Shown here: in pieces, positions 1 to 64,000 of the stretch
Layout of the letters: every line of letters begins with the position of its first letter
How positions within the stretch are numbered: position 1 is the first letter of the stretch
DNA from: an uncultured Chloroflexia bacterium
GTDB taxonomy: Bacteria > Chloroflexota > Limnocylindria > Limnocylindrales > CSP1-4
Direction of reading: 5' to 3'
Length of the DNA: 64,000 bases
Assembly: GCA_963779315.1 (NCBI GenBank)
Contig: CAVZXQ010000003.1
Span: 162,447-226,446 of the forward strand
Notes under the pieces: generated by a model
The model's database searches: none
What the model saw: the letters and a program-made list of their open reading frames with translations, nothing else
What the model was told of the DNA's origin: nothing
Translations under genes and position numbers: made by a program

Positions 1-51
1 CTGCGCTTTCGGCTCCACCAGGCCATCACGGAACGGGGAGCTGCCGCAAGA

Positions 52-801
52 GTGGGGATCGAGCCCCTCGGGACGGACCGGTCGTCCGCTGCCGGCGCAT
101 CGCCCGACATCACGTCGACTGCCGATCTCGACCGGGAGATGGTCGCCTATTACGCGGCGCGCGCGCCGGAATACGACGACTGGTACCTGCGGCGCGGGCG
201 GTACTCGCACGGACCCATCCACGACGCCGCATGGGATGCCGAGCTGGACATCGCCGGGCGCTGGCTGGACGGGCTGCCGATCGAGGGTGAGATCGTGGAG
301 CTGGCCGCAGGCACCGGCTGGTGGTCGCCGCTGCTGGCGTCGAAGGGCGCCCTGTCGATGTACGACGCGAACGACGCGCCGCTCGCGCGGGCGCGCGATC
401 GCCTGCTGGCCCATGGGTTGCGGGCGCACCTCCACGTCCGCGATGCCTGGACGGAGCCGGACCGGCCGGTCGACGCCTTGTTCGCCGGCTTCTGGCTGAG
501 CCACGTCCCGGCCGAGCGGCTGCCCGCATTCCTGGCCCTTGTGGGCCGCTGGCTGAAGCCGGGCGGGCTGTTCGCGCTCATCGATTCGCTCGACGATCCA
601 CGGTCGGGGACCGTGGATCGCGTGGCGCCGGTCGATGGCGTGTCTATCCGGAAGCTCGCCGACGGCCGCGAATTCCGGGTCGTGAAGGTCTATCACGAGC
701 CCGAGGCCTTGACGCAGGCCCTGGGCGCGGCGGGCTTCGAGGCGGTCTCCGTGACGACGACCGGTCGATTCTTCGTGTGCGCGACCGGTCGCGCGGGCTG
801 A
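52..801 (+). CDS. Class I SAM-dependent methyltransferase
   Basis: Motif I VELAAGTGWW, FAGFWLSHVP and WLKPGG. Start may be ATG 139. Confidence 0.85.
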   Translation: MGIEPLGTDRSSAAGASPDITSTADLDREMVAYYAARAPEYDDWYLRRGRYSHGPIHDAAWDAELDIAGRWLDGLPIEGEIVELAAGTGWWSPLLASKGALSMYDANDAPLARARDRLLAHGLRAHLHVRDAWTEPDRPVDALFAGFWLSHVPAERLPAFLALVGRWLKPGGLFALIDSLDDPRSGTVDRVAPVDGVSIRKLADGREFRVVKVYHEPEALTQALGAAGFEAVSVTTTGRFFVCATGRAG

Positions 802-846
802 CCCGGGCTGCCGGTCGGGGATAGGGCCCCGCTATACTCCGGCCTC

Positions 847-1719
847 ATGTCACCCCTGCAGCAGCGCACCATCGCGACGATCGGCTCCGGCGTCATGGCC
901 GAGGCGATGATCGCCGGCCTGCTTCGCGGCAACCTGGTCGCGCCGGATCAGGTGGTCGCGAGCCATCCACGATCCGAGCGGCGCGAGGCCCTCGCCCGCG
1001 ACTACGGGATCCGCACGGTCGGCAGCAATGTGGAGGCGGTCGCGGGCGCGGACGTCATCCTGCTCGCGATCAAGCCGCAGATGCTCGGCCGGGTCGGGCG
1101 TGAGATCGGCCCGCACCTGACTCGCGGCCAGCTCGTCCTGAGCGTCCTGGCCGGGGCCACGACCGCCGCCCTGACCGGCCTGCTCGGGCATGACCAGGTC
1201 GTCCGGAGCATGCCCAACACCCCCGCTCGCCTCGGCAAGGGGATGACCGTCTGGTACGCCACGCCGGAGACGACCGAGGAACAGCGTGCCCAGGCCGCCG
1301 CCCTGCTCGGGGCGCTCGGGGCGGAGCTGGAAGTGGACGACGAGAAGTTCGTGGCGATGGCCACGGCCGTCTCCGGGACCGGACCCACCTACGTCTTCCT
1401 GGTGATGGAGGCGCTCATCGATGCGGCCGTCCATCTCGGCTTCCCGCGACACGTCGCCCACGACCTCGTCATCGAGACCCTCGAGGGTTCGACGCTCTTC
1501 GCCAAGCAGTCCGGGATGCACCCGGCTGAGCTGCGCAACATGGTCACATCGCCGGGCGGGACGTCCGCGGCGGCCCTGCACGAGCTCGAGTCGGGGCGGC
1601 TCCGGACGGTCCTGTCGGAGGCGGTCTGGGCAGCCTACCGGCGCACCGTCGAACTGGGCGATCAACTCGAGGCCAGTGTCACGGAACCATCGAGCAAGCG
1701 AGGCGGAGGCGGACGTTGA
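847..1719 (+). CDS. proC: Pyrroline-5-carboxylate reductase
   Basis: IGSGVMAEA, LAIKPQ, RSMPNTP, AVSGTGP and VTSPGGTS motifs. Confidence 0.97.
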   Translation: MSPLQQRTIATIGSGVMAEAMIAGLLRGNLVAPDQVVASHPRSERREALARDYGIRTVGSNVEAVAGADVILLAIKPQMLGRVGREIGPHLTRGQLVLSVLAGATTAALTGLLGHDQVVRSMPNTPARLGKGMTVWYATPETTEEQRAQAAALLGALGAELEVDDEKFVAMATAVSGTGPTYVFLVMEALIDAAVHLGFPRHVAHDLVIETLEGSTLFAKQSGMHPAELRNMVTSPGGTSAAALHELESGRLRTVLSEAVWAAYRRTVELGDQLEASVTEPSSKRGGGGR

Positions 1720-2771
1720 CGGACGCCGGCTCCATCGATCTGCGGCGGGCGCCCCTGGCCGAAGTCCGCGAGGTGGACCTTCGATCCGGGACGCGCGACT
1801 TCTGGGCCGATGAGGCTGCCCTGTTCGACCGACTCACGGCCTCGTGGGCCGGGCTGGACGCCGCCGCGTGGCAGGTCCCGGGAGCGGCTCCGTCGGATGC
1901 CGGGGGTCCGGACTGGTCGCTGGCCGAACACGTCGGCCACCTCGTGTTCTGGCAGGAAGTCGCGTCAGGTTATACGGCGCACGCTGTCGAGACCGGCGTG
2001 TGGCCGTCCGATCGGGACTTCGACGACGGAGACTTCGACACCTACAACGAGCGGAACCGCGCACCGTGGACGACGATGCCGCGCGACGAGATCCTGGATC
2101 GGCTCGCCGGCTCGCGCCGCGAGCTCATCGCCGTCGCCGGCCGGCTGACCGACGCCGAGATCCGGGCCGATGAGGCGTGGGGCTGGGTGTTCGTGGCCCT
2201 GCACGGCCACTATCTGGATCATGCTGGGATCGTCGAAGCGTGGACGGACACCCTGCGCGTCCGCCAGAACGACGGCGACCCCTTCGTCGACGACCCGCGG
2301 CCTGCGGACCACGCAGCCTTCCTGGCTGCGGACGATGCCAGCCAGGCCGACTTCGACCGGCTCATCCGGACGATCCCGGCCGATCGGTGGGACGCCGAGC
2401 CGATCACACCTGGTTGGACCCTGCGCGACCATGTCGGCCACCTGTCGGACTGGACCGAGGAGTGCCTCCGGGCATTCGATGTCTTCGCGCGGCGCGGCCA
2501 CTGGCCGGCCGACCCGGACGAGGGCGTGGATGCCTGGAACGACCGGATGGTCCAAGTCCACCGGGGCAGCTCCGTCGCCGACACGCTGGCTCGCTACGAC
2601 GCGACGCGCGCGGCGATGCGGGCGGCGGTCCTGACGCTGTCCGTGGACGACCTGCGCTCGCCAGATGGTTGGAGCTGGGCGTACGACTGCCTGTACGGCC
2701 ACGCCCGCAAGCACATCGCCCTCGCCGGCCCGTGGTGCGCGGCTCAGGCGTGGCCGGCCGGACGGGACTGA
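1716..2771 (+). CDS. Tandem DinB/ClbS-like four-helix-bundle protein (two domains)
   Basis: Two repeats: WSLAEHVGHL...HGHYLDH and WTLRDHVGHL...YGHARKH. Confidence 0.75.
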   Translation: MTDAGSIDLRRAPLAEVREVDLRSGTRDFWADEAALFDRLTASWAGLDAAAWQVPGAAPSDAGGPDWSLAEHVGHLVFWQEVASGYTAHAVETGVWPSDRDFDDGDFDTYNERNRAPWTTMPRDEILDRLAGSRRELIAVAGRLTDAEIRADEAWGWVFVALHGHYLDHAGIVEAWTDTLRVRQNDGDPFVDDPRPADHAAFLAADDASQADFDRLIRTIPADRWDAEPITPGWTLRDHVGHLSDWTEECLRAFDVFARRGHWPADPDEGVDAWNDRMVQVHRGSSVADTLARYDATRAAMRAAVLTLSVDDLRSPDGWSWAYDCLYGHARKHIALAGPWCAAQAWPAGRD

Positions 2772-4747
2772 TGGCCAAGCCCACTCCCGCGACGCCCGCC
2801 ACGGGACCGACCATCGAGGCGATCGTCGCGATCGACAGCCCGCGCGAGTTCCGGCTCCACCCGCGTGACGAAGTCGTGGCCTACACGAGCGATGCGGCCG
2901 GCGCGCGGCAGCTGTTCCGGCTGAACCTCCGTGGCGGCTATCCGGTCCAGGTGACGGCCTCGGACAAGGACGTCTCGGATCCGCAGTGGTCGCCCGACGG
3001 ACGGCGACTGGCGTACGTCCGCGACGGGGAGATCTGGGTCGTCGAGGCGGACGGCAGCCGGACGACCTGCGTCGTGGCCAAACCCGGGGGCGGCACGGAT
3101 CCGCGCTGGTCGCCGGACGGCGGACGGCTTGCCTTCCTGTCGCGCCGCCGCGGGTGGTCGCAGATCTGGGTCATCGATGCGCCCGTGCCACGTCGCGGGC
3201 GACCGGCCAACGATCCGAAGCCGCCGATCGCGCGGGCGGTGACGTCGGCCGGGCTGGACGTCGACTCGTTCACCTGGGCGCCGGACGGGATGAGGCTGGC
3301 CGTCATGGCCCGGCACGACCCGACCCACCCGGTCGCTGCCGAGATCGCGATCGTGGACGTCGCGAGCGGCTCCCTCGAGATCGTCGCCGGCCGAGACGGC
3401 TGCGCGACCGGCGCGACGTGGCTGGCCGACGGATCGCTGCTGTACGTCAGCGACGAGAGCGGCTGGTTCCAGGTCATCCGTCGATCGCCGGACGGCCGCG
3501 ACCGGATCGCCCTGACGACGGGCGAGCGCGAGCACGGCGAGCCGGGTGGCGGCGTGGGCCACGTCCCGCTCGGGTCGCCGGACGGTAGCCGATTCGTCCA
3601 TATCGAGGTGCACGACGGCCTGCAGGATCTCGTCGTCGCGGAGACGGCCGCGGGGACGGCCCCGAAGCGCGGTCGCGGCCGCCCGCCGAAGACGCCCCGG
3701 ACCGTCGCCGCGGCTGGGGTCGGCCAGCGCCTGAACCCGTGGGACGGGATCTGGCGCGCGGTCGGCTGGCTCGCGGACGGCGAGTGGATCGCGGCGATCG
3801 GCGAGAGCGAGGACCGGCCGCAGGACCTGTGGCTGCTGCCCGTCCCCGGCGTCGCGGCCGAGGATGCGCGACCGCGCCAGGTCACGGATTCGCTGCCCGC
3901 CACGGCACGAGCCTGGCTGTCGACCGGCCGGGCAGGCCCGAGCCAGCGGTTCGCGATCGCCGCGCGCGACGGTCTGCGCGTCGAAGGCAACCTGCACCTG
4001 CCGGCCGGCGTGACCGGCAAGCGCGGCGGTCGGCGCGTCCCGACGGTCGTCTACCCGCACGGCGGCCCGACCTCCCAGACGTTCCGCGCGTTCGTCCCGT
4101 TCAAGCGCGTCCTGACCGCGGCCGGGTTCGCCGTCCTCGACGTCGACTTCCGCGGGTCCACCGGCTACGGACGGGCGTTCCGCGAGGCCAACCACGACGA
4201 GTGGGGCCACGCCGACGTCCACGACGTCATCGACGGCGCCCGCTGGGCGACCGAGCAGCCCTGGTCCGACGGCCGGCTGGCCATCTACGGCGGCTCGTAC
4301 GGCGGGTACGTCGTCCTGTGCGCGCTCGTCGAGGAGCCGGCGATGTGGTCGGCCGGCGTGGACCTGTTCGGTGACTCCGAGATCGCCGAGAGCTATCGCC
4401 ACGGTGACCGGGCCGGTCGGCTGGACCTGCACCGGATGATGGGTTCGCCGGACGACGCGCAGCGGACCGAGTCGTTCCGGCGCGGCTCGCCGGTCTACCG
4501 CGCCGAGCGGATCGAGGCGCCGCTGCTGATCTTCCACGGCCGCAAGGACAAGCGCGTCGTGCCGCTCATGACCGAGCGGATGGTCGAGGCCCTGGAGATC
4601 GAGGGCAAGCCCTACGAGGTGCATTGGTACGACGAGGAGGGCCACGGCTGGCAGCGGCGCGAGAACCGTCGCGACGCCTTCGAGCGGATCCTCGCGTTCC
4701 TCAAGACCCACGTCCCGCCGGACGGGCATGGTGCCGACGGGGCCTGA
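2771..4747 (+). CDS. S9 (prolyl oligopeptidase family) peptidase with PD40 beta-propeller
   Basis: WSPDG repeats, YPHGGP, GGSYGG nucleophile, HGRKD, EGHG. ATG 2771 overlaps the upstream stop. Confidence 0.93.
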   Translation: MAKPTPATPATGPTIEAIVAIDSPREFRLHPRDEVVAYTSDAAGARQLFRLNLRGGYPVQVTASDKDVSDPQWSPDGRRLAYVRDGEIWVVEADGSRTTCVVAKPGGGTDPRWSPDGGRLAFLSRRRGWSQIWVIDAPVPRRGRPANDPKPPIARAVTSAGLDVDSFTWAPDGMRLAVMARHDPTHPVAAEIAIVDVASGSLEIVAGRDGCATGATWLADGSLLYVSDESGWFQVIRRSPDGRDRIALTTGEREHGEPGGGVGHVPLGSPDGSRFVHIEVHDGLQDLVVAETAAGTAPKRGRGRPPKTPRTVAAAGVGQRLNPWDGIWRAVGWLADGEWIAAIGESEDRPQDLWLLPVPGVAAEDARPRQVTDSLPATARAWLSTGRAGPSQRFAIAARDGLRVEGNLHLPAGVTGKRGGRRVPTVVYPHGGPTSQTFRAFVPFKRVLTAAGFAVLDVDFRGSTGYGRAFREANHDEWGHADVHDVIDGARWATEQPWSDGRLAIYGGSYGGYVVLCALVEEPAMWSAGVDLFGDSEIAESYRHGDRAGRLDLHRMMGSPDDAQRTESFRRGSPVYRAERIEAPLLIFHGRKDKRVVPLMTERMVEALEIEGKPYEVHWYDEEGHGWQRRENRRDAFERILAFLKTHVPPDGHGADGA

Positions 4748-5082
4748 CCGCCGGTGAGACGGCTGGTCGCACGATCGACGTGATCCTGTGCGCCGGTACC
4801 CTGCTGTACCTCCCCGAGGACGACGCTCGCGGCCTGGTGCGGTCGATCCTGCACCACACGGGGGTCGTGGCGGCATTCGCCGGTCTCGCCCATCCGGACC
4901 GGGACAACGCTGTCCTGACCTCCTCGGCGAAACGGGATCGAGACGCGACTTTCATCCACGATATCGACGGCATGGTGCGTGATGCCGGCGGGCGCGTGGT
5001 CTGGCGCCGCTGGGAGGGACCGCGCATCGTCGACGGCAACACCATCTACTTCGTGTTCGCTCGTCCGACATCGACCGCGTGA
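4748..5082 (+). pseudogene. Possible C-terminal fragment of a methyltransferase-like protein
   Basis: Protein-like stretch DVILCAGTLLYLPEDD...TIYFVFA with no convincing start or N-terminal half. Confidence 0.4.
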
Positions 5083-5129
5083 TCCTGGCGTTCATCGGAT
5101 CCACCTTCGCCCCACCATGACGGGCGCCG

Positions 5130-5816
5130 GTGAGCCCTGACGGCTACGATGCGGCCGTGGACGACGATGCGCACCGGGAGCTGGACCTGCTGACCGATCA
5201 GCTGCGACGGATGCGCGGGATGCTGTTCGCGTACTCGGACCTGTTCTTCAGGCGGATCCGCGATTGGGGCGTGCTGACGACCGCACTGCTCGTCCTGGGG
5301 TCGACGCAGATCGCGCCGGCCGCCGTGGTCATCGTGCCGTTCCTGGTGCCGTTCGCCTTCCTCGAGACGGCCTACCTGTTCTACTACACGATCTTCGCTC
5401 GCCGCCACGCGGAGTACCTCGAACGAGCGATCAACGAGCGGTTCGGGCACGACGTCCTCATCGCGCACCGGCTCGAGGCGGCGTACTTCTATCCGCCCGA
5501 TTCGCCCAAGGTGGCGGCCCTGTCGTTCGGTGACCCGCTCGGGATGATGTCGGTAGCCACGATCGGCTACACGGTCGCGGCGGGCCTGCTGTGGGCCGCC
5601 GGGATGGCGGGGACGATCTCGTTCGCCGCTGCGTCCGGCGGTCTCGCGGGCATCCTGCCGGTCATCGCCGTCGTCTGGACGGTCGGAGTCGCCGCGTACC
5701 TGGTCTGGACATCCCTGACGCGACGCGCGGAGGACCGGCTGGTCGCGGAACTCGAGCGCGGCTACCTGGCGCCGGTCGAAGTCGGGCGCCCCGCCGGCGG
5801 ACCCGGCTCCGACTGA
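5130..5816 (+). CDS. Hypothetical multi-pass membrane protein
   Basis: Intact ORF with about 4 hydrophobic segments and GC3 codon bias. Confidence 0.75.
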   Translation: MSPDGYDAAVDDDAHRELDLLTDQLRRMRGMLFAYSDLFFRRIRDWGVLTTALLVLGSTQIAPAAVVIVPFLVPFAFLETAYLFYYTIFARRHAEYLERAINERFGHDVLIAHRLEAAYFYPPDSPKVAALSFGDPLGMMSVATIGYTVAAGLLWAAGMAGTISFAAASGGLAGILPVIAVVWTVGVAAYLVWTSLTRRAEDRLVAELERGYLAPVEVGRPAGGPGSD

Positions 5817-6346
5817 CCCGCCGGGGACGTCCCCCGCATCGCGAGGGCGATGGTCAGTCGCGACGCCGATGCCCAGCAGGACATCGCCGATGCTGAAGAT
5901 GTTCGCGCCGGCATCCAGGCGGGCATCGCGAAGATGTCGGTGAGGAACGGCAGGGCCGGGTCGGTCAGGACGATGCTGTTGGTGTAGCCGGTGCCGCCGA
6001 GGCCCAGCGCGGCGACCGCCTGCCGGGTCGGCCGGCATGTAGCCGCCGTTGGCGACGATCGCGGCCAGGTTGCAGCCTGCGCCGATGGCGGCGATCGCCA
6101 TCCCCGGCACCCGGACGTTGCGCAGGACGGCGGCGAAGACGAGCACGTTCGACAGCACGTAGACGGCCGGCGACGCCTCGCCGAAAGGGCGACCCGAACG
6201 CGTCCGTGAACAGGAGCGACCTGGATCAGGAAGCCCAGCAGGGCCAGCGGCACCCAGCGCAGCCGAGGTCCGCCAGCCGGCCGAGCCGGCCGCCGAGCAG
6301 GTAGCCCGGCGACGATCCCGAGCGGGATCGCATAGAGGATGAACAC
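5762..6346 (-). CDS. DUF5317-like membrane protein (frameshifted)
   Basis: LRWVPLALLGFLIQ, GAGCNLAAIVANGGYMP, FLTDIF and FSIGDVLL pieces in different frames. Confidence 0.7.
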   Translation of the reverse strand: MFILYAIPLGIVAGLPARRPARPAGGPRLRWVPLALLGFLIQVAPVHGRVRVALSARRRRPSTCCRTCSSSPPSCATSGCRGWRSPPSAQAATWPRSSPTAATCRPTRQAVAALGLGGTGYTNSIVLTDPALPFLTDIFAMPAWMPARTSSASAMSCWASASRLTIALAMRGTSPAGQSEPGPPAGRPTSTGAR

Positions 6347-6353
6347 CGCTCGG

Positions 6354-6897
6354 TCAGGACTCCATGGGCCCGATGGCCCAGGATGCTCTCGAGCTGGACG
6401 GCGTGGTCGGCGAGGTGCGTCGACGATGAACCGGTCGGCGATCGCCTCGACGGTCATCTCGCCCAGCCGTCGGGTGGAGACCGCGCAGGCTCCGCTCGCC
6501 TGGCGTCAGCGTGGACCAGCGACGATCGAGGCGCTCCAGCGACCAGGCGATCCGGTCGTACAGCTCGGCCGGCGGCAGCGAGCGGTCGCGCTCCAGGATG
6601 GCCAGCCTCACGCCGTCGGTCGCGACGCGTCCGAACGGCACGGGTTCGCGCAAGCCACCGCCACGCGGGCGCGCCTGGGTCGCTGCCCCGGCGATGATCC
6701 GCTCGATCTCGCCCTGCCAGAACGGGATCATCTCGGCGACGTGGGCCAGGACCTCCGTCGGGCCCCATTCGGCTTCGGGTGCGTCGTCGAAGCGCTCGGC
6801 GAGGGGCCACGGCGCGCGCTCGGCTGATCGCGGGTCGAGTCGCGGCCAGACGCTCACCGGCCGCGTGCTGCCGGAGGAGCAGATCGTCGGTCGTCAT
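6354..6897 (-). CDS. DinB-family protein (frameshifted)
   Basis: EWGPTEVLAHVAEMIPFW and GLHPT...MTVEAIADRFIV segments. Confidence 0.7.
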
Positions 6898-6976
6898 GGT
6901 GGGCAGTGTCGCACGAGCGGCGTAGGATGGCGTGTCCACGACCACCCGCGCCCGCCCCAGCCGCAAGGGAGATGCC

Positions 6977-8147
<1,171 letters not shown>

Positions 8148-8171
8148 TCCGGGACCGGTGATCCGGAGCCG

Positions 8172-10513
8172 GTGACGGGAGCCGCTGGGTTGCCGCCGAT
8201 GCGGCTGCGCCGCCTCGCGACCTGGCTCGCCCTGATCGGAGCGGTCGGGGCCGCGCTCCTGTTCGTGTGGGTTCGGGCGACGACGCCGTCAGACGGCGGC
8301 CGAGTCGCGTTCTACGGGGAGGCGTGGTCGACCGCCGGGGTCCGTGATCGCCCCGATCGACGCACCGGCCGCCGGTCTCGAGGATGGCGATCTGATCGCT
8401 GCCGTGAACGGACGATCGCTCGAGGCGTGGCTGGGCGATGCGACCGACCCGTCGATCCGTCCGGCCGGATGCCGCCGTCCCGATGCCATACCTCATCGCC
8501 AGGGACGGAGTCGCGGAGCGCACCGAGGTGACCTGGGCCGTGCCCGCCATCGGCGGGACCCTGCTCGAGGGCTGGAGCATCCTGCTGTTCTCCGTGGCGA
8601 TCGCCGGGGTGGCCGCGTTCGTGTTCGCGCGGCGCCCCGACGAGCCGGCCGCCACCGCGCTCATCTTCCGGCCTGCGGTGCGGCCGGGAGCAGCGTGCCC
8701 TGGTTCCTGGGCGTGACGGTGAGCGACGTCGTCCAGGGCACGCCCTTCCTGCTCCACGCCGTCGTGACCGGACCCGCTGTACATGCTGCTGTGGCCCGCC
8801 GGCCTGCACCTGGCCCTCGTGTTCCCGACGCCGCTGCCGGCCGTCGCCCGGCACCGATGGCTCATCCCCGCCGTCTACGCCCTCGCGTTCGGGATGTATG
8901 CGCTGGCGATGCTCGTCGGGTGGGTCGCCGCGCCGTCCCTGCTCGACTGGGTCGGCACCTGGCCGATCGCGCAGACCGCGGTCGTGGTCCCGTTCCTTGC
9001 CGTGTCCCTCGCCCTGTTCGTCCGGAGCTACCGCCGGACGACCGACCCGGCGGCCCGGATCCGCATCCGGTGGGCCTGGCTCGGCGCGGCCGCGAGTGCC
9101 GCGATCGGGCTGGTGGCCTTCATGCTCCCCGAGCTGCTCGTCCACCGCACGCTCCTGCCGCCGTCCTGGATCGGGCTGCTCGGCGCTGCCGCTGCCGCTC
9201 GGCCTGGCGGCCGGCGATCCTGCGCGACCGCCTGTTCGACATCGACGTCGTCGTCCGCCGCACGCTTCGTCTACGGCGGGCTCACGCTCGGGGTCGTCGC
9301 GAGCTACGTGGCCGTCACCTCGGCCGTCACGGCCATCGTCGGCGATGCCGGTGGCTTCGGCGTGTCGCTGCTCGCGACCGGCGTCGCGGCGCTCGTGGCG
9401 CTGCCGCTCCGCGACGTGCTCCAGCGTGCGGTGGACCGCATGCTGTACGGCGAGCGCGACGAGCCGTGGCGCGCGATGCGCCGCCTCGGGCAGCGCCTCG
9501 AACTGGCCGCGGACCCGGATCGCGCCTTCCCGGCCATCGTCGACACCGTCGCCGACGCGCTGCGATCGCCGTACGTCGCGCTCGAGGTCGTCGACGACGT
9601 CGGACGTTCCGTCGCCGTCGCCGCAGCGCGGGACGCCACAGCCGGCGGTCGTGACCGTCCCGCTCGTCCACGGTGCGGAGCGGGTCGGGAGCCTCGTGCT
9701 CGGCGTCCGCTCCGGTGAGCGCGGGTTCCGGCCGGACGAGCTGCTCCTGCTCGAGGACCTCGCGCGCCAGGCGGGGACCGCCGATCCGGGCCCTGCGCCT
9801 GCGGGCTGACCTCGCCCGGTCGCGCGAGCGGCTCGTCCTCGCCCGCGAGGAGGAGCGACGCCGCCTGCGCCGCGACCTCCACGATGGGCTGGGGCCGTCG
9901 CTCGCCTCGATCGGCCTGCGCGCCGAGGCGTCCGCCGAGATGTTGACGACCGACCCGGAGGCGGCGAAGCGCCTGCTCGACGAGTTGGGCGACGAGGTCC
10001 AGACGACCCTGGCCGACATCCGACGCCTCGTCGACGGGCTTCGACCCCCGGCGCTCGACGAGCTGGGGCTGATCGGCGCGATCGAGCAGCAGGCTTCACG
10101 ACTCGAGGGTGCGGTCGGCGAACGACCGCCCACCACGATCTCGCTGGTCGCGACCCCCGACCCGCTCCCGGGTCTGCCTGCCGCGGTGGAGGTCGCGGCG
10201 TACCGGATCGTCGTCGAGGCGCTGACCAACGCGGTCCGCCACGCGGAGGCCCGGACGTGCCAGGTCCGGCTCACGGTCGGACGAGGACCTCGTCATCGAG
10301 GTCGACGACGACGGTCGCGGGCTACCCGCGCGGGTCGTGGCCGGGACGGGCTGGAGTCGATGGAGGCTCGGGCCGTGGAGCTCGGCGGGATCGTTGCGCA
10401 TCGACCGGGGTCGACATGGCGGGACCCGTCTGGAGGCCCGCCTCCCTATCTCCGGGTTGCGAGTGCCGGGGCTCGTGGCGGTGGACGGTGCCATCGCGGC
10501 GATCCCCTCATGA
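8172..10513 (+). CDS. Membrane sensor histidine kinase (PDZ-like, multi-TM, GAF, HisKA_3; frameshifted)
   Basis: [35 protein letters not shown] and VDDDGRG. N-terminal [13 protein letters not shown] is PDZ-like. Confidence 0.88.
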
Positions 10514-11191
10514 CCGATCCGGTCGACAGCCATCCGCGTGCTCATCGTCGACGACCACGCGTCGTTCCGGTCGGGCCTGCGGGCGCTGCTCGAGACGGCC
10601 GGACGACGTACAGGTCGTCGGGGAGGCGTCATCCGGCCCCGAGGCCGTCGCCCTTGCGGACGACCTGCAGCCGGACGTCGTGCTCATGGACGTGACCATG
10701 CCCGGCGGAGACGGGATCGAGGCGACGCGTCGGATCGTGGACGCGGCGCCGCACGTGGCCGTCGTGATCCTGACGATGGACGGCGGCGACGAGGCGGTCG
10801 TTCGCCGCTATCCGAGCCGGCGCCCGCGGCTACGTGCTCAAGGGCGCCCAGCGAGCCGAGCTGTTGCGGGCGATCCGGGCCGTGGCCTCGGGGGAGGCGA
10901 TCTTCGGACACGGAGTCGCGCGGCGGCTTGCGGGCTATTTCGCCACGCCGAGTCAGCTCGACCACGACCGGCCGTTCCCGGAGCTCACCGATCGCGAGCG
11001 GGAGATCCTCGAGCTCGTCGCGCAGGGGCCGCTCCAACTCGGAGATCACCGACCTGCTCGTCCTGTCGCCCAAGACCGTGCGCAACCACGTGTCGAACAT
11101 CTTCTCGAAGCTCGGGGCGCGCGACCGTGCCGAGGCGATCGTCCGTGCCCGGGAGGCCGGGATGGGCGGCGAACGCGGTCGAGCGACCTAG
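10510..11191 (+). CDS. NarL/LuxR-family response regulator (frameshifted)
   Basis: [26 protein letters not shown] and [16 protein letters not shown]. Confidence 0.92.
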
Positions 11192-11206
11192 GCCACCGAC
11201 CGCCGC

Positions 11207-11274
11207 CGGGACACGGTTCGGGACTGGTTCGGGACGACGGTCCCATGACGGTGGGACACCGGCACCGTCAGGCT
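11207..11274 (+). promoter_or_regulatory. Candidate response-regulator binding array
   Basis: CGGGAC at 11207, 11219 and 11230, inverted GTCCC at 11240, GGGAC at 11253, upstream of ATG 11281. Confidence 0.55.
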
Positions 11275-11280
11275 CGGTCC

Positions 11281-11715
11281 ATGCTTCGATCGATCGCGCG
11301 AAGCGCGCTCCCCATCGCCGCCGCCGCCTTCGTGGCGTGTGCCATCGTCCAGGTCTTCCTGGCCGGACTCGGCGTGTTCGACGATCCGACGAGCTTCGTC
11401 ACCCACCGCGAATTCGGCTACCTGTTCGGCTGGTTGACGCTCGTCATCCTCGTGCTCGCGCTCCTCGGACGGGCGCCTCGCCGGGTCATAGGCCTGTGTG
11501 CGCTGCTGCTGGTCCTGTTCGCCTTCCAGTCCGTGTTCGTCGCACTTCGCGAGGATCTGCCCGCGATCGCCGCCCTGCACCCGCTCAACGGGTTCGCGAT
11601 CCTCGCCGTGGGTGTCGTGATCACGCGGGCGGCATGGGCTGTGCGGCTTGAGGCGGTCTCGTCCACGACATCCGTGACAGAACCATCGCTCGCCCCGACT
11701 CCGGACGTGGGCTGA
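11281..11715 (+). CDS. DUF6220-like membrane protein
   Basis: [11 protein letters not shown]...H.EFG...ALHPLNG pattern with 4 TM segments. Confidence 0.75.
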
Positions 11716-12374
11716 TGGTCACCGTTGGACGGCGGGCCTACGACCTGATGTACCGGTTCGGGGCGCCGTGGGAGGGCGCCGATCGGGTCGAGCTCCGCGC
11801 GCTCGTCGCGGACGGGCGTTGCGCGCCTGAGACGCTTCGACGGCCCGGTGCGCCGGTCGCCCGGGCGATCGACCTGGGCTGTGGCGCCGGTGGCGTCTCG
11901 CTCGAGCTTGCCGAGGCAGGGTTCGCGGTCACCGGCGTGGACTTCTCGCCGGTGGCGCTGGAGAAGGCACGGGCGGCCGCGGAGCGGCGTGGCCTGGGCC
12001 CAGAACGCGTCAGGTTCCTGGCGGGCGACCTGACGGCGGGGCACGTACCGGGCGTCGCGGGGCCATTCGACCTGCTCGTGGACTACGGCACGCTCGACGA
12101 CCTGCCGGATGCCGGGCGGCGGGCGATGGCCCGCTACGTCACCGGGCTCGCCAGGCCGGGCTCGCGGTTCTTCCTGTTCGCGTTCTCCGGCCGCCTCGAA
12201 GACCTGCCGCGGATGAGCTTCGGCGGTCCATCGAGGGCGTTCCCGGGTCTTGTGCCCGGGGAGGTGGAGGACCTGTTCGAGCCGGCGTTCCGGATCGAGG
12301 TCCTCCAGGCGCCGACGCGAACCAGCCACATCGCGACCTACCTGCTCGAGCGATCCGAGGCCACCGGTGCCTGA
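11715..12374 (+). CDS. Class I SAM-dependent methyltransferase
   Basis: AIDLGCGAG, GVDFSPVAL and FDLLVDYG. Confidence 0.9.
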   Translation: MVTVGRRAYDLMYRFGAPWEGADRVELRALVADGRCAPETLRRPGAPVARAIDLGCGAGGVSLELAEAGFAVTGVDFSPVALEKARAAAERRGLGPERVRFLAGDLTAGHVPGVAGPFDLLVDYGTLDDLPDAGRRAMARYVTGLARPGSRFFLFAFSGRLEDLPRMSFGGPSRAFPGLVPGEVEDLFEPAFRIEVLQAPTRTSHIATYLLERSEATGA

Positions 12375-12992
12375 CCCCCTGACTGTCGCCGCGGCCCTCC
12401 TGGTCGCCGGCCCGGTGATCGGCACGCTCTGCCTGCTCTACCCGCCCTTCTGGCGGGTCTGGACGGTGCCGCGGGAGGAACACTTCGCGCTCGTCGCCGC
12501 CCACCGTCTGGCCTGGACGATGGCCAACGTCGGGTTCACGATCGCGACCGTCCTGACGGCCGCCGGACTCGTCGTCCTCGCCGGCTCGCTGGCCATCGCC
12601 GATGGACCGAGGGCGGTCCTGCTCGCCGGCGCGGTCGCCTATGCCATCGCGGGTTCGCTCTGGTGCGCCGTCCTGGCGATCCGGAACCGGCTGACCCCGG
12701 CCCTGGCGGCGTTGGTGGCGACCGGCACGCCGACCGAACCGGCCGAGACCCTCCTCGGTGCGTGACCGGAGGGTTGTACTCGGCGTTCATGTTGACGACT
12801 GGCCTTGTGCTCGTCGCGATCGGGCTGGCGCTCGTGGTCGGCGGCGGCGTCGCGGCTCCGGTGGCCTGGGCGGTCACGTTGCTCGCGACCGGGGCGCTCG
12901 TGGGTTTCTTCGCCCTCGACGGCTTCCTGCCGGCCGCCATCTATCCACCGACACTCCTCATCGGGCTCGCGCTGTCGCTGGGCTGGACATGA
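12367..12992 (+). CDS. Hypothetical membrane protein (frameshift near 12760)
   Basis: Two hydrophobic ORF halves; GTG overlaps the upstream gene end. Confidence 0.65.
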
Positions 12993-13524
12993 CCAGCTCG
13001 GCTGGCCGGATCACGATCGTCAGCGGGGTGTTCTCCGCAGTCGGCGTGGTGTTCCTGTTCGCGATGTACGCCTCGTTCGCGGTCGGGGCGCAGTCGATCG
13101 GGCTCGTGTTCGGCCGGATCAACGACACCCTGATCATGATCGCCTACCTGCTCGCCATCCCGAGCGTGCTCGCCCTGCACGAGCTATTGCGGCCGCGTTG
13201 GCCGACCCTGAGCCGCGTGCTGTCGGTGATCGGGGTCGGCGCCATCATCGCGATCGTCATCCTGCAGTCCCTCCTGGTCGCCGAGGTGCTGACGTTCGAG
13301 GAGCAGATCGGACCGGTCTCGGTCGCACTCCTGGTCCTGGGTGGCTGGTTCATCGCCACGGGCTACCTGGGGCGCACGCTCGGCGTGCTTCCGCGCGGCG
13401 CCCGGATGGGTGTCCTGGCGGCGACGTATGTCGGATACCCCATCTGGGCCATCTGGCTGGGCCGCAGGCTCATCGGCGCCGGCCCCTGTATCACCTGCGC
13501 CGTCGCCACCCATCGTCCCCGTGA
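12989..13524 (+). CDS. Hypothetical membrane protein
   Basis: About 5 TM segments from ATG 12989; 3' end uncertain. Confidence 0.65.
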
Positions 13525-13536
13525 AGGAGTAGCGCC

Positions 13537-13992
13537 TTGTATGAGCTGGTCAAGTACGTCCACATCCTGTGTGCCGTCGCGTGGGTCGGTGGCGCCTTCT
13601 ACGCCCAGGTCCTCGCACTGCTGGTGGCGAAGTCATCCGATCCGGCGGATCTCCCCAAACTGGGCCGCCACATCGAGTTCATCGGCACCCGCGTCTTCCT
13701 GCCGGCCTCGATCCTGCTGTTCATCGCCGGCGTCATCCTCACGACCCAGCGCTGGGCGTTCCAGCAGACGTGGATCTCGATCGCGATCGTGCTCTGGCTG
13801 TTCTCGGCGCTTGTCGGTTCGCTCTATCTTGGTCCGCGATCCAAGAAAGTCGCCGAGCTCTTCGACGCGGAAGGCCCCACGTCGACGGCCGGTCGCGCGT
13901 TGCTCGGCAGGTTGTTCCTGGTGTCGCGCCTCGAACTCGCGTCGTTCCTGGTCGTCATCGCCCTGATGGTCGCGAAGCCGACGCTCGGCTAG
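13537..13992 (+). CDS. DUF2269-like membrane protein
   Basis: KYVHILCAVAWVGG at the N-terminus and LMVAKP at the C-terminus. Confidence 0.8.
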   Translation: MYELVKYVHILCAVAWVGGAFYAQVLALLVAKSSDPADLPKLGRHIEFIGTRVFLPASILLFIAGVILTTQRWAFQQTWISIAIVLWLFSALVGSLYLGPRSKKVAELFDAEGPTSTAGRALLGRLFLVSRLELASFLVVIALMVAKPTLG

Positions 13993-14104
13993 CAGGCCCG
14001 GTCGAGGTAGGGGCAGCACGATGGACCGCGCGGCCTCGTGTCGACGTTGCTCCGCGTCGTATCCTGCCACTCATCACTCGGCCGGCTCGGAGGGAGGTGC
14101 CTCG

Positions 14105-14596
14105 GTGGAGTTCTATCCGTGGGTCGTGATCGCCCACGTGGTCTTCGTGATCGTGGCGTTCGGTGCGCACGGGGTCTCGGCCTTCGCGATGTTCCGGCTT
14201 CGGTCCGAAACCGATCGCGCACGGGCGGCCGCGGTCCTGGACCTCTCGACGGTCTCCCTCACGGCCGCGGGCATCGGCCTTGGCGCGGCCGTGCTGCTCG
14301 GGATCGTCGCCGCGATGATCGGCGGTCACTTCGGCCGGGGCTGGCCCTGGGCGTCGATCGTGGTGGTGGTGGTGACCTGGCTCGCGATGACGCCGATGGC
14401 GGCCGGCCCGATGGGCGAGGTGCGCCGGCAACTCGGGATGCGGACCCGCGGCGACAAGGACGGCCAGATCCGCGAACCCGGCTCCGACGAGGCGTTCGCG
14501 GCGGCACGTGCCAGACTCAAGCCCGAACTGGTCGCCGTCATCGGGATCGTTGCGATCGTCATCCTCGTGTGGTTGATGGAGATGAAGCCGTTCTGA
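14105..14596 (+). CDS. DUF2269-like membrane protein, second paralog
   Basis: IAHVVFVIVAFGAHG and WLMEMKPF end; GGAGG RBS before GTG 14105. Confidence 0.75.
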   Translation: MEFYPWVVIAHVVFVIVAFGAHGVSAFAMFRLRSETDRARAAAVLDLSTVSLTAAGIGLGAAVLLGIVAAMIGGHFGRGWPWASIVVVVVTWLAMTPMAAGPMGEVRRQLGMRTRGDKDGQIREPGSDEAFAAARARLKPELVAVIGIVAIVILVWLMEMKPF

Positions 14597-14615
14597 CCCA
14601 CCGTGAGCCTCAGCC

Positions 14616-15629
14616 ATGAAGATCGCTCACGTTCGGGAGCGCGCCGCACCGGCGGGTGCCCCATGGCGGCTGGCCGGAGCGCTCGATCCGGACGAGCGGC
14701 CCGGCCGCTGGCTGGACCTGGAGGTGGCCCGCCGTCGGGCGGTGGCCGCGAACGGCAACCTCGCCCACAACGCCGCCCTGTATCGATCGCCCTTGACGAC
14801 GCTTGACGACCACCTGGCACGCGGCCTGCGGGTGGAGTCGCTGCGCGAAGTACTCGAGGGATTCGAGGCACGCGAGGACGACGATCCGGCCATCCTGCCC
14901 GGTCCCGAACTCGCCTTCGGGCCGCCCGTCCTGCGGCCGCCGTCGATCCGCGACTTCTACGCGTTCGAGGGGCATGTCCGGGCGATGTGGGCGCGCCGCA
15001 GCGCGGCGATCCCGGATCGCTGGTACACGCTGCCGGTCTTCTACTTCACCAACACATCGGAGATCCGCGGACACGACGATGCGATCTGGGCACCACGCGG
15101 CTGTCGGGAGCTCGACTACGAGCTCGAGGTCGCGGCGATCATCGACACACCGGCGATCGACCTCGCCGCGGAGCGCGCCGAGGAGGCGATCGGCGGCTTC
15201 ACGATCTTCGACGACTGGTCCGCACGCGATCTGCAGCGCGAGGAGATGGCGCTCCAGCTGGGCCCGGCCAAAGGCAAGGACTTCGCGAGCGCCTTCGGAC
15301 CGTACCTGGTGACGCCGGACGAACTGGCGGACGTCCGAAGCGGCACCGGCTACGACCTCGCGATGACGGTGGCGGTGAACGGCGTCGAGACCGGCCGCGC
15401 GCGCTGGTCGGACGCGCACTTCAGCTTCGGCGAGATGCTGGCCAGGGCGTCTGCGGACGTCCATCTTCGCGCCGGCGAGATCGTGGGCAGCGGTACGGTC
15501 GGGACGGGCTGCCTGCTCGAGACGAAGGAGGCGACCCTGGGCCGCTACCTCGAGCCGGGCGATGTCGTCACGCTCGCCATCGAACGCCTGGGTGAGCTCC
15601 GGAACCCGATCGCGCCGCGTCCGACCTGA
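14616..15629 (+). CDS. Fumarylacetoacetate hydrolase family protein
   Basis: IRDFYAFEGH, LDYELEVA, DWSARDLQ, KGKDF and GSGTVG. Confidence 0.92.
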   Translation: MKIAHVRERAAPAGAPWRLAGALDPDERPGRWLDLEVARRRAVAANGNLAHNAALYRSPLTTLDDHLARGLRVESLREVLEGFEAREDDDPAILPGPELAFGPPVLRPPSIRDFYAFEGHVRAMWARRSAAIPDRWYTLPVFYFTNTSEIRGHDDAIWAPRGCRELDYELEVAAIIDTPAIDLAAERAEEAIGGFTIFDDWSARDLQREEMALQLGPAKGKDFASAFGPYLVTPDELADVRSGTGYDLAMTVAVNGVETGRARWSDAHFSFGEMLARASADVHLRAGEIVGSGTVGTGCLLETKEATLGRYLEPGDVVTLAIERLGELRNPIAPRPT

Positions 15630-15722
15630 GCACGTCAGCCACGAAGATCGAACCATTCGGGCCAACGCCGACTCATCGGGGGCATAGCGTCCAGGTCGGA
15701 CGCCTTTAGGGAGGGCCGGTGG

Positions 15723-16274
15723 GTGCAACGAGCACTCGTGGACCTGGCTCGACGGGGAGATGAAGAGGCGTTCGCCGACCTCGCACGTGCGGTCGGCGAT
15801 CGGTTGATGGCGATCGCGTACAGGATCCTGCGCGACGTCGATCGAGCCGAGGACGCCGTCCAGCAGACCCTCGTCACCGCCTGGCGCGAGCTGCCATCGC
15901 TGCGCGATGCCGATCGGTTCGATGCCTGGCTTCGGCGGATCCTCGTCCACGCGTGTTACGCGGAGGCGAGGCGGCGACGCAGCTGGGCCGCCAACGTTCG
16001 CATCCTGCCGGTCGACGGACCGGATGGGCGCGACGACATGGCGACCGTCCTTCAGCGTGATCTTCTCGAGCGTGCGTTCCGGCGCGTGTCGCCGGAGCAG
16101 AGCGCGATCTTCGTCCTGCATCACTACGTGGGCTTGACCCTTGCGGAGGTCGCCGACGAACTCGGCGTACCACTCGGGACGGTCAAGTCCCGCTTGCACT
16201 ACGCCACGCAATCTCTTCGGGCGGCGCTCGACGCCGATGCCCGGACAGTCTCATCGACGGAGCGTCTCGCATGA
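15723..16274 (+). CDS. ECF RNA polymerase sigma factor 1
   Basis: AEDAVQQ, FDAWLRRIL (region 2) and GVPLGTVKSRLHYA (region 4). Confidence 0.93.
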   Translation: MQRALVDLARRGDEEAFADLARAVGDRLMAIAYRILRDVDRAEDAVQQTLVTAWRELPSLRDADRFDAWLRRILVHACYAEARRRRSWAANVRILPVDGPDGRDDMATVLQRDLLERAFRRVSPEQSAIFVLHHYVGLTLAEVADELGVPLGTVKSRLHYATQSLRAALDADARTVSSTERLA

Positions 16275-17542
16275 CTACAGACCGCGACTTCGACCGGATC
16301 GCGATGGCCTGGCTGGCCGACGGTCCGGAGGAACTCTCCGATCGGGTATTGGACGCCGTCGTCGATGAGATCCACGTCACTCGACAGCGGCACGCCCTGC
16401 GCCTGCCGTGGAGGTTCTCGACCATGACCACACCTGCTCGCGTCGCCACGGCCGCCGTCATCGGCGTGCTCGCGGTCGGCGGCGCTCTCTTCGCCTTCAA
16501 CCGGTCGCAACCCGCCGTCGGCGGACCCGGGCCGAGCCCGACGCCCGTCGTCTCAGCGGTCCCATCCGTCGCGCCAAGCACGTCCCCCGCCGCCGTGACG
16601 GACCGCTCAGACGTCCCGGGACGGCTCCTGGTCCAGCATCTCGGCAACGCCCTGGACGGCTCAGAGGCGTCCGCGACGGACGGGAACTTCGGCACGCGGC
16701 GGTTCTACCTGATGGACCCCGACGGATCGAACATCACGGAGCTCCTGCCGGGCCAGCCTGCCGCCGGCAAGAACATGGCCGACATCTCGCCGGACGGCAC
16801 CAAGGTCGTGTTCATGGATTGGTCCGACACCCCGGCGATCCATGAGGTCAACCTGGACGGGACCGGCTATCGCCAGATCACGACGACGCGTGCGACTGCA
16901 TCGAGGGCGATCCGGCCTATTCGCCGGACGGCAAGCAGATCGCCTTCGTGCGAGAGTTCCTGGGCACGTTCCGGATCGGGATCCGCGACCTCGCGACAGG
17001 CATCGTGACGATGCACGGAGAGACCGAAGGGACCGACCGGGCGACACGGCGCGAGTACCCGGAACAGCCCAGCTGGTCGCCCGATGGCACCGAGATCGTC
17101 TACCAGGTGACGACGCGCGACGACAGCGACCAGATCCTTTCCTCGAGGATCCGGATCGTCGATCTCGAGTCCAGGCAGGGCCGGGACCTCCCGATCCCGC
17201 CCGAACTGAAGGCGGGCGAGCCGAAGTTCTCACCCGACGGCTCGTTGATCCTGTTCGTGTCCGGACCCGCCGAGCAGACGCTGGGGCAGGTGCGGCCTCG
17301 GCGGTGTCTACACGATCAAGCCGGACGGGACCGCCATGACGGAAATCTCGCCGAGGACGAAGGGACGGGCGCCAGCTGGACGCCCGACGGCAAGCACATC
17401 CTGTACTACGACCAGAACAACATCTGGCTGATGGACCCGGATGGCGCCAACAAGGCGCTGTGGAGCGCCAACGGGCCGGACCTCAGCAACAACGGAACGC
17501 GGCTACGGCTACACGACCTACTGGATCCCGCCAGCCCCCTGA
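16271..17542 (+). CDS. Putative anti-sigma factor 1, single TM, with TolB/PD40 propeller (frameshifted)
   Basis: ATGA overlap with the sigma gene, TM helix, Pro/Ser/Thr linker and SPDG repeats. Confidence 0.75.
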
Positions 17543-17557
17543 TCCACCCCTCACCAT

Positions 17558-17586
17558 GGCCGGCCTCTCCTTCGGGGAGGCCGGTC
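17558..17586 (+). terminator. Stem-loop with TTCG loop after anti-sigma 1
   Basis: GGCCGGCCTCTCC-TTCG-GGGAGGCCGGTC. Confidence 0.6.
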
Positions 17587-17619
17587 GTTCCGCGTCCCGC
17601 GTCTGACTATCATTCGCCG

Positions 17620-18144
17620 ATGGGATCCGCTCGGGCCGCGAAGCTCCGCATCGAGCCGATGACGGCCGCCGACTGGCCGGAGGTGCGGCGGATCTACGCC
17701 CAGGGCATCGCGACCGGCGATGCCACGCTGGAGCGCGAGGCGCCCGACTGGGATCACTTCGATCGATCGCACCCGAGCGAGTGCCGATTCGTCGCTCGGG
17801 CCAAGCCGGGTGGTCCCGTTCTCGGCTGGACGGCGCTTGGTCATTACTCCGCCCGCAAGGTCTACAGCGGCGTCGCCTGGGAGAGCGTCTACGTTGCAGA
17901 GGACGCCCGGGGACGCGGTGTCGGCCAGGCGCTCCTGCGGGCGCTCATCGGCGAATCGGAGGCCGCCGGTTACTGGACCCTGTTCGCCGGCGTCATGGTG
18001 GAGAACGCCGCCTCGATCGCCCTGCACGAGTCGGTCGGCTTTCGACGGGTCGGCGTCCAGCGCGGCATGGGCCAGGATGCCGGCGGTCGCTGGCGGGATG
18101 TCGTCCTGCTCGAGCGCCGGAGCGAGGTCGTCGGGGCGGACTGA
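17620..18144 (+). CDS. GNAT N-acetyltransferase (YncA/phosphinothricin-type)
   Basis: IYAQGIATGDAT, SVYVAEDARGRGVG and ENAASIALHESVGF. Confidence 0.92.
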   Translation: MGSARAAKLRIEPMTAADWPEVRRIYAQGIATGDATLEREAPDWDHFDRSHPSECRFVARAKPGGPVLGWTALGHYSARKVYSGVAWESVYVAEDARGRGVGQALLRALIGESEAAGYWTLFAGVMVENAASIALHESVGFRRVGVQRGMGQDAGGRWRDVVLLERRSEVVGAD

Positions 18145-18172
18145 CGCCGGCACGGACCTGGCGTCCGGTCGG

Positions 18173-19039
18173 TCAGCTCGCGGGAGCCTGCGCGCCAGCG
18201 CGTAGATCTGCCGGGCGCCGGTGATCCCCTTGAGTTCGTGCGACCCGCGACTCTCGAAGACCAGGTCGGATCCGGCGAGCAGCTCGTAGGTCGTCCCGGA
18301 GATCAGGACCTCGCTCGGGCCCGCCAGTGCCATGACCCGGGCGGCCATGTGGACGGCCACGCCCCGGACATTGCCCGGGACCAGCTCCACCTCGCCGGTG
18401 TGGACGCCCGCGCGGATCTCGATGCCCAGGTCGCGTGCGGCCAGCGCAGATGCCGGCTGCTGCGCGGACCGCGCGCTCGGAGCTGTCGAACAGGGCCAGG
18501 AAGCCGTCGCCGGTCGTGTCGATCTCGCGCCCGCGGAAGCGATCCAGCTCGTAGCGGCCCTTCTCGTTGTGGCGCGACAGCAGCTCGCGCCAGGCTGCGT
18601 CGCCGAGCCGCACGGCCATCGCCGTGGAGTCGACGATGTCCGTGAACAGGATCGTCGAGAGGATCCGCTCGCCGTTGCCGACCACCGGCCGCGCGAACGA
18701 GCGCATCCCGGCGAAGTCCACCGTGATCCACGGTTCGTCGCCGATGACCCACGCGTCGTGGCCGGGCGGGATCTCGAATGCCTCGCCGGCGCTGATCTCC
18801 AGCGACGTGCCGTCCTCCAGGACGCAGTGCAGCCGCCCGGCCAGGCAGTAGCCCAGGTGGTGGTACATGCACAGGTCCGTGCCGGCGATCGCCTTGACGT
18901 CCGTCGACCAGCGCCAGCCCGGTTCGTACACGGTCTTGCCGACGATGTTGTCGCCGATCTCGAAGATCTCGACGCGGCCGTTCGGAAAGGTGCGCACCTC
19001 GTCCGGGGCGTCGAGGTGCTTGCGCAGGAGTCGGACCAT
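18173..19039 (-). CDS. Cupin fused to class III nucleotidyl cyclase (frameshifted)
   Basis: Cupin EPGWRWS...PPGHDAW; cyclase [22 protein letters not shown] and AVHMAAR. Confidence 0.88.
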
Positions 19040-19213
19040 GCAGCCTCCGGTGTCGCGTCGTGTCCGCCGATGGTAGACCTGCCGACGCCCGTCAGTGACT
19101 CCGGGCACGATCCGGCTCCAACGCCCCGCCAGGAGGTATCTGAACGTTCCGGCCCCGTCCCCGTCATAGTGGGTGATCCGGACCGCATGGCCCGGACATC
19201 ACCGGAGGTCGAG

Positions 19214-19766
19214 GTGGATCGAGACCTCGTCGAGCTGGCCCGCAAGGGCGATCGTGAGGCGTTCGCGGTCCTGGTGCACCAGGTCAGCGACTCGCTCTAC
19301 ACGGTCGCGCATCGGATCCTGCGCGACCCGGGTCTCGCCGAGGACGCTCTGCAGAACGCCCTCGTGCTCGCCTGGCGCCGGATCCCGCACCTGCGGGAAC
19401 CGGACCGCTTCGAGGCGTGGTTCCATCGGATCCTCGTCCACGCCTGCTACGACGAATCGCAGCGGGCTCGCCAGTGGACGGCCAACGTCCGAGTCCTGCC
19501 CGTCGACGGGCCGACGACACCGGACGAGTCGGCCGCCATCGCCGACCGCGACGAACTGGAGCGCGCCTTCAGGCGCCTTCCGGTGGATCAGCGGGCGGTC
19601 TTCGTCCTGCACCACTACCTCGGGCTGCCGCTCGTGGAGATCGCCGAGATGCTGGAGATCCCCGCGGGCACGGCCCGATCCCGACTGCACTACGCCACCC
19701 GCGGGCTCCGCGCCGCCCTCGACGGCGGATGCCGAGCCCCTTGCCCAGGAAGGACGACTCGCATGA
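19214..19766 (+). CDS. ECF RNA polymerase sigma factor 2 (one extra base near 19723)
   Basis: [16 protein letters not shown] and [10 protein letters not shown]; GGAGG RBS. Confidence 0.92.
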
Positions 19767-20705
19767 CCGACGACCGTTCGATCGAACGAGCCGCCCGGTC
19801 GTGGCTCGAGATCGGCCCGACCCAGGCACCCGAGCGCGCCGTCGAGGCCGCGCTCCTCCAGATCGATACCACCACCCAGGAACGGGACTGGCACGTCCCG
19901 TGGAGGTTGCCCAAGATGACCACACCGACTCGCGTCGCCACGGCCGCCGTCATCGGCGTGCTCGCGATCGGCGGCGCGCTCTACGTGTTCGCTCCAGGCG
20001 GTTCCGTCGCCCGGTGGGCCGGGCCCGACGCCGACGCCGACGCCGGATCACGTCTCCGGCTCCCAGCCCTTCTCCGATGCCGCTCCACGATGGTCCGCTG
20101 GCCGCGGGCACGTACCTCACGCGTCACCGTTCGCACAGCCAGGCAGCGACGCGTGCTTCGTGCCACCGCAGCCTGGATGCATCGACTCGAGCCGATGACG
20201 ACTCCATCCGCGTCACGTTCACCGTCCCCGATGGCTGGGTCAGGGTCGACATCGTCGTTCCCGACGGACGCCGAGCACCGCCGCGGCCGACGGGGCGAGC
20301 CTGCATCTTCGCCCGAGGCGGCCTGGTTGTACGCCGATCCCTGTCGCGAACGCCGGCACCCCGGACGACTCCAGGTCGGCCCGACCGTCGACGACTTCGT
20401 CGACGCGCTCGCGGCGCATCCGCTGCTCGACGTGACGACCCCCGTCGACGTCGTCGCTGGCCGGGTACTCCGGGAAGTACCTCGAGCTGCAGGTACCCGC
20501 GGACCATCGCCGAGTGCTGAGGTCCGTATCTGCCCCTGGGAGCCGCGGTATCTACGCCCAGGGGCCGGGCGAGCGGTGGCACCTCTGGATCCTCGATGTC
20601 GAAGGCGTCCGCGTCGTCGTCCAGAGCATGGACTACGCTGGGACGTCGGCGCAGCACCGAGCCGAGCTCCAGGCGATCGTGGACTCGATCCAGATCGAAC
20701 CCTGA
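19763..20705 (+). CDS. Putative anti-sigma factor 2, single TM, with unrelated C-terminal domain (frameshifted)
   Basis: Same N-terminal motif as anti-sigma 1; ends [13 protein letters not shown]. Confidence 0.72.
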
Positions 20706-20739
20706 GCCCTCGGTCCTCCGCCGGCGCGGACTCGCTCTA

Positions 20740-20770
20740 GACTGGCCTCCTCACCGCGAGGAGGCCAGTC
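20740..20770 (+). promoter_or_regulatory. Perfect 13-bp hairpin containing the hmgA RBS and overlapping a -10-like TAGACT
   Basis: GACTGGCCTCCTC-ACCGC-GAGGAGGCCAGTC; ATG at 20775. Confidence 0.7.
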
Positions 20771-20774
20771 GCTC

Positions 20775-22009
20775 ATGTTCTACGCGGCCCACGGGAGCAT
20801 CCCGCCGACCCGCCACACGCAGCATCGGGCCCCTGACGGCTCGCTCTACGCGGAGGAGCTGTTCGGCGTCGAAGGGTTCTCCGGACGATCGTCGCTGCTC
20901 TACCACGTCACCCCGCCGACGCGGACCCATCGGATCGAACCGGTCGTCGGCGCGCATCTCGAGCTCGAGGAGGCCGACGACGGCTACCACCACCACCGGC
21001 TGATCGACGCGGCCGCCGTCCGAGCCGCACGGCGACGCGATCACCGGCCGGATCCCGCTGTTCTTCAACAACGATGTCGTGATGGGCGTCGTCCGGCCCG
21101 CCGACGCGATGCCGGAGAACGTGTTCTACCGGAACGGCGAAGCGGACGAGATGCTCTACGTCCACGAGGGCGAGGGCCTGCTGGACACCGTCTTCGGGCC
21201 GCTCCGCTACGGCCCGGGCGACTACCTCGTCCTGCCGATCGGCACGACCTGGCGGCTCGCCCCGGACGCCGGCAGCGAGCAGCGGATGCTGTACCTCGAG
21301 TGCCCGTCGGAGATCGAAGCGCCCGAAGCGCTATCGAAACGACTACGGCCAGCTGTTGGAGCACTCGCCGTATCTCGCAGCGCGACATCCGACTACCCGA
21401 CGATGTCCCGCCGCGGACCGACGAGGGCGAGTTCCGGGTCCACGTCAAGATGCGCAACCGGCTGACGGCCTACCACTACACGCTTCCATCCCTTCGATGT
21501 CGTCGGGTGGGACGGCTACCTGTGGCCATTCGCGTTCAACATCGGCGACTTCCAGCCCATCACGGGTCGCGTCCACCAGCCGCCGCCGGTCCACCAGACG
21601 TTCCAGGCGCGCAACTTCGTCGTGTGCTCGTTCGTGCCGCGCAAGTTCGACTACCACCCGCTCGCGATCCCGGCCCCGTACAACCACAGCAACATCAACA
21701 GCGACGAGGTCATCTACTACGTGGCCGGCAACTTCATGAGCCGCCGCGGCGTGGGGATCTAGCTCGTTCACGCTGCACCCGGCCGGCATCCCGCACGGCC
21801 CGCATCCCGGCACCGCGGAGGCGTCCATCGGCAAGGAGGCGACCGAGGAGCTGGCGGTCATGGTGGACACCTTCCATCCGCTCAAGATCACGCGTCAGGC
21901 GGCCGCCATGGAGGACGCCCGCTACCCGTACAGCTGGCTCCCGGCCGAGGACGCCTCCGGCGAGGCCCGCGAACTCGCAGACCGCGGGCCGGAGGCGTTC
22001 CCGGACTGA
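20775..22009 (+). CDS. hmgA: Homogentisate 1,2-dioxygenase (frameshifted)
   Basis: EELFGVEGFSG, NGEADEMLYVHEG, HPFDVVGWDG, VHQPPPVHQTF and HPAGIPHGP. Confidence 0.93.
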
Positions 22010-22027
22010 GCAGGAGGGCTGAGGTCC

Positions 22028-23308
22028 TCAGCCTCCGGGCTGGAACCTGACGGTGGACAGGAAGCCCTTGAGCAGGGGCACCTCATCGGGTCGCCAGGCC
22101 GAGAAGACGTGGACCTGATCGCCGATGAACACGAATGCCTGGGAGGCGTCGCAGGCGTCTGGATTGAGCAGGCCCGGCTGACCGTCGACGGTGATCGCCT
22201 CGAACTGGTCGATCGGGGTGCAGCCGGTGGTCGGCGAACCGTCGCTGTGCGGTGCGTTGTACGCGGCGAGCCAGTCCTCGTTCGACATGCCTGCGGGGAC
22301 GGGCGCCGTGAACGCCGTGACCCCGATCTGGTACGCCGCACCGGTGTCGAGGAAGCCGTCGGCGGCCTTGGTCCGCTCGAGTTCGTCCGGTCGGCCTCGA
22401 GCGACCAGTCGCTCGTCGCAGGCGTCGCGGTCCAGTCGGCGGGTAGGACAGGTCGTACCCGTACCGATCCGATGAGAAGGGAAGCCAGTCGGACGTGTCG
22501 GGCTGGAACCTGACGGTGGACAGGAAGCCCTTGAGCAGGGGCACCTGATCGGCTCGCCAGACCGAGAAGACGTGGACCCGATCGCCGATGAACACGAACG
22601 CCTGGGAGGCGTTGCAGGCGTCTGGATTGAGCAGGCCCGGCTGGCCGTCGACGGTGATGGCCTCGAACTTGTCGATCGGCGTGCAGCCGGTGGGATCGCC
22701 AGTGCTGTCCGGCGCGTTGTACGCGGCGAGCCAATCCTCGTTCGACATGCCGCGGGGACGGGCGCCGAGAACGCCGTGACCCCGATCTCGTACGCCGCAC
22801 CGGGCTCGATGAAGATGTCGGCGGCCTTGGTCAGCGATCTCGTTGTCCGGTCGGCCTCGAGCGACCAGTCGCTCGTCGCAGGCGTCGCGGTCCAGGTCGG
22901 CGGGTAGGACAGGTCGTACCCGTACCGATCCGAGGAGAAGGGAAGCCATGCGGTCGTGTCGACCGGCGCCGCAGCGACCGGCGAGGGCGAGGTCGCCGCC
23001 GACGGCGCGGCGGATGGTGCGGCAGTGGTGGGCGACGCCGTCGCACCGCCCACGTCCGACCCGGAGGCAGGCGGTTTGATGAGGAACGCGCCACCCAGGA
23101 CGACGGCGACGACCGCCGTCGCCGCGAGGGCGAACTTGGGAGCTGTGGTCATGTCGAAGTACCTCCACGGCGCGCGCATGGCGCGCCGACGTTGGGTGGT
23201 CGTGGGGATGGCGACGGAGATCGCGCGGCGGGTCTGGTCGGGGAGCCGGGTAGGCCCTTCGTCCAGCCACGCGGACAGGATCTCGTCGGGATCGCGTGGT
23301 GTCGTCAT
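22028..23308 (-). CDS. Putative anti-sigma factor 3, single TM, with tandem-duplicated C-terminal domain (frameshifted)
   Basis: WLDEGP...TTQ...PWR motif, TM helix, two copies of WLPFSSDRYGYDLSYPP...FLSTVRFQP. Confidence 0.75.
   Translation of the reverse strand: MTTPRDPDEILSAWLDEGPTRLPDQTRRAISVAIPTTTQRRRAMRAPWRYFDMTTAPKFALAATAVVAVVLGGAFLIKPPASGSDVGGATASPTTAAPSAAPSAATSPSPVAAAPVDTTAWLPFSSDRYGYDLSYPPTWTATPATSDWSLEADRTTRSLTKAADIFIEPGAAYEIGVTAFSAPVPAACRTRIGSPRTTRRTALAIPPAARRSTSSRPSPSTASRACSIQTPATPPRRSCSSAIGSTSSRSGEPIRCPCSRASCPPSGSSPTRPTGFPSHRIGTGTTCPTRRLDRDACDERLVARGRPDELERTKAADGFLDTGAAYQIGVTAFTAPVPAGMSNEDWLAAYNAPHSDGSPTTGCTPIDQFEAITVDGQPGLLNPDACDASQAFVFIGDQVHVFSAWRPDEVPLLKGFLSTVRFQPGG
22036..22961. 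repeat. Tandem direct repeat, 2 x about 463 bp
   Basis: Units start at 22036 and 22499 with identical CGGGCTGGAACCTGACGGTGGACAGG and align throughout. Confidence 0.95.
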
Positions 23309-23857
23309 GCCGGTCGTGCCTCCGTGGATGTCGACCTGGCTGTCGGCGACGATCGCCGCGCGCAGGGTTCGAGTGGCGTAGTGCAGCCGGGACTTGACCG
23401 TCCCGACCGGGACACCGACGACGTCGGCGATCTCGGCGAGCGGCAGCCCGGCGTGGTGGTGCAGGACGAAGACCGAGCGATGTTCCGGGGTCAGCCGGAG
23501 GAAGGCTCGATCCAGTGTGTCCCGGTCGTCGACCGAGACGGTGGTGTCGGGTCCGCCCGGTCCGTCGACCGGCAGACTCCTGATCCTGGTGGCCCAGCGC
23601 CGATGCCGGCGCAACTCCTCGTAACAGGCGTTCACGAGGAGCCGATGGAGCCACGGGCCGAAACGCTCCGGATCGCGCAGCCGTGGGAGTTCCCGCCAGG
23701 CGAGGAGGAATGCCTGCTGGACGGCGTCCTGCGCCCGCTCCGCATCCCGGACGATCCGGTATGCGATGGCGTAGCAGCGGTCACCTTCCAGGTCGACGAG
23801 CTCGGAGAAGGCGACATCGTCGCCACCCTTCGCCCGTTCGACCAGCCTCGTCCGCAT
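23305..23857 (-). CDS. ECF RNA polymerase sigma factor 3
   Basis: AQDAVQQ, FGPWLHRLL and GVPVGTVKSRLHYA. Confidence 0.92.
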
Positions 23858-24051
23858 GTGCGGTCACTCCCGACGGCGCCCGAATGGACGCTTCACCCGG
23901 TGCAGATGGTCGCACCCGCCTGAAGGTTCAATGACGCCCTACGGGACGCACTGACCTCGCATGGTGCCTGCCGGAACCGGACCACGGGCGCGAGATGGTC
24001 GGGACGACCGAGGCATTCCCTCGGACCATCTCACGGCCTCACGATGAGCGG

Positions 24052-25571
24052 ATGGATGCCCACGTTCGAGCCGGGCGCGCTCCGATGGTGGCGCTCGCTT
24101 CGATCCTGCTAGTCGGCCTGGTGGCACCGTCGCTGGTCGCCGCCGCCACCGACACGGATCACGACGGGCTGCCGAACGACTGGGAGCGAACGGCGTCGCG
24201 GACGAACCCCAGCAAGTCGGACACCGACGGTGACGGCCTCGCCGACAACTACGAGGATCCCGACCACGACTCCCTGACCAATCGGATGGAGTGGCTCGCG
24301 GGCACGAACCCGCTCAAGGCGGACACCAACGGGAACGGCATCACCGATGGGCGCGAGGATCCCGACCGCGACGGCCTTCGCAACTGGTTCGAGTTCTCGG
24401 CCGGCACCTCGACGAAACGAGCCGACAGCGACGGCGACGGCAAGGCGGACGGCTACGAGAACCCCGACAACGATGGTCTCGGCAACCGAACCGAGCAGGG
24501 CCTGTTGACGAAGCCGCGGGCGTATGACACGGATCGCGATGGCTGGTCGGACGGCGCGGAGGTCAAGGCGAAGACGGACCCCCGAAGCGCGTCGAGTCAC
24601 CCGACCGCCCCGACGCCCACGCCTAGCCCGACGCCCACGCCAAGCCCGGCCCCGACGCCACGCCAGCCCGACGCCCAGCCAGCCCGGCCCCGACGCCCTC
24701 CCGACCCCGACACCCGCACCAGGCACCGCGCCGGTCCTGCCGGGGGCCACGAGCTGCACCGTCTTCCCGTCCTCGAACGTCTGGAACGTGCCGATCGATG
24801 CGCGACCGGTGGCGTCGAACTCGGCCACGCTGATCTCGACCATCGGGCTGACGACCGGCCTGCACATGGACTTCGGGTCCTTCGCGGGCTACGGGATCCC
24901 GTGGCAGATCGTGTCGGCGACGACACCGCGGTCGTCGGTCACCTTCGACTACGACGACGAGTCCGATCACGTCGACTACCCGATCCCGGCCAGTCCGCTC
25001 ATCGAGGGCGGCCCGGACCGGCACATCCTGCTGGTGGACAAGGATGCGTGCCGCCTGTACGAGCTGTACGACGCCCGCAAGGTCGGCAGCGCATGGCTGG
25101 CCGGAAGCGGGGCGACCTGGGACCTCAGCTCGAACGCCCTGCGCCCCGCCGGATGGACCAGCGCCGACGCGGCCGGCCTGCCGATCCTGCCCGGGCTCGT
25201 CCGCTACGACGAGGTCGCCGCCGGCCGGATCCTGCACGCCCTGCGGTTCACGACCGACCGGACCCGGACCAGCTACGTCTATCCGGCGCTGCACCAGGCC
25301 GGAGAGTCGTCGTCCGACGTCACTGCCGCCGATGGGACTGCGCGTTCGCCTGAAGGCGGCCTACGACACGAGCGGCCTGTCACCGCAGGCGCGCGTCATC
25401 GCCGAGGCCCTCAAGCGCTACGGGATGATCCTCGCCGACAACGGTTCGGACTGGTATGTCTCGGGTGCCAGCGATCCCCGCTTCGACGATGACGTGCTGC
25501 ACGAACTCGACGCCATCACCGGTCGCGATCTCGAGGTCGTCGACACGACCGGTCTGGTCAACGGACCGTAG
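24052..25571 (+). CDS. Secreted protein: DxDxDG Ca-binding-like repeats, PT linker and uncharacterised C-terminal domain (frameshifted)
   Basis: Signal peptide ending VAAA; roughly 34-aa repeats TNP..DTDGDG..D..ED.D.D; SPTPTP linker. Confidence 0.75.
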
Positions 25572-25580
25572 TCCGCGGGC

Positions 25581-26024
25581 TCAGGGCTTCTCCAGCCCCG
25601 AGAGTGGATCGATCAGCCGCAGACCCGGGAAACGCGAGAAGTCCCGATCAGTCGTGGCGAGCGTCGCCCCGTGTTCGATGGCGAGGGCGGCGAGGTGGGC
25701 ATCCATCAGGAGTGGCCCTCGCGCTTGACCTTTCGTTGCGACAGCCTCCATCGCGCTCCAGTGTCGGTCGGTCGGCGCCACCGCCCGCACGTTGGGGTGA
25801 TCGAGCCACGATCTGATGATCCCGATGGCCGTCGCGGTCGAGAGCGGCTCACGATGCAGCCGGGCGTCGGTGGAGATCCGAAGGAACGCTAGGAGCGTCA
25901 CCATCGCGAACCCGACCGGTTCGGATCCACCGATGCGGGCCTCGAGCCAGGACCGCGCTGCCGCATGTCGCGGATCCTGCTCGTTGTAGGCGTAGATCAC
26001 GAGGTTCGCATCGACCAGGATCAC
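25581..26024 (-). CDS. vapC: VapC-family PIN-domain toxin
   Basis: ILVDANLVIYA, DAHLAALAIEHG and TTDRDFSRF. Confidence 0.92.
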   Translation of the reverse strand: MILVDANLVIYAYNEQDPRHAAARSWLEARIGGSEPVGFAMVTLLAFLRISTDARLHREPLSTATAIGIIRSWLDHPNVRAVAPTDRHWSAMEAVATKGQARGPLLMDAHLAALAIEHGATLATTDRDFSRFPGLRLIDPLSGLEKP

Positions 26025-26263
26025 CGTCGATCCGGCCCATCAAGGCGATCCAGCAATCCTTCGATGTCATCGAAGTCGAACCCGGGTCGGGTGCCAAGGT
26101 CGAACGGCGTCACGACGAAGGGCGTCGGTTCCGGCTTCCGTTGCAGACCATGGCGCAACGCGTCATTGATGACCGCCTTGAAGGAGTGTCCTGTTCGGCG
26201 CACCTCGCGCTGGATATCGGACATGACATCGTCCTCGAGGGTCACCGTCGTTCTCACTGACAC
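26021..26263 (-). CDS. vapB: VapB-family RHH antitoxin
   Basis: RTTVTLEDDV...SFKAVINDALRHGL; overlaps vapC start; palindrome CATCATGATG at 26286-26295 upstream. Confidence 0.85.
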   Translation of the reverse strand: MSVRTTVTLEDDVMSDIQREVRRTGHSFKAVINDALRHGLQRKPEPTPFVVTPFDLGTRPGFDFDDIEGLLDRLDGPDRR

Positions 26264-26429
26264 ATCGTGAAGGTTACTCACAACGCATCATGATGTCCAT
26301 GCTGGTCTCGTGCTCATGACTGCGAGCATCGCAGCCGGCGCTCATCCGGGACATATCCATGGCTCGCCTGGCCCGGATCGAGCCGTTCCCGTCGCGCACG
26401 AGCCCGCCAAGTCGCGCATCATTGCCACC

Positions 26430-27188
26430 ATGACGACCCTCAGGGAACGCGTGCTCGGCGGAGAAACGACCTTCGGCTCGTGGCTGTCCATGGGATCGCC
26501 CGTCGCTGCGGAGATCGCCGGCCAGGCCGGCTTCGACTGGCTGGTGATCGACACCGAGCATGGGATGAGCACGGAGGCGGACATCCTGCCCCAGCTCCAC
26601 GCCATCGGGACGACGGGGGCGACCGCGCTCGTTCGGATCGAACGCAGCGACCGGCTGCGGGTCTCCCGTGCGCTCGACCTTGGCGCCGGGGGGCTGGTCG
26701 TCCCGAGGGTGGACGGTGCGGATGACGTGGCGCAGGCACTGACCTGGATGCGCTTCCCGCCGGCCGGCCAGCGCGGTGTGGCCCTCGGCGGCCGTGGTCA
26801 GGGCTTCGGGCGGGTGAGCCACGCCGAGATCGGGACGCTGAACGACGTGGTCCTCGGGGTGTTCCAGATCGAGAACGCGTCTGCGGTGGCCGATGCGGCC
26901 GAGATCGCGGCATTGCCCGGTGCCGACGTCCTGTTCGTCGGACCGGCGGACCTGTCGCATGCCCTCGGCGTCCCGGGCCGCTTCACGGATCCGACCTACC
27001 TCACCGCGCTCGATGTCGTCGTCGCGGCCTGCGATGCGCAGGGCAAGGCGGCGGGGATCCTCCTGTACGACCCGGCGGCGATCGCTCCGCACCTCGAGCG
27101 TGGGTTCCGGTTCATCGGCCTTGGCTCGGATGGCGGCTTCGTGATGGGTGGCGCGAAGGCGATGCTCGCGGCAGCGGGTCGCGCCTGA
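26430..27188 (+). CDS. HpcH/HpaI aldolase family protein
   Basis: GFDWLVIDTEHG, FQIE and LFVGPADLS. Confidence 0.92.
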   Translation: MTTLRERVLGGETTFGSWLSMGSPVAAEIAGQAGFDWLVIDTEHGMSTEADILPQLHAIGTTGATALVRIERSDRLRVSRALDLGAGGLVVPRVDGADDVAQALTWMRFPPAGQRGVALGGRGQGFGRVSHAEIGTLNDVVLGVFQIENASAVADAAEIAALPGADVLFVGPADLSHALGVPGRFTDPTYLTALDVVVAACDAQGKAAGILLYDPAAIAPHLERGFRFIGLGSDGGFVMGGAKAMLAAAGRA

Positions 27189-27231
27189 CTCTCGCGGGCC
27201 GCCCATGTCGCCGACGGGCTACAATCGGCCC

Positions 27232-27744
27232 GTGAGCGAACTGTCCGAGGCTGCCGTCATGGGTCGCGCTCCGGCCGTCGTCGGGGAGTCACTCCGCGTC
27301 CTGAGCCGCCGCCAGCCGCTGACCGTGCCGCCCGGTACATCCCTGGCCGAGTGCATCCGCGCCATCCAGCGCACCGGGACCGGCGACTCCGTGTTCGTGC
27401 TGGACGCGGATGGACGCCTGGCCGGGGTCCTGACGGAGCGTGACGTCTTCGACCGCCTGGTGGGGACGGACGTGGGACATGGCGTGGACGTCGATGCGCC
27501 CGTCGAAGCCTTCATGAACACGAAGCCCAACACCCTGCGCCTCGAGCAGACCGTCCTGGACGCACTCGTGCTGATGCAGTCGCGCCGCTTCCGTAACGTC
27601 CCCCTGGTGGACGACGATGGGCGCCTCGTCGGGGTCGTCCGCCAGGTCGACATCCTCAAGTTCTTCGCCGAGTCGTTTCCCGAGGAGCTGCTCAACCTCC
27701 CACCCCGACCGCATCAGCGCATCGAGCAGGCCGAAGGCGGATGA
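27232..27744 (+). CDS. CBS-domain protein
   Basis: Two CBS motifs (GRLAGVLTERD, FRNVPLVDDDGRLVGVV). Confidence 0.9.
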   Translation: MSELSEAAVMGRAPAVVGESLRVLSRRQPLTVPPGTSLAECIRAIQRTGTGDSVFVLDADGRLAGVLTERDVFDRLVGTDVGHGVDVDAPVEAFMNTKPNTLRLEQTVLDALVLMQSRRFRNVPLVDDDGRLVGVVRQVDILKFFAESFPEELLNLPPRPHQRIEQAEGG

Positions 27745-29609
27745 CGACACCCCGGGAGACCGAGCGCGAGAGCCAGCTGCTCGATCGGGTCACCATCCGG
27801 TTCGCCGGCGACTCCGGCGACGGCATGCAGCTCACGGGGACCCAGTTCACCCGCACCACGGCCGTCTTCGGCAACGACGTCAGCACGTTCCCGGACTACC
27901 CGGCCGAGATCCGCGCACCGGCCGGCTCGCTGCCCGGCGTGTCCGGGTTCCAGATCAGCTTCTCGGCGTCGGACATCCACACCCCGGGTGACGCGCCGGA
28001 CGTGCTGGTCGCGATGAACCCGGCCGCGCTCAAGACGAGCCTCCCGGACCTGCCCGCGGGCGGCGCCGTGATCGTCAACTCGGACGCCTTCACGCCCGGC
28101 AACCTGGCCAAGGCCGCCTACGCCTCCAACCCGCTCACGGACGGCTCGCTCAAGGCGTACAAGGTCTTCGAGGTCCCGATCGGCACGCTCAACGCCCGGG
28201 CGCTCGAGGGTCTCGACATGACCAGCAAGCAGACCGACCTGACGAAGAACTTCTTCGCCCTCGGCCTGATGTTCTGGCTCTACGAGCGCTCGATGGAGCC
28301 CACCGTCGAGTGGATCAACCAGAAGTTCTCCGGCCGGGCCATCGTCGTCGAGGCCAACACCCGGGCGCTCAAGGCCGGTTACTCCTACGGCGACACCACC
28401 GAGATGTTCCACACCACGTACCGGGTGCCGAAGGCGACGCTGGCTCCCGGCACGTATCGCAACATCACGGGCAACGAGGCGACGGCCCTGGGCTTCCTCG
28501 CCGCCGCGACGGCCGCGAAGCGGGACCTGTTCTACGGCTCATACCCGATCACGCCGGCGACGGACATCCTCCAGCAGCTCGCCGGCTACAAGTCGTTCGG
28601 CGTGCGGACCTTCCAGGCCGAGGACGAGATCGCCGCGATCGGGGCGGCGATCGGTGCGGCGTACGGTGGCGCCCTGGCGCTCACCGGCACCTCCGGACCC
28701 GGCCTCGCATTGAAGTCCGAGGCGATGAACCTCGCGGTCATGACCGAGCTGCCGCTGGTCATCGTCAACGTGCAGCGCGCGGGGCCATCCACCGGCCTGC
28801 CCACCAAGGTGGAACAGGCGGACCTCATGCAGGTCCTGTACGGCCGAAACGGCGAGTCGCCGATGCCGGTCGTGGCACCGGCCACGCCCGCCGAGTGCTT
28901 CACCCTCGCCATCGAGGCGTCGCGCATCGCGCTCAAGTACATGACCCCGGTCGTGTACCTCTCGGACGCCTTCGTCGGCAACGGCGCCGAGCCGTGGCGG
29001 ATCCCGGACGTCGACGATCTCCCGGACATCGCCGTCCCGAACGCCGTCAAGGGCGAAGGGACATTCCTTCCGTACGGGCGGGACCCGGAAACACTCTCGC
29101 GCCCATGGGCCATCCCCGGCACGCCGGGCCTGGAGCATCGGATCGGCGGCCTCGAGAAGCTCGATGGTCTCGGCACGGTGAGCTACGACGCCGAGAACCA
29201 CCACCGGATGACCGTCGCGCGAGGGGCGAAGGTCGCGGGCATCGCTCGCGACATCCCGCCGCTCGAGACCTTCGGCGTCGATGAGGGCGAGTTGCTGATC
29301 CTTGGCTGGGGCTCCACCTACGGCGCGATCCGGAGCGCGACCGAGCTCCTGCTGGCTGAGGGCAAGTCCGTCGCGCACGCGCACCTGCGCTATCTCAACC
29401 CGTTCCCGGCGAACACCGGCGAGGTCCTCAAGCGCTACCGGACCGTCCTGGTGCCCGAGCTCAACCTCGGCCAGCTCTGGTTCGTGATCCGCGGTACCTA
29501 CCTGGTGGACGCCGTGAGCTACGGTCGAGTCCGTGGCAAGCCGTTCCGGATCGCCGAGATCGCCGCCGAGGCCGAACGGATCCTGGCCCACCAGGAGGTC
29601 GCCCGATGA
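27741..29609 (+). CDS. korA: 2-oxoacid:ferredoxin oxidoreductase alpha subunit
   Basis: FAGDSGDGMQLTG, YPITPA, QAEDEI and QRAGPSTGLPTK. Confidence 0.93.
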   Translation: MTTPRETERESQLLDRVTIRFAGDSGDGMQLTGTQFTRTTAVFGNDVSTFPDYPAEIRAPAGSLPGVSGFQISFSASDIHTPGDAPDVLVAMNPAALKTSLPDLPAGGAVIVNSDAFTPGNLAKAAYASNPLTDGSLKAYKVFEVPIGTLNARALEGLDMTSKQTDLTKNFFALGLMFWLYERSMEPTVEWINQKFSGRAIVVEANTRALKAGYSYGDTTEMFHTTYRVPKATLAPGTYRNITGNEATALGFLAAATAAKRDLFYGSYPITPATDILQQLAGYKSFGVRTFQAEDEIAAIGAAIGAAYGGALALTGTSGPGLALKSEAMNLAVMTELPLVIVNVQRAGPSTGLPTKVEQADLMQVLYGRNGESPMPVVAPATPAECFTLAIEASRIALKYMTPVVYLSDAFVGNGAEPWRIPDVDDLPDIAVPNAVKGEGTFLPYGRDPETLSRPWAIPGTPGLEHRIGGLEKLDGLGTVSYDAENHHRMTVARGAKVAGIARDIPPLETFGVDEGELLILGWGSTYGAIRSATELLLAEGKSVAHAHLRYLNPFPANTGEVLKRYRTVLVPELNLGQLWFVIRGTYLVDAVSYGRVRGKPFRIAEIAAEAERILAHQEVAR

Positions 29610-30655
29610 CCGAGACGGCAACAGGCCCCGCCCCGATCGACGGCGGCCTGATCAAGCTCACGCGCAAGGACTTCGTCGCCGACCAGGAAGTCCGGTGGTG
29701 CCCGGGCTGCGGTGACTACTCGATCCTCGCCCAGACCCAGAAGGTGATGCCCGACTTCGGCGTGCCGAAGGAGAACATCGTCTTCATCTCCGGGATCGGC
29801 TGTTCCGGTCGCCTGCCGTACTACATGAACACGTACGGGTTCCATTCGATCCACGGCCGGGCCCCGACGCTCGCCACCGGCCTCAAGCTGGCTCGACCGG
29901 ACCTGATGGTCTGGGTGATCACGGGCGACGGCGACGCGCTGTCCATCGGCGGCAACCACTTCCTGCACTCGATGCGTCGGAACGTGGACTTCACGATGAT
30001 CATGCACAACAACCGGATCTACGGCCTGACCAAGGGCCAGACTTCGCCCACCTCGGAATTCGGGAAGCGGACGAAGTCGACACCGATGGGCTCCGTGGAC
30101 CGGCCGGTCATGCCGCTCACGCTCGCGTTGGCCGCCGAGTCGACCTTCGTGGCGCGGACGGTGGACACCCACACCGAGCACCTGGCGCGGACGCTCGAGG
30201 CGGGCGGCCGACACCGCGGAGCGTCGTTCATCGAGGTCCTGCAGAACTGCAACATCTTCAATGACGGTGCCTGGCGCGACTTCACGGAGCGCGAGGTCCG
30301 TGACGACCGGATGCTGTTCCTGGAGCACGGCAAGCCACTCATCTACGGCAAGGACCGCACCAAGGGCATCCGCCTGCGCGGCCTCCATCCGGAGGTGGTG
30401 ACGATCGGGGAGGACGGGGTCACCGAGGCGGACCTGCTCGTCCACGATGCGCATGCCGAGGACCCGTACCTTGCCCTGATCCTGTCGCGGATGTTCTGGC
30501 CGGAGTTCCCGGTGCCGGTGGGGATCCTTCGCCAGCTGGACCAGCCCACGCACTCGGATCTCGTCGACGCCCAGATCGAGGCGGCCATCGCGAAGTCCGG
30601 TCCCGGCGACCTGCGCAAGGCGCTGATCGCCGGCGAGACCTGGACCGTGGAGTAG
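29606..30655 (+). CDS. korB: 2-oxoacid:ferredoxin oxidoreductase beta subunit
   Basis: WCPGCGD, SGIGCS and GDGD...NNRIYGLTKGQ TPP motif. Confidence 0.93.
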   Translation: MTETATGPAPIDGGLIKLTRKDFVADQEVRWCPGCGDYSILAQTQKVMPDFGVPKENIVFISGIGCSGRLPYYMNTYGFHSIHGRAPTLATGLKLARPDLMVWVITGDGDALSIGGNHFLHSMRRNVDFTMIMHNNRIYGLTKGQTSPTSEFGKRTKSTPMGSVDRPVMPLTLALAAESTFVARTVDTHTEHLARTLEAGGRHRGASFIEVLQNCNIFNDGAWRDFTEREVRDDRMLFLEHGKPLIYGKDRTKGIRLRGLHPEVVTIGEDGVTEADLLVHDAHAEDPYLALILSRMFWPEFPVPVGILRQLDQPTHSDLVDAQIEAAIAKSGPGDLRKALIAGETWTVE

Positions 30656-30659
30656 AACG

Positions 30660-31160
30660 ATGCTCTGTCCGAACTGCCAGCACGACAACTTCGAGGGCGA
30701 CGACAGCTGCGCCGAGTGCGGCGCCGACCTGTCCCTGTCCGATACGCCCCAGGCCCTCACGGACTATCACGACACGATCCTCGGCGACCATCTCGATGCC
30801 CTTGGGATCCAGGCTCCGACGATCGTCGAGCCGGACATGCCCGTCGCTGCCGCCATCCGGCTGATGCACGAGAGCGGCGTGGACTGCCTGATGGTCTGCG
30901 ACCACAGAGGCCTCGTCGGGATCTTCACGGACCGCGATGCCGAGGTGAAGGCGGTCGACAAGCGGCTGGGCCTGTTCCGGGTCCAGGACTTCATGACCCC
31001 TGACCCCGTGGTCCTGCGGCGCGAGGACACGCTCGCGGTCGCGATCCACAAGATGGCGGTCGGCGAGTTCCGCCACATCCCGATCGTCGATGATGGCCGC
31101 CCCATCGGCGTCGTGTCCGCCGCCGACGTCTTCCGGCACCTCGTCGCGTCACTCGGGTGA
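30660..31160 (+). CDS. Zinc-ribbon plus CBS-pair protein
   Basis: CPNC...CAECG followed by two CBS motifs. Confidence 0.88.
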   Translation: MLCPNCQHDNFEGDDSCAECGADLSLSDTPQALTDYHDTILGDHLDALGIQAPTIVEPDMPVAAAIRLMHESGVDCLMVCDHRGLVGIFTDRDAEVKAVDKRLGLFRVQDFMTPDPVVLRREDTLAVAIHKMAVGEFRHIPIVDDGRPIGVVSAADVFRHLVASLG

Positions 31161-31540
31161 CCCAGGACACGCACGCGGCCGCGCCGCGGATCGCGGTCCT
31201 CGCCGACGACCTGATCTGGGCGACGCGCCTTGCCGATGGCGTACGGGCCTCGGGTGCCTCGCCGATCCCGGCTCGAACCGCCGACGGGCTGGCGGGACTC
31301 CTGCCGAGCGTCGATCTCGTGGTCGTTGACCTGACCGCCCGCTCCTACGACGGCGTCGAGGCGATCGCCGCCGCCCGCGCTGGCGACCGGCCGGTCCTGG
31401 CGGTGGGGCAGCATGACGACCTGGAGCTGCGCCGCCGTGCGCTCGCCGCCGGTGCCGACCGGGTCTACGCCTATCGAAAGCTATTCGAGGACGGCCCGGC
31501 CACGTTGCGTGCCTGGATCGCGAAGGAGTTCCCGACATGA
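31157..31540 (+). CDS. Atypical single-domain receiver-like protein
   Basis: IAVLADD, LVVVDL and ALAAGAD receiver pattern. Confidence 0.7.
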   Translation: MTQDTHAAAPRIAVLADDLIWATRLADGVRASGASPIPARTADGLAGLLPSVDLVVVDLTARSYDGVEAIAAARAGDRPVLAVGQHDDLELRRRALAAGADRVYAYRKLFEDGPATLRAWIAKEFPT

Positions 31541-32706
31541 GCCCGATCTCTCGACCGGTCATCTCGGCGGCTCGCCACGCCGAGCGCCTCGACCGTGCCC
31601 TGGCGGCCACGGCCGACCATGGCCTCGACGGCCTGCTGGTCGGCGTCGGACCGGACCTCCAGTACCTGACGGGCTATCTGGCGATGCCCCTGGAGCGCCT
31701 GACGATGCTCGTGCTCTCGTCGCATGGCCCGGCCATCGTCGTTCCGCGCCTTGAGCGCGCGGCGGCCGAGACTGGCGTCCGGGGCGAGGTGGAGATCCTG
31801 ACCTTCGAGGAAGGCGCCGATCCGTACGCGATGGTCGCGGAGCGACTCGGTGACGGTCTTGATGGGATCGCTTCGGTCGCCGTCTCCGACACGCTGTGGG
31901 CCAGCCACCTGCTGGGGATCCAGGCGGCCATCGGTCGCGACGCGCGGTTCCGATCGGCGTCCATCGGCGTGGCATCCGCGGTGCTGCGCGAGCTGCGGAT
32001 GGTCAAGGATGCGGACGAGATCGAGCTGCTCCGCCTGGCCGCTCATGCCGCGGACCGGGTGGTGGCACAGATCGCGGCGGGCCGGCTCGTCGGGCGGACC
32101 GAGGCGGACGTGTCCCGGGAGGTCCGCGACCGGCTCCTCGCCGAGGGGCACGAGGATGCCTCGTTCGCGATCGTCGGCTCCGGGCCGAACTCCGCGTCGC
32201 CGCACCACGACGCGTCCGAGCGGGTCATCCAGGCGGGCGAACCTATCGTCCTCGACATCGGTGGGCGGCTCTCGGGCTACGGGTCGGACATCACCAGGAC
32301 GCTGTGGGTCACAGGCGGCGACGCGACCAACGGCCCGGACGAGACGTTCCGGCACCTGTTCGGCGTCCTGCACGGGGCGCAGGCGGCTGCCACTGCGGCG
32401 GTGAGGCCGGGAGTCACCTGCGAGGCCGTCGATGCAGCCGCTCGACGGCCGATCGAGGCAGAGGGGTACGGCGAGGCATTCTTCCACCGGACCGGTCACG
32501 GGATCGGCCTCGAGGCGCACGAGGACCCGTACATGATCGCCGGCAACAGCGAGCCGCTCCGGGCCGGCATGGCGTTCTCCGTGGAGCCCGGGATCTACCT
32601 CGTCGGACGGTACGGGGCCCGGATCGAGGACATCGTCGTGTGCGGCCCGGACGGGCCGATCACCCTGAACGAGGCGCCCCGCGGACTGTACGTCGTCGAC
32701 GGTTGA
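31537..32706 (+). CDS. M24 Xaa-Pro peptidase
   Basis: SPHH, DIGG, SDITRT, HRTGHGIGLEAHE, EPGIY and RIED. Confidence 0.95.
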   Translation: MSPISRPVISAARHAERLDRALAATADHGLDGLLVGVGPDLQYLTGYLAMPLERLTMLVLSSHGPAIVVPRLERAAAETGVRGEVEILTFEEGADPYAMVAERLGDGLDGIASVAVSDTLWASHLLGIQAAIGRDARFRSASIGVASAVLRELRMVKDADEIELLRLAAHAADRVVAQIAAGRLVGRTEADVSREVRDRLLAEGHEDASFAIVGSGPNSASPHHDASERVIQAGEPIVLDIGGRLSGYGSDITRTLWVTGGDATNGPDETFRHLFGVLHGAQAAATAAVRPGVTCEAVDAAARRPIEAEGYGEAFFHRTGHGIGLEAHEDPYMIAGNSEPLRAGMAFSVEPGIYLVGRYGARIEDIVVCGPDGPITLNEAPRGLYVVDG

Positions 32707-32778
32707 AGCCGGACGCCGGTATCATCGGTCGATGGCTGCTCTCCTGACCGGGCCCGCATCGACCGAGCGAGCCGCCGC

Positions 32779-33373
32779 ATGAGCCGGCGACATCACGGCC
32801 GTCCTCGCCGCAACGATCGTCCCCGCCCGGAAGGTCCGCCGTCGGGCGGCTCGGCCGAGACGCGGGCCGTGGACGTGGATGGGTCCGTCCCGGCAGCTTC
32901 CCCGCAGCAGGCAGCCGCCACGCCGCCGCCTTCCGGATCGACGGGTCCGGCTGCCGCGCTCCCCGTCGCCCCGATCCCTGCCGTGCAGGCTGCCTGCCAC
33001 CCAGCTGCCTGCCGCCCAGCCGGCGCCCAGCCCCGCAGCCACTCCGAGCGCTGGTGCCCCTCCGAACCGTCCGGCCCAGATGTACGCGCCGCCCAGTCAG
33101 GCCACCGCTCCCCAGCTCAGGCGGTTCATCAAGAGCCGGCCGTACGTGCCGATGCATGAGCTTCGGAGGCGGTTCGCCATCGAAGGTGGCGACGATGACG
33201 TCACGCCTGTCCACGTCGATCGCCACTGGATCTTCGTCGGCCTGCCCGAGCGCGAGGGCGGACTGCTCGGCGAGCTCCTGCGGGCCGGTGAGATCGGCTA
33301 TGAGCTGTCCCTCGACCCGCGGACGCCGATCGTCGTCGGCGTCTACCCGATGCGACCGGCCCCGCGCCCCTGA
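32779..33373 (+). CDS. Hypothetical protein, Pro/Ala-rich N-terminus and compact C-terminal domain (frameshifted)
   Basis: Coding-like C-terminus PQLRRFIKSRPYVPMHELRRRF...VVGVYPMRP. Confidence 0.6.
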
Positions 33374-33401
33374 CCCCGGCCCAGGGCCCGAGTGCCCGAG
33401 C

Positions 33402-35228
33402 CTAGGCCGCGTCCCCTCCTGGTTCGCCGTGCACGACCGCCGCCATCGAAGGCTGCGGGGTGCGCAGGTCACGGAGCGAGCCCTGGTCGATGCCGGCCAG
33501 GCGCGGCAGGTCGGCCTGCTCGGTGCGCTGCAGCCGGCTCGTCATCGTCGAGAGGACCGTGCGCTGGATCTCGGGCACGGCCATCGTCGCCCGCAGGGCC
33601 GCCGCCGGGACCTCGAGCAGCGTCGTATCGACATCGGCCACCACGTCGGCGGTCCGGGCACTGCCGGTCAGCGCCCCGATCTCGCCGAAGAAGTCGCCGG
33701 AGGTCATCGTGGACAGGCCGCGGAAGCTGCCTGCGTCCGGGATCCCGGCCGTCGTCGTGCCCTCGAGGATGAAGAACGCCGAGGCCGCGAAGTCACCGTG
33801 CTCCACGACCTTCGTGCCCGCCGGGACGTCGCGGACGGTGGAGTCCTTGACGAACGCCGCCCTCTGCTCGGGCGTGAGCTGGCCGAATACGCCGAGACGC
33901 ACGGCCAGTCGCTCGAAGTCGGCCAGCGTCGCTCCACGGACCGGGAGCGAGGCCATGGTCGGGGCGCCCTCGGCGGCCGCGAGGCGCGCAGCCGCGTTGC
34001 CCCAGGTCTTGTAGCCGAGGCCGGGCGCGACGAGCGTGAAGGCGGCCGACACGAACAGCAGCGACGAGGCGATGACGATCAGCAGTCGGATATCGATGAC
34101 GTCGGCCAGGCCGGCGGCGGCCATGCCGATCAGGAAGATGACATCGCGCATCACGTAGAACGCGGAGAAGACGCGGCCGCGCATCTCGCGCGGTGTGTTG
34201 CGCTGGAGCAGGACCGAGCGCGACACGGATGACGGCGGCTGGAGCAGGCCGGACATCATGACCAGGAAGATCGCGATCGGGATGGACGTGGCCATCGCGT
34301 AGCCGATCCCCATGATCCCCATCCCGACGAGGGAGAAGACGATCCATGCCGGCTCCGGCAAGAGCCGTGAGAAGCGCGCCATCAGTAGCGAGCCGATGAC
34401 GAAGCCGACCGACGTCAGCCCCTCCTGGAGTCCGTACTCGAATTCCGTCGCCCCGAGTTCCGTGATGGAGAACGGCAGCAGCAGCACGTTCCACAGCCCG
34501 AAGGCGACGAACATGAACGCGCCGACGATGAACAGGGATCGGATGACTGGCGTGCCGAATAGCGTCGCCATGCCTGCCTTCAGATTGGCGGCGATGACGG
34601 CGACGGAGGCATCGTCATCGGGTAGCGGCATCGGGTAGCGGCCCATCAGGGAGATCAGTCCGGCGCAGAAGATGAACGAGATGGCATCGAGGATGAACGC
34701 CCAGGTCAGCCCGACCGTGCTGGCGAGGAGGCCGGCGCCGGCGAACCCGATCGCGGTCGATCCGAACGACGCGATCGACAGGAACGCGTTGGCCGCGTTG
34801 AGCTCCTCATCGGTCGCCATCTCCGGGATCAGGCTGTCGTAGGCGGGATCGAAGAATTGCTTGACGCCGGCGTTGAGCAGGATCAGGACATACAGCCCGA
34901 CGATCGAGTCCATCTGGACCGTCACCGCGATGAAGCCGACGATCACGGACTGGATGAGGCAGGTCCAGATCATGATCTTCCGGCGATCATGTCGGTCGAC
35001 ATACACACCGGCGAGCAGCCCGACGACGAGGCTCGGGACCGCGGTGGCCATGAGCGTGAGGCCGACGGCCAGGGCGGAGTTGGTCTCGCGATAGACCCAG
35101 ATCCCGGCGGCCAGGTCGGTGAGCGACGAGCCCGCGGTCGAGACGAGCTGGGCGAGCCAGATCAGGCGGAAGTCGCGCGTGCGGAAGACCGCGAACATGG
35201 ACGGGGCGGGCGCGGTCGCGACGGTCAC
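33402..35228 (-). CDS. MFS transporter with C-terminal cyclic-nucleotide-binding domain
   Basis: About 12 TM segments, GVYVDRHDRR motif A and FFGEIGALTGSARTADV. Confidence 0.92.
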   Translation of the reverse strand: MTVATAPAPSMFAVFRTRDFRLIWLAQLVSTAGSSLTDLAAGIWVYRETNSALAVGLTLMATAVPSLVVGLLAGVYVDRHDRRKIMIWTCLIQSVIVGFIAVTVQMDSIVGLYVLILLNAGVKQFFDPAYDSLIPEMATDEELNAANAFLSIASFGSTAIGFAGAGLLASTVGLTWAFILDAISFIFCAGLISLMGRYPMPLPDDDASVAVIAANLKAGMATLFGTPVIRSLFIVGAFMFVAFGLWNVLLLPFSITELGATEFEYGLQEGLTSVGFVIGSLLMARFSRLLPEPAWIVFSLVGMGIMGIGYAMATSIPIAIFLVMMSGLLQPPSSVSRSVLLQRNTPREMRGRVFSAFYVMRDVIFLIGMAAAGLADVIDIRLLIVIASSLLFVSAAFTLVAPGLGYKTWGNAAARLAAAEGAPTMASLPVRGATLADFERLAVRLGVFGQLTPEQRAAFVKDSTVRDVPAGTKVVEHGDFAASAFFILEGTTTAGIPDAGSFRGLSTMTSGDFFGEIGALTGSARTADVVADVDTTLLEVPAAALRATMAVPEIQRTVLSTMTSRLQRTEQADLPRLAGIDQGSLRDLRTPQPSMAAVVHGEPGGDAA

Positions 35229-35279
35229 TCCATCCTCCAGAGGTAGGTCGCGGCACCGGCCCGCGCGCTGGCGCCGAGT

Positions 35280-35850
35280 CTAGCGTCGCGCTGAAGTGAC
35301 CGTGACCCCTTCGCGCAGCAACAGGTCGCGCTTGATCCGGAGCAGCTCCTCGCGGTCGCCCCAGCCATCGCCGCCATAGCCGCCCAGCGTCCCGTCCCCG
35401 GCGATCACCCGGTGGCAGGGGATGAGCAGGCTGACCGGGTTCCGGCCGACCGCCCCGCCGACCGCGCGTGCTGCCCCGGGCCGGCCGATCCGGCGGGCGA
35501 CCTCGCCGTAGCTCGCCGTCGATCCGAGGGGGATCTCGCGAACCTCGGCGAGCACGATCCGATCCCAGTCGGGCCGGTCGCGCAGGTCGATCGGAAGACG
35601 CTCCGGGGTCTCGCCGGCAAGGACGCGCTCGAGTGCTTCGACGCCCCGTCGAAGGAGCTCGACCGGGCCCGTCATGGTGAGCGGCGCCCATCGTCGCGAC
35701 GGGACCGTGCAGCCGGGTGGCCAGCGCGGCCTCGAAGTCGTCGGCGCTCGTGAGCCACGCGACCGCGACGATCCCGAGCGTGGTCACGGCCAGGTGGAGC
35801 GGCCCCCACGGGCCGGGCCGGCTGGTGGTCCAGGCGACAGGCGGATCCAT
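35280..35850 (-). CDS. ogt: Methylated-DNA-protein-cysteine methyltransferase (frameshifted)
   Basis: SYGEVA, ARAVG and IPCHRVI. Confidence 0.92.
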
Positions 35851-35873
35851 CGGCGCGATGGTACGCCGGTGAT

Positions 35874-35890
35874 ATACTCCCCGGGAGTAT
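35874..35890. promoter_or_regulatory. CsoR-type palindromic operator at the copA start
   Basis: ATACTCCC-C-GGGAGTAT overlapping -10 TATACT and the ATG. Confidence 0.7.
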
Positions 35891-38229
35891 GAACGCCACA
35901 CCGCTGACCGCGACCCCCACGACCACGACCACCGCCACCGAACCGGCCGCCGTCGAGGTGTCCCTCCCCATCGAGGGCATGACCTGCGCGTCCTGCGTCA
36001 ATCGGATCGAGCGCTTCCTCGGCAAGACGCCGGGCGTCGAGACGGCGACGGTCAACCTCGCGACCGAAGTGGCCACGATCCGCTACCTGCCGGACGTCAC
36101 CGGCCGGACGGAGCTGGTCGGCGCCATCGAGGCGGCCGGCTATGACGTCCGTGTCCGGCCGACACTCGAACCGGGTGAAGCTCCGGCGACCCTGGTCGAG
36201 GAGCTGTCCGAGGGCGATCTCGAGAAGGCTCGCGAGACGAGGGCTCTGCTCGTTCGAGCGAGCGCCTCGATCGCCGTCGCGGCCGGGATCATGGTCGTCA
36301 TGTTCGCGCCGATGCTCCCCTGGACGATGGAGCAGCGGAATCTCATCGCCATCCTGCCCGCCACGTTCATCCAGTTCTGGGCCGGCGGCCGCTTCTATCG
36401 CGCCGCCTGGCGCGCCTTCCGCCACGGCGCCACGAACATGGACACGCTCGTCGTCGCCGGCACGACGGCCGCGTGGGCCTACTCCGTCGTCCTCACTCTG
36501 TGGCCGATGATCGCCATGGAGGCGGGTCGCGATCCGGAGACGTACTTCGACTCGTCCACGCTCATCATCGGTCTCGTCCTGCTCGGCAAGTGGCTGGAGG
36601 CTCGAGCGAAGGGCCAGGCGACCGGCGCCATCCGCCGGCTCATCGGGCTGCAGGCGACCACCGCGCAGGGTGATCCGTGGCGACATCGAGACGGACATCC
36701 CGCTCGAAGAGGTCCAGCCAGGCGACCTGCTGCGCGTGCGACCGGGCGAGAAGGTCCCCGTCGACGGGGTCCTCATCGAGGGCGCTTCGGCGATCGACGA
36801 ATCGATGCTGACCGGCGAGCCGATCCCGACCGAGAAGGGCGTCGGCGCGACGGTCATCGGCTCGACGCTCAACACGAACGGCACGTTCGTGATGCGCGCG
36901 ACCCGGGTCGGCCGCGACACCGCGCTCGCCCGTATCGTCGACCTCGTCCAGCGCGCCCAGGGCAGCAAGGCGCCGATCCAGCGCCTGGCCGACCGGGTCA
37001 GCGGGGTCTTCACGCCGATCGTGTTCGGGTTGGCCAGCCTCGCGTTCATCGCGTGGTTCGCCCTGGGGCCGGACCCGGAACTGACCAACGCCCTCATCGC
37101 GTTCATCACCGTCGTCGTCATCGCCTGCCCCTGCGCGATGGGTCTCGCCACGCCGACCGCGATCATGGTCGGCACCGGGCGCGGCGCGGAGGCCGGGATC
37201 CTGATCCGCGGTGGCGAGGCGCTCGAGATGGCCCACAAGGTCACGGCCGTGATCCTCGACAAGACCGGCACGCTCACCCTCGGCCGCCCGACGGTGACGT
37301 CTGTGACAGCCGGCCCCGGGCTTCGACGTGGCCGCCGTGCTCGACCTGGCCGGCGTCGCTGGAGAAGGGGAGTGAGCATCCGCTCGGACAGGCGATCCGG
37401 GCGCGGGCCATGCTCGACGAGCTCGGGTTCGCCCGCGTCGAGGGCTTCGCGGCGATCGCCGGAGGCGGTGTCGAGGGTCGAGTCGAGACGGCGGACGGGG
37501 TGCGATCGGTCCTGGTCGGGAGCGCCCGACTCGTTCGTGAGCAGGGCGTCGACCTGGCCGTCCTCGACGAGGCGGCGGCACAGGCTGCAGCCGAGGGCCG
37601 GACCGCCGCGTTCGTCGCGGTCGATGGCGTCGCGGCAGGGCTGATCGTCATCAGCGACCCGGTCAAGGCCGAGTCCGCGGCCGCCGTGCGCGACCTCGAC
37701 GCGGCCGGGATCGAGGCGTGGCTGGTGACCGGTGATGGCCGGGCCACCGCGGAAGCCGTGGCCGCGCAGGTCGGCATCCCGGCCCATCGCGTCATGGCCG
37801 ACGTCCGGCCGGCCGACAAGGCGGCGATGGTCTCGCAGCTCCAGGCTCGCGGCCGGATCGTGGCGATGGTCGGCGACGGGATCAACGATGCCCCGGCGCT
37901 GGCGCAGGCCGACGTCGGGATCGCCATCGGGACCGGGCGCGGACGTCGCCATCGAGGCGTCCGACATCACGCTCATCGGCGGCGACCCGCGCGGCGTGGC
38001 TGCCGCCATCGACCTGTCGCGCGCGACGATGCGCATCGTCCGCCAGAACCTGGGCTGGGCGTTCGGCTACAACATCGTCCTCATCCCGGTCGCGATGGGC
38101 GTGCTCTACCCGTCGTTCGGGATCACCCTCGGACCGGTCCTGGCGGCCGGCGCCATGGCGCTCTCGAGCGTGTCGGTGGTATCGAACTCGCTCCGCCTGC
38201 GCTCATTCGACGCTCGCCCGACGGGCTGA
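35889..38229 (+). CDS. copA: Copper-translocating P1B-type ATPase (frameshifted)
   Basis: [33 protein letters not shown] and MALSS. Confidence 0.94.
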
Positions 38230-38255
38230 TCGACGTCAGGCGTCCGTGGGCGGCG

Positions 38256-39526
38256 TCACGCTTCCGTCACCCGCCGGAAGACGGCGACCGCGTTCTGGCC
38301 GCCGAACCCGAAGCCGTTGACCGCGACCGTGTCGACCTTCGCCTTGCGCGCGACCAGCGGCACGTAGTCGAGGTCGCACTCCGGGTCCGGCGTGTGGAGG
38401 TTGGCGGTCGGCGGGATGACCTCGTCGCGGATCGCGCCGATGCGCCGCCAGCGCGCTGGCGATGCCGGCCGCCCCGACGAGGTGGCCGATCATCGACTTG
38501 GGCGAGCTGATCGCGACCTTGTAGGCGTGGGCGCCGTAGGCCGCCTTGATCGCGCGCGTCTCGGTCACGTCGTTGAGCGCGGTGGCCGTGCCGTGGGCGA
38601 CGATGTAGTCGATCTCGTCCGGCGCCACCTCGGCGTTGCGCAGGGCCGAGGTCATCGCCCGGGTCTGGCCGCGGCCGGTCGGCTCCGGGGCGCTGATGTG
38701 GAACGCGTCGGCGGTCAGCGCGCCGCCGATGATCTCGGCGATCGGCGTCGCGCCGCGCGCGAGCGCGTGCTCGAGCGACTCGACGACGACGACGCCGGCG
38801 CCCTCGCCCAGGACGAACCCGTCGCGCGTCGCGTCGAACGGCCGCGACGCGGTCTCCGGCGAGTCGTTGCGCTTGCGACAGGGCGCCCATGTTCGACAGC
38901 GCGGCCACGCCCATCGGCAAGATCGGCGCCTCCGAGCCGCCGGTGAGGACGACGTCGCACTCGCCGGTGCGGATGAGCCGGAGCGCGTCGTGGAAGGCGA
39001 TGACCGACGTGGCGCAGGCGGCGACCTGGGTCATGACCGGGCCGGTCAGCCCGTACTCCATCGACAGCATGCAGGCGCCCATCGAGCCCGACAGCGCCGG
39101 GACCGCGAACGGGCGAGACGAAGCGCGGCCCCTTGTGGTCGTGGATGTGGGTCCCGTCGATGATCTGCTCGATGCCGCCGCCGCCGGTGTTGACGACGAC
39201 GCCGACCCGGTCGCGCTGCTCGGGCGACATCGCCGCGAAGTCGATCCCGGAGTCGCGGACGGCCTCCTTGCCGGCGCCCATCGCGAGGTGGATGAACCGG
39301 CTCATCCGGCGCGCCATCTTCGCGTCCATCACGGTGCTCGGGTCGAAGTCGAGGACCTCGGCGGCGATCTGGACCTCGAACGCGACGGGTCGAAGCCGAC
39401 GATCGTGCGCGTGCCGGTCACGCCGGCGACGAGGTTCGCCCAGTAGGTCGGGAAGTCGTTGCCGATCGGCATGACCGCGCCGAGGCCGGTGACGACGGCG
39501 CGGCGCGCCGGGTCCTGGGTGGGCAC
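38256..39526 (-). CDS. fabF: Beta-ketoacyl-ACP synthase II, copy 2 (frameshifted)
   Basis: AACATS, AHGTAT, KSMIGH and GFGFGGQN. Confidence 0.88.
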
Positions 39527-39610
39527 GAGCTCCTCCGGTCAGTCGGTGGCCGCGATCGTAGTCGTCCGCGCGTTGGGCGCGAGCGCGGCGCGCCGGAGTG
39601 TGAGCGGCGC

Positions 39611-40889
39611 TCAGTCGCCGTCGTAGCGCTTGAAGATGACCGCGCCGTTGTGGCCGCCGAGGCCGATGTTGTTGGACAGCGCGTAGCGGATCGGCATCTC
39701 CGCCGTCTCGGGCGTGACCCACAGGTCGCACTCGGGGTCGGCGTCGCGGTAGTTGAGCGTGCCCGGGGCGCGTCTGCTCGGCGACCGACATGACCGTCGC
39801 GAACGCCTCGAAGGCGCCGGCCGCGCCCATCATGTGCCCGGTCATCGACTTGGTCGCGCTGATGTCGACCTCGCGCGCGGCGCCGGTCGAGCGGGCCCCG
39901 AAGACCGTCCAGATCGCCTCGGCCTCGCGCTTGTCGCCGAGCGGCGTGGAGGTGCCGTGCGGGTTGATCAGGTCGACCTCGTCGGCCGGGACGCCGCGGC
40001 GCTCGAGCGCCATCTGCATCGCCCGGGCCGAGCCGACGCCGGCCTCGATCGGCTGGACCATGTCCCAGCCGTCGGCCGCCGAGCCGTAGCCGACGACCTC
40101 GGCGTAGATCCGCGCGCCGCGCGCCTTGGCGAGCTCGAGGTCCTCGAGGAACAGCGACCCGGCGCCCTCGCCGAGGACGAACCCGTCGCGGGTCAGGTCG
40201 AACGGGCGCGACACGGTCTGCGACGGGCTCGCCGGGCCGCGGCATGCCCATCCCGCGCATGTTCGAGAAGCCGGCGTGCCCGACCTCGAGCAGCGGCGCC
40301 TCGGTCGACCCGCTGATGACCGCGATGCAGTCGCCGCGCCGGATCGCCTCGGCGGCCTCGCCGACGTTGTGGGTGCCGGTCGCGCAGGCCGACACGATGC
40401 ACATGTTGTGGCCGATCGCGCCGGTCTCGATGGCGATCATCCCGGAGCAGCTGTCGGTCGAGGGCGTTGGCGATGAACGTCGGGGCGACGGTGCGCGGCC
40501 CCTTCTCGCGCAGGGCGTTGAAGTTGTCGATCATCAGCGACTGGCCGCCGGCGCCCGAGCCGAAGACGACCCCGACCTCGGTCCGGTTCTCGTCGGTGAG
40601 CTCGAAGCCGGAGTCGGCGAGCGCCTGCTTGGCGGCGGCGACGCCGAAGTGCATGCTCGACTCGCTGCGGCGGGCGGCCTTGGCGTCCATCCAGTCGGAG
40701 GCCACGAAGTCGTGGACCTCGCCGCCGACCTTGGCGTCGTACGGGGTCGTGTCGAACCGGGTGATCGGGCCCAGGCCGGACACGCCGTTGACGAGGTTGG
40801 ACCAGGCGGTCTGCACGTCGTTGCCGACGGGGCTGATGACGCCGAGGCCGGTGACGACGACGCGGCGGTCGTAGTCGGGCTTCGCGCAC
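39611..40889 (-). CDS. fabF: Beta-ketoacyl-ACP synthase II, copy 1 (frameshifted)
   Basis: SACATG, PHGTST, KSMTGH and NNIGLGGHN. Confidence 0.88.
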
Positions 40890-40899
40890 GCGCTGGTGA

Positions 40900-41871
40900 T
40901 CCTCCGTGGTTCGAGTGGACGAGCGACGGCGATTCGACGATCGCCGCGGATCGTCGGCGGGGATGAGCCTCGGCGTCCGGGGCGATGCGCTTGATGAGGC
41001 CGGTCAGGACCTTGCCCGGCCCGACCTCGACGAAGGTGGTCGACGCCGGCCGCCGACCATCGCCTCGACCGCGCCGACCCAGTCGACGCCGGCCGTCAGG
41101 TGCTCGACGAGCTCGGTGCGGCAGCCCTCGGCGGTCGTGATCGGGCGGGCGTCGGCGTTGGCGAGCAGCGGCGACCCGCGGGTCGCGGAACGCGATCGTC
41201 GCGAGCACGCGCGCGCATGCCCGTCGGCGGCCTCGGCCATCAGCGGCGAGTGGGCGGCGACCGAGACCGGGCAGGACGATGGCGCGCTTGGCGCCGAGCG
41301 CCTTGGCGAGCTCGGCGCCGGCCTCGATGGCCGGCCGCTCGCCCGAGACGACGACCTGGCCCGGGGCGTTGCGGTTGGCGACGACGAAGATGCCGTGGGC
41401 GCTGGCGCCGGCGACCAGCTCGGGGAGGCGCGCGTCGTCGAGGCCGATGAGCGCGGCCATCGCGCCGTCGCGACCCTGGCCGGACGCCTGCATCAGCCGG
41501 CCGCGCTCGCGGACGAGGCGGACGCCGTCGGCGAGCGCGAGGGCGCCGGCCGCGACGAGCGCGGAGTACTGGCCCATCGAGTGGCCGGCGGCGAAGGCGG
41601 GCTCGCGGGCGTCCAGGCCCGCGGCGGCCCAGCGCTCGCGGAGCGCCTCGAGGATGGCGATCGACGTCGCGAGGAGGGCCGGCTGGGCGTTCTCGGTCAG
41701 GTCGAGCCGCTCGGCCGGGCCGTCCCAGGCGAGCGCGCTGATCGGCTCGCCGAGGGCGGCGTCGGCCGCGGCGAAGACGGCGGCGGCGGCCGGCGACGAC
41801 GCGGCGAGGGCCCGGCCCATCCCGACCGACTGCGAGCCCTGGCCGGGGAAGACGAAGGCGATCCGTTGCAT
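40900..41871 (-). CDS. fabD: Malonyl-CoA:ACP transacylase (frameshifted; 3' end approximate)
   Basis: FPGQGSQ, AQPAL, GHSMG, AAHS and EVGPG. Confidence 0.93.
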
Positions 41872-41960
41872 CGTCCGCAGGGTACGGTGCGCGGACCGGG
41901 CCGAGGCGCCGAGTCCCGTGCACGGTTGCATGCGTCTTGGCGCTGGCGTACGCTTGCGGC

Positions 41961-42539
41961 GTGTCCGAACAGCGCCCGATCACACGCGTTCCGCGACGAC
42001 CGGCCCCGGCCCGCGCCCTCGCCCGCCGCTTCGAGGCGGACCTGTCCGCCCCGGTCCTGGCCGCCGGCAACCGGCTCCCGAACGTCCGCCAGATCAGCGA
42101 GCGCGTGGCCATGGGCCGGGCGCTCTGGCGCGAGCTGGTCATCGGGTTCGCCGGCCAGCTCGGGGAGCTGCGCCTCGGGTTCACCCAGCTCGCGGCGCTG
42201 TACGTCCTGGCCGACGGCAGCACGATGACGGTCGGCGAGCTGGCCGAGGCGATCGGCCGCTCGCCGTCGGCGACGAGCCGGCTCATCGACGGCCTCGTCC
42301 GGCGACGCCTCGTCGAGCGCCAGCAGGAGCCGGAGGACCGCCGCCAGCGGACGCTGCGCCTGACCCAGCGCGGCCACGCCGTCCTGCGGGTCGTGGACCG
42401 CGGCCGGGCCGACCAGTTCCTGTCCGCCGTCCGGCCGCTGCCGGCCGGCGAGCGGGCGATCGTGGCGATGGGCGTGGCCGCGCTGGCGACCCACGCGATC
42501 ACTCGCCGCGGACGGCTGATCAAGACACCCAGCGAGTGA
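41961..42539 (+). CDS. MarR-family transcriptional regulator
   Basis: VGELAEAIGRSPSATSRLIDGL...DRRQRTLRLTQRG. Confidence 0.9.
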   Translation: MSEQRPITRVPRRPAPARALARRFEADLSAPVLAAGNRLPNVRQISERVAMGRALWRELVIGFAGQLGELRLGFTQLAALYVLADGSTMTVGELAEAIGRSPSATSRLIDGLVRRRLVERQQEPEDRRQRTLRLTQRGHAVLRVVDRGRADQFLSAVRPLPAGERAIVAMGVAALATHAITRRGRLIKTPSE

Positions 42540-42576
42540 CGACGGTCCTGCCGACGATCCGGTGTGGCGCGCCCGG

Positions 42577-43998
42577 TCAGGCGCAGAAGCGGCGGACCAC
42601 GTCGTACAGGACCGGCAGGCCCCAGCGCAGCGCCTCGACGCAGACCCGCTCGTCGACGCCGTGGAACCGCTCGAGGAAGCGCTCGTCCGGCTCGAGCCGG
42701 AGCGGCGAGAACCCGTAGGTCGGGACGCCGAGGTCGGCGGTGTGCTTGGCGTCCGTGGCGAACGGCGCCATGACCGGCAGCGGGATCCCGTCCGGATCGT
42801 GGTCGCGGATCGTCGCGACGAGGAGGTCGAACAGCGGGCCGTCCGCGGGCGCCTCGACCGGCTCGCCCCAGACGATCAGCTCGATGGTGCAGGCGGCGGC
42901 GAGGTCCGGCCCGAGCCGCTCGATGAGCCGGGCTCGGCATCGCGGGCTCGGTCGTGCCCGGCAGGACCCGGCAGTCGACCTCGATCATCGGCGTCGCCCG
43001 GGATGACGTTGTACTTGACGCCGGCGTGGATGACGTCCGGGCTGATCGTGTCGCGCAGGAGGGCCCGCAGCGCGCGGGCGTACATCGGGTCGCACAGCCC
43101 GTCGAGCGCCGCCTCGGTGAGCGCGTCGTCCCCGGCGCCGAGCGCCCGGGCCACCCGGGCCGCGTCCGGCGGCAGCGCCGCCGCGGCCGCCTCGAGGAAG
43201 CGGGCCATGACCGGCGTGAGCCGGGTCGGTCTCCGGGCCGGCGAGGCGCGCGATGACTGCCGCGGCCAGGACGGCCGCGTTGTCCTCGCGCGGCATCGAG
43301 CCGTGGCCCCACGTCCCGCGGACGTGGATCCGGTAGGCCGCGAAGCCCTTCTCGGCGACCTGGATCGGGTAGAACCGCGTGCCGGCGACGGTCGTCGAGA
43401 CGCCGCCGCACTCGTTGAGGGCGCCCGCCGCCGCGAGCCAGTCGGGGCGGTTGCTCGGCGACCCACTCGCGCCCGGCCAGGCCGCCGGCCTCCTCGTCGG
43501 CGGTGCAGGTGAACAGGACGTCGCGGCGCAGGCCGGGGATCGGGTCGCGGGCCGGGTCGAGGCCGGCGGCCCGCGCCTCGGCCGCGAGCAGCCGGACGAC
43601 CGCCGAGCTCCATGCGCGACCATCGCCTTCATGTCGACCGCGCCGCGGCCGTAGACGTAGCCGTCGGCGAGGTCGGCGGCGAACGGGTCGTGGGTCCAGC
43701 GCTCGGGCGGGGCCGGGCACGACGTCGAGGTGCGACAGGAGCAGGAGCGGCTCGCCGCCGGTGCCGTCGCCGCGCAGCCGGACGTGGACCGAGCCGCGAC
43801 CGGGGACCGGCTCGACGATCTCCGGGGTCAGGCCGGCGGCCAGTCAGGACGGCCGGCGAGGTAGCGCGCGGCGACGAGTCTCGCCGTCGGGCGCGTCCGG
43901 CGCCGGCGGGTTGACCGACGGGATCCGGATCAGGTCGCGCAGCGTCGCCGACGAGATCGCTCGTGGCGACGGTCCCAGTCGATGGTCGCCGCGGCCAC
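42577..43998 (-). CDS. M20 family metallopeptidase/aminoacylase (frameshifted)
   Basis: SHLDVV, GRGAVDMK, ADEEAGG, GHGSMP and FHGVDER. Confidence 0.88.
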
Positions 43999-44000
43999 GA

Positions 44001-44256
44001 TCAGAATCGCGGCCTGCGGCGAGGGCGATCGCGATGCCGATGACGAAGCCGGCGAGGACGATGACCACGACCATGATCACGAGGAGTCGCCCGTAGTAGC
44101 GATCGACGCGCCAGGGCCGGTCCCGGGTCCGGGTCCTCGCCGCCGGCGATGTAGGGGGCGTTCGAGCCCGCGGGCCCGGGCCAGCTCGGCGCGCGGCGAG
44201 TCGTAGAGGTCCGGATCCGGTGGAAGTGGGGCGGCAGGCCGGGGCGTGTCCGTCAT
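44001..44256 (-). CDS. Small membrane protein (frameshifted)
   Basis: Short ORF pieces with a C-terminal TM helix. Confidence 0.55.
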
Positions 44257-44299
44257 GCGTCCATCATGCCGCGACGCACCGGTCCGCGCACGATGCGAG

Positions 44300-45203
44300 T
44301 CATCCGGCGGCCCGCAACGGCATCGGCGATCTCCCGGGCCGCTTCGTCGCACCGCCCGCGGGCCGCCCGCCGGCGGGATCCCGATGATCACGTGGGTCGC
44401 GCCACCGCGTCGCGCCTCGATCGCGGCGGCGAGCGCCAGCGCGTCGGTGTTCCGGCGTCGTCCCGGCCGGCACCTGGGCGACGAGGGCGAAGCCGGACGG
44501 GTCCCGGCCGATGGCGTCCATGGCCGCCAGCAGCGCATCGCGCCTGTCGAGGAAGTAGGTCATGTCCGTCTCGGACTTGTCGGGCAGGACGGCCGGCAGG
44601 ATCCAGCCATCGGCCAGTTCCGCGGCGAGCGCGATCCCGCGACGCTTCTGGCCGCCGAGCCAGATCGGCGGGCCGCCCGGCCTGACGGTCGGCGGGTCGT
44701 TGGTGGCGCCGCTCAGCGGGAAGAACGGGTCCGCCCGGGTCACGCCGGCCGGCGTCGCCGCCTCGTCCGAGAACAGGGCCTTGATCGTCCGCACGGCCGA
44801 CTCGTACCGATCGAAGCGCTCCGGCATCGGCGGGAACGGGATCCCGAGCGGCAGGTGCTCCGGCTCGAACCAGCCGGCGCCCAGGCCGAGGATGAAACGG
44901 CCGCCCGTGACATGGTCCATGACCGTCGCGGCCTTGGCCGTGACCGTCGGGTGCCGGAAGGTGGTGGACAGGACGGCGTGGCCGAGCCAGCGCCCCGGCA
45001 CGTGATGGGCGAGGGCCGCCATCGCCGTGACCGCCTCCCAGCTCGCGCCCGCGCGTGTCCTTCCCGATGTCCGTCAGGTGGTCGTTCATCCAGACCGACT
45101 CGAAGACGTCCTGCTCGCCGATCCGCGCCCAGACGGCCTCGAGGGTCGCCCAGTCCACGGCCTGGGGCGATGTCTTGATCCCGACGTGCAGGTCGCCGCT
45201 CAT
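44300..45203 (-). CDS. LLM-class flavin/F420-dependent oxidoreductase (frameshifted)
   Basis: SVWMNDH, GGRFILGLGAGW and PPIWLGG. Confidence 0.88.
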
Positions 45204-45221
45204 CGGACGGTCACCCGGTCG

Positions 45222-46969
45222 TCATCGCTGGCGCAGGTTCGCCGCCATCCGCGGTCCGGTGGTCACCGCGCCCTCGGAGGCCGAACCGACGAGCGCCGCG
45301 TACTTGGCCATGACGCCGCCCGTGTAGTGCGGCTCCGGAGGGCGCCAGGCGCGCGAGCCGTCGCGCGATCTCGTCGGCCGGGACGTCCAGGTCGAGCGCC
45401 TTGCGATCGACGTCGATGACGATCGTGTCGCCCTCGTGGACCGCGGCGATCGGGCCGCCGAGGGCCGCCTCCGGCGCGACGTGGCCGATCATCAGTCCGT
45501 GCGTCCCGCCCGAGAACCGGCCGTCGGTGATGAGCGCGACCGAATCGCCGAGGCCCTCGCCGACGAGCGCTGCCGTGACGCTGCAGCATCTCCTGCATGC
45601 CGGGGCCGCCGACCGGACCCTCGTAGCGGATGACGACCACGTCGCCCGGCTTGATCTTCCGGTCGCGGACGGCCTCGTAGCAGTCGGTCTCCGAATCGAA
45701 GACGCGAGCCGGCCCGCGATGCTCCCGTCGCTCGTGGCCGGCGAGCTTCACGACGCAGCCTTCCGGGGCGAGCGAGCCGTGCAGGATGGCCAGCCCGCCG
45801 GTCGCCTTGAGCGGCGACTCGATCGAGCGAACGACCGCCTGGCCGGTCGTCTCGACGGCGGCCGCGGCGATCTCGGCGATCGTCCGGCCATCGACGGTCG
45901 GGGCGTCGCCGTGGAGCAGGCCCGGCCGGCGCAGGAGCTCGCGCATGACGAGGCCCACGCCGCCGGCGTCGTACAGGTCCGCCGCGGTGTAGCGACCGCC
46001 CGGCTGCAGGTCGGCGATGACCGGCGTCCGGTCGGCGATGGCCCCGAATTCGTCGATGTCGAGCGCGATGCCGTACTCGTGGGCGATCGCCAGCAGGTGC
46101 AGGACGCCGTTGGTCGAACCGCCGGTCGCCGCCACGGAGGCGATCGCGTTCTCGAGCGAGTCGCGGGTCACGAACCGTGACGGCCGGGCGTCGCGCCGGA
46201 CGAGGTCCATGACCAGCTCGCCGGCACGTCGGGCGGCGTCGTCCTTGGCCGGATCCTCGGCCGGGATGCCGTTGAGGCCCGCCGGCGAGAGGCCCGAGGA
46301 ACTCCAGGACACCGCGTCATCGTGTTGGCCGTGAACTGGCCGCCGCAGGCGCCCGGTCCCGGGCAGGACAGGCTCTCGACCTCGTACAGCTCGTCGAGCG
46401 TGATCTTGCCGGCGCGGTAGGCTCCGATCGCCTCGAAGACGGACACGACGGTCGCGTTGCGCTCGCCGCGGAGCGTCCCCGGGTAGATCGTCCCGCTGTA
46501 CAGGATCAGGCCGGGGACGTCGAGGCGGCCGAGGGCCATGGCGGCGCCGGGTCCGGTCTTGTCGCAGCCGACGACGCACACGACCCCGTCGAGCAGCTGG
46601 CCGCGCACGACCAGCTCGATCGAGTCGGCGATGACCTCGCGGCTGACGAGACAGGCCTTCATCCCCTCGGTGCCCATCGTCACGCCGTCGCTGACGCTGA
46701 TCGTGTTGAACTCCATCGGCGTGCCGCCCGCCGCGCGGATGCCGGCCTTGACGTGCTCGGCGAGGCGCCGCTGGTTGTAGTTGCACGGCATCGTCTCGAT
46801 CCAGCGTCGTGGCGACGCCGATGAGCGGCTTGGCGAGGTCCTCGTCGGTGAACCCGATGGCCTTGAGCATGCCGCGCGCGGCGGCTCGGTCCGGCCCGTC
46901 GGTCAGCGCGGCCGAGTGGCGCTTGGCCGGGTCCGAGGGACGGGAGTAGGGATGGGACGCGTCGGGCAT
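45222..46969 (-). CDS. ilvD: Dihydroxy-acid dehydratase (frameshifted)
   Basis: [30 protein letters not shown] and TDGRFSG. Confidence 0.95.
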
Positions 46970-47022
46970 CGGGGTAGGTCCTGTGCGGTGTGCCAGCGCA
47001 GGTCAAGTGTATGGCCCGACGC

Positions 47023-48215
47023 TCAGCGGAGGCACGCTCCAGTGTCCACCGCGCTCGTCCGGCCGATCCCGGGCGCGATCGCGACCGCCACGGCGGTCGG
47101 CGACAGGGCGTAGCCGACGTCGTCGTTGGTCCGGGCCTCGGCGAAGACGACGCCGCCCACCGTCCCGTCCTCCAGGACGAGCGGCCCGCCGCTGTCGCCG
47201 CGGTCGATCGCGGCGCGCAGCTCGAGGATGTCGCGCCGGACCCGGTCCTCGCCGTAGATGTCCAGGCCCGTCGCCGGGTAGCGCCCGGTCACGGCCGCCG
47301 GGAGGATCGTCAGGGCGCCACCGCCCGGGATAGCCGAGGGCGGCCGCGATCGCGCCACGGCCCGGGTCCTGCGCCGCGAACCGGAGCGCCGGGCAGGTCG
47401 AGGTCACGCGCATGCAGGAGCGCGACGTCCAGGCTCGGGTCGAACAGGACCGGGACGGCGTCGTACACGCCGGCCCTCGGCATCGGTGACGCGGATCCCG
47501 TCGGCGTCCGCCCCGGCCACGACGTGCGCATTGGTCACGACGTACCCGTCCGCGATCGACGAACCCGGACCCGACCGATCCGACGCCGCAGGTGCCGGCC
47601 GAGACCTTGAGCGTGCTTGCCTCGGCGGCGGCCGCGATCGCGCGCGCGGCGGGTCGGTCGGCCGATCCACCTCGGGTGCCGGCAGCGGCTCGAAGCCGAC
47701 GAAGACGTCCGGCAGCCCGGACGCGTCGAGGAGATCGCCGAGCTCGCCGGCGACCTCGGTGACCGGCGGGAGCACGGCCGTGAGCGTCCGCACCGCTGTC
47801 GACGCCTGGGCGATCTCGGCCAGGCGCGGCAGCGGACCGACGACCGCGATGCTGCCGACCAGCCAGATCGATCAGCAGGGCCTGGGCCATGCCGACGACG
47901 GACGCCGCCGATGCGATCGGCGGCGCTGAGCACGCCCGTGCCGAGCGCACGCGCCGACCGCACGGCCCGACGGCCGACCCGAGCGACTCGCCGACGCCGA
48001 CCGCCAGCAGGAGCCCCACGATGACCACGATCGGGCGAAGGTCGCGTCGATGTCGCGGAGCGTGTCCCCGAACCACGGCAGGGCGAGGATCGCGATGACG
48101 CCGCCGCCGATCGCTCCCGAGGAGTCCGCCGATCTGCGGCAGCGCCCCGGACCGGAAGCCGAGGATGGCCGCGATGACCACGAGGGCGATGGCGACCAGG
48201 TCCACGGATGTTCAT
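47023..48215 (-). CDS. MarP-like membrane serine protease (CvpA plus trypsin; frameshifted)
   Basis: N-terminal TMs, VTNAHVVAG, LDVALL and GDSGGPL. Confidence 0.85.
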
Positions 48216-48238
48216 GTCGCCGTTCACGGATCCGTGCG

Positions 48239-48866
48239 TCAGGCCGCGCCCACCCGTGAGTCGATCCGGGCCGGGTGCAGGCCCTCCCAGGCGTCGATGT
48301 CGGGCTCCTTCGCCAGGAGGTAGCCGAGCTCGTCGGTCCCGGCGAGGATCATCTGCTTGGCGAACGGGTCGATGTCGAAGTCGAGGGTCCTGCCGTCCGG
48401 CAGCAGGACGCCCTGCTCGGCCAGGTCGACCGTGAACTCGGCGTCCGGGTCGCTCGGCCAGCAGCTCGAACAGGCGCGCGTGGGTCGCCGGCGTCCACGA
48501 CGATCGGCAGGACGCCGTTCTTGAGGCTGTTGCTGCGGAAGATGTCGGCGTACGACGTCGAGAGGATCGCCGCGGATGCCCCACGCGGTCAGGGCCCACG
48601 GCGCGTGCTCGCGCGACGAGCCCGCCCCGAAGTTGTCGCCGACGAGCAGGATCCTGCGGCCGGCCATCTCCGGCCGGTCCAGGACGAAGCGCGGCTCCTT
48701 GAGCGAGCCGTCCTCCTCGAACCGCCAGTCGCGGAAGAGGGCCTCGGCCAGGCCGTCCTTGTCGGTCACCTTGAGGTAGCGGGCCGGGACGATCTGGTCC
48801 GTGTCGACGTTCTCGGCCGGCAGCGGGACGGCCCGGCTGGTGAACATCCGTGAACGGCTCGGCCAT
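48239..48866 (-). CDS. leuD: 3-isopropylmalate dehydratase small subunit (frameshifted)
   Basis: NVDTDQIVP and [14 protein letters not shown]. Confidence 0.95.
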
Positions 48867-48868
48867 GG

Positions 48869-50320
48869 TCAGCGGCCCCCGACGGCCGGCGAGCGCCTCG
48901 ATGCCCGGGCAGTCGGCGCGGGTCGGCGACGACGCCGGCGATGGCGCTGGCGGCCGCGGTCAGCGGCGAGGCCAGGAACGTCCGGCCGCCCTTGCCCTGG
49001 CGGCCCTCGAAGTTGCGGTTGCTGGTGCTGACCGCGTACTGGCCCGGGCGTCAGCTGGTCGCCGTTCATCGCGATGCACATCGAGCAGCCGGCCTCGCGC
49101 CACTCGGCGCCGGCCGCCTTGAAGATCTCGGCCAGGCCCTCGCGCCTCGGCCTCGCGCTTCACCTCGTCCGAGCCGGGCACGACCATCAGCCGGACGCCG
49201 TCCGCGACGTGGCGGTCCTTGAGGACGCCGGCCGCCAGGCGCAGGTCGCTGATCCGGCCGTTCGTGCAGCTGCCGACGAAGACGACGTCGACCTTCTGGC
49301 CGAGGATCGGCTGGCCGGGCCGGAGGTCCATGTACTCGAGGGCGCGCTCCAGGGCGCGTCGCTGGCCCGGGTCCGCCTGGTCGCTCGGGCGACGGGACGC
49401 GGCTGGTGATCGGGATGCCCATCCCCGGGTTCGTGCCGTAGGTGACCATCGGCTCGAGCGTCGTCGGCGTCGATCGTGATCGACTTGTCGTAGGTGGCGC
49501 CGTCGTCGGTCGGCAGCCGCCGCCAGCGCGTCGACGGCCGCGTCCCAGGCTGCGCCCGCCGGCGCGTGCGGCCGGCCGTGCAGGTACTCGAAGGTCGTGT
49601 CGTCCGGGGCGATCAGGCCGGCCCGGGCGCCGCCCTCGATGCTCATGTTGCAGATCGGTCATCCGCTGCTCCATGGTCAGGCCGCGGATCGCCTCACCCG
49701 TGTACTCGAAGACGTGGCCGGTCCCGCCGCCGATGCCGATCCGGGCGATCAGCGGCGAGGATGATGTCCTTGGCGCTGACGCCCGGCGCGAGCGGCCGTC
49801 GACCCGGACCTCGTAGGTCTTCGGGTCGCGCTGGAGCAGGGTCTGGGTCGCGAGGACCATCTCGACCTCGCTCGTCCCGATCCCGAAGGCGAGCGCCCCG
49901 AAGGCGCCGTGCGTGCTGGTGTGCGAGTCGCCGCAGACGATCGTCATGCCGGGCTGGGTCAGGCCCAGCTGCGGCCCGATGACGTGGACGATGCCCTGGC
50001 TCGGCGAGCCGATGCCGTGGAGCGGGATGCCGAACTCGGCGCAGTTCGTCTCGAGCTGGCTGACCTGGGCCGCGGCCATGCGCGTCGAGCGATCGGCAGG
50101 CGCGCGGTCGTGGTCGGGATCGAGTGGTCGGCGGTGGCCACGGTCTGGCCCGGGCGGCGGACGCGCGAGGCCGCGGGCGCGCAGCCCGGAGAACGCCTGT
50201 GGGCTGGTGACCTCGTGGACGAGGTGGAGGTCGATGGCCAGGACGGCCGGCGCGCCGGGGTCCTGGGTGACGACGTGGTCGTCCCAGATCTTGTCGACGA
50301 TGGTGCGTGGTGGCGGTCAT
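48869..50320 (-). CDS. leuC: 3-isopropylmalate dehydratase large subunit (frameshifted)
   Basis: [26 protein letters not shown] and GCSMCIAMN. Confidence 0.95.
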
Positions 50321-50575
50321 GGCGGGAGCGTACCAGAGGGGCTCCGGGCCGGTCATGGGTCCTTCCGCGGTCGCGGTCCGAGTCGGAGCCGCGGTAGCGT
50401 AGCAGTAGCCCGGCCCGCGGCCGGCTCGCGGGCGCCGGCGACCGCCGGTAGCGGGCTCGCCTGGCGGCCCGGCGCGAGTCGAGCGTGGCTTGCGCGAATC
50501 GAGCGAAGGCTGCGTAGACTGCGCGGCACACCGCCCGGGCCATCGGTCCGTGCGGACGCTACAGGGAGACCAGAC

Positions 50576-50719
50576 TTGGGTCTGTTCGAACGGCGGGATC
50601 GCCGCCGCGTCGCCGTCGTGATCACGACGGACGGTCGGCGCGTCCACATGCCCATCGAACCGGCCGGTCTCGCCGACGTATCCCTCCTCGATCTCGCTTC
50701 GCTCGCTTCCCGGGCTTGA
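50576..50719 (+). CDS. Candidate ilv leader peptide (47 aa, TTG start)
   Basis: AGGGAG 7 nt upstream; VAVVI and LADVSLLDLASL clusters; precedes a terminator and ilvB. Confidence 0.45.
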   Translation: MGLFERRDRRRVAVVITTDGRRVHMPIEPAGLADVSLLDLASLASRA

Positions 50720-50814
50720 CGGCCTTCTTGGCCTCATTACCGGCTCCCGGCGGGAGAACGGAGGAACGCGGAGGAACGGGCGCTAGGCGCACACGAACCA
50801 CCGAAGACCGAAGG

Positions 50815-50842
50815 GACCCTCGCCGGGAGGCGAGGGTCTTTT
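50815..50842 (+). terminator. Intrinsic terminator (attenuator) upstream of ilvB
   Basis: GACCCTCGCC-GGGA-GGCGAGGGTC-TTTT, about 50 nt before the ilvB ATG. Confidence 0.85.
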
Positions 50843-50891
50843 GTATCCCGGTCCGCGACCGCGGCCGGACTCCAGGAGGCGAGACGACGCG

Positions 50892-52787
50892 ATGACGATG
50901 ACCAAGGGCGACGCGGCGACACCGCCGGGCACGGCCGCGGGTCCGGCCACGCCGGCCCGGGACGACGCAGCCACGTGCCCGAACGACGGGACGGCCGGCG
51001 CGCGCCGGCCGTCGAGCGGGCCCGCAAGGGGATGCTCCACGAGGCACGCGACCGCAAGCGGACCCGGATCGGCGCGGACGTCGTCTGCGAGGCGCTCCTC
51101 CGCCAGGGCGTCGACGTCTTCTTCAGCTACCCGGGCGGCGTCATCCTGCCGCTCTACGACGTCCTCGGCGACTACCCCGAGCTCCGCCACATCCTCGTCC
51201 GCCACGAGCAGGGCGGCGCCCACGCGGCCGACGGCTACGCCCGCGTGACCGGCCGGGTCGGCGTGTGCATGGGCACCTCCGGGCCCGGGCGCCACGAACC
51301 TCGTCACCGGCATCGGCACGGCGCTGCTGGACTCCGTGCCGATGGTCGCGATCACCGGCAACGTGCCGGCGGCGCTGATCGGCAAGGACGCCTTCCAGGA
51401 GATCGACATCAACGGCATCACCCTGCCGATGACCAAGCACAACTACCTCGTCCGCGACGCGGACGACCTGCCGCGGGTCCTCGCCGAGGCGTTCCACATC
51501 GCCCGGACCGGCCGGCCGGGCCCGGTCCACGTCGACATCACCAAGGACGCGCTCCAGCAGGAGACCCGGGCGCAGCACCCGACCGACGAGGAGGTCGTCG
51601 CCGGCCTGCCCGGCTTCCGCCCGAACCTGGACGGCCATCCGAAGCAGCTCAAGCTGGCCGCGGCCGAGATCGCCGCGGCCAAGCGCCCGGTCATCCTGGC
51701 CGGCCACGGCGTCCTCCACGCCGAGGCCTGGGACGACCTGCGTGGCCTTCGCCGAGAAGACCCAGATCCCGGTCGCCTGGACGCTGCTCGGGATCGGCGC
51801 GATGGACGAGGACCACCCGCTCGCCTACGGCTACATGGGGATGCACGGCTGGAAGCACGTCAACCGGGCGATCCAGTCCGCCGACCTGCTGATCGCCATC
51901 GGGATGCGCTTCGACGACCGGGTGACCGGCAACGTCCGGACCTACGCGCCGTACGCCCGGATCGTCCACGTCGACATCGACCCGGCCGAGATCGGCAAGA
52001 ACGTCGCCGTCGAGGTCCCGATCGTCGGCGACGCCGGACGCGTCCTGCGGGCCCTGACGCCGATGGTCGGCGGCCGTCGATCCGGCCGAGCGGGCCGACT
52101 ACCTCGACCAGCTCGCCGACTGGAAGGCGCGAGTCCGTCGCCTCGCAGCTGGCACGGCTCCGGCGCCTGGCGCGACGGGCCTGCTGACCGGCCGACTACG
52201 TCGTCGAGCGGATCGGCGAGCTGACCGACCACGAGGCGACCTACGTCGCCGACGTCGGCCAGAACCAGATGTGGCTCGCCCGCTACACCGGCTTCCGCCA
52301 GCCGAACAGCCACGTCAGCTCGGGCGGCCTCGGGACGATGGGCTTCAGCGTCCCGGCCGCGATGGGCGCCGCGCTCGGCCGGCCCGACCGCGAGACCTGG
52401 GCGATCACCGGCGACGGCGGCTTCCAGATGACGTTCCAGGAGCTGATGACCCTGGTCCAGGACCGCATCCCGGTCAAGATCGCCCTGCTCGACAACAAGA
52501 AGCTCGGGATGATCCGCCAGTGGCAGGAGATCATCTACGCCGGCAACTACCACTCGTCGCACCTGCCCGGGCCCGGACTTCGCCAAGCTCGCCGACGCGT
52601 TCGGGATCCCGGCCTTCCGGGCCCGGACGCCGGACGAGGTCGATCGGCGATCCGGGCCGCCCAGGCCGTCGACGGGCCGGCGCTCGTCTGGTTCGAGATC
52701 GCCGAGGAGCAGAACGTCTTCCCGATGATGCCGGCCGGCAAGGGCCTGTCCGACCTCATCGAGAAGTGGGGCGGGCCGGACGAATGA
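50892..52787 (+). CDS. ilvB: Acetolactate synthase large subunit (frameshifted)
   Basis: [28 protein letters not shown] and GDGGFQM. Confidence 0.95.
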
Positions 52788-53386
52788 GCGCCGACCAGGG
52801 ATCCGACGACCAGCTGCCCGCCGGCGTCGCCGCCCGCGCACAGCCGCCGCCGCCGGCGCGGGCGCTGCCGGGTGGCGGCGAGCTCCGTCGCCACGTGCTG
52901 GTGGCGCTCGTCCTGGACAAGCCCGGCGTCCTGAACCGGGTGGCCAGCCTGATGCGGGCGCGCAACTTCAACATCGAGTCGCTCGCGGTCAGCCACACCG
53001 ACCAGCGACGACATCAGCCGGATGACGATCACCCTCCACGGCGACGACGTCGCGGTCGAGCAGGCGACCAAGCAGCTCTACCGGCTGATCGACGTGCTCA
53101 AGGTCCAGGACGTCACCGCCGAGCCGACCGTCGAGCACGAGCTGGCCCTGGTCAAGATCCGGGCCACCGACGCCAACCGGGCGGAGATCCTCAGGATCGT
53201 CGAGCTGTCGCGCGGCCGGGTCGTGGACCTGACCGATGGCTCGGTCATCGTCGAGGTGACCGGCACCGAGGCCGAGATCGACGCGTTCGTCGCGCTGGTC
53301 CGGACCTATGGCATCAAGGAGCTGGTCCGCACCGGGGCCGTCGTCATGGCCCGCGGCTCCGGGTCCATCGAGGAGGCGATCAAGCG

Positions 53387-53390
<4 letters not shown>
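52784..53390 (+). CDS. ilvN: Acetolactate synthase small subunit (frameshifted)
   Basis: DKPGVLNRVASL, FNIESL and ELVRTG. Confidence 0.93.
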
Positions 53391-56092
<2,702 letters not shown>

Positions 56093-56096
<4 letters not shown>

Positions 56097-57246
56097 CGGA
56101 GGGCGACCTCGACCTACCGGATCGCGACGATCCCGGGCGACGGGGTCGGGCCGGAGGTCGTGGCGGCCGCGCGGCGCGTCGTCGACGCGGCCGGCGGCGC
56201 GCTTCGGGTTCGCGCGTCGAGTGGTCCGAGTACCTCGTCGGCGGCGCGGCGATCGACGCGTACGGCGTGGCGATCCGGCCCGAGGACGTCGACGGCCTGC
56301 GGCGACGGCCGACGCGATCCTGCTCGGCGCGGTCGGCGGCCCGAAGTGGGCCGACCCGGCGGCCGCGGTCCGCCCGGAGCAGGCGCTCTTCGCCCTGCGC
56401 GGCGGGCTCGGCCTGTTCGCCAACCTGCGGCCGGTGACGCGTCCATCCGGCGCTCGCCGGCGTCGTCGCCGCTCCGCCCGGAGCTGCTCGACGGCGTGGA
56501 CATGCTCATCGTCCGCGAGCTGACCGGCGGGCGTCTACTTCGGGGACCGGACGCGAGGCGACCGGCGACCGGCGGCGAGCGGCACGCGCGCTCGACACGC
56601 TGCCGTACGCCGAGCCCGAGATCCGCGCGGATCGTCCGGCTCGCCTTCGAGCTGGCGCGCGGCGCGGCGCGGCACGTGACGTCAGCGTCGACAAGGCGAA
56701 CGTGCTCGCGACGTCGCGCCTGTGGCGGACGGTCGCCGACGAGGTCGCGCGCCGAGTATCCCGGACGTCGACGCTCAGCCACCAGCTGGTCGACTCGTGC
56801 GCGATGCTGCTGGTCCGCCGGCCGGCCGACTTCGACGTCATCGTCACCGAGAACCTGTTCGGCGACATCCTGTCGGACGAGGCGGCCGTCCTGGCCGGGA
56901 GCCTCGGGATGCTGCCGTCGGCGTCGCTCGGCGAGCGGCGGACCGACGCACGGCACGTTCGGCCTGTACGAGCCGATCCACGGCTCCGCGCCGGACATCG
57001 CCGGCCAGGACCAGGCCAACCCGATCGGGACGATCCTGTCGGCGGCGATGCTGCTGCGCTGTCGCTGGGCCGGGCCGACGCGGCCGAGGCGATCGAGGCG
57101 GCCGTCAGCGCGGCCCTCGACGACGGCTGGCGGACCGGCGACCTGGCCGATCCGGCGCGACGGGTCGGACGGGCTGGTGGTCGTCGGCACGACCGCCTTC
57201 GCGACGGCCGTCATCGATGCGCTCGGCGCGGCGGTCGCCGGCATGA
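56093..57246 (+). CDS. leuB: 3-isopropylmalate dehydrogenase (frameshifted)
   Basis: [24 protein letters not shown] and [12 protein letters not shown]. Confidence 0.95.
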
Positions 57247-58966
57247 CCGAGCCGGGCGCCGGGCGCCGCCGACGCAGCCCGGTCGTCCTGTACGACACGA
57301 CCCTGCGCGACGGGACGCAGGGCGAGAACATCACCCTGTCGCTCGCCGACAAGCTGCGCATCGCGCGGATGCTCGACGAGTTCGGGATGCCGTTCATCGA
57401 GGGCGGCTGGCCGGGCTCCAACCCCAAGGACATCGAGTTCTTCGCGGCCGCCCGGACCATGCGCTGGGAGCGCGCCAGGCTGGCCGCCTTCGGCTCGACC
57501 CGCCACCGCTCCAACAAGCCGCGGCGACGACCCGAACCTGCGCGAGCTCGTCGCCGCCGAGACGCCGGTCGTCACGATCTTCGGCAAGAGCTGGCTGCTC
57601 CACGTCACCGAGGTCCTGGGCGCCACGCCCGGCCGAGAACCTCGACATGATCGCCGACTCGGTCGGCTTCGTCGTCGATCGCGGCCGCGAGGCGGTCTAC
57701 GACGCCGAGCACTTCTTCGACGGCTACAAGGCCGATCGCGACTACGCGCTGGCCACGCTCCGGGCCGCCCGCCAGGCCGGCGCGCGGACGCTCGTCCTGT
57801 GCGACACGAACGGCGGGACGCTGACCGACGAGCTCGTCGCGGATCATCGCGCGACGTCCGCGCGATCGCTGGAGGCCGACCCGGACGCGCCGGCGGTCAC
57901 CTGGGGGATCCACACCCACAACGACGCCGAGCTGGCGGTCGCCAACTCGATGGCCGCGGTCGCCGCCGGGATCCGCCACGTCCAGGCCACGATCAACGGC
58001 TACGGCGAGCGGTGCGGCAACGCCAACATGGTCAGCATCCTGGCCAACCTCGCGCTCAAGACGCCGCACGTGCTGGTGCCGGCCGGCGGCGGCGACCTGG
58101 CCGGCCTGACCGAGCTGTCGCGCTCGGTCGCCGAGATCGCCAACGTCAACCCGAACGACTACCAGCCGTACGTCGGCCGCTCCGCCTTCGCCCACAAGGG
58201 CGGCGTCCACGGCGCCGCCGTGGCCAAGGTCGAGCGGAGCTACCAGCACGTCGACCCGGTCGTCGGTCGGCAACGCCGGGCGGCTCGTCGTCTCGGAGCT
58301 CGGCGGCCGGGCCAACACCTCCATCCGCGCGCGAGCAGCTGGGCCACCAGCTCGAGGGCGTCGTCGACCCGCGCGAGCTGTCGAAGCTGATCAAGCAGCT
58401 CGAGTCCGACGGGCTCGCGTTCGAGGGCGCCGAGGCGTCAGCTTCGAGCTCCTCATCCGGCGCCACGCCGCCGACTACGTCGGCGCCGTTCCGGATCGTC
58501 GACTACACCTGCCTCGTCGAGCAGCGCGACGGGCGCGAGCTGCTGGCCGAGGCGACCGTCAAGGTCGAGGTCGACGGCGAGATCCTCCACACCGCCGCCG
58601 ACGGCAACGGCCCGGTCAACGCCCTCGACGCCGCGCTGCGCAAGGCGCTCGGGGCGTTCTACCCGGGCATCGACGACGTCCACCTGGTCGACTACAAGGT
58701 GCGCATCCTCGACGGCGGGGCGGCGACCGCGGCCCGGACCCGGGTCGATCATCGATTCGACGGACGGCGCGCGGACCTGGTCGACGATGGGCAGCGACAC
58801 GAACATCATCGCCGCCTCGGCCGGCGGCCCTGGCCGACTCGCTCGAGTACGCGATCTGGAAGTCCGGCGCCGAGCTGCGCCGCCGCGACGAGCGCCACTT
58901 CACCGACCCCGGCTCGTGCCGCGGCGCGGCGGGGCCACAGCCGAACCACGGAGGCTCGAGCCATGA
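57243..58966 (+). CDS. cimA: Citramalate synthase (frameshifted)
   Basis: [29 protein letters not shown] and AHKGGVH. Confidence 0.9.
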
Positions 58967-59541
58967 CCGGCAAGACGGCAGGCGCGGGGATCCGCGACGG
59001 CGACCGACCGCCGCGCTGCACCTCACGCGCTGGACCGTGACGTCGGGCAGCAACGCCCAGAGCCGCGGCGCGGTCGTCATCGCCGCCGGCGACCACCAGT
59101 GGCGCGCCTCGGCCGAGGGCAACGGCGGCCGATCGACGCGCTGTACGCGGCGGTGGACGAGGCGCTCGCGGCGATCCTGGCCGGCCACCCGCGGCTGCTC
59201 GCCTACGACATCCACGCGCTCGGCGAGGGGACCGACGCGGTCGGCGCCGTGGTCGTCCGGATCGCCCCGCCCGACGGCGGCCGGGGAGCGCGGGGCGGGC
59301 GAGTACCGCGGCGAGGCCCGCAGCACGAACATCATCGCGGCCTCGCATCGAGGCCTACATCGCGGCCCTCGACGCGATGCTCGCCGAGGCGCACTGGTCC
59401 GGCGCGGCCGGACGCTGCGGCCGAGGCGACACCGGGCCTGCGGTGGCGCACCGGTCGCGCGGCCGGGCACGGGCAAGCCGCCGGGCCGACCTCGACGAGG
59501 ACAAGGCGGCCACGACACCACCGTCCTGGTTCGAGCGGTAG
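58963..59541 (+). CDS. Stand-alone LeuA-type allosteric (regulatory) domain protein (frameshifted)
   Basis: WTVTSG...ASAEGNG.IDALY...YDIHALGEGTDA...STNIIAAS; own ATG overlapping the cimA stop. Confidence 0.75.
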
Positions 59542-59590
59542 ACCGGCTCGGCCGGCGGCCGGGCGGCGGCCGGCCGCTAGACTCGCCACC

Positions 59591-60471
59591 GTGACCAGCC
59601 ACGCTGCCGATCGCCTACGCCGGCGAGCCGGGGGCCTTCGCCGAGGACGCCGTCCTGGCGGCCTTCGGCGGACGCCGGAACGTGTCGGGCACCCGTCAGC
59701 TTCCGCGCGTCTTCGAGGCCGTGGCGTCGGCGGAGGCCGCGGGCCGGCGTCGTCCCGATCGAGAACGTCGTCAACGGCACCGTCCGCGAGAACTACGACC
59801 TGCTGCTGGAGCACGACCTGGAGATCCGCGGCGAGGTCGTCGTCCCGGTCCGGCTCTGCCTCGCGGCGCTGCCCGGCCAGCGTCTCGAGGACATCGAGCG
59901 GGTCTACTCGCACATCCAGGCGCTCGGCCAGGCGGAGGCGTTCCTGCGGACGCGGCCGTGGCAGCTGCTCACGACCTACAACACGGCCGGCGCCGGCAAG
60001 GCCATCGTCGACCGGGGGGAGCGGGGCGCGGCCGCCGTCCTGTCGCCGCGGGCGGCGGGCCTGTTCGGCCTGGAGATCCTGGCCGACGAGATCGGCGACC
60101 TGCCCGGCAACCGGACCCGGTTCCTGGTGCTCGGCCGGCCGGGCGCGCCGATCCCCGGCGCCGATCGATCGGCCGACGCCGCGCCGCGATCGCCGACGGC
60201 GCATCGGACGACGCTGGTCGTCGCCGTCCGGAACGAGCCCGGCACGCTGCTGGCGGTGCTGCGGCGTGTTCGCCGGCGCACGGCCTGAACATGCAGCAAG
60301 CTCGAATCGCGGCCGAGCCGCGAGCGCGCCTGGGAGTACGTGTTCTGGGTGGACCTCGACGCGGACCTGGCCGACCCCGCGACGCAGGCCGCGCTCGACG
60401 GACTCCGCTCGGTGACGACGATGGTCCGGGTCCTCGGCTGCTACCCGCGCGCCGGCGACGATCCGGCCTGA
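59591..60471 (+). CDS. pheA: Prephenate dehydratase (frameshifted)
   Basis: GEPGAF, VPIEN, SHIQAL, NRTRF, ESRPS and LGCYP. Confidence 0.92.
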
Positions 60472-60476
60472 CGACG

Positions 60477-60502
60477 AAGGCCCGCCGTAGCCGGCGGGCC
60501 TT
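60477..60502. terminator. Bidirectional hairpin between convergent pheA and mscL
   Basis: AAGGCCCGCCG-TAGC-CGGCGGGCCTT. Confidence 0.75.
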
Positions 60503-60529
60503 GCATCCGGATCCGGCGAGGACTCGATC

Positions 60530-60908
60530 TCAGGCGGAGCCGCTTGCGCAGTTCGTCCCGGATCTCGGTCAGCAGCGTCTCCTCGGCCGACAGGCCCGGC
60601 CGGCGGCGCCTCCTTGATGAACAGCTTGCTGATCAGGTAGACGACGAGCATCACGATCGACGAACACGATCAGCGAGTTGATGAACAGGCCCCAGCCGAT
60701 GGAGACCTCCTCGCCCGTCGCGTGTCGTTCCCGAGGACGGTCTTGATCGCGGCGAAGTCGACGCCGCCGAGTGCCCAGCCGATCGGCGGCATGATGATCG
60801 CGTTGACGAGCGTCGTTGACGACACGCACCGAGCGACGCGCCGATGATGACGCCGATGGCCAGGGCCAGCGCGTTCGACTTGGTCAGGAACTCCTTGAAG
60901 CCACCCAT
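60530..60908 (-). CDS. mscL: Large-conductance mechanosensitive channel (frameshifted)
   Basis: FKEFL..SNALALAIGVIIG, IIMPPIG, WGLFIN and LLTEIRDEL. Confidence 0.9.
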
Positions 60909-60945
60909 CGGGCCTCCTTCAGGGTTCGACGATCAGGGCTCGACG

Positions 60946-61352
60946 TCAGTGCTCGACGATCTTCGGCAGAGTCTTGGCCTCGGCGATCCAGCCCGCGACC
61001 TCGGCCTCGGTCGGGATCCGACGGACGGTGCCCGGACGGGCCGCGACGACCTCCTCGAACGTCGTCGCCAGGTTGGCGGCGTTGCGCTGGGCCAGCTCCG
61101 CCGGGCGAGTCGACGCCGGCCACCTCGAGCAGGTCCGAGTACTCGGAGCCGACGCCCTTGATGCGCATCAGGTCGAGGTGGTTCACCCACTCCAGGATCT
61201 TGGCGCCATCGATCCCGGTGGCCTTCTCGATCGCGGCACGGCCGCCTGCCGATGGCCCCCTGCTCCAGCAGGGCGTCGCCGGTGCCGATGCCGGCCAGCG
61301 CCAGCTGTTCGGCCTGGATCGGTCCGATGCCTTCGACGTCTTCCAGCTTCAT
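60946..61352 (-). CDS. DUF4332-like helix-hairpin-helix protein (frameshifted)
   Basis: LEDVEGIGP and [22 protein letters not shown]. Confidence 0.8.
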
Positions 61353-61455
61353 CGTCGACTCCTTCGTCCGTGGCCGACCCATCGTTGGTGGTCAGGCCGA
61401 TGATACCCTTGCGGCTCCCTCCCGAATCACCCCGCTGCCGCATCCCGGAGGCTCC

Positions 61456-63141
61456 ATGGACCAGGCATTTCGCGACGCCATGACGGCCGGCTACGCCCTC
61501 TCGGAGCCCGGGCTGGTGATCGGCAGCCCGATGCACGACGGCGAGGTCTTCAACGACGCCCGCGTGCAGGTCGCGCTGTCCATGCTCAACCGCCACGGGC
61601 TGATCGCCGGGGCCACCGGGACCGGCAAGACCAAGACCCTCCAGCTGCTGGCCGGGCAGCTCTCGAAGGCCGGCGTCCCGGTCTTCGTCGCCGACATCAA
61701 GGGCGACCTCACCGGCCTGGCGGCCCCCGGCGATCGCCACCAACCCCAGGCTCCAGGAGCGCGTGACCTCACTGGCCTGGGACTTCGAGCCGTCCGGCCA
61801 TCCCGGTCGAGTTCCTGTCGCTCACCGGCAAGCTCGGCGCCCAGGTCCGCGCGACGGTCCACTCGTTCGGGCCGCTGCTGATGGGCAAGGTCCTGGACCT
61901 CAACGAGACCCAGACGTCGCATCCTCGCCCTGATCTTCAAGTACTGCGACGACAACAGCCTGCCGCTGCTGGACCTCAAGGACCTGGCGGCGACCCTCAA
62001 GTTCCTCTCGTCGGACGAGGGCAAGCCGATCCTGGCCGACTACGGCGGGATGTCCGCCGCGTCGGTCGGCGTGCTGTTGCGCTCGATCGTCGTCCTCGAG
62101 CAGGAAGGCGCGGACGTCTTCTTCGGCGAGCCGGAGTTCGACGTGGACGACCTGCATCCGGACCACGCGCCGACGGCGCAGGGGATCATCAGCGTCCTCG
62201 AGCTGTCGGACGTGATGGACCAGCCGCGGCTGTTCAGCACGTTCATGCTGTGGATGCTGGCCCAGCTGTACGAGAGCCTGCCCGAGGCCGGCGACCTGCC
62301 CAAGCCGAAGCTGTGCTTCTTCTTCGACGAGGCGCACCTGCTGTTCGATGACGCCTCCGAGGCGCTGATGGACCAGGTCGAGCGGACCGCCCGACTCATC
62401 CGGTCCAAGGGCGTCGGCATCTACTTCGTGACCCAGGCGCCCGACCGACGTCCCGGCCTCGGTGCTGGCGCAGCTCGGGCAATCGGGTGCAGCACGCGCT
62501 GCGGGCCTTCACGCCCGACGATGCCGATGCGCTGCGCAAGACGGCGCGCACGTTCCCGATGACCGAGTTCTACGACGTCGAGAAGACGATCACCTCGCTC
62601 GGGACCGGCGAGGCCCTCGTCACGGTCCTGTCGTCGCGCGGCGTGCCGACGCCGCTGGCGGCGACCCGCCTGCTGCCGCCCGATTCCCTGATGGCGCCGA
62701 TCTCGCCCGAGGCCGTTCAGCGCGGCCGATCGCGGGAAGCTCGTTCGCCGACCAAGTACGGCGCGACCGTCGACCGCGACAGTGCCTACGAGATCATCAA
62801 CGCCCGGCTGGTCGCGGCCCGGGCCGCCGCCGCGGCCGCGTCGCGACGCCGCGATGCGGGCCGGGGTGGACCCGACGACCGCCGCCGGGATGAACACCAT
62901 GACTCCGGCCCAGCAGCAGCGCGAGATCGCGCGCCAGGCCAGGGAGATCGCGGCCGCCGAGAAGGCCGCCGAGCGTGAGCGCAAGGCCCAGGCCAAGGCG
63001 CAGGCGGACGCCGCGAGGGCCCGCCAGCGGTCGATCGACTCGGCCATCCGGACCGGCGGCAAGGTGGTGACCTCGAAGGCCGGGCAGGACCTCATCCGCG
63101 GCATCTTCGGGACGCTCTTCGGCGGCGGCAAGTCCAAGTAG
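61456..63141 (+). CDS. DUF853/HerA-like P-loop ATPase (frameshifted)
   Basis: [22 protein letters not shown] and [13 protein letters not shown]. Confidence 0.9.
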
Positions 63142-63199
63142 GCAGGGCCTGCTGAGGTAGGCCTGGGCCGGACCAGCTGACCCGTCGCCCGCTGACCGG

Positions 63200-63282
63200 C
63201 CCGGCGTTGAGCGGCCCGGCGCTGAGCGGCCCGGCGCTGAGCGACCCGGCGCTGAGCGACCCGGCGTTGAGCCTCCCGGCGC
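63200..63282. repeat. 15-bp tandem repeat, 5 full units plus a partial
   Basis: CCCGGCGYTGAGC.. units at 63200, 63215, 63230, 63245 and 63260. Confidence 0.9.
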
Positions 63283-63294
63283 CAGCCTGTCTGT

Positions 63295-63469
63295 GTGTGC
63301 ATGGGGTGACCATTTGCGCCACGCAGCGCCCCTGACGATGTCGATGTCGTGCACCCCATGCACCAGAAGGCCACGATCGGCCGTCCAGATGGCCGTTCCG
63401 GTGCACCCCATGCACCGGACGGACAGGTTCGGGGTCCCATGTTGTCCCAAATGGTCACCCGGTGCACAC
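63295..63469. mobile_element. MITE/REPIN-like non-coding element with 22-bp terminal inverted repeats
   Basis: GTGTGCATGGGGTGACCATTTG versus CAAATGGTCACCCGGTGCACAC (20/22); internal GTGCACCCCATGCACC twice. Confidence 0.55.
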
Positions 63470-63539
63470 CGAGCCGACGAGCCGACGAGCCGAGGATCCG
63501 AGGAGCTGGCCAGCCAAGACGGTCCGGACGGTCGTACCG

Positions 63540-64000
63540 CTACTCGATGACGAGGTTCTCCGGGAGCTCCTCACCCGCCGGGTAGCGTGGTCGGAGGTCC
63601 GCCATCGTGTCGGCCAGGATGGACGCCACCGCCAGGTTCCGGAACCACTTGCGGTTGGAGGGGATCACGTACCACGGCGCTTCGGGCGTGGAGGTCCTCG
63701 TGAGGGCCTCGTCGAACGCCGCCTGGTAGTCGTCCCAGCGCTTGCGCTCCTCGAGGTCGCCCATGGCGAACTTCCACTGTCTGGTCGGATCGTCGTAGCG
63801 GGCCTGGAATCGTTCGCGCTGCTCGTCCCGATCGATCGACAGGAAGAACTTCACGATCGTCGTGCCGTTCTGGGCGAGGTGCCGCTCGAACGCGTTGATC
63901 TGGTCGTAGCGGGCCTTCCAGACCTTCGAGGGCACGAGACCGTGGACGCGCACGACGAGGACGTCCTCGTAGTGCGATCGGTTGAAGATCCCGATCTCGC
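63540..64000 (-). CDS. ppk2: Polyphosphate kinase 2 family protein (5' end outside the window)
   Basis: IFNRSHYEDVL, KFFLSI, WKF and APWYVIP..KWFRN. Confidence 0.92.
   Translation of the reverse strand, partial: EIGIFNRSHYEDVLVVRVHGLVPSKVWKARYDQINAFERHLAQNGTTIVKFFLSIDRDEQRERFQARYDDPTRQWKFAMGDLEERKRWDDYQAAFDEALTRTSTPEAPWYVIPSNRKWFRNLAVASILADTMADLRPRYPAGEELPENLVIE

Follow-up and report, generated by a model that had tools for sequence, protein, structure and literature searches.

ECF sigma factors are one of the main bacterial routes for sensing the surroundings, and many of them have no recognisable regulator. Among the described regulators, CnrY, which works with CnrX, has only a small periplasmic part. 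PMC7406223 describes the first helix of CnrY as lying on sigma-4 and the second on sigma-2. Modular anti-sigmas with variable sensors are a known design, exemplified by RsgI: in the SigI-RsgI systems of Clostridium thermocellum, RsgI is released by RseP cleavage in its TM helix, according to PMC12203970, PMC6852018 and PMC6582324. Against this background we analysed a family of ECF sigma/anti-sigma pairs from an uncultured Chloroflexota lineage, and consider it likely that the three members described below are functional modules, each with a two-helix clamp for the sigma factor and a swappable sensor.

Organization of the locus

The window, i.e. the whole 64,000-nt stretch of DNA that was analysed, derives from an uncultured Chloroflexota (Limnocylindria-type) bacterium of soil or sediment with a 2.9 Mb genome. 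It holds three cassettes, in each of which an ECF sigma gene meets the gene of a single-pass membrane protein at an ATGA junction:

15647-15715, + strand: cassette 1 promoter-like region and leader; -35-like ATCGAACCATT (15647-15657), -10-like GACTCATCGG (15670-15679), GC hairpin (15687-15703), RBS AGGGAGGG (15708-15715)
15723-16274, + strand: ECF sigma 1; 183 aa, GTG start, intact; Pfam Sigma70_r2 (E 1.6e-12) and r4_2 (E 1.4e-12)
16271-17542, + strand: anti-sigma 1; two-helix domain (16271-16426), TM (16430-16498), P/S/T linker, PD40 beta-propeller
19138-19213, + strand: cassette 2 promoter-like region and leader; ATCTGAACGTT (19138-19148), CCGTCATAGTG (19161-19171), imperfect hairpin (19177-19196), GGAGG RBS
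19214-19766, + strand: ECF sigma 2; GTG start; Pfam r2 and r4_2; extra base near 19720
19763-20705, + strand: anti-sigma 2; cytoplasmic domain (19763-19918; match to the N-domain profile at 1.3e-42), TM (19922-19990), linker, PsbP/Mog1-like ectodomain by prediction (~20100-20705)
22028-23308, - strand: anti-sigma 3; cytoplasmic domain (23150-23308), TM (23078-23146), linker, tandem PsbP/Mog1-like domains by prediction (~22499-22961 and ~22036-22500)
23305-23857, - strand: ECF sigma 3; ATG start at 23857; Pfam r2 (E 2.5e-14); extra base at ~23330
23862-23933, - strand: cassette 3 promoter-like region and leader; CATTGAACCTT (23923-23933), GACCATCTGC (23902-23911), hairpin (23876-23891), GGGAG RBS

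The first-pass annotation had proposed three paralogous ECFs with a set of common motifs; these motifs are indeed present, and the three sigmas are 55-60% identical to each other in pairwise comparisons. All possess Sigma70_r2 plus r4/r4_2 and no r3 in about 180 aa, which is the ECF (group 4) layout in Pfam terms. Sigma 1, which is 97% identical to its orthologue in genome G018, matches TIGR02937 with 73.8 bits (cut-off 42.9), and the best NCBIfam sigma subfamily, TIGR02983, is reached with 109.4 bits, under its cut-off of 141.55. The word 'Chloroflexi' does not occur in the main text of the ECF classification (PMC7826278). The three cassettes are a subset of a larger complement: the genome has 40 ECF loci, 15 of which, inclusive of those in the window, are pairs of an ECF sigma and the N-terminal domain described below. 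The genes following the three cassettes include a GNAT gene and an HgmA-like gene; none of the three is followed by a third gene coding for a propeller lipoprotein.

Upstream regions of the family's sigma genes share a GAAC anchor (consensus TTGAACgtT), observed in 31 of 38 non-redundant regions, in most cases 70-77 nt and overall about 70-82 nt ahead of the start codon, and followed after 16-17 nt by a CTCAT or CGTCAT element. Strict patterns built for the individual promoter types have one genomic match apiece. No regulon was found apart from the promoter of the sigma itself.

Frame changes in the assembled cassettes

As assembled, the roughly 5 kb of cassette coding sequence shows at least 12 frame changes. 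The junction of sigma and anti-sigma is itself affected: the ATGA and the single TM helix claimed earlier are seen in all three cassettes, but overlapping frames survive in the assembly only in cassette 1, because one extra base, at ~19720 and at ~23330, places sigma and anti-sigma of cassettes 2 and 3 in one open frame. In sigma 2, alignment of the DNA to that of four orthologues reveals one inserted base, which shifts the last ~15 codons and lets the assembled frame continue into anti-sigma 2; upon its removal the gene ends in ...EGRLA-TGA, overlapping the anti-sigma 2 ATG. In sigma 3, the extra base is visible against the orthologue in genome G010, fuses the gene in frame to anti-sigma 3, and does not occur in contigs from two public runs; the contig from one of these is otherwise identical over 181 nt.

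Further changes lie within the anti-sigma genes. Anti-sigma 1 has four frame-changing indels (near 16885, 17293, 17341 and 17488), placed by means of the intact 422-aa orthologue (L006) in G018; at 17341 a short-read contig is shorter by 2 nt. Anti-sigma 2 has at least three, its blastx matches to orthologue L009 (65% identity over 87 aa) falling in pieces in three frames, and anti-sigma 3 has three, with blastx matches to L034:11383 and others at ~30% identity (E 5e-10).

Such a density of lesions would also be expected of decaying pseudogenes in a redundant, over-expanded family, and among the ~22 sigma paralogues nearest to them in the genome 6 are split too; were the changes real, these window copies would be dead. 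We regard this as quite improbable, as unrelated genes are broken likewise: in the neighbouring HgmA-like gene (20775-22022) five single bases are inserted that have no counterpart in public short-read contigs, while the orthologue of this gene in genome G001 is an intact 407-aa ORF, and both loci of the M50 site-2 proteases are split. The genome, in only 19 contigs, is scored as 66.7% complete; neither the extra base at 23330 nor the 2 nt at 17341 occurs in contigs from other runs, and amino-acid conservation persists across the shifted frames without stops. The frame changes are therefore probably assembly indels.

The N-terminal domain defines an expanded family

The N-termini of the three membrane proteins are ~52 residues long and 35-51% identical in pairwise comparisons, far above chance. 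All three have the motif reported in the first-pass annotation and, as it stated, no zinc motif; they are devoid of cysteine altogether, and the H-x3-C-x2-C signature is missing from all 31 aligned N-domains. A profile built from the three sequences, as had been suggested, retrieves further copies with E-values down to 1e-18. In public data the N-domain profile recovers 5167 representative clusters at E<=1e-3, of which 3137 remain at E<=1e-10; this together with the 15 pairs in the source genome makes the proposed lineage expansion larger than first supposed. The domain occurs in 17 of 18 genomes of the same genus, with up to 14 matches per genome as against 0-3 for the zinc-type domain. In a sample of the phylum it was detected in 21/32 genomes of the window's class versus 0/268 others. 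It is thus likely that the three cassettes and their relatives represent an anti-sigma family expanded in one Chloroflexota class (Limnocylindria-type). Not every sigma of the genome belongs to it: in an array elsewhere in the genome (C18, 167-182 kb) most sigmas have no match to the N-domain profile.

The N-terminal motif had not been recognised as a named family, and the searches agree with this. None of the three window N-termini matched Pfam at E<=0.1; neither an anti-sigma family nor zf-HC2 was found for 97 homologues among the 25 of 32 matched Pfam families listed; a profile search of solved structures returned nothing. Searches of Pfam, NCBIfam and PDB sequences recovered no CnrY-type match, a result that is informative only if the libraries include a CnrY model, and such short domains diverge fast. 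The sole curated signal, below threshold, is NCBIfam NF052375, matched by 17 of 31 members at E<=0.1 (best E 1.4e-4).

This signal raises the alternative that the N-domain is a degenerate class I (zinc-type, RskA/RslA-like) domain which lost its zinc ligands and middle helices, in which case it would be a divergent branch of a known superfamily instead of a family in its own right. The matches cover profile positions ~47-104, i.e. the region that follows the Cys motif together with the TM helix, and since NF052375 marks RskA-like H-x3-C-x2-C proteins adjoining other ECF sigmas in the same genome, the N-domain may be a trimmed relative of them. Moreover, the boundary between classes I and II is soft, given the remark in PMC7406223 that domains below 50 aa found with a class I model 'could be divergent class II'. 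Nevertheless, we think this derivation unlikely: the two listed scores lie at 16.2-16.4 bits where the cut-off is 100, and part of the aligned stretch is TM helix; hhalign gave a probability of 0.07% between the 31-sequence N-domain profile and 15 local zinc-type anti-sigma domains; zf-HC2 is absent from the Pfam results above; and two cytoplasmic helices are predicted rather than four.

Predicted binding of the sigma factor

AlphaFold models of two members show two cytoplasmic helices before the TM helix, at residues 4-17 and 24-36 in the first and 9-19 and 26-38 in the second, with low pLDDT in the helical region (59-73 and 57-63, respectively). Co-folding of the sigma with the N-domain, a check proposed at the outset, supports binding in silico with a score of 0.81 as opposed to 0.00 for the best of three controls, a swapped sigma among them; this score expresses model confidence on alignments built in this analysis, and memory of solved ECF/anti-sigma complexes could contribute to it. 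Of 80 solved complexes, 58 attain the mark applied to the score, compared with 2 of 110 mismatched pairs. Contacts agree between runs to at least 91%, and the partner pLDDT is at least 72. In the modelled complex anti-sigma residues 2-41 contact sigma residues 12-59 and 111-170: residues 6-18 lie on sigma 111-135 and 165-170, and residues 21-41 on sigma 12-59. The helices are hence predicted to sit between sigma domains 2 and 4 in a manner resembling the class II (CnrY-type) mode, and the modelled contact surface corresponds to the sigma-2 and sigma-4 faces typically hidden by anti-sigma factors.

Co-fold models can be over-confident, the binding is a prediction, and the domain matches no curated anti-sigma model; the downstream proteins could instead be co-transcribed envelope proteins that do not bind the sigma, their conserved N-termini serving membrane insertion or some other partner. 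This appears very improbable in view of the predicted interface and its controls, and of the genomic context: the N-domain lies directly downstream of an ECF sigma locus at 15/15 of its loci in the source genome and at 78 of 80 sigma-related loci in other genomes, with ATGA coupling. Sigma and N-domain also co-vary strongly, the correlation of their identities over 90 pairs being r 0.71, a value reached by none of 999 permutations and to which relatedness contributes.

Diversity and replacement of the ectodomains

The C-termini had been described as unrelated. The PD40 propeller of the first protein and the tandem architecture of the third are confirmed; ectodomains 2 and 3, however, are predicted to share a fold. 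Ectodomain 1 matches PD40 (PF07676) at E 8.3e-19 in the window piece and at E 2e-18 in the intact G018 orthologue, and the TolB propeller model TIGR02800 at E 1.7e-20, under its cut-off. Ectodomain 3 consists of two ~460-nt copies, with direct repeats of 90-100% identity spaced 459-463 nt apart. Pfam detects no family at E<=0.05 in L009, L029, L034:11383 and others. Structural models were taken from the orthologue families instead of the broken window genes, with ectodomain pLDDT mostly 80-98: in Foldseek searches the L009 family model (ectodomain 2 type) recovers PsbP, LpqN and Apa at E 4e-5, and the ectodomain 3 family model CyanoP/PsbP at E 4e-6. The best matches of both are PsbP, CyanoP, LpqN, Apa, DcrB and Tsi3, with TM-scores by target of 0.5-0.56, and a profile alignment runs into both ectodomains. 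The models thus point to a common PsbP/Mog1-like fold.

Across the family the ectodomains vary, in line with the original proposal. Among the 97 homologues Pfam identifies 11 PD40, 7 Kelch, 3 DUF6923/DUF5074/WD40, 1 NHL and 1 DUF4232 ectodomains; as none of the other listed families has more than 7 members, most homologues have no Pfam ectodomain match. BLAST clustering resolves the 97 into 25-30 ectodomain clusters, a count raised by truncated genes in error-prone assemblies and lowered by single linkage, and PsbP/Mog1-like folds are predicted for the two largest unnamed types. A replacement is observed relative to genome G001: window segments 19202-20002 and 20737-22010 align to it with 85-86% DNA identity, whereas the 735-nt ectodomain between them finds no match, and at the syntenic position of the second cassette G001 has a DUF6923-type propeller where the window has the PsbP-like domain.

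Proposed mechanism

We propose that the sigma gene is translationally coupled via ATGA to that of the single-pass membrane protein, in which the ~50 N-terminal residues would form two helices that clamp the sigma, the first against sigma-4 and the second against sigma-2, and hide the surfaces needed for joining RNA polymerase. A basic Q-R-R...P-W-R-F stretch and the Ala/Val-rich TM helix would hold the protein in the membrane, N-terminus inwards, and the Pro/Ser/Thr linker would bear the sensor outside: a PD40 propeller in the first, one PsbP/Mog1-like domain in the second and two in the third. A signal at the ectodomain would probably lead to degradation of the anti-sigma; regulated intramembrane proteolysis is the likeliest route, since the genome has genes for M50 site-2 proteases. 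The freed sigma may then transcribe its own operon from the GAAC...N16-17...C(G/T)(T/C)CAT-type promoter, along with further targets; the release by proteolysis, the autoregulation and the kind of signal are inferences. In evolution, sigma and clamp would be inherited together and ectodomains exchanged by recombination.

A stronger version, which we put forward tentatively and hold to be less probable than its negation, is that the N-module evolved on its own as a minimal two-helix anti-sigma domain and became the default ECF regulator in the class, its genes acting as polymorphic cassettes in which recombination at the TM/linker boundary exchanges entire sensor ectodomains between otherwise orthologous pairs. 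If so, closely related species would wire the same sigma to different signals.

Implications

The analysis defines a large anti-sigma domain family of thousands of clusters that has no curated model and is the prevailing type in a soil and sediment lineage that is abundant but uncultured. With such a definition, annotators could give many orphan ECFs a partner. The family is probably also a second one, by sequence, with the class II binding mode, which has few known representatives. Where the same sigma and clamp occur with different ectodomains, natural sensor-swap pairs are available in which rewired signal specificity can be tested. Furthermore, database entries that present proteins of this family as 'fused sigma/anti-sigma' can owe the fusion to an assembly error of one base at the ATGA junction.

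Comparison with known systems

Class I anti-sigmas (RsiW, RslA, RskA; NF052375, Pfam zf-HC2) resemble these proteins in their gene position downstream of an ECF sigma, their single pass with the N-terminus inside, their outside domain and the weak, sub-threshold NF052375 similarity. Among solved sigmas, the one nearest to those of the window is SigW (E 1.2e-27), for which a structure of the complex with RsiW exists. The present domain differs in lacking H-x3-C-x2-C and in having ~50 residues and two helices versus ~100 residues and four.

SigI-RsgI is comparable in its many paralogous pairs per genome and in coupling a constant N-terminal sigma-binding module to differing outside sensors. It differs in that its sigma is a sigma-I and not an ECF, its anti-sigma N-domain is of another kind, and its sensors are carbohydrate-binding modules as opposed to propellers or PsbP-like domains; the RsgI family is not among the Pfam families listed for the 97 homologues.

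In the CnrH-CnrY pair of Cupriavidus metallidurans (PDB 4cxf), a short two-helix cytoplasmic domain is likewise part of a single-pass protein, and its first and second helices lie on sigma-4 and sigma-2, respectively, a likeness that sets a prediction here beside a published description rather than a superposition. CnrH is a detectable relative of the window sigmas (E 2e-18). What distinguishes the family reported here from CnrY is the large ectodomain, propeller or predicted PsbP-like, carried beyond a P/S/T linker by a protein encoded directly downstream of its sigma.

Architecture of the three cassettes

Each cassette couples an ECF sigma gene to a gene for a single-pass membrane protein (anti-sigma 1 to 3), whose cytoplasmic N-terminus of about 52 residues we term the N-domain and whose outward-facing sensor part we term the ectodomain:

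Cassette 1: sigma 1 at 15723-16274 (+); ATGA junction; membrane protein from 16271
Cassette 2: sigma 2 from GTG 19214 (+); membrane protein from ATG 19763
Cassette 3: minus strand; sigma 3 from ATG 23857; membrane protein from ATG 23308

All three sigmas contain the Pfam Sigma70_r2 and r4 domains without r3. Sigma 1 scores 73.8 bits against a cut-off of 42.9 with TIGR02937, the ECF superfamily model, and is below the cut-off of every narrower NCBIfam model (best TIGR02983, 109.4 bits against 141.55); the term 'Chloroflexi' is absent from the main text of PMC7826278. The window sigmas are 55-60% identical in pairwise comparison and the membrane-protein N-termini 35-51%, and all the motifs quoted for both in the first-pass annotation are found in the sequences. 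The ATGA coupling it described for all three is present in cassette 1 as a stop and start in overlapping frames, whereas in cassettes 2 and 3 the sigma and its partner form a single ORF as assembled (802 aa and 609 aa respectively).

A true sigma/anti-sigma fusion in cassettes 2 and 3 was considered and rejected, because each requires a single extra base that is missing in all orthologues: one near 19720 in cassette 2 (alignment with four orthologues) and one at about 23330 in cassette 3 (alignment with the orthologue from genome G010). With the extra bases removed, sigmas 2 and 3 end in ...RLA/RPA-TGA on the ATG, like every intact relative. Four public protein records (P0009, P0016, P0092 and P0098) show sigma-factor domains followed by the N-domain at about residue 185 in one protein. 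Since the two apparent fusions of the window each need one extra base at the ATGA, these records too may stem from assembly error and not from a true fusion.

Frame changes and assembly quality

Further changes of frame affect the membrane proteins: compared with an intact 422-aa orthologue from genome G018, anti-sigma 1 changes frame at four indels, anti-sigma 2 is read by blastx in three frames, and anti-sigma 3 has three changes of frame. We read the frame changes of the window as probable assembly errors because: the window's own genome (G000) is 66.7% complete in only 19 contigs while rpoB is whole; unrelated genes are broken too; contigs of other public runs are without several of the extra bases; and each shifted frame keeps its amino-acid conservation. 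Among the unrelated genes, an HgmA-like gene (homogentisate dioxygenase N-terminal family), 20775-22022 (+), is disrupted at 21020, 21325, 21483, 21763 and 22016 by single extra bases, all absent from the contigs of other runs, and its orthologue in the related genome G001 is an intact ORF of 407 aa; both M50 protease loci are likewise split (G000:C2:13878-14880; C19:160764-161287). The contigs of other public runs are also 1 nt shorter at 23330 (over 181 nt, one is otherwise identical) and 2 nt shorter at 17341. They cover at most 0.17 of the stretch per run, with the listed pieces leaving out the site near 19720, and the comparison concerns the best-supported indels, with 38 further indels beyond those listed. 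Small indels look to be spread across the whole genome, which fits the 66.7% completeness in 19 contigs.

The N-domain lies outside curated families

The first-pass annotation had not recognized the N-terminal motif as a named family, and this stands. Pfam matched none of the three window N-termini at E<=0.1, and anti-sigma families are absent from the 25 listed of the 32 Pfam families matched by 97 full-length homologues. A profile search of PDB sequences gave a lone chance TM match (E 2.1), and residues 1-80 found no lead in the ESM Atlas (scores <=0.77, TM <0.5). The one recurrent match is to NCBIfam NF052375 ('anti-sigma factor'), reached at E<=0.1 by 17 of 31 N-domain members (best 1.4e-4) in the part of the model after the Cys motif and in the TM helix. 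These recurrent matches raise the possibility that the N-domain is distantly linked to helix 4 of the class I, i.e. zinc-type (H-x3-C-x2-C, RskA-like), anti-sigma domains; against such a link, the cut-off is 100 bits while the two scores listed come to about 16, and an hhalign profile-profile test against 15 zinc-type domains from the same genus gave a probability of 0.07%. The proteins that NF052375 marks in G000 are RskA-like H-x3-C-x2-C factors adjoining other, more distant ECF sigmas:

G000:C4:186389-187132, RskA-like anti-sigma factor
G000:C6:42094-42663, RskA-like anti-sigma factor
G000:C6:165954-166253, RskA-like anti-sigma factor

Because these exist, the zero matches to Pfam zf-HC2 in G000 at E<=1e-5 understate its zinc-type factors. 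Since Pfam, PDB, the ESM Atlas and the zinc-type comparison are blank and NF052375 is sub-threshold, the N-domain is, as judged from sequence, outside every curated family.

Family size and distribution

A profile of the family sigmas detects 40 ECF loci in G000, and the N-domain profile gives 16 matches at 15 loci, three of the matches being weak (E 0.002-0.005); all 15 loci are directly downstream of a sigma locus. With a single N-terminus as query, the N-domain is found in 17 of 18 genomes of the genus, with up to 14 per genome, and in none of 12 small (1.0-1.4 Mb) sister-family genomes. These copy numbers agree with the lineage expansion proposed from the sequence alone. A search of the literature on Limnocylindria with 'sigma factor' found PMC13212565 (2026) alone, according to which the genome-reduced Limnocylindraceae have fewer sigma factors than the sister family CSP1-4; 'ECF' and 'anti-sigma' are absent from its main text.

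Of 1.84 billion representative clusters, a profile of 31 N-domains retrieves 5167 at E<=1e-3 and 3137 at the stricter E<=1e-10. Scanning with the sigma alignment yielded at least 587 confirmed relatives; of the best 80 of these, 79 have Chloroflexota-type titles (counted as Limnocylindria, Limnocylindrales, Chloroflexia or Anaerolineaceae) and one is titled Actinomycetes, and 78 have the N-domain directly after the sigma. Across 300 evenly sampled genomes of the phylum, with 18 candidates scored per genome, 21 of the 32 belonging to the window's class yield the N-domain, versus none of the other 268. Among the Chloroflexota genomes searched, the family is hence confined to one class.

Predicted sigma binding and release

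In the AlphaFold models of two family members, a pair of short helices at the N-terminus is followed by a basic, disordered stretch and then a TM helix. When sigma 1 (alignment of 30 rows) was co-folded with residues 1-58 of anti-sigma 1 (alignment of 31 rows), the pair scored 0.81, versus 0.00 for the best of three controls. Of 80 solved complexes, 58 come up to the mark applied, as do 2 of 110 mismatched pairs. The runs share at least 91% of contacts, with a partner pLDDT of 72 or more. The contacts place anti-sigma residues 2-41 on sigma residues 12-59 (sigma-2) and 111-170 (sigma-4), the closest pairs being residues 14-15 on sigma 115 and 131-135, and residues 21-33 on sigma 18-54. The model thus supports the binding of sigma 1 by the N-domain of anti-sigma 1, as the first-pass annotation had supposed, though the high score may come in part from solved ECF complexes that the predictor has learned. 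In CnrY, a short anti-sigma factor of class II, the first helix is described as lying on sigma-4 and the second on sigma-2 (PMC7406223); the N-domain is predicted to have the same helix placement, the comparison being of predicted contacts with this description only. Sigma and N-domain identities are correlated (r 0.71 over 90 pairs, reached by 0 of 999 permutations), which fits co-inheritance, with kinship alone contributing. Release of the anti-sigma factor would proceed through regulated intramembrane proteolysis, given the M50 protease genes of G000 and the paralogous RsgI systems, which are reported to be so released (PMC12203970).

Ectodomain repertoire and replacement

The catalogue of C-terminal domains is as varied as had been anticipated, with PD40, Kelch, other propellers and PsbP-like domains among the homologues. 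Pfam assigns PD40 to 11 of the 97 full-length homologues, Kelch to 7 and propellers of the DUF6923/DUF5074/WD40 type to 3, with one match each to NHL and DUF4232; most of the 97 have no Pfam ectodomain match, since each remaining listed family is found in at most 7. Of 83 matches in the protein database, 7 have PD40-type, 7 Kelch-type and 2 sigma-factor domains, and 67 none. BLAST clustering gives 25-30 ectodomain groups, a rough number because single linkage joined PD40 to PsbP-like proteins via linkers and multi-domain proteins.

The largest unnamed group includes ectodomain 2, which is 65% identical over 87 aa to a related cassette at locus L009; ectodomain 3 falls in another (about 30% identical to L034:11383). 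In models of both groups the ectodomain is confident and matches one fold, that of PsbP/CyanoP, Mog1, LpqN, Apa, MTC28, DcrB and Tsi3 (Foldseek E 4e-5 and 4e-6, TM by target about 0.5), and their profile alignment extends into the ectodomain. The three C-termini, earlier called unrelated, are so for PD40 versus the rest, but not for cassettes 2 and 3. Ectodomain 3 arose by recent tandem duplication, with copies of about 460 nt that are 90-100% identical; the orthologue of anti-sigma 3 in G001 has a single copy (289 aa).

The window is syntenic with G001, where the interchange of sensors on a constant module, proposed in the first-pass annotation, is directly visible. Sigma 2 with its N-domain (19202-20002) is 84.9% identical to G001 at the DNA level and the downstream gene (20737-22010) 85.9%, while the 735-nt ectodomain between the aligned blocks has no DNA or protein match; G001 has a DUF6923/PQQ-type propeller at this position. 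Throughout the sigma-2 orthogroup, sigmas are 88-94% and N-domains 80-96% identical, and ectodomains are PsbP-like, PD40 or DUF6923-type. Among 81 cassette pairs (sigmas >=75% identical, both partners >=260 aa), the ectodomain cluster is common in 47 and different in 34; genes broken by errors of assembly will account for part of the 34.

Cassettes 1 and 2 are bordered by a fumarylacetoacetate-hydrolase-family gene, 14616-15629 (+), and the HgmA-like gene, 20775-22022 (+): these represent two steps of homogentisate breakdown and have the same layout in G001. Between the two cassettes is a gene with cupin and adenylate/guanylate cyclase domains, 18173-19108 (-), whose counterpart in G001 sits upstream of the first cassette, indicating that the locus is rearranged. 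Divergent from sigma 3 is a gene with bacterial thrombospondin type 3 (calcium-binding) repeats, 23995-25353 (+), which has a frame change midway and is syntenic with G001.

Promoters and leader hairpins

A GAAC anchor (consensus TTGAACgtT) is present in 31 of 38 non-redundant regions upstream of family sigma genes, about 70-82 nt (mostly 70-77) 5' of the start codon, followed after 16-17 nt by a CTCAT, CGTCAT or CCATC-type element, then a GC-rich hairpin and a GGAGG site. Autoregulation by the family sigmas is plausible from this arrangement. Both elements differ between the three window promoters, and the strict pattern of each has no match in G000 beyond its own operon, so no wider regulon emerges from them. 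The hairpins of the window have the same position as those in 30 leaders of related loci:

15687-15703, GC-rich leader hairpin of cassette 1
19177-19196, GC-rich leader hairpin of cassette 2
23876-23891 (-), GC-rich leader hairpin of cassette 3

The hairpin follows the -10-like element at a fixed distance; in 21 of 30 leaders it begins at position 12-14 of the segment extracted. Subfamilies differ in its sequence. The best stems total 196 bp over the 30 leaders, versus 152.7 +/- 5.8 in shuffled sets (0 of 100 reach 196); folding energies are modestly below those of shuffles (z +0.19 to -2.47, mean about -1.1, 14 leaders). The hairpin may stabilize the leader.

Comparison with known systems

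The cassettes are an ECF sigma/anti-sigma system of a known kind. What is new is a very abundant family of apparent anti-sigma domains without a curated model, predicted to use a short two-helix mode, and the clean replacement of an ectodomain at a syntenic locus. The SigI-RsgI systems, as described, have the same design: many paralogues in which the sigma-binding module is constant and the sensors vary.
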